Source: an uncultured Gammaproteobacteria bacterium
GTDB lineage: Bacteria > Patescibacteriota > Patescibacteriia > UBA9934 > GWF2-40-263
DNA: 25,939 nucleotides
Reading direction: 5' to 3'
Assembly (NCBI GenBank): GCA_964365355.1
Contig: CAYIPP010000001.1
Span: 1-25,939, forward strand
The position numbers were made by a program, and so were the translations under genes. The notes beneath the pieces were generated by a model. The model did not search any database. It was not told where the DNA came from and saw nothing but the letters and a program-made list of their open reading frames with translations. Positions 1 to 25,939 of the stretch are shown piece after piece (the first letter of the stretch is position 1; each line of letters starts with the position of its first letter).

Positions 1-329
1 TGCTCTCCGGAGAGGAGCAAGTCCCAACGCCAGAACTTGGCATGGACGCGCTTGATCGCCGCCGCGTGCGCCTCGAAGGTCTGGATCATGCCATTGTGTC
101 CTTCGCCGAAGCGGATGCGGAGCGAGCGGTAGGCGTCCTTGCCCTTGGGCCAGGCCGGAGCGGTCGGTTCGAGTCGTTCACAGACTTCGTCGATGTTCGG
201 AATGTACGGGTGTGTACCCAATGCTTTCCACACATCGTTTTGTTGACGCAGCACGATAAGAGTCTCCTCGACCGTCTGCTCGAACTGCTGACGCAGAAAT
301 ACGTTCGACATTTCACACCTCGAAGCCAT
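1..329 (-). CDS. Hypothetical protein, 5' part only (runs off left edge; missing from the ORF track because no stop lies in the window)
   Basis: Hand translation of the reverse strand from ATG at 329 gives 109 open codons: MASRCEMSNVFLRQQFEQTVEETLIVLRQQNDVWKALGTHPYIPNIDEVCERLEPTAPAWPKGKDAYRSLRIRFGEGHNGMIQTFEAHAAAIKRVHAKFWRWDLLLSGE. Third positions are strongly G/C-biased, an in-frame TAG lies just upstream, and a TTGACA-17-TATATT promoter points at it. Confidence 0.7.
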   Translation of the reverse strand, partial: MASRCEMSNVFLRQQFEQTVEETLIVLRQQNDVWKALGTHPYIPNIDEVCERLEPTAPAWPKGKDAYRSLRIRFGEGHNGMIQTFEAHAAAIKRVHAKFWRWDLLLSGE

Positions 330-384
330 CTCTGACTAACCCATAAGAACGCACCGTGCGCCTCATGAACCTTGCCTTTTGTTT

Positions 385-437
385 GTGGAGAATGGCGTTC
401 TAAAACCTAAATTAAGCTTCAAAACGCCATTCTTCAC
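385..437. repeat. 15-bp inverted repeat with 23-nt spacer, in the predicted leader of the leftward gene
   Basis: GTGGAGAATGGCGTT (385-399) / AACGCCATTCTTCAC (423-437), 14/15 complementary. Confidence 0.75.
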
Positions 438-455
438 TCATGCAATGAGGAAACA

Positions 456-484
456 AATATAGGACAATTTTGGTTATTTGTCAA
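456..484 (-). promoter_or_regulatory. sigma70 promoter for the leftward hypothetical gene
   Basis: Minus strand TTGACA (484-479), 17-nt spacer, TATATT (461-456). Confidence 0.65.
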
Positions 485-541
485 ACAATTCCCCCCAATA
501 AACCCAACCAATCCGACTCAAAAGCGGCCAATCTTGAATCT

Positions 542-570
542 TTCAAAACTCCTTTAAAGATCACTATAAT
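542..570 (+). promoter_or_regulatory. Possible sigma70 promoter upstream of the long palindrome
   Basis: TTCAAA (542-547), 17-nt spacer, perfect TATAAT (565-570). Confidence 0.4.
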
Positions 571-586
571 CTTGGTAAAAGATGTT

Positions 587-641
587 GGGTCAGATCCGAC
601 TATCGACTTTTTGAAAAAAAGTCGATAGTCGGATCTGACCC
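587..641. repeat. Perfect 26-bp-arm palindrome (hairpin/cruciform, REP-like)
   Basis: GGGTCAGATCCGACTATCGACTTTTT (587-612), loop GAA, AAAAAGTCGATAGTCGGATCTGACCC (616-641). Confidence 0.9.
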
Positions 642-768
642 CACTGCAATACTCATTGGTAAACGCTCATTCCCGACAAAGTCGGATGCTGCACAATGAC
701 AGAATGAATAGGAGTTTTGCAACGGTCTCATCTCAAATTGCGCCCACCGCATCAAGCAAACCATACCC

Positions 769-797
769 TTGTGTTATACCCTATGGGGGTATATACT
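769..797 (+). promoter_or_regulatory. sigma70 promoter of the copper operon
   Basis: TTGTGT (769-774), 17-nt spacer, TATACT (792-797), 13 nt before the csoR ATG at 811. The spacer is occupied by the CsoR operator. Confidence 0.7.
775..793. promoter_or_regulatory. CsoR operator
   Basis: TATACCC-TATGG-GGGTATA, an inverted repeat with C/G tracts that closely resembles the Bacillus-type CsoR box (TACCCTACGGGGGTA). It lies directly upstream of csoR between -35 and -10. An extra half-site ATACCC is at 763-768. Confidence 0.85.
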
Positions 798-810
798 TTG
801 CACAAAGACT

Positions 811-1077
811 ATGCAAAATAAAAAAGTAAAAAGCATTCTTCGGCGCCTCAGCATCGCAGAAGGACAAATTCGCGGGTTGCGTGAAATGATCTCATCAGGC
901 GCCTACTGTATCGACGTCATCACCCAGACGTCAGCAGTCAAGCAGGCGCTTTCGAGCGTGGAAGATCTGTTGTTGGAAAGTCACCTAAGCACCTGCGCCA
1001 TCAATCAGATCAAGAAGGGCTGTGAAGACAAGGCAGTCGAGGAAATCATCAAGGTCTACAAGCTCAAGCGTCGATAA
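811..1077 (+). CDS. csoR: Copper-sensing transcriptional repressor, CsoR/RcnR family (88 aa; start at 811, not 769)
   Basis: RRLSIAEGQIRGLREMI...YCIDVITQTSAVKQAL...HLSTC. It has the Cu(I) ligand pattern C33/H58/C62 and second-shell Y32/E78, and it heads an operon with copZ/copA. Confidence 0.92.
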   Translation: MQNKKVKSILRRLSIAEGQIRGLREMISSGAYCIDVITQTSAVKQALSSVEDLLLESHLSTCAINQIKKGCEDKAVEEIIKVYKLKRR

Positions 1078-1079
1078 CT

Positions 1080-1478
1080 ATGGGATTCACGGCTCTCATT
1101 GGACGTCTACTCTTCATTCCTGTCGCGCTCAGCGGCGTTTGTTTAAGTCTGCTGTTTGGTGTTCCGATGGCCGGGGCAATGGAACCACAAGAACATATGG
1201 TGACCATCGAGGACTCTGACGGTCATTCAATGCATATGACTGAAACCTCTGCCGATACACAACAGCCAGAATGCTGCGCCACTGTTCGGATGGAGCACGA
1301 TACGAATGCAACTACACCAGGCAATAGCAAGACTCCGAATATGTTTGTTGTTGTGGATCTGTCACGCGAGATATGCTCGTGGGTCATCGTCCATGTACCG
1401 CTTGGGATAAAGTCGTTGAGTCACCAACCGCCTCACCCGCAATTTTCTCTCATAGGAACAACCATCAAACGCGAATAA
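1080..1478 (+). CDS. Small secreted/membrane His-Met-Cys-rich protein (DUF2946-like architecture)
   Basis: Hydrophobic N-terminus ending in AGA, followed by EHM...GHSMHM, PECC...MEHD and C-terminal HQPPHP. It starts 2 nt after the csoR stop. Confidence 0.6.
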   Translation: MGFTALIGRLLFIPVALSGVCLSLLFGVPMAGAMEPQEHMVTIEDSDGHSMHMTETSADTQQPECCATVRMEHDTNATTPGNSKTPNMFVVVDLSREICSWVIVHVPLGIKSLSHQPPHPQFSLIGTTIKRE

Positions 1479-1524
1479 CAAACGGTAAGAATTAAGACAC
1501 TCTTCATTTTTTTCGTTTATTTTT

Positions 1525-2859
1525 ATGCATCAAAAAATTGTTCCAATCCGCGGCATGCACTGTCGCTCATGTGAACTGCTCCTTAAGGACGCCATCGGTG
1601 GCATTCAAGGGGTTACAAAAGTCAAAGTAGATTTCCGTAAGGGTCAAGCAACCATTGAACACGGCACAGATATTCCGAGCCAGAATGAAATCATCAACGC
1701 AGTGAAACAAGCCGGCTACGAAGTCGGCGAACCGGGAAAACTTCCTTGGATCACCAAAAATGGCACGGATTGGAAGTACATCATCCTTGGCGTTGGCCTC
1801 GTTACTCTTCTTTATCACGCCCTGCGCGGTACCGGTATTTTGGATTTCTCCTTGGATGAAAAAGAAGTTACGACCGGCTTTGCCGTGCTGCTCGGCCTTG
1901 TCGCTGGCGTTTCCACCTGCATGGCGCTCGTCGGTGGACTGATTCTCGGCATTGCCGCCAGACACGCGGAACTACACCCGGAAGCCACGGCCTGGGAAAA
2001 ATTTCGACCGCACTTGTTTTTCAACACGGGCCGTGTGCTTGGTTACGCGTTTCTTGGCGGACTTCTTGGCGCTCTTGGCGGATTTCTTCAAATCTCGGGA
2101 GGAGTTCTCACCCTGCTCACCCTCGCTGTCGGTGCCGTGATGGTTATTCTTGGCATCAAACTCACAAATCTCTCACCGCGTATTTCCGGAACATCGTTCA
2201 CGCTCCCCTCATCTATTGCCCGCTTTTTCGGCCTTTCCGAACATCAAAAGGAATACAGCCATAAAGCAGCGATGCTCACCGGCGTTCTGACGTTCTTCCT
2301 GCCATGCGGATTCACCCAAGCCATGCAGCTCTATGCAATTAGCACCGGAGACTTTGCAAGCGGCGCGATTGTTATGGGAGCCTTCGCCCTTGGCACAGCC
2401 CCTGCGCTTCTTGGGATCGGTGGTCTATCCTCGATCATGAAAGGGACGGTTGCCCGCATTTTCTACGCTGTGATCGGCATACTCGTTATTGCCTTCGGCG
2501 TTTACAACATCCAAAGTGCGATGGTTGTCCTATCAGTTTCTTCTGGCGGAAAGGAGATTAACTACACGCCAATGAGCCAAAAAACGGATACACGAACTGT
2601 CCAGGTTATCAAAATGACGCAGTCTGCATCCGGGTATTCACCGAAAACTCTACGCGTCCAAGCCGGCGTTCCTGTCCGTTGGATTATCACCTCCGAGTCC
2701 TCGTTTACTTGCGCCTCAAGTATCGTCGTGCCATCGCTTGGTATCCGCACAAACTTGAAAAAAGGCGAAAACGTCATTGAGTTCATCCCAACGGAAAAAG
2801 GATCCATTCCGTATTCGTGTTCCATGGGCATGTATCGTGGCACCATCCTTGTCGAATAA
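1525..2859 (+). CDS. HMA + DsbD_2/CcdA-like (often labelled sulfite exporter TauE/SafE) + cupredoxin fusion membrane protein
   Basis: N-terminal GMHCRSC HMA domain. About 7 TM helices with two membrane Cys (STCMALVGG, FLPCGFTQ). C-terminal cupredoxin-like domain (GYSPKTLRVQAGVPVRW, TCASSIVVP, YSCSMGMYRG). Confidence 0.85.
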   Translation: MHQKIVPIRGMHCRSCELLLKDAIGGIQGVTKVKVDFRKGQATIEHGTDIPSQNEIINAVKQAGYEVGEPGKLPWITKNGTDWKYIILGVGLVTLLYHALRGTGILDFSLDEKEVTTGFAVLLGLVAGVSTCMALVGGLILGIAARHAELHPEATAWEKFRPHLFFNTGRVLGYAFLGGLLGALGGFLQISGGVLTLLTLAVGAVMVILGIKLTNLSPRISGTSFTLPSSIARFFGLSEHQKEYSHKAAMLTGVLTFFLPCGFTQAMQLYAISTGDFASGAIVMGAFALGTAPALLGIGGLSSIMKGTVARIFYAVIGILVIAFGVYNIQSAMVVLSVSSGGKEINYTPMSQKTDTRTVQVIKMTQSASGYSPKTLRVQAGVPVRWIITSESSFTCASSIVVPSLGIRTNLKKGENVIEFIPTEKGSIPYSCSMGMYRGTILVE

Positions 2860-2863
2860 TCCT

Positions 2864-3070
2864 ATGTCTGAACTTTTTTTTACGATTACCAACCTGACCT
2901 GCGACGCCTGCGTTAAACTGTCGACAATGGCGCTTCACAAACTGCCGGGAGTGAAGGACGCGACTATCGAACTCTCGACCGGCTCCGCTCGCGTGACTTC
3001 GGAGGAACCATTAAATCCAGATGACGTGGCACAAGCGCTAAAAGCCAAGGGCTATAACGCCACATTTTAA
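2864..3070 (+). CDS. copZ: Copper chaperone, single HMA domain (68 aa; start at 2864)
   Basis: [19 protein letters not shown]...[18 protein letters not shown]...GY, a CxxC HMA fold immediately upstream of copA. Confidence 0.85.
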
Positions 3071-3080
3071 TCCTCCCATT

Positions 3081-5966
3081 ATGGAAAAAACATATCACGT
3101 TTCCGGGATGCATTGTGCATCTTGTGAGACGCTTATCAACGAGGAAGTCAAAGAAATTCCCGGTGTCACACATGTTGCAACAAGCGCTCATGATGGCATT
3201 TGTCGGGTATCAATGGACGAATCTGTGTCCGATGACGCAGTGATCGCCGCCATAAAAACTGCCGGATACGACGCCGTCGCAGACACACCGTTGCCCCAAG
3301 TAAGCGCGACCGATTCGGTTGAGTCACCAATCGCGCTTATGGAGCATGATGGCGACCGAGTGAGCTTTCGTTACCTCACAGAAACACGAGGAGAAGGAAC
3401 CGTCGATATCCAAGAAGACGGTCGCCCGAAGTTTCACGGAGCAATCGTGAAGCAGAAGAGCGGAACGTTGGAGTTTCCAGCAGGAATTAGGCAGGATGCT
3501 CAAAAAATCGCCGGGTTTTTTGAATCGCTCATCCACGAGCGAACGATAGCGCAAAACAGTTTACCTACTCGGACGGCCACTACTCCGCTTGTACATGTCG
3601 CAGAAACGGACGATGTAAAAAAGACGACATTACGGCTTTCAGGTATGCACTGCACATCGTGCGCTGGAGTCATCACAAAAAGCATCAAAAAACTTCCTGG
3701 TGTCACAGACGCCCAGGTGAGCTTCGCAACAGAAAAAGCTCGCGTCACCTTTGATCCGCGACAGACGAATGAGACGGCGATTATCGCGCAAGTGAAAAAA
3801 GCCGGGTATCGAGCCGAGGTTGCGGGTGCGGCAAATCCGGACGAAGATCGCGCTCGCCGTCAAGAGGAAATTCATTCTTACTGGCGCAAGTTCATCACCG
3901 GAGCCGTCTTATCACTGCCGATGCTCTACTTCATGTTCCTTGATTTCTTCTCGTTCCTACCAGGCCGCGCGTTCTTGCTGCCTTGGGTCGGCATTGTTTC
4001 GTTCATACTCGCCGCGCCGGTGCAAGTGTTTCTTGGCGCTGGATTCTACAAAGGCCTGTGGTCGAGTTTGCGCATGAAGACGTTCAACATGGACAGTTTG
4101 ATTGCGATTGGCACCAGCGCCGCGTTCATCTACAGCGTCATCAACTTCCTCGTCTACACAATGACGAATAATTCGGTACTTGGCATAGGTGACGAAAAAA
4201 TTCCGGAACTCTACTTTGAAACAGCAGCATTTCTTATCACGTTCGTCCTGCTCGGGAAATGGCTTGAGAGTAAGGCAAAAGGCCAAACGTCCGACGCCGT
4301 GCGCCAGCTTATGGACTTGCAGCCGAAAACCGCACGTGTGTTGCACGACGGCAAGCCATTTGACGTGCCGATCAATGACGTGATTGAGGGGGACATTGTT
4401 CTTGTGCGTCCCGGTGAAAGTATTCCGGTCGATGGTGTGATCGTTAGTGGCGGATCGTCTGTGGATGAATCCATGCTGACAGGTGAAAGTATTCCGGTCG
4501 AGAAGCATGCCGGAGATAAAGTCATTGGCGTGACAGTAAACAAAAATGGAAGTTTTGAGTTCCGTACGACGAATATAGGATCTGAAACTGTTCTCGCGCA
4601 AATCATCCGCCTGGTTGAAGAAGCACAGGGATCGCGCGCGCCGATCCAGGCATTCGCCGACCGTATCTCTGCCCGATTCGTTCCGGCGGTGATTCTGATT
4701 GCCATCGCAACATTCCTTGTCTGGTTCTTCCTGCTTGGCTCCACGCTCAGCTTCGCCCTCATGGCCTTTACAGCTGTGATTGTCATCGCCTGCCCGTGCG
4801 CGCTCGGTCTTGCTACGCCAACGGCAATCATGGTGGCTACAGGTAAGGGTGCTCAAAATGGTATTCTCATTAAAGGCGGTGAACCGCTTGAGGCCGCCTG
4901 CAAAGTGCGAGCGATTATATTTGATAAAACCGGCACGCTCACGAAGGGCAAGCCGGAAGTAACCGACGTGCTCCCCATTGGTTCGCACGATGAGGACGAG
5001 GTGATGGAAATCGCTGCCGGACTTGAGGCTAAGTCTGAACATCCGCTCGCCGACGCAATCTGTCGCTACGCGGAAGAAGAATCCCTGGCCCCTGCACAGA
5101 TCACGAACTTCCAAGCCGTTCCCGGTCATGGTGTACGTGGCGACACTCACGGTACGACGTACTACTTCGGCAATCGCAAGCTCATCGCTACGCTTGGGAT
5201 TGAAACCAACCGTTTAGAGCGAAAGATGCGAAAGCTAGAGGAAGAAGGTAAAACAGCAATGCTTCTTGCGGACGCGAAGGAAGTTCTCGGCATTATCGCC
5301 GTTGCTGATGCCATAAAGGTGACAACACCATCGGCGATCGCTGCGCTTAAACAGATGGGTCTGACTGTCTACATGATAACCGGCGACAATAGGCGCACGG
5401 CGTCGGCCATTGCCAGACAAACAGGCGTTGAGGAGCAGTACGTTCGCGCCGAAGTTCTCCCAGAAGATAAAGCGAACGAAGTCAAAAAAATTCAAACCAC
5501 AGGAGTCAAAGTCGCCATGGTTGGCGATGGGCTAAACGACGCCCCCGCGCTCGCGCAAGCCGATGTTGGTATTGCCATGGGCAGCGGCACGGACGTAGCA
5601 ATGGAAGCGGGAGGTATCGTTCTTATGAAGAGTGATCTACAAGATGTCGTCTCCGCGATCCAACTGAGCCGCGAAACGCTCGGGAAGATCAAGCAAAATC
5701 TCTTCTTCTCATTGTTCTACAACGTCATTGGTATTCCAATTGCCGCTCGCGTATTCATCGGACTCGGAATCGTTCTGCGTCCGGAACTCGCTGGTTTGGC
5801 GATGGCGCTCAGTTCGGTGTCTGTCGTATCCAATTCCGTCTTGCTCAAACGCTTCCGACCAAATCACCGCAACTGGATATCGATGTTCGCACCTGTTGTG
5901 ATGACGAGTGTCTTCACCATCGCGTTCATCCTGCTCGCACGTATAAGTGTCATGGCCGCGGGCTAA
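3081..5966 (+). CDS. copA: Copper(I)-translocating P1B-1 ATPase with two HMA domains
   Basis: GMHCASC and GMHCTSC HMA motifs, TGES, CPC, DKTGT, SEHPLA, TGDN, GDGLND, and YN in TM7 plus MALSS in TM8 (the P1B-1 Cu+ signature). Confidence 0.95.
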
Positions 5967-5982
5967 CAGTCTAGAGACTCAG

Positions 5983-6013
5983 AGAAAAAGCAGCCATCGA
6001 GGCTGCTTTTTCT
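5983..6013. terminator. Bidirectional intrinsic terminator between copA and the Met-rich gene
   Basis: AGAAAAA-GCAGCC-ATCGA-GGCTGC-TTTTTCT between convergent stops at 5966 and 6044. Confidence 0.85.
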
Positions 6014-6043
6014 GCATAAAAATCCTATTATTATTGATTCTCA

Positions 6044-6373
6044 CTATTGTCCCATCATCTGCATCATGCTCCCACATCGTCCATTCATTTCTTTACCCTT
6101 GCTTTGCATCATACTTCCGTTTTCATTTAACTCTTGTCCTTGTTGCATCATCTGTTGATCATTATAGGTCTCACCCTTGTCACTCATCATCTGACCTGCA
6201 GACATCATCATGCTCCCCATTTGCATCATCGTGTCACCGTTGTCGCGCATCATGGAAGCGGACGTGCGTATATAGTCCGTGGAAAACGGATTGAATGTGT
6301 TGGCAATCGCATATCCGCCAAATCCGCCGATGATCAAAGCGATCACAACACCAAGAAAAAATTTGTTGTCCAT
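6044..6373 (-). CDS. Membrane-anchored methionine-rich helical protein, putative Cu/Ag-binding
   Basis: One N-terminal TM segment (FFLGVVIALIIGGFGGYAIA). 20 Met in 109 aa, arranged as GxxMMxx heptads. Confidence 0.75.
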   Translation of the reverse strand: MDNKFFLGVVIALIIGGFGGYAIANTFNPFSTDYIRTSASMMRDNGDTMMQMGSMMMSAGQMMSDKGETYNDQQMMQQGQELNENGSMMQSKGKEMNGRCGSMMQMMGQ

Positions 6374-6383
6374 ATGTTTATTC

Positions 6384-6671
6384 TTATTTCCCTTTACAGC
6401 AGCCCTTATGAAACGCGTGAAAAATCATTGATCCAGCAAAGCTGTAAGCGAAGCTCATGATGCCACCCCAAATGATACTTCCGGCGCCGTATCCTTGGAA
6501 TCCTGGAAATAGAAGCTTTAACGACAGTAGATGGTGCGCAAGAACATCTGGACCATACGGATAAATTTTCGGCCAGACAAGGCACAGGATGTACAAAAGA
6601 ACAAAAAACCCGCCAACGCGTAATGCGTGTGACGAAGATGGCATCGTCATATGAGTAAATTTATTGACCAT
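6384..6671 (-). CDS. Small two-TM membrane protein (DUF5676-like) with His pair and C-terminal HKGCC
   Basis: Two hydrophobic segments, internal AHHL and terminal FHAFHKGCCKGK. It ends 10 nt before the Met-rich gene on the same strand, and an extended -10 lies upstream. Confidence 0.65.
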   Translation of the reverse strand: MVNKFTHMTMPSSSHALRVGGFFVLLYILCLVWPKIYPYGPDVLAHHLLSLKLLFPGFQGYGAGSIIWGGIMSFAYSFAGSMIFHAFHKGCCKGK

Positions 6672-6690
6672 AAGCTGGTCGATTAAATAA

Positions 6691-6699
6691 AGTATAGCA
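6691..6699 (-). promoter_or_regulatory. Extended -10 promoter element for the 6671/6373 gene pair
   Basis: Minus strand TGC-TATACT (6699-6691), 19 nt before the ATG at 6671. No good -35 element. Confidence 0.5.
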
Positions 6700-6825
6700 T
6701 TCTTCTATAATTCTCAGCATCAACGTACTGATTCATTTCATTGTTTAAAATATTCTCTTGCCCTAAAATACGTTTACCTCCACCATTAATTCCATAAACA
6801 CCAAGTAAAGATTTTAAGCTTATAC

Positions 6826-7524
6826 ATGAACTTTATGTTATACAAACGCTTTATTCACTGGAGTATTTTAGGTATTTTTGTCCTTGCGCTGGCAACGGGG
6901 TGGTATTTCCTTCGTCTGGAACAATCACCAGCCACATCTGTGGATACAACACCTAAACTCCATGCAACGTTCTACCAACAAGCATTGGCGGTTTGGGATG
7001 CAAAGCTCGCAACAGGTCCATTTCGCGAGAACTCATCAACAGCCATTCGACTTACTTGGCAACAACCGGAAGAACTCTACAACCATTTTCTGATTACCAT
7101 CACAGATCCACAAACCGGATGGACACGTACAGAATCTGGTGAACATGATCGTGTGAGTTTGGATGTTACAGATTTACAAGCAGATACGAAGTATGTGTTT
7201 GTTGTGCGCGCATGTCTTAACCCAGACTGTGCAAACTGGATCGTCTCACATGTGGAAACACAAGCGCAGACACCAACAACTCGTTGGCAACTCATGACCA
7301 CCATTGAAGATCAAACTGGTGCACCAGAACGAGAAAATTGGCAAGAAAAAATCCAGTTGAATCAACTAACGCTTCTGGATGAAACAGGCCAGACTCTATC
7401 CGATGAAGAAAAAAACGCATTCGTACTGGAACGAGTCATGGTTGTTGATGATCTATCGATTCAATTTTTAACACTGAGCACACAGGAAGGTACAATCCAA
7501 TACGCACAGTTGATGAATCCCTAA
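6826..7524 (+). CDS. Membrane-anchored protein with fibronectin type III-like domain (start may be 6835)
   Basis: TM segment SILGIFVLALATGWYFL, then an FN3 pattern IRLTWQQP...FLITIT...LDVTDLQADTKYVFVVRAC. The C-terminal ~85 aa are unassigned. Confidence 0.7.
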   Translation: MNFMLYKRFIHWSILGIFVLALATGWYFLRLEQSPATSVDTTPKLHATFYQQALAVWDAKLATGPFRENSSTAIRLTWQQPEELYNHFLITITDPQTGWTRTESGEHDRVSLDVTDLQADTKYVFVVRACLNPDCANWIVSHVETQAQTPTTRWQLMTTIEDQTGAPERENWQEKIQLNQLTLLDETGQTLSDEEKNAFVLERVMVVDDLSIQFLTLSTQEGTIQYAQLMNP

Positions 7525-7526
7525 GA

Positions 7527-8924
7527 TTACACAGTTGTCACATCAAATCCTTCACCGTGTCGACCACCAAGAACGATCGCAAGACGCATCCCTTTTCTGA
7601 CAAGTCGATCTGTTTGTAACATTCGTAACGCTCGCTGAACAAACGTTTGTTCGCTGGCATTTTTCATGACAAACGCTTGTACCCCCCATCGAATCGACAC
7701 CTGACGTGCCAATGTCGCGTTTGGACAAACAAGAAATAGTGGAACCTCCGGATGTGTTCGATGGATACTTTCTGCCCACGGAGCAAGTTCTAACGAAACA
7801 AGGACTCCGTCAATCATGTGCTGTTCAACTCCCAATTGAATTGTCTGAGCAATCGCCGTCACGGAATCATGGATCACTCCATTTTCCATAGGAACATCAT
7901 CATAGGATGATGCTTCGGACTCACGAATAATTGCCGACATCATCTTCACTGCTTGAACAGGATAGTTTCCATTTGCAGACTCCCCGGAGAGCATCACGGC
8001 TGAGGTATGATCAAATACCGCATTTGCCACATCAGAAACCTCAGCACGTGTCGGACGCGGATTGCGAATCATCGAATCCAACATTTGTGTGGCAACAACC
8101 ACAGGTTTCCCTACGAATCGACAAGCTTCGATAATACGTTTTTGATAAATCGGCACTTCTTCCGAGGGAAGCTCCACACCCAAATCTCCACGTGCCACCA
8201 TGATTGCGTCCGCTTCTTTCAACAGATCATCAAAAACTGTGATCGCTTCATGTTTTTCAATCTTGACGAGTATACGTGGAAGTACTTGATCAGGTTTTGC
8301 AAACGATCGGATCAATTTTTTTGCACGTTGCACATCGGTTTTTTTTGTAACAAATGATAAGGCAATCCAATCCGTTGCTTGTTCAACAGCAAATTGAATA
8401 TCTTGTTGATCTTTTTGTGTCATCGCCCCAATCGACAAATGAGAGTCTGGAAAATTCATTCCTTTGTGTGATAGCACAACGCCACCATTGAGCACTTCTG
8501 CTTCGATCTCTCGTTCCTGTATGCGCACCACTTGCAGTTCAATTAACCCATCGTCGATCAACAATCGATCTCCAGGCTGAAGATCTTTGTGTAACTGACG
8601 ATACGTTACAGGAAGAACTTGATCCTTATACGTATCAATGGCTGTTGAAAATCGAACTCGCTGATTGTTCTTCAACACAACTCCCTCTTGAGGCAACAGA
8701 CCAAGACGAATTTTTGGACCTTGGATATCTGCAATGATTGGAACCTGTAGCTTTAATGTCTTCGCAACCGAACGAATCGTTTTCATCAATGCGCGATGCT
8801 CGGCATGTGTGCCATGTGACAAATTTAAACGTGCCACACGCATTCCCGCTTTCATCATGGCTGTTAATTTTGCAGACGAAGCGCTCACCGGACCAATCGT
8901 GCACACAATTTTTGTTCTTTGCAT
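7527..8924 (-). CDS. pyk: Pyruvate kinase (start at ATG 8924)
   Basis: TKIVCTIGP, RLNLSHG, DIQGPKIR, KIEK, MVARGDLG, ATQMLDSM, RPTRAEVSDVANA, VMLSGES. Confidence 0.97.
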   Translation of the reverse strand: MQRTKIVCTIGPVSASSAKLTAMMKAGMRVARLNLSHGTHAEHRALMKTIRSVAKTLKLQVPIIADIQGPKIRLGLLPQEGVVLKNNQRVRFSTAIDTYKDQVLPVTYRQLHKDLQPGDRLLIDDGLIELQVVRIQEREIEAEVLNGGVVLSHKGMNFPDSHLSIGAMTQKDQQDIQFAVEQATDWIALSFVTKKTDVQRAKKLIRSFAKPDQVLPRILVKIEKHEAITVFDDLLKEADAIMVARGDLGVELPSEEVPIYQKRIIEACRFVGKPVVVATQMLDSMIRNPRPTRAEVSDVANAVFDHTSAVMLSGESANGNYPVQAVKMMSAIIRESEASSYDDVPMENGVIHDSVTAIAQTIQLGVEQHMIDGVLVSLELAPWAESIHRTHPEVPLFLVCPNATLARQVSIRWGVQAFVMKNASEQTFVQRALRMLQTDRLVRKGMRLAIVLGGRHGEGFDVTTV

Positions 8925-8936
8925 AATCAATAACTG

Positions 8937-10148
8937 TTATTCTTGGTCGTCCTCTTCTCCATATTCCGCCAGAGTCACTTGTAGTTGCATCTGTATTCCG
9001 TCTCTTAAAATTTCGAGGACAACCACATCGCCAGGACGTTGTTGAGAAATCAATTCAGAAAGAGAACTCTCCGTGGTGATTGATTGTTGATTCATCTGCA
9101 AAATAACATCTTGTTCTTTCAGTCCTGCGTGATCAGCTGGACTATTTGGAATCACACCAGGCTGACCAAGTTGAGCGCCGGATACGATCATTGCTCCGTA
9201 ATCAGCACCCAACTCTTGATTTTCACTTTGTGCGTTTTCAACAAGAACATACCGCACACCAAGCCATGGTCGCACGATACGACCAAACTCCTGAACATCT
9301 TGAATTGCGCGTTGTGCTTGATTGATAGGAATAGCAAAAGCGATCGCTTCACCTTGAACACTCACGGCAGTATTCACCCCAATAACCTCTCCCTTCAGGT
9401 TGATCAAAGGACCACCTGAATTTCCTGGATTGATGGCTGCGTCCGTTTGAATCGCTTGTTCGATCACTTCAGCGGTTGCTGCCGATTCGGCTGTCACACG
9501 TCTGTTTATTCCTGAGACAACTCCTTTGGTCACTGTATTGCGGAATTCGGAAAGTGTATTACCAATAGCAATCACGGTTTGACCAATACGAATTTGACTT
9601 GAATCACCAAGAGAAGCTACAGGAAAACCCACACCTTCCACATCCAAAATGGCAATATCTTGAAACGGATCTATGTCAACCAACGTCGCCGGCAATTCTT
9701 GTCCAGTATTTGTCACCACCACAAACTGAGCATCCGGTTGATCGACAACATGCCGATTCGTTAACACGTATCCATCTTCACTCACAAAAAAACCTGAACC
9801 ACTTGATACCTCAACAAGCTGATGAGACTCTTCTTCAGAGAGGATCGGCTGTTGAACAAAGAATGGATTCAATCCAAACGGATGTTGTTGTGCAGAAAGT
9901 TGTCCCTGCTCTTTCTTGACGACAATACTGACTACAGCCGGAGTTACACGTTCCACAACAGCAATCGTTGCACGTTCTTCTTCGATAAGCTCAACAATTT
10001 TTTGATCTACCTGTTCACTTGTGGAAGAAGAAAACACTGTGTGTTGAGACAAGAATATCGCCTGTGCAACAACGCCACTGACTGCACCGATCAGCGCGGC
10101 AAAAGCCAGAGCGATAATGAAAAAAGTTTGTGTGGGTCGATCTAACAT
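8937..10148 (-). CDS. htrA: HtrA/DegP-family serine protease, one TM anchor and one PDZ domain
   Basis: Catalytic triad motifs TNRHVV, DIAIL and IQTDAAINPGNSGGPL, followed by a PWLGV-initiated PDZ domain. Confidence 0.93.
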   Translation of the reverse strand: MLDRPTQTFFIIALAFAALIGAVSGVVAQAIFLSQHTVFSSSTSEQVDQKIVELIEEERATIAVVERVTPAVVSIVVKKEQGQLSAQQHPFGLNPFFVQQPILSEEESHQLVEVSSGSGFFVSEDGYVLTNRHVVDQPDAQFVVVTNTGQELPATLVDIDPFQDIAILDVEGVGFPVASLGDSSQIRIGQTVIAIGNTLSEFRNTVTKGVVSGINRRVTAESAATAEVIEQAIQTDAAINPGNSGGPLINLKGEVIGVNTAVSVQGEAIAFAIPINQAQRAIQDVQEFGRIVRPWLGVRYVLVENAQSENQELGADYGAMIVSGAQLGQPGVIPNSPADHAGLKEQDVILQMNQQSITTESSLSELISQQRPGDVVVLEILRDGIQMQLQVTLAEYGEEDDQE

Positions 10149-10153
10149 ACAAA

Positions 10154-10639
10154 TTAAGCATGTGAATGTTTTTTTGTTTTTGTTTGTTGAGAATGACGTA
10201 ATTTTTTCAATTCAGATTCAAAGGTTTTGACATCTTCAAACGAACGATAGACGGATGCAAAACGAATGTAGGCCACTTTATCAAAGGTGCGTAGATTTTT
10301 CATCACAAGATCTCCCAGTTCTGCTGATGTCAGTTGACCACGGCGTTTCTTTTGAATGTCACGCTCGATTTTATGAACCAATTTATAAAATGACGTATCG
10401 GTAAACGGACGTTTTTCTAATGCTTTTTTTAAACCCTTCACCAATTTATCGCGTGAATAATTCTCTCGTCTTCCATCACGTTTCACAACGGTTAAATCCA
10501 GAAGTTCAATCTCTTCAAGTGTGGAAAATCGAAAACCACACGATTCGCATTCGCGTCGACGTCGTACACTCATCCCATCTGAGGAAAGACGGGAATCAAT
10601 TACTTTTGTATCTGTATGATTACAAACAGCACATCGCAT
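10154..10639 (-). CDS. nrdR: Transcriptional repressor NrdR (161 aa; start at 10639)
   Basis: MRCAVC...TKVIDSR...RRRRECESCGFRFSTLE zinc ribbon, ATP-cone VVKRDGRRENYSRDKL, and DKVAYIRFASVY. Confidence 0.96.
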   Translation of the reverse strand: MRCAVCNHTDTKVIDSRLSSDGMSVRRRRECESCGFRFSTLEEIELLDLTVVKRDGRRENYSRDKLVKGLKKALEKRPFTDTSFYKLVHKIERDIQKKRRGQLTSAELGDLVMKNLRTFDKVAYIRFASVYRSFEDVKTFESELKKLRHSQQTKTKKHSHA

Positions 10640-10648
10640 ATCAGATAA

Positions 10649-10654
10649 AGTATA
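10649..10654 (-). promoter_or_regulatory. -10 element for a near-leaderless nrdR(-htrA-pyk) transcript
   Basis: TATACT on the minus strand, 9 nt before the nrdR ATG. The -35 position is a poor match (TTCCCT). Confidence 0.45.
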
Positions 10655-10699
10655 ACGAAATTGTAAGATATAGGGAATAGATCTTCTTCGACTAAGCAC

Positions 10700-10726
10700 A
10701 AAAATAATACACGCCTGAAAGCGTGC
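10700..10726 (-). terminator. Probable intrinsic terminator after ftsZ
   Basis: Minus strand GCACGC-TTTCAG-GCGTGT followed by ATTATTTTT, 11 nt after the ftsZ stop. Confidence 0.5.
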
Positions 10727-10737
10727 ATTAGTTAATC

Positions 10738-12051
10738 TTACATCATTTTCTTTCGAATAAAGGCGGGGATCTCAATCTCGTCTTCTTCTTGTTGTTGTTG
10801 AGTCTGTTTTTTTTGAACCATTGGAGATTTCATGACTGGTCGAGGAGGTTCCGGACGTGGTTCAGGCGCTCGTTGCATCGCTGGTTCGACCCGAGGAGGT
10901 TCCGGTCGAGACTCGGGTGCACGTTGCATCATAGGTTCAGATCGAGGTTCTAACGATTTTGGAGTAAAATTTGTTGTAGGTCGTTTTGGTTGGTACACAG
11001 CAGACTCATCACGTTCTCGAACACGCAGAAACGCATTCGGTGTCCATGTTCCTTGGGCTTGCACTTCCACGGCTCCAGGTGAGTTCGTCCGACGTTCTCG
11101 TGAATCAAATCCCGTGGCAACGACCGTAATGCGCATTTCATCGCCAAGATCCGCATCAATCGTTGCACCAAAAATCACCTTTGCGTCTTCATCGGCAGAA
11201 CCGGTAATCACTTTTGCTGCTTCGGCAACCTCATGCATCCCCATATCTGGCCCACCGGCAATCGTAAAGAGGATTCCTTTTGCCCCATCAATAGATAATT
11301 CGAGCAATGGACTTGCAATCGCTTGTTTTGCAGCTTCAACCGCACGATTTTCTCCGGTTGATCGCCCGATTCCCATCAAAGCCGATCCAGAGTTTTCCAT
11401 GATCGCTTTGACGTCTGCATAATCCACGTTAATTTCTCCCGGAACGGTAATAAGCTCGGCGATCCCCTGCACACCCTGACGAAGTACATCATCAACAACC
11501 TTAAACGCATCCATTAAGGATGTTTTTTTATCAATAATCTGCAAAACGCGGTCATTGGGAATGGTAATGATCGCATCAACATGGGTAAGCAAACGATTGA
11601 ACCCTTCCTCGGCAATACGACGTCGTTGAGCGCCTTCAAATGTAAATGGTTTTGTCACAACAGCAACAGTTAACGCGCCAATATCTTTCGCAATCTTGGC
11701 AACTTCCGGAATCGCCCCCGTTCCTGTCCCGCCACCTAATCCACAAGTGAGGAACACCATATCTGCGCCGTTCAATGCGTCACGAATCTCATTCGAGTTT
11801 TCTTCTGCGGCACGTGAACCCACTTCTGGATTCATTCCCGCACCAAGACCTCGTGTGATTGTTTTTCCTATCGCAATTTTTGTAGACGCAAGATTTTGAT
11901 TCAATGCTTGAACGTCTGTATTAACAACAATAAATTCGACACCTTTAATATTGTCGCTGATCATGCGATTCATTGCAGCGCCTCCACCACCACCAATACC
12001 AATCACTTTAATCTTGGCGAATGTTTCGATCTCTGGTTTGACTTGAGCCAT
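10738..12051 (-). CDS. ftsZ: Cell division protein FtsZ (437 aa; start at 12051)
   Basis: [12 protein letters not shown], tubulin signature [22 protein letters not shown] and C-terminal core EIPAFIRKK. Confidence 0.98.
10840..10929 (-). repeat. Two-copy 51-nt-period repeat in the FtsZ C-terminal linker
   Basis: [13 protein letters not shown] (10929-10891) and [13 protein letters not shown] (10878-10840). Confidence 0.9.
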
Positions 12052-12112
12052 ACATAGCTTGAACACTTTATGTATTCAAATTTTGCTTACTTGAGCACAA
12101 AAATTCAAAGAC

Positions 12113-12140
12113 ACTTTAACATCAAAAGCCGGATTGTCAA
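12113..12140 (-). promoter_or_regulatory. Dedicated ftsZ promoter
   Basis: TTGACA (12140-12135), 16-nt spacer ending in TG-T, then TAAAGT (12118-12113). This gives a perfect -35 plus an extended -10. Confidence 0.65.
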
Positions 12141-12142
12141 GC

Positions 12143-12175
12143 AAATAAAAAAGAGATGTGTATAACCACACCTCT
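12143..12175 (-). terminator. Intrinsic terminator after ftsA
   Basis: Minus strand AGAGGTGTG-GTTATA-CACATCTCT (9 bp including one G.U pair) followed by TTTTTATTT. Confidence 0.65.
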
Positions 12176-12185
12176 GATGTCAAAC

Positions 12186-13448
12186 TTACGGCTTAATTGA
12201 GCGAAACAATTTTTTCAGTCCTGAAGTTATTTTTTCAAATCCTCCACCAACTGATTGGAACACATGTCCCATTCCACTTCTTCCTCCTACTCCACGAATA
12301 TGATGGCCCCACAAAACCAAACCGATGGCGGTACTCATGGAAGGATCATTGGATCGGTCAATCACAGATGAAACACCAATGGCGCTTCCAAGCGCAACAG
12401 GCAAACGTAACGTCTCTTTTGCTGCATCTAAGATACCGGACAATTTTGCCCCACCTCCTGTGAGCATGACACCGGCGGGAAGCATTCCTGATCGATCGAT
12501 TTTTTTTAATTCTTTATCAACATGTTCAAAGATGTCCTGAGCGCGTGCTTGTGTAATATCCGCTACAAACCGACGTCCAACGTATTCATCTTCAGGCGCA
12601 CCCAATTCTGCCAGATTAATTTCATCTTTCTTGGGTATATCTTCTGGTAGACAGGTCGCGTACTGCAACTTTACTTGCTCGGCCACATCAATGGATGTTC
12701 GAAGACCAATCGCCAGGTCTGACGTCACATGATCTGATCCAACAGGTAAAACTGCCGTGTGAAGGATATCCCCTTCTTCATAGACCACAACAGCAGTGGT
12801 GGAAGCTCCGATATTGACAATGCAAACTCCCAATTCTTTTTGTCTTTCTGATACAACGGCTTCAGCGGTTGCAAGAATGGAAAATACAAGATCTTCGATA
12901 TTCAACCCTGTTCGGTAAACAGCCTTAGTCAGATTTTTTATTTGGGATCCAAGACCTTGAATAATAAGCGAATCAACCTCCAAACGAATCCCGTTCATTC
13001 CAACCGGATCTTTCACACCTCGTTGACCATCAACAATAAAACTCTTCGGAATCACATGAATAATCTCATAATTTGTGGGGGTGGCAACCGTGCGAGCGGC
13101 CTCAATCGCACGTTCAACATCTTCTTCACGAATTTCACCATCGCTTCTTCCCACACCAATTACCCCGCGAGATTCCTGAGCAATAATATGTCCGCCATTG
13201 ATTCCAACCCATGCGGAATTAATCGGAAGACCTGTGATACGTTCTGCTTGTTCTACGGCCCTGGAAACAGAAGAAACCGCATCTTCCAGATTCGTAATTG
13301 TTCCCTTATTAACACCACTTGAAGGTACCTCAACAGCGCCGATGATATGCATCTGCTCTTTGCCAGTGGACGTTGGAACAAGTTTTCCAACCGCCACCCG
13401 TACCGCATGAGATCCGACATCGAGTCCTACGTAAATTTCTTCTTGCAT
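12186..13448 (-). CDS. ftsA: Cell division protein FtsA
   Basis: VGLDVGSHAVRV, GVNKGTITNL, DPVGMNG, VNIGASTT, GVMLTGGGAKL and a C-terminal amphipathic helix. It lies directly upstream of ftsZ. Confidence 0.97.
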   Translation of the reverse strand: MQEEIYVGLDVGSHAVRVAVGKLVPTSTGKEQMHIIGAVEVPSSGVNKGTITNLEDAVSSVSRAVEQAERITGLPINSAWVGINGGHIIAQESRGVIGVGRSDGEIREEDVERAIEAARTVATPTNYEIIHVIPKSFIVDGQRGVKDPVGMNGIRLEVDSLIIQGLGSQIKNLTKAVYRTGLNIEDLVFSILATAEAVVSERQKELGVCIVNIGASTTAVVVYEEGDILHTAVLPVGSDHVTSDLAIGLRTSIDVAEQVKLQYATCLPEDIPKKDEINLAELGAPEDEYVGRRFVADITQARAQDIFEHVDKELKKIDRSGMLPAGVMLTGGGAKLSGILDAAKETLRLPVALGSAIGVSSVIDRSNDPSMSTAIGLVLWGHHIRGVGGRSGMGHVFQSVGGGFEKITSGLKKLFRSIKP

Positions 13449-13475
13449 ACAAAAAAGCTCTTCTCCCTTAGTGTC

Positions 13476-13504
13476 AGTATACCGTTGTTATTCAAGCGAA
13501 ACAA
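13476..13504 (-). promoter_or_regulatory. Possible ftsA promoter overlapping the 3' end of dgkA
   Basis: TTGTTT (13504-13499), 17-nt spacer, TATACT (13481-13476), 27 nt before the ftsA ATG. Confidence 0.5.
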
Positions 13505-13862
13505 GCGTGTTGAGATAGGGCCAAAAAATTATTAATCCGACAACAAACGATAAGATAGACATCACCAGCACGGCTGCGGCCATAATATCCTTTACGTCCT
13601 TTACCATAGGATGCAGACGAGGCTTAAACAAATCAACCATGCGTTCAAAAATACTATTGATGAGCTCAAGTGAAAGCACGGTTCCAATCAACAATAATAA
13701 GACAATCCACTCGTACACACGTAGATGAAACCATACCGCGACGATAATAACTCCAACAGCGGCAATAATTTGTAATCGAAAACTTTGTTCCGTTTGAAAT
13801 ACCACACGAATTCCTCGCAACGCATGCAAAAAACTTTTTCCAAATTGTGATAAACGAATCAT
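13488..13862 (-). CDS. dgkA: Prokaryotic diacylglycerol/undecaprenol kinase family protein
   Basis: SFLHALRGIRVVFQTEQSFRLQ, ELINSIFERMVD and KDVKDIMAAAVL, with three TM helices. It overlaps ybeY by ATGA, as in the conserved ybeY-dgkA pair. Confidence 0.9.
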   Translation of the reverse strand: MIRLSQFGKSFLHALRGIRVVFQTEQSFRLQIIAAVGVIIVAVWFHLRVYEWIVLLLLIGTVLSLELINSIFERMVDLFKPRLHPMVKDVKDIMAAAVLVMSILSFVVGLIIFWPYLNTLVSLE

Positions 13863-14293
13863 ACATGAAGTCTTGGATCAACATGGAGTTTTACTAAAAT
13901 TCTTTCTTGCACAAAAAACATCTTCTTTGCATCTATTTTGTGTTCATGATCATACCCAACAAGATGCAAGATTCCATGCACGATCAGAAAGGTGATTTCA
14001 GCACGAACAGTATGTCGCATCTCTTTGGCTTGATCCCGTGCTTGTTCATAACTCAACAAAATTTCTCCCTGATCTTGTTCCAGTAAAAACGAAAGTACAT
14101 CAGTGACTCGATCGTTTCCTCGATACTGCTTGTTCGCCTTTCGTATATCCCCTCTGGAAACAAACCCAATGGATACATCCATCGATTGTTTTCCTATCTC
14201 CTGTTCTATGGTCTTCCCTACCTGTTGCAACAGCTTGATCGGATAGAGTTGTCCTCCTCGCAAGCGTGTTTGATGTATCTGCAACTTCATCAT
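13859..14293 (-). CDS. ybeY: rRNA maturation endoribonuclease YbeY
   Basis: NKQYRGNDRVTDVLSF, GEILL and the Zn motif HGILHLVGYDH. Confidence 0.95.
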   Translation of the reverse strand: MMKLQIHQTRLRGGQLYPIKLLQQVGKTIEQEIGKQSMDVSIGFVSRGDIRKANKQYRGNDRVTDVLSFLLEQDQGEILLSYEQARDQAKEMRHTVRAEITFLIVHGILHLVGYDHEHKIDAKKMFFVQERILVKLHVDPRLHV

Positions 14294-15288
14294 ACCTCTT
14301 CAAGCAATTCAACACTGTTGAGCATCATTTGGAATGTTTGTGCATAATCCATACGACTATTGCCACCCAAACCATAGGTAAACTCAAGCACATACCCATC
14401 AAGGACAAGCAGTGCATGTTGTTTGTTTTGCGTCAGATAGAGTTCAAACCCTGTTTTCGAGGTCGTTTTAATGATCTGCTCCTGTCCATCTTGTTGTGTC
14501 ATCCAGGAACTGATCGTTGTTTGGATTTGTAATGGATCCGGAAGATCTACAACGACGAGAGTTATTGTCTCACCTGTTGTTGATTTAACGACATCTGATA
14601 CGTCAGAGAGACTCTCTGTCAGCCAGATACTTGGAAAAGATAAACGTACACGATGACGTTCAAAGAGTTGAACAATACCTGCTTCCTGTAAAGTTCCCGG
14701 AGCTGTGCCATTTGGATTGTATCGATGAAATACTTCATTCCCATCCAAAAATCCATCCGCATCACTATCTGGTAAATTCGGATTGGTTTGATAAATAAGA
14801 TTTTCTTCTACGTCAGTCAATCCATCCGAATCAGCATCCTTTCCGGATGTTACTTCTGTTTGAAACGGATTTTGAGTTTCCGGAGGTGTTGTTGATTCAG
14901 GTTCCGGTGTTACCGGCTGTCCCACAACCGGCTGTTGAACAACAGGCTGCGATGGAACAACAGGAGTTTCCGGAACGAGAGGTTGTTGCTGTGCACGACG
15001 AATCAACACATATCCACCAATCCCCAACGCCAGCAATATACAGACTCCCGCAATGATCAATGCGCGATAGGTGTGTTTTTTAGGAACCGGTTGCTTTAAA
15101 GGAACCACCGGTTTTTTCTGCACAGGAGGAGGCGGTGTTGGGACCACAGGATGTATCGATTCTTTCTTGGGCTCGACAAGTTTTGATTCTTTCCCGTGTC
15201 GATAGGATTCTGGCATCGTAAACACACGCGCGTTCAGTACAGAACTCGTTTTAGGTAGTGGTTCAACACGTGTTGTTTCCTCTTCCAT
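14290..15288 (-). CDS. Single-pass membrane protein: Pro-rich N-terminus, TM, Pro-rich linker, bacterial TSP3-like Ca-binding repeats, C-terminal PsbP/DcrB-like domain
   Basis: TM ALIIAGVCILLALGIGGYVLI, repeats DADSDGLTDVEE and DSDADGFLDGNEV, and a C-terminal LSFPSIW...FQMMLNSVEL pattern. It overlaps ybeY by ATGA. Confidence 0.8.
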   Translation of the reverse strand: MEEETTRVEPLPKTSSVLNARVFTMPESYRHGKESKLVEPKKESIHPVVPTPPPPVQKKPVVPLKQPVPKKHTYRALIIAGVCILLALGIGGYVLIRRAQQQPLVPETPVVPSQPVVQQPVVGQPVTPEPESTTPPETQNPFQTEVTSGKDADSDGLTDVEENLIYQTNPNLPDSDADGFLDGNEVFHRYNPNGTAPGTLQEAGIVQLFERHRVRLSFPSIWLTESLSDVSDVVKSTTGETITLVVVDLPDPLQIQTTISSWMTQQDGQEQIIKTTSKTGFELYLTQNKQHALLVLDGYVLEFTYGLGGNSRMDYAQTFQMMLNSVELLEEV

Positions 15289-15290
15289 AG

Positions 15291-15944
15291 TTAACTTCCG
15301 CTTGGAATTTGAAGAAGTTTCCCAGGTCCATTTGGATCATATCCCCCTTCAACTTCCATGCCATCCGCAAAGGTATCACCATCTGTATCGGGATTGAGTG
15401 GATCAGTCAGATACACATCAACCTCTTCACGATCAAATAATCCATCTGTATCGGAATCTGCACTGTTGATATCTGTCCCTAATTGCAATTCCACTTCATC
15501 GGTTAATCCATCCTGATCTGTATCGACTGTACTGTCTGGAATAGACTCAGGAACTTGTTCAGGAACGATTGTCTCTGATTGGTTAGGTGTGGTTGGCTCC
15601 GTCGTTGAATCAGGCACAAGAGGAGATGGTGGTGTGACAGGTGTGCGAGATGTCAAGATACGCCACGAAATAAAAAACGCTGCACCAACGACTACCAACA
15701 CCGCCAAAATAACAATGGCAACTTTCAACCCGCCTCCGGATGTCTGCTCAGATTGCATGGTTGCCACACGTTGTTGCATTTCTTCAGGAGAGAGTGATGG
15801 CCTCTGTAATGGTTGTTCTGAGACAACCGGTTCGGACACGGACGAAGGAGTTGATACCTCGGTTGCTGTTGGTGGTTGAACGTGGGGAGCTTCTTTGTCG
15901 GTTTGTGCGAACATATCCTCTGGTTGTTTGAGATTGTCGAACAT
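15291..15944 (-). CDS. Single-pass membrane protein with three bacterial TSP3-like repeats
   Basis: TM VAIVILAVLVVVGAAFFISW, repeats DTDQDGLTDEVE, DSDTDGLFDREE and DTDGDTFADGMEV, ending in GYDPNGPGKL. Confidence 0.82.
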   Translation of the reverse strand: MFDNLKQPEDMFAQTDKEAPHVQPPTATEVSTPSSVSEPVVSEQPLQRPSLSPEEMQQRVATMQSEQTSGGGLKVAIVILAVLVVVGAAFFISWRILTSRTPVTPPSPLVPDSTTEPTTPNQSETIVPEQVPESIPDSTVDTDQDGLTDEVELQLGTDINSADSDTDGLFDREEVDVYLTDPLNPDTDGDTFADGMEVEGGYDPNGPGKLLQIPSGS

Positions 15945-15975
15945 AACAAAAAATTAAATGGATGAAAACGAACAA

Positions 15976-16770
15976 TTATTCTGCCAACATTCCCGGTCCT
16001 GTTGGATTATAACCGGCTTGAACTTCTGCTCCATCAAGATATCCATCCCCATCGGTATCGGCGTTATCCGAATCGGTGTGATAGATGAATTCTTCCTCAT
16101 AGGTAAATAATTCATCAAAATCCGGATCATCAATAGACACAAAGTCTCGACACTGATCATACTGATCTTCCGAAAATTGATTGCACACTCGTGCGTCCTG
16201 TTGTTGCTGTGCAAGCTCTACTTGAAAAAGAAAGGCGCAGTAAGCAGGATCTTGATTCAACGATGCACAGTTCTCAGACGTGATTGGACGAAGACCGTTC
16301 CAACATCCGGAACGTTTTGATTCATCTTGAATGTTATCACACATGGTTGGATCCCCGGAAGCAACGGCAAGTGTATAGGCAATACCATCCGCACATAGAC
16401 GTTGATGGATCTCATCGACCAACGATGCACACAATGACGCATTGTCTGTTGAAGAAGCCACCTCCCAAACACACCCATCTTTATCTTCACCCTCCAGTTG
16501 AGCACACAGCTCAACATCTTCTTGAAGAACCGCCTGTTGTTCTACTTGTATTTTTTTACACAACTGAGGATTGGTTGCCTGTTGACAAAGCGCCTCAACA
16601 GTTGCCACACGCCGAGCAACGATCGTAGACAAATCAAGAGTCGTCTGTTTGCTCATCAGCTTGAACACGACAAAAAAAATCACACCAGCAACGACAAGAC
16701 CACCGCCAATAATCGCAAGCGGTTTCCATGAAATCTGTTTTGCCTCTATTGGATAGTCGTTATAATTCAT
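15976..16770 (-). CDS. Single-pass membrane protein with helical Cys-pair repeats and C-terminal TSP3-like repeats
   Basis: TM LAIIGGGLVVAGVIFFVVF, six Cys pairs of the type A....D...C-x9-11-C, then DPDFDELFTYEE, DTDGDGYLDGAEV and GYNPTGPGML. Confidence 0.8.
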   Translation of the reverse strand: MNYNDYPIEAKQISWKPLAIIGGGLVVAGVIFFVVFKLMSKQTTLDLSTIVARRVATVEALCQQATNPQLCKKIQVEQQAVLQEDVELCAQLEGEDKDGCVWEVASSTDNASLCASLVDEIHQRLCADGIAYTLAVASGDPTMCDNIQDESKRSGCWNGLRPITSENCASLNQDPAYCAFLFQVELAQQQQDARVCNQFSEDQYDQCRDFVSIDDPDFDELFTYEEEFIYHTDSDNADTDGDGYLDGAEVQAGYNPTGPGMLAE

Positions 16771-16782
16771 AGAACACCTTGT

Positions 16783-19700
16783 TTAGGGCATCGGACAGTA
16801 GGTAAATCGGAAATTATCAAACTTGAGTGCCCCACTTCCATAGAACGATGTCTGAAGAGGCAGGGAAAATGGCTTAGATTGACACGCAAAAGTTGAGGGA
16901 AGTGTGAGCTCCACACTATTTCCCACAGGTGTCACCGTTTTTACTGATTTGGTTGTGGTATCTTTTGTAGCACTGACGGTTGTTGTTGAACTTAAAATTG
17001 ATTTGACAATCTCCTCGTACATCACTTCGATTCCTGCTTTTGTACTTGCGTTGTACGCATACACTCCGGTCTGTGCCGGATCTGTTTCATCGCAATCATT
17101 TAGCTTACTCATAATTTGACCTTTACATTTCATACTCGATAGATGTTCACCATACGCTTTGTAGATATTGTCTGTCGTAATCATTGCTGAATAAAATAAT
17201 ATTTCGGATGACTTCTGAATCACAGAATAACGTGCTTGTGCCACACACCAAGAAGGTCCCCAAGATTGGGTCTGACCTGCTTCTGTTACAAATAGACCAG
17301 ACTTCTGGGTACATTTGACTCCATCCAAAGCAGTATAGGCTTGACCATCGGTGAGAAGCACGACAATTTTAATATGATCTGCAGGAACATCTTTAAACAA
17401 ATTTATCGCGTTTTCCAGAGCGGTGCCCGTTTGTGTTCCATTCTCATAATCATTAGTCGCAAACGCAGCCACCTGAGCTTTCAACTCTTGTTTATTCATT
17501 GCGCCCAAATTGCCATAATTGTAGGCATTCTTTGCAAAGCTGACTAAACCGATGCGCAATTCTCCACCGCCTGTTGGATAAGATGTGAGCAATGTTTCAA
17601 TCGCATCTGACAATGATGCAGTGGCAATATCTATTTTTCTGTTTGGCGCAGATTTACCCCACTCCCCGGCTGGCGTCTGCCACATGGTTGTAGAAATGTC
17701 TGTGATAAACACAATATCAACAGCAGGGGTGTTCACATTCTCATTATTGACAGTGGTGGTAATTTTTGTGCCAACCAAGCAGGCGGGAAGTTGAATGAGT
17801 GCATTGTCCGGTGTTTCTTTTTCCTTATTGTTATAGCTAAACAATGAGATGCTTGGTTGTGGTTGAGCTCCTTCAAGTTCGCTTTGAACAAGCAAATCCG
17901 TTTGTTGAAACGTAAATGGACAGGCTCCACTACAGTCACTAGCGCAAATAGGAAGTGCACAAGACCATCCAACGGTACACTGAGAAGAAGAATCCTTTGT
18001 GCATGGATCCCCATTTTTATTTCCTCCATTGCAGACTCCGACTGTTTTACAAGAACTATCGGACGCACAGTCTGTATCGTTTATACAAAATTTACCTGCT
18101 TTTGAACCTGCCTTAAAACATTGTTTTCGAATATTGGTTCCATCACAAATCTCATCACCATTAATCTCCCCATCACCGCAATAGTCACCTGAGGTGGTGT
18201 GATATTGACACAACGAATCGCAGTAATTACAGGTTCCTCCATAAGGCACTGTACAAGGATTCGGAGTACCTGGGACTTTGTTATTCTCCCCATTATCACA
18301 GGCCTCTACATCGCTTTGCACATACCCATCTCCACACATATTTGCGATACACGTGTTTGTACACGCATCATTGTTTGATTGATTGCCATCATCACATACT
18401 TCCGTTCCTTCAACTTTTCCGTTTCCACAATATTGATCTCCTCCAACACAAGCAGTCCACGCTTGCCAATTACATGCGGTGTCGTTACACAACCGCGTGC
18501 GAGAAAGTGGGTACTGAAATGCAGAACATAAAACATATGGCCCACACCCAACCAAACAAGATTGTCCTGCATTGGCACCAGTAAGACAGATCATAGAACT
18601 CCCACATGCTTGATTTCCTGATCCGCTTCCACAGGTGCCACTTGAACAATCCGAATTGGTTGTACATTTCGTTACCCCATCCATACAGAGTTTTCCTGCC
18701 CATGTTTCTGTTTCTCCATCACATTGTTCTGCTCCATTGATTTGCCCATCCCCACAGCTTGGTCCATAAAATTTACAATCATAGGAACAAGAACCAAAAT
18801 TTTGATATTGACCATTAGGAACAAGACAAAAAGTTTGGGGTGATATAGAAAGAGGAGGATTGGTTGATGACAATACAGACACAGTTGAATGAGGCCAACT
18901 GTTCTGATCAGCTTGCACCTGCGTGTATTGTTCCACACTTCCACAATCACATTGTTCATTTCCAGACAAGTAGCCATCGCCACAGACAAGTGCATCATCG
19001 AGCTTGCAGATAGCACTACAATGACCGTAGGTTCCATTGAGTGACCCGTCATCACAATCTTCAGTTGTTTCAAGCACACTATTTCCACAGGCTTGCGGAA
19101 TACATTCTGCTCCAGCCAACATAGCCTCAGCGATCGTCTGCCACACACAATCGGATTTGCAAGAAACAGGCAAGGAACCTGAATCAGTTTTCGAAGGTCC
19201 ACATAAATTTTGTACAGATTCAAAATCTACTTGTCCTGGTTCACATTCCTCACCTGTTCCCTTAATTCCATCACCGCAAACTTGTGACACACCCCAGAAT
19301 GTACTCGGACCGCAAAATCCGGCATCAGTTGTAAATCCTTCTGCTAAACCCAACCAAGGATACTGTGCTGGTACATATTCCGCCACAATCGTCGCATTAT
19401 CATTTATACTTTTGTCTATTTTGGTATTCCATTTTGCCAATTTGTATTCAAGTTGAGTGTATAGTGTATAAGCCTCACCACCCACACTTTGATACCCGTA
19501 CACATGGGACTTATCCGGACACATAAATTTTCCTTCTGTTCCGTTAAAACATGTAACCGGATCATATCCGGCTCCCAAATTGCACGAATTCCAATACACA
19601 TTCAATGGATCAATTGGCATGGCTAAACCTAGTTCATTTGAAAGCTGAGCATTCCAAGATTCCCACGTACTCACACTCATGGATGGCACGTACGTTCCTT

Positions 19701-22700
19701 GCTGAAGGGTTGGAAATCCAGCAAGACATGTTTCTGTTCCGGGACATTGTGGATCCGCAACACACGAAAGATTTTTTGTGACGGAACAATGTTTATTTTT
19801 TGCACCAAATTCATTTAATTTTGTTACTTGTGTGGTGATATCTGTCAATCGATGCAAATCTCGTTGAATCTTGCCTTTATCATTATCACAATACGGATTT
19901 TCACTTTCAGCAAGCGGACATCCACCTCCTCCTGCAATCAATTCCACATTTGTCACAGAACACACATGGTTTGTGTCAGGCGTTTCAATACAATCCCCAT
20001 CCCAAGAACATCCAATAAATGCATTTTCTGTATTCTGAACATAATCACTAGTGCCTATTTTGCACAATCCGATATGACTCACAACATACGTATTTGCATT
20101 AAATCTCCAATTCTCCAGTACCTGCTGAAAAATTTCCTTTGCATCTAAACCAGCGGTTGGATTATACGAAATCACATACATGTTTGAATACAAATCTGTG
20201 TTTGTTTGGTTCGCGGCTGCGGCATAAATGGTATTTCCCGAAATCACGGCCTCGTATCCATCCAAACTCACATGCTCATATCCTCCAGAAAAACCTTGAG
20301 CCTCAAACCAGGCTTCCGGTGAAAGATAGAGACTATTTTGATATACACGCACACCAATTGCATCGGAAGTACCTTCAACTTTGAATAACAATTCTTGCAA
20401 CAATCCGGTTGTTACAACGGAGGTCACATAAACCGGATCAGAAAGTGGTGGAAGATCATCATCGGTTCCATCAATTCCGCGATCCTTACAATAAAAGAAT
20501 CCAAAGTTTGATGGTGTTGTGTTTTCAATATAGGGAAATCCGAGTGCTGAACCAAGTACCGGCCATGGTTGTTCACACACAAACGCTGTGACCTCGGTCG
20601 AACCTGATACCACATCTCCATCTGTATTGTCCGCATGTACCTCATCTAAAGTGATAGTTGCTTTTGCCACAACATATTCTGAACCATTGGTTCCAAAAGA
20701 ATCAAATTCAGCAATAGGTTGTGTAGGTGGTGGAACAATCTTGTAACTCACTACGTTTGACGTCTCTGAATCCTCAATAGAGGAATTCCATGTCCACTCC
20801 CAAGCATAGGCGTTCGTAGCGACAATAGACTCATACGTGCCTGTTCCCTCTCTGTACGTCAATGGGGTTGATTGAAAGCTATGTGTCTCACCCTTTTTTG
20901 AAAAGAAATTTGGACTGGAAGATTCATAGGGTTCTTTGGTTACTTTTCCGTTATCGACAACTTTAACTGCTTCAAGCTCACAGACCTCATCTCCAACAGT
21001 AAATGTTTGTGTAAATAACGGTGCGCAGTTTGTTCCGGATGGATTCAAACACAACCCAACCTTATGTTCACTCAATACTCCTTGATCAATTTCATCATCC
21101 CCATTGGAATCTCCGACAATTTCAATTTGATACGTAGCATTTGCTTCCAATAAATCCGGATAGTTCAGGAAAATTTCTTGACCGTTTCCGTGATTGACTG
21201 CCGAATAACTCACTTGTGCAAAACAATCGTTTGTCGCAGCAACAGCATCTTTGTTGAACAAAGACCGTAGCCAATTCCACACACGCACAAACACATTCAC
21301 CGAAGACGTATCTGTTTGTGCAAGTTGTTGGTAATGTTCCGGACACAAACTTGGATCATTCTGAACGAATTTGCCATCTTTTCCAACAAGATGCAGACGA
21401 AGATTTGCCACTGGAGCACCCTGCGGGATGGCAAATGTTCCTTCGTCCATGAGTTGCGAAAATGTCACACTCACCGCTGTGTTTCGACAGTATCCTAGCC
21501 CACCAGGACCATTACCTTGGGCAGGCAACACTGTTTCCAGTTGCGGTCGGGCAAAACAACAACTTCCGGTTCCACATCCGGTTGTGCTGGTTGATCCACA
21601 GGCCTGATCGGATTGACACGAACATTCAATGCCAAGAGAAGCCATACCTGTCACATCTGGAGTTCCCACTGCTGTTGCTGTCACAATGGAATAAGCGGTT
21701 CCTCCATCATCTCCAATTTCTTTTGCAGCATTTGTACTAATTTCCGCAGCTGCGTATCCACCAATCTGTTGCGGATTGGATGACGAAATTGTTGCTTCAC
21801 ATTCTTCACCAATACTCGGCGTCCCAGCATCACCACAAAAAGAAGGCGTTGGATAATTCAATGAAGACCCTTCTTTAAGACAAAGAGAACTACACCCATC
21901 ACCACTGGTGGTATTTCCATCATCACAATCTTCACCGGTTTGAAGCGTTGTATTTCCACACACAGAACCATAACTCAACGAAGAACCTTCATGTAAACAG
22001 ATAGACGAACACCCATCACCATTTGTCGCATTTCCATCATCACAATCTTCTCCAAGATCAGGAGGTCCACCGTTTCCGCATTTGCCGAAAAAAGAACCTT
22101 GTGCGACTGAACCTTCAAACAAACAATTTGATGAACAGCCATCTCCATTCTTTTTGTTTCCATCATCACAATCTTCCCCACCAGTTTGGAGATAAAAATC
22201 CACTTTTCCATCTCCACAGACAGATCCGACCGATGAGGCGCCTTCATTCAAACATTGAACACTACACCCATCTCCACTTACGAAATTTTCATCATCACAT
22301 TGTTCGTTTGATTCGACGAGGTTATTTCCACAACAATTTGTTGTCACGGTTGCCGAACACAAAGCCGTTCCTTCTTTCAAACACGACGTAGAGCATCCAT
22401 CACCACCCGTCGTGTTTGCATCATCACATTCCTCTGCGAGAGTTTTTCCGGTTCCATTCACAACACTGTCGCCACAAACTGCATCAGTCGATAACACGAA
22501 TGAACCTGTATTCAAACAGACAGATGAACAATAGGTTGGCAATGTTTGAGCAAGAGTAATGGCACCACTTTGAACCATGAATGCAACATCTGTAGTTGTT
22601 CCTCCATTTTTTATATTTGTCGGATCATCTTGTGCGGTCCATGCTTCCCAGTTATATCCCGTATCTTGCAAGGCTTGACCGGAGACATCACATTCATCAG

Positions 22701-25700
22701 GATCACCGTAGCCAGTTGCAATATAGTCTTGTCGAGCGCCAATCGATTGTAAAATTTGTGATTTCGGCGCCACGGAAATATGATCAATCTGACAACTGAT
22801 CTCTGAAGATTTTGTTTGAAATTTCCAGGAAAAATCATCTACATAATACAAATTCTGCTCAGAACCAAAATTACTTCCTGCGTCTTTCAATAGAACATTG
22901 GAAGGTGATTTCACTTGAAGGCCATTGAGAATCATACGGTAAGACGTACTTGCCTTCAAAGATGACGATGTTGTGACATACACTGGTTGACTGGGTAAAC
23001 ACACATTTGGTTTTTGAGAATCAACTGTGCAGTCCACTTGTGAAACAAGATTTGGTCCAACCAACTCTGTGTCAGCACACAATGAATTTTGACATTCATA
23101 CAACTGCACTGTCTGATGGTTTAGTGTGTTTGCCATGATTTCCGACTTAAACCGAAACCAAGGTTTGACATTGACGCACGCTGTGGAACAAGTGGGGAAG
23201 TAGGCTTCAAGCGCAGGATCGCTAAAATCAATAATCAAATTTCCTGTTCCGGATTTTTTCGGCGTCACACTTGTCACTTCGGCACTAATATGTGCCGGGC
23301 TTCCAGGAGGCGTTTCCGCTTTTGCTTTCACACCAGCTTTAGCAAAATCAGATCCGGATCCGGCAATTGGGTCTTGAACTTCTGCCAGCTGTGGAACAGA
23401 TGAAGACCATGCATAACTAAACGCATTGGTATTGAGTTCAATACATTGTTTTCCTTTTGCAGACAAACCAAGATTGTAGGAAATAAGAGCATCTTGAACG
23501 GTTGCCGTGTATTCCGGAGGTTTGATGAGCACACCATCAATCTCACACAAATCACCAACACCTCCTGTTGTAAACTGCCAAACAAAATCATTAAGCATTG
23601 GTGCCCCGCCAGCGCCAGCACTTGCCTTGACTCCATTTTTTCCACCAATAATCGTCGCCCGATACAAACTATTTGGAACAAAATCAACATCAGAATTCCA
23701 ATTGAAAGAATTGACAGCGATTGTCATGGTTCCGGCAACATTACTCCACTGCTGACAATTCTCTGTTTGTTGTGCTGTGCATCGTTGGACTCTCACATGA
23801 TTCGCAACGGTTGACTGATCCATATCTTTTGTGAAGGTCGCAGATACACCAGCATTAAGACAGACGGTTTTCGAATCCAACCACTGACTGGATGGAGTTG
23901 GTGATTTAATGGTTGGCGTACAAGCGATAAGGACAGTTGGATTTTCCGGAATCACCCCAGTTGAAACTCGAAAGGCAAAATGGGATACGTTTGGTGTCAA
24001 ATCAGGACACACTAATTGACAACTTCCATTGCTGCAACAAGTATAATTCGCTTGACACACCACATCTTCCAAACAACTTCCAACAATAAAATTTTGAGAA
24101 TTGGAACTTATTCCATTGGAATCTTTTAAAAAGACAGGGCCGGTTTTTGCTAAATTCGGAACAATCGCGTTGGTGATCTGTGTATCAGACCAGTCCATAT
24201 AATCGGCATCTTGCTGATCGTAAAATGTCACTTGACCCTTCGATGAGCTAAAACGCTCACCATAAACGTCTACTGTTGACCCAATCGGTCCTGACACAGG
24301 ATCGAGCATACACACAGATGGTCCTGGAACCCCGGTCACAACTTCAAAGGCAACGGCATTAGAAGTTGCTGTACCTTGTGCCACCGTCACTAGGTACGAA
24401 CCTGGATCAAGAGGTAACACCATACTATCGCTGGTTGGAAACGTAGACGGAACTTTTACCGTAATCCATGTGTCATGCCAAAAATTCTCGCCACATTGTG
24501 TCGGAAAATTCGTATCTCCGATAGCGTCATACTCTTCTACAATTTTTTTAAAATGAACTAATCCGTCAGAAGAACCGAAATTGGTTCCATAAATCGTCAC
24601 ATATTGACCAATAGGACCACTTGTCGGTGACACAACACATTGCGAACCTGGACAATCTGTATCCTTTCCGCAAGCCTTTCCTGATTTTGTACCACTGTCA
24701 CACATCTTCCAACCGGATTCGATATACGAAATAGTCGGCAATGCTTCAGGACCGGCAAGATCTTGTACATCAAAGGAGAGTTTATTGGAACCCACACGAA
24801 GCGAAACACATTGACCACCAACAGCACCACAATTTGCATCGGTTACACAATAGGCCAATGATTCACTACACCAAGATTTTGCACAGGTATTTCCAGCTCC
24901 ACAATCACTATCTTTCATACAAAACGTTCCGATTGTTTCTCCTGATGCATTCACGCATTGATAATCTCCGGAAAAAAGTTGTGTCATCACACCACCCGCA
25001 CTCATATTTGGAACCAAAGCGCTCAAGGAGGTTTCAGGTGTGATGAGAGTCAAGACAGGTGATAAAAAATTTTTAAAATATAATCCGGCAGACCCAAGGG
25101 CCGTTCCAAATCCCAACCCGGTAAATTTCACCAATGATCCCTGCACTCCTACTTGCGGATCTACGGAACACAAACCTGGACGCAAGATGGCATTCACGTC
25201 AAAATCTGGCGACAAAGGACCGAACGTATCGTCTGTACGATCCGACAAATCTTCAGAGGAAGTAACAACAAGCGGCCCATCTTTTGCATCTTGTGGAACT
25301 TGAACCACAATTTCCGTATTGGACCATTTTGTTTCTCCCACACATTGGTACGCACCCACGACCTTGCTTTCTGTTGCATCTGCACCTTCAAAGACCACCT
25401 CTCCGGGAGTATCACCAAATCCAATCCCGTGAATGGTTACCAAATTCCCTACTGCTCCATCGCCAGGTGAAACAGAATCAATCCGCACCGTACTGACACA
25501 GATGCCCTGGTCACACAACAAACCCGGAGCACAATCACTCGTTGCCGTACATGGATTAGCAACACATGCACCGCAATAATCCGCACTCGTTGGATCTCCT
25601 CCACAATTCAAACCGGTCTCACCAAACGTAGCATCCTGTGTGGCATTAAAACAATGAGCAGGGCGAATAACAACATAGATTTTGCTGGCAGTAGCGCTAT

Positions 25701-25939: not shown

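Follow-up and report, generated by a model that had tools for sequence, protein, structure and literature searches.

What role can a pilin-like segment have when it lies deep inside a giant protein? The segment considered here was found in a window (the whole stretch of DNA analysed, 25,939 nt, which is the whole of contig C1) from an ultra-small bacterium of the Uhrbacteria type that contains a giant surface-protein ORF on the minus strand. The visible part encodes 3051 aa; the 5' end is open and the N-terminus unassembled because the contig ends. The closest full-length homologue, P0002, has 3390 aa, and the alignment starts at its residue 290. The C-terminal VWA domain is the likely ligand-binding head of the giant protein. 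The public annotation of a close homologue reads just "VWA domain-containing protein". The ORF and its C-terminal domain are located as follows:

16783..25938, minus strand: giant surface-protein ORF with four TIG stretches, Big_5, 9–11 DUF4215/myxo Cys repeats and a C-terminal VWA domain (Pfam/NCBIfam)
17332..17718, minus strand: C-terminal VWA domain, residues 2741–2869 (Pfam VWA 2.2e-9, VWA_2 6.4e-7)

According to the original prediction, the internal segment reproduces the motifs of pilin and pseudopilin heads in their usual order about 2000 residues into the visible chain. The minus-strand translation agrees on both points, and the plus strand is interrupted by stops. The peptide KIQRDLHRL...TQLEY corresponds to residues 2023–2165 (window positions 19444–19872) and contains, successively, RDLHRLTDI, GFPTL, WESW...LAMPIDPLN, HVYGYQS and YTLYTQLEY; the pilin-like lobe starts at approximately residue 2019. 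A profile search of the genome places the domain at 19387–19902. The lobe and its parts are:

19384..19884, minus strand: pilin-like lobe, residues 2019–2185, predicted type IV pilin/GspG-type head without alpha1-N (AF2, VIA-align, ESM Atlas)
19798..19881, minus strand: helix equivalent to alpha1-C, residues 2020–2047, K-x-K-[LI]-x-R-D-x-x-R-L-x-D-[LI] (DSSP helix 16–43 of the model)
19726..19788, minus strand: inserted four-cysteine knob (C2051, C2059, C2065, C2071) between the helix and [YF]P-x-L
19600..19716, minus strand: equivalent of the alpha-beta loop, residues 2075–2113, with FP-x-L, G-T-[YF], a short helix S-x-W-x-S-W, L-G..L-G and [LM]-P-x-D-P-x-N
19519..19584, minus strand: three-cysteine loop (C2119, C2130, C2140), conserved in both subfamilies
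19444..19503, minus strand: beta-hairpin V-Y-x-Y ... Y-x-L-x-x-x-L-E-Y, residues 2146–2165 (model strands 144–148 and 152–156)

Residues R2030, P2076, W2092, S2094, W2095, D2110 and Y2147 are invariant, and conservation is 92% or higher at Y2149 and E2164. The four-cysteine module had been predicted to be an insertion, and its distribution is that of an insertion. Each of its cysteines is at least 99% conserved in the 104 aligned copies of subfamily A1, whereas the module is entirely missing in the 26-member subfamily A3, where the helix leads straight to [YF]P-x-L. The cysteines of the knob would be expected to form disulfides.

Structural models of the lobe support a type IV pilin/GspG-type head fold. 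The AF2 model m5d43c97e17b5 has pLDDT 92.7 and pTM 0.86, and a second AF2 model has pLDDT 89.8. In these models an N-terminal helix of 28–31 residues is followed by beta strands; the helix, equivalent to alpha1-C, packs on an antiparallel beta-sheet that includes the hairpin 2146–2165, and the alpha-beta-loop equivalent contributes a short helix (model residues 89–99). Hydrophobic positions 20, 27, 30, 33, 37 and 40 of the long helix form one single stripe.

The alternative to homology is convergence: an unrelated cysteine-rich adhesin module could have arrived at the common arrangement of a helix on a small sheet. Comparisons with solved structures leave some room for it. Foldseek, proposed as a check together with the original prediction, gave only PDB matches with E>1, none significant. 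Neither the A1 nor the A3 profile HMM found a pilin among PDB sequences. Neither the segment nor any of the 26 insert-free relatives reached the Pfam gathering cut-off of T2SSG (PF08334, 21 bits). In the VIA-align comparison with 48,161 PDB chains the first match of the window's domain was EpsG (4lw9, Z 4.2), and the top matches of the insert-free relative were PilA4 (Z 5.8), PilA1 (Z 5.7), EpsG (Z 5.1, 21% identity) and PulG (20% identity); all these Z-scores are under the level that the tool itself calls safe, and at Z 4–6 it warns of a common arrangement.

Ranks 1–11 for the window's domain are, however, all pilins or pseudopilins. For the insert-free relative every one of the best 24 of the 48,161 chains is a pilin, a pseudopilin or a pilin-like protein, which is not what a generic arrangement would produce. 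The strongest structural matches came from the ESM Atlas and compare a predicted model with a predicted model. The window's domain matched a cluster of CPR prepilins with TM 0.55/0.57 over 115 aa (rmsd 2.8), and a CPR prepilin cluster was also the top match of the insert-free relative (TM 0.67/0.60, 117 aa, 2.1 A), so that TM exceeds 0.5 on both sides in each case. In the matched CPR cluster N_methyl is found in 96% and T2SSG in 28%.

Profile comparison also argues against convergence. The hhalign match between the insert-free subfamily and 42 genuine Uhrbacteria pilins has a probability of 79.6% and P 1.5e-5; it covers 35 columns, from the helix up to YP only. Within it R, D, R and D at positions i, i+1, i+4 and i+7, followed by YP, are in register, and the domain's R-D-x2-R-x2-D is paired with ARDARR.SD conserved in the genuine pilins. 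The score of 39 lies well above the column-permutation control (n=150; 12.1 +/- 2.6, maximum 26.3). Furthermore, T2SSG recurs as a weak Pfam match spanning equivalent positions: no other family is matched by as many A3 members (5 of 26, best E 0.0063), and in P0115 a weak match (13 bits, E 0.11) covers profile positions 16–71 of 108, from the helix to D-P-x-N. Convergence is therefore an improbable explanation. The outcome named beforehand as fatal to the prediction, in which neither profiles nor structures would resemble pilins and a long helix packed on a sheet would be missing, was looked for and did not occur; the similarity to solved structures is weak. By both sequence and structure, the evidence supports CPR pilins as the nearest relatives of the domain.

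The resemblance is restricted to the head. In pilins the filament core is built from alpha1-N, a hydrophobic stretch of about 21 residues. Here the model helix has 28 residues (2020–2047) and begins directly after a Cys knob, and the residues just ahead of it, GGGGCPLAESENPYCDNDKG, are hydrophilic and cysteine-rich. Neither a G/A-F-T-L-x-E cleavage motif nor a hydrophobic alpha1-N was found upstream of the segment, in line with the prediction that both are lacking. Pfam N_methyl and T2SSG gave zero matches on the giant protein and on the segment (the latter scanned for T2SSG to E<=10). Having lost the class III signal and alpha1-N, the domain cannot be cut by prepilin peptidase or enter the filament core. 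The possibility that the lobe is itself a type IV pilin or pseudopilin was rejected on the same grounds.

The closest systems differ from the window's domain in these same features. In GspG (EpsG 4lw9, PulG 5wda, EHEC GspG 3g20; T2SSG PF08334), as in the domain, alpha1-C lies against a small antiparallel sheet, the alpha-beta loop includes a short helix, and the motifs come in the order R/D-rich helix, YP, P-x-D-P, Y-x-Y. GspG also gives the highest structural-alignment identity among the PDB matches (19–21%), and its Pfam family is the one recurring weakly in the relatives. In contrast to GspG, the window's domain is internal, has neither the class III signal nor alpha1-N, scores under the Pfam cut-off, carries extra Cys knobs and is fused behind another lobe; the structural Z is just 4–5. 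Type IV pilins of CPR/Patescibacteria, which combine N_methyl (PF07963) with a T2SSG-like head, provide the best structural match, and in the Uhrbacteria major pilin family the conserved ARDARR.SD is in register with K.RD..RL.D of the domain; both kinds of head are cysteine-stabilised. However, CPR pilins, including the genome's own on contig C83, are proteins of 155–190 aa encoded by separate genes, with both the cleavage motif G-F-T-L-[IV]-E-L and a hydrophobic alpha1-N, whereas the window's domain lacks both and lies at about residue 2020 of a giant protein.

Pilin-fold and adhesive modules, including VWA, are also joined in one polypeptide in modular type IV pilins, such as Streptococcus sanguinis PilB with VWA and PilC with a lectin module (Raynaud et al. 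2021, PMC8179133). In these proteins an N-terminal pilin module (IPR012902) with a class III signal peptide polymerises, and the extra module or modules are C-terminal (PMC8179133). The pilin-like module of the window is instead internal (about residue 2019), helix-truncated and signal-free, and the N-terminal anchor of the homologues is a T4SS-type pilin hairpin preceded by a signal peptide. The giant protein was thus rejected as a modular type IV pilin.

The pilin-like lobe does not stand alone. The region ahead of it consists of:

20362..20583, minus strand: optional upstream segment, residues 1786–1859 (approximate boundaries), C-x-x-P-W-P ... F-F-Y-C-[KR]-D ... D-D-L-P
20098..20361, minus strand: lobe 1 of a two-lobe module, residues 1860–1947 (jackhmmer)
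19885..20097, minus strand: variable cysteine-rich linker between the lobes, residues 1948–2018

Lobe 1 follows the pattern IGVRVY..LSP..W...DGYEAV..G.T.Y.A..N...YSN.Y.ISYN......I..Q.L.NW.FN; it has no Pfam match and belongs to no database family. Of 150 homologues, 143 have it directly N-terminal to the pilin-like lobe (jackhmmer), and the remaining 7 are N-terminally cut. The window's protein has the same order. Spacing between lobe 1 and the helix, estimated from approximate coordinates in the 143 homologues, is 45 residues in the median and at most 339. By a rough estimate the linker is shortest, about 11–12 residues or less, in the A3 copies, which lack the Cys insert. The optional segment (compared in P0072, P0058, P0104 and P0096) is kept in many homologues and absent from proteins in which a Sec signal is followed by lobe 1. 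At least seven complete proteins of 804–1304 aa open with a Sec-type signal peptide, called by a crude pattern search, with lobe 1 immediately behind it and the pilin-like lobe after that.

An internal pilin head of this kind is not rare. Of the 151 genomes of the window's class that were sampled, 130 have the domain, mostly with one match per genome and in frames of up to 5990 aa. Among 1.84 billion cluster representatives searched with phmmer, 873 clusters (50% identity) matched at E<=1e-3, far beyond chance, and the stricter E<=1e-30 was reached by 47; most of the 873 are proteins of 3000–4000 aa. Across the class the domain is a conserved component of giant surface proteins that has carried no annotation.

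The original prediction also suggested that the internal head could attach the giant adhesin to a type IV filament by docking or capping, or could imitate a subunit at the tip or base, so that the pilus would display a protein of more than 300 kDa. The relation of the fold to CPR pilins is compatible with this, as is the presence in the genome of type IV pilus parts: two PilB-like ATPases and one PilT-like ATPase, PilC, a PilM-like protein and three prepilins. A parallel is offered by PilC/PilY1 of type IVa pili, very large non-pilin adhesins that are functionally tied to the filament and ride on pilus tips. A PilY1 domain was not found in the giant ORF (Pfam/NCBIfam scan), and the pilus machinery genes of the genome are on contigs other than the window's.

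Several observations count against docking. The known pilins, modular ones included, use alpha1-N and the class III signal to polymerise (PMC8179133); the genome's own true pilins carry the class III motif, and the domain has neither. Its helix has a single hydrophobic stripe, lobe 1 is always coupled to it, and it occurs also in the ordinary Sec-signal proteins of about 1000 aa. Among the homologous giants listed, the N-terminus carries a signal peptide and a hydrophobic hairpin, and in both homologous giants scanned with Pfam T4SS_pilin (PF18895) scored above the cut-off. No type IV pilus genes were found in the conserved neighbourhood, including a syntenic block of an Uhrbacteria genome, where the giant is followed by three membrane proteins with Ca-binding repeats. 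With a membrane anchor of their own in the homologous giants and no pilus genes nearby, docking is unsupported, and we give it little chance. Also improbable is an adaptor variant that would physically link two filament systems, in which the pilin head and lobe 1 would let a giant anchored by the T4SS-type hairpin attach to the type IV pilus of its own cell (tip complex or shaft) by imitating head-to-head contacts of subunits; if it were true, pilus extension and retraction would position or pull the adhesin of more than 300 kDa during attachment to the host cell.

We therefore regard it as probable, with good confidence, that residues of approximately 2019–2185 are an exapted pilin/GspG head serving as the second lobe of an extracellular two-lobe module, most likely with a non-polymerising structural or binding role. 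Of a pilin, the exapted head would have retained no more than the small antiparallel sheet, the alpha-beta loop and the amphipathic alpha1-C helix; the class III signal peptide has been lost, as has the hydrophobic alpha1-N. The head forms the second half of the conserved module, behind lobe 1. In the window's protein the extra Cys knobs may stiffen this module. The whole polypeptide probably leaves the cell by the Sec route, and full-length homologues would be tethered through the N-terminal T4SS-type (VirB2-like) pilin hairpin. Judging from the architecture only, the module is most likely a rigid, probably disulfide-stapled element that is structural or binds a ligand or partner, and it lies between the Ig/TIG and Cys-repeat stalk and the distal Cys-repeat and VWA head of an adhesin on the cell surface.

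Patescibacteria are ultra-small and spend their lives attached to other cells; few parts of their small genomes are as poorly understood as the giant surface proteins. The identification of a near-universal, unannotated domain of these giants as a recycled head of a pilus subunit provides a structural handle on such proteins and defines a new domain family that could enter the databases. A path of protein evolution is documented as well, in which a filament subunit without its polymerising helix is reused as an ordinary extracellular domain. The result also raises the question whether pili are still recognised by such domains.

The coordinates of the segment given in the original prediction, 19444-19885, are right; the coding strand is the minus strand, and the plus-strand translation contains stops. 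The segment belongs to a minus-strand open reading frame (16783-25938) of 3051 residues that is open at the 5' end. Since the window is an entire contig, the N-terminus of this giant protein is unassembled; a search for it on other contigs of the same genome yielded only separate small T4SS-pilin genes, on contigs C141 and C63. The peptide quoted in the prediction corresponds to residues 2023-2165 (19444-19872) and contains all five motifs ascribed to pilin heads, in the predicted order. The sequence upstream of the helix is Cys-rich and hydrophilic, and both the prepilin cleavage motif and the hydrophobic stretch are absent, as had been noticed. Domains recognized in the giant protein using Pfam and NCBIfam are four TIG stretches, Big_5, 9-11 DUF4215/myxo Cys repeats and a C-terminal VWA domain. 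Neither database gave a relevant match when the segment itself was scanned directly. The closest full-length homologue is named in NCBI only as 'VWA domain-containing protein [Candidatus Uhrbacteria bacterium]'.

Residues 2005-2185 were searched with phmmer against 1.84 billion cluster representatives, yielding 873 clusters with E<=1e-3, 306 at 1e-10 and 47 at 1e-30. Among the best 150 homologues, 82 are at least 3000 aa long and 103 have the domain starting past residue 1500; the medians are ~3080 aa for protein length and 2081 for the start of the domain. The shortest inspected matches either have no recognizable start or continue into flanking giant-protein sequence, and look like fragments. 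In the alignment of 104 domain copies (A1), R2030, P2076, W2092, S2094, W2095, D2110 and Y2147 are invariant and eight cysteines are near-invariant. The 4-Cys module (C-x7-C-x5-C-x5-C) had been predicted to be inserted at the alpha-beta loop. This is correct: the module is missing from a subfamily of 26 members (A3), and it is a true insertion because the helix in A3 passes straight to [YF]P-x-L.

Conservation of the domain is class-wide. The A1 profile was found in 130 of the 151 genomes sampled from the class of the window (124 of the 136 high-quality ones), usually with one match per genome; several double matches are two pieces of one open frame. The frames bearing it are mostly 1800-4700 aa long, with a maximum of 5990 aa. 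In a phylum-wide sample the profile was found in 18 of 301 genomes, 17 of them from the same class. A word-indexed search for pilin-sized relatives of A1 gave no stand-alone pilins; it returned five proteins of 221-310 aa, which are probably pieces of larger proteins. In one metagenome protein (P0026, 378 aa), a histidine-kinase dimerisation-like N-terminus precedes the pilin-like lobe in place of the usual preceding lobe; either chimeric assembly or a rare recombination event may account for it.

The fold was modelled with AlphaFold2 using A1 (pLDDT 92.7, pTM 0.86). In it, a helix of 28 residues (model residues 16-43) is followed by short strands, a short helix at W-x-S-W and a hairpin formed by Y-x-Y and Y-x-L-x-x-x-L-E. 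The A3 model (pLDDT 89.8) has the same layout with the knob absent. Foldseek gave no significant match in PDB for either model (E>1), the top-listed structures for A3 at this level being gonococcal pilin, PilA1, and the EHEC and Vibrio GspG; it gave no match in AlphaFold Swiss-Prot, and uncharacterised homologues only in the AFDB clusters. The models were also aligned to all 48,161 representative PDB chains with VIA-align; the Z values obtained are low according to the caution that the tool itself gives. With the model of the window's own domain, ranks 1-11 are exclusively pilins and pseudopilins (EpsG 4lw9 on top, Z 4.2). With the A3 model, every chain from rank 1 to rank 24 is a pilin, a pseudopilin or a pilin-like protein, the best being PilA4 (Z 5.8; 93 aa, 3.3 A), PilA1 (Z 5.7), EpsG (Z 5.1, 21% identity) and PulG (20% identity). 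Such a pilin-only top ranking is, however, unlike the outcome expected of a generic arrangement. The strongest result came from the ESM Atlas shape search, where the first match of both models is a CPR cluster of 175 aa with N_methyl in 96% and T2SSG in 28% of members. This cluster aligns to the A3 model with TM 0.67/0.60 (117 aa, 2.1 A) and to the window's own domain with TM 0.55/0.57 (115 aa, 2.8 A). The second match is a Saccharimonadota prepilin cluster.

For comparison at the sequence level, genuine pilins were collected with a 158-aa prepilin of a same-family genome as the query; the named relatives are from Candidatus Uhrbacteria. Of these pilins, 42 were aligned (A2), including the one from the genome studied. 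Alignment of A1 to A2 with hhalign places K-x-RD..RL.D over ARDARR.SD (P 7.8e-4), and that of A3 to A2 covers 35 columns from the helix through YP (probability 79.6%, P 1.5e-5). The real score of 39 compares with 12.1 +/- 2.6 (maximum 26.3) for 150 column permutations of A2 and with 10.8 for the reversed alignment. R, D, R and D at positions i, i+1, i+4 and i+7 are invariant or near-invariant in both families, in the same register. When the alignment was extended past the helix (mact 0.05), the sheet region could not be aligned in a meaningful way. When the A3 members were scanned singly against Pfam, T2SSG was the most frequent family (5 of 26, best E 0.0063), with matches spanning from the helix to D-P-x-N; the score of P0115, 13 bits, lies under the 21-bit cut-off. 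T2SSG was not found in the genome studied and is rare order-wide (2 of 151 genomes), and therefore the local pilins are not classical T2SSG members either. No pilin came up when PDB sequences were searched with the A1 and A3 profiles (hmmsearch); the only matches were MotY, sarcosine oxidase and bungarotoxin (E 0.8-2.5). Mx1, obtained with phmmer for the segment against PDB sequences (E 2.1), was rejected as a chance match. Taken together, the structural and sequence results bear out the predicted pilin/GspG-like head: the helix and the overall shape are homologous to those of pilins, and remote homology to CPR pilins is the best reading.

The segment is nevertheless not a pilin. The class III signal peptide and alpha1-N are the defining pilin elements (PMC8179133); the pilin-like lobe has neither, and the elements for polymerisation have been lost. 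Its helix has a single hydrophobic stripe (positions 20, 27, 30, 33, 37 and 40), the pattern to be expected if the helix packs solely on its own sheet. True pilins of the same genome (contigs C83 and C60) have the G-F-T-L-V-E motif and N_methyl matches.

A helix-less pilin head of a second kind was observed, again in a protein that is not a pilin, in a genome of the same order (L005:1270-2991, minus strand). This 573-aa membrane protein lacks a prepilin signal and has a weak T2SSG-like head near the C-terminus (...DIQSALDLYHGERGEYP...IPNDIF..PYPY..GYTLLFEV; genome search E 7e-4), and after it comes the TSP3 cassette that three small genes of the window also carry; a Pfam scan of the whole protein at E<=0.01 gave no match.

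Pairing with a second lobe is obligate. Of the 150 homologues, 143 have this lobe 1 (88 residues, 1860-1947, IGVRVY...NW.FN) ahead of the pilin-like lobe, and the other seven are N-terminally cut. An ESM Atlas feature search with lobe 1 yielded nothing informative. The spacer between the lobes is variable (estimated median 45 residues, up to 339) and is shortest in the copies without the Cys insert. A Sec-type signal peptide is directly followed by lobe 1 and the pilin-like lobe in seven or more complete proteins (804-1304 aa), among them P0093, P0095, P0106, P0121, P0122, P0136 and P0141. C-terminal domains differ among the four of these that were scanned against Pfam (TSP3, DUF4215, fn3, DUF1554, beta-propeller). 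Rather than being tied to an internal position, the module is thus an extracellular, mobile unit. An amphipathic Trp-rich segment, VFVRVWNWLRSLFNKDAVAA, is found ~290 residues N-terminal to lobe 1 (21235-21303, minus strand, residues ~1546-1568). It is conceivable that it marks an old gene-fusion scar; the signal peptides of the shorter homologues sit just before the module.

At their N-terminus, the full-length giants examined carry a signal peptide together with a hydrophobic hairpin; T4SS_pilin (PF18895) scored above the cut-off in both of those scanned against Pfam. Arrays of small T4SS-pilin genes are present in the genome studied:

L003 (contig C141) 144-1511, and contig C63: tandem small T4SS-pilin genes, frames of ~130-155 codons, each encoding a signal peptide and a hairpin of two helices

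The first gene matches Pfam T4SS_pilin with 5.3e-7. These are VirB2-like pilins, the same type of element as the anchor of the giant's homologues.

After the giant, separated by small gaps, the window contains three genes that lead into ybeY-dgkA-ftsA-ftsZ:

15976-16770, minus strand: single-pass membrane protein with a bacterial TSP3 (Ca-binding) cassette
15291-15944, minus strand: single-pass membrane protein with a bacterial TSP3 (Ca-binding) cassette
14290-15288, minus strand: single-pass membrane protein with a bacterial TSP3 (Ca-binding) cassette

The order downstream of the giant is the same in a 282-kb Uhrbacteria contig, which reads YqeY, a 617-aa T4SS_pilin/Big_5 protein, the giant, three small genes (TSP3 matches in the first two), YbeY, DgkA, FtsA, FtsZ, NrdR, HtrA and pyruvate kinase. 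This suggests a conserved surface-protein block. No type IV pilus genes were found in the block; the pilus ATPases and PilC are encoded on contigs other than that of the window. One pilus cluster is:

L001 (contig C83) 6-4063: type IV pilus cluster of a 542-codon open frame, minor prepilin, small membrane protein, PilM-like protein and major prepilin

Prepilins are encoded at L001:1636-2154 and L001:3542-4063. The 542-codon frame, cut by the contig end, contains LVIVD repeats and a beta-propeller; this large protein, encoded directly upstream of the pilins, is a possible adhesin associated with the pilus. Although the assembly (95.6% complete, 150 contigs) has genes for prepilins, PilB, a PilT-like protein and PilC, no prepilin peptidase (Pfam Peptidase_A24) was found in it; its lack may be an assembly gap.

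It had also been proposed that the pilin-like lobe docks or caps the giant on a type IV filament. This is improbable, and the proposal is without positive support. The known large tip adhesins PilC/PilY1 bind minor pilins via a short C-terminal stretch and use no pilin fold. In known modular pilins the pilin module is N-terminal and signal-bearing (PMC8179133), in contrast to the internal, signal-less lobe of the giant. 

Most likely, the two-lobe module does not polymerise. It would be exported with the remainder of the chain and stapled by disulfides and, lying between the stalk and the distal VWA head, would serve there as a rigid unit with a structural or a binding role. A literature search found no description of this domain in CPR giants. 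We regard the finding as a case of a type IV pilin head being reused as a domain that is internal and does not polymerise; its interest would be higher if a link to pili were shown.
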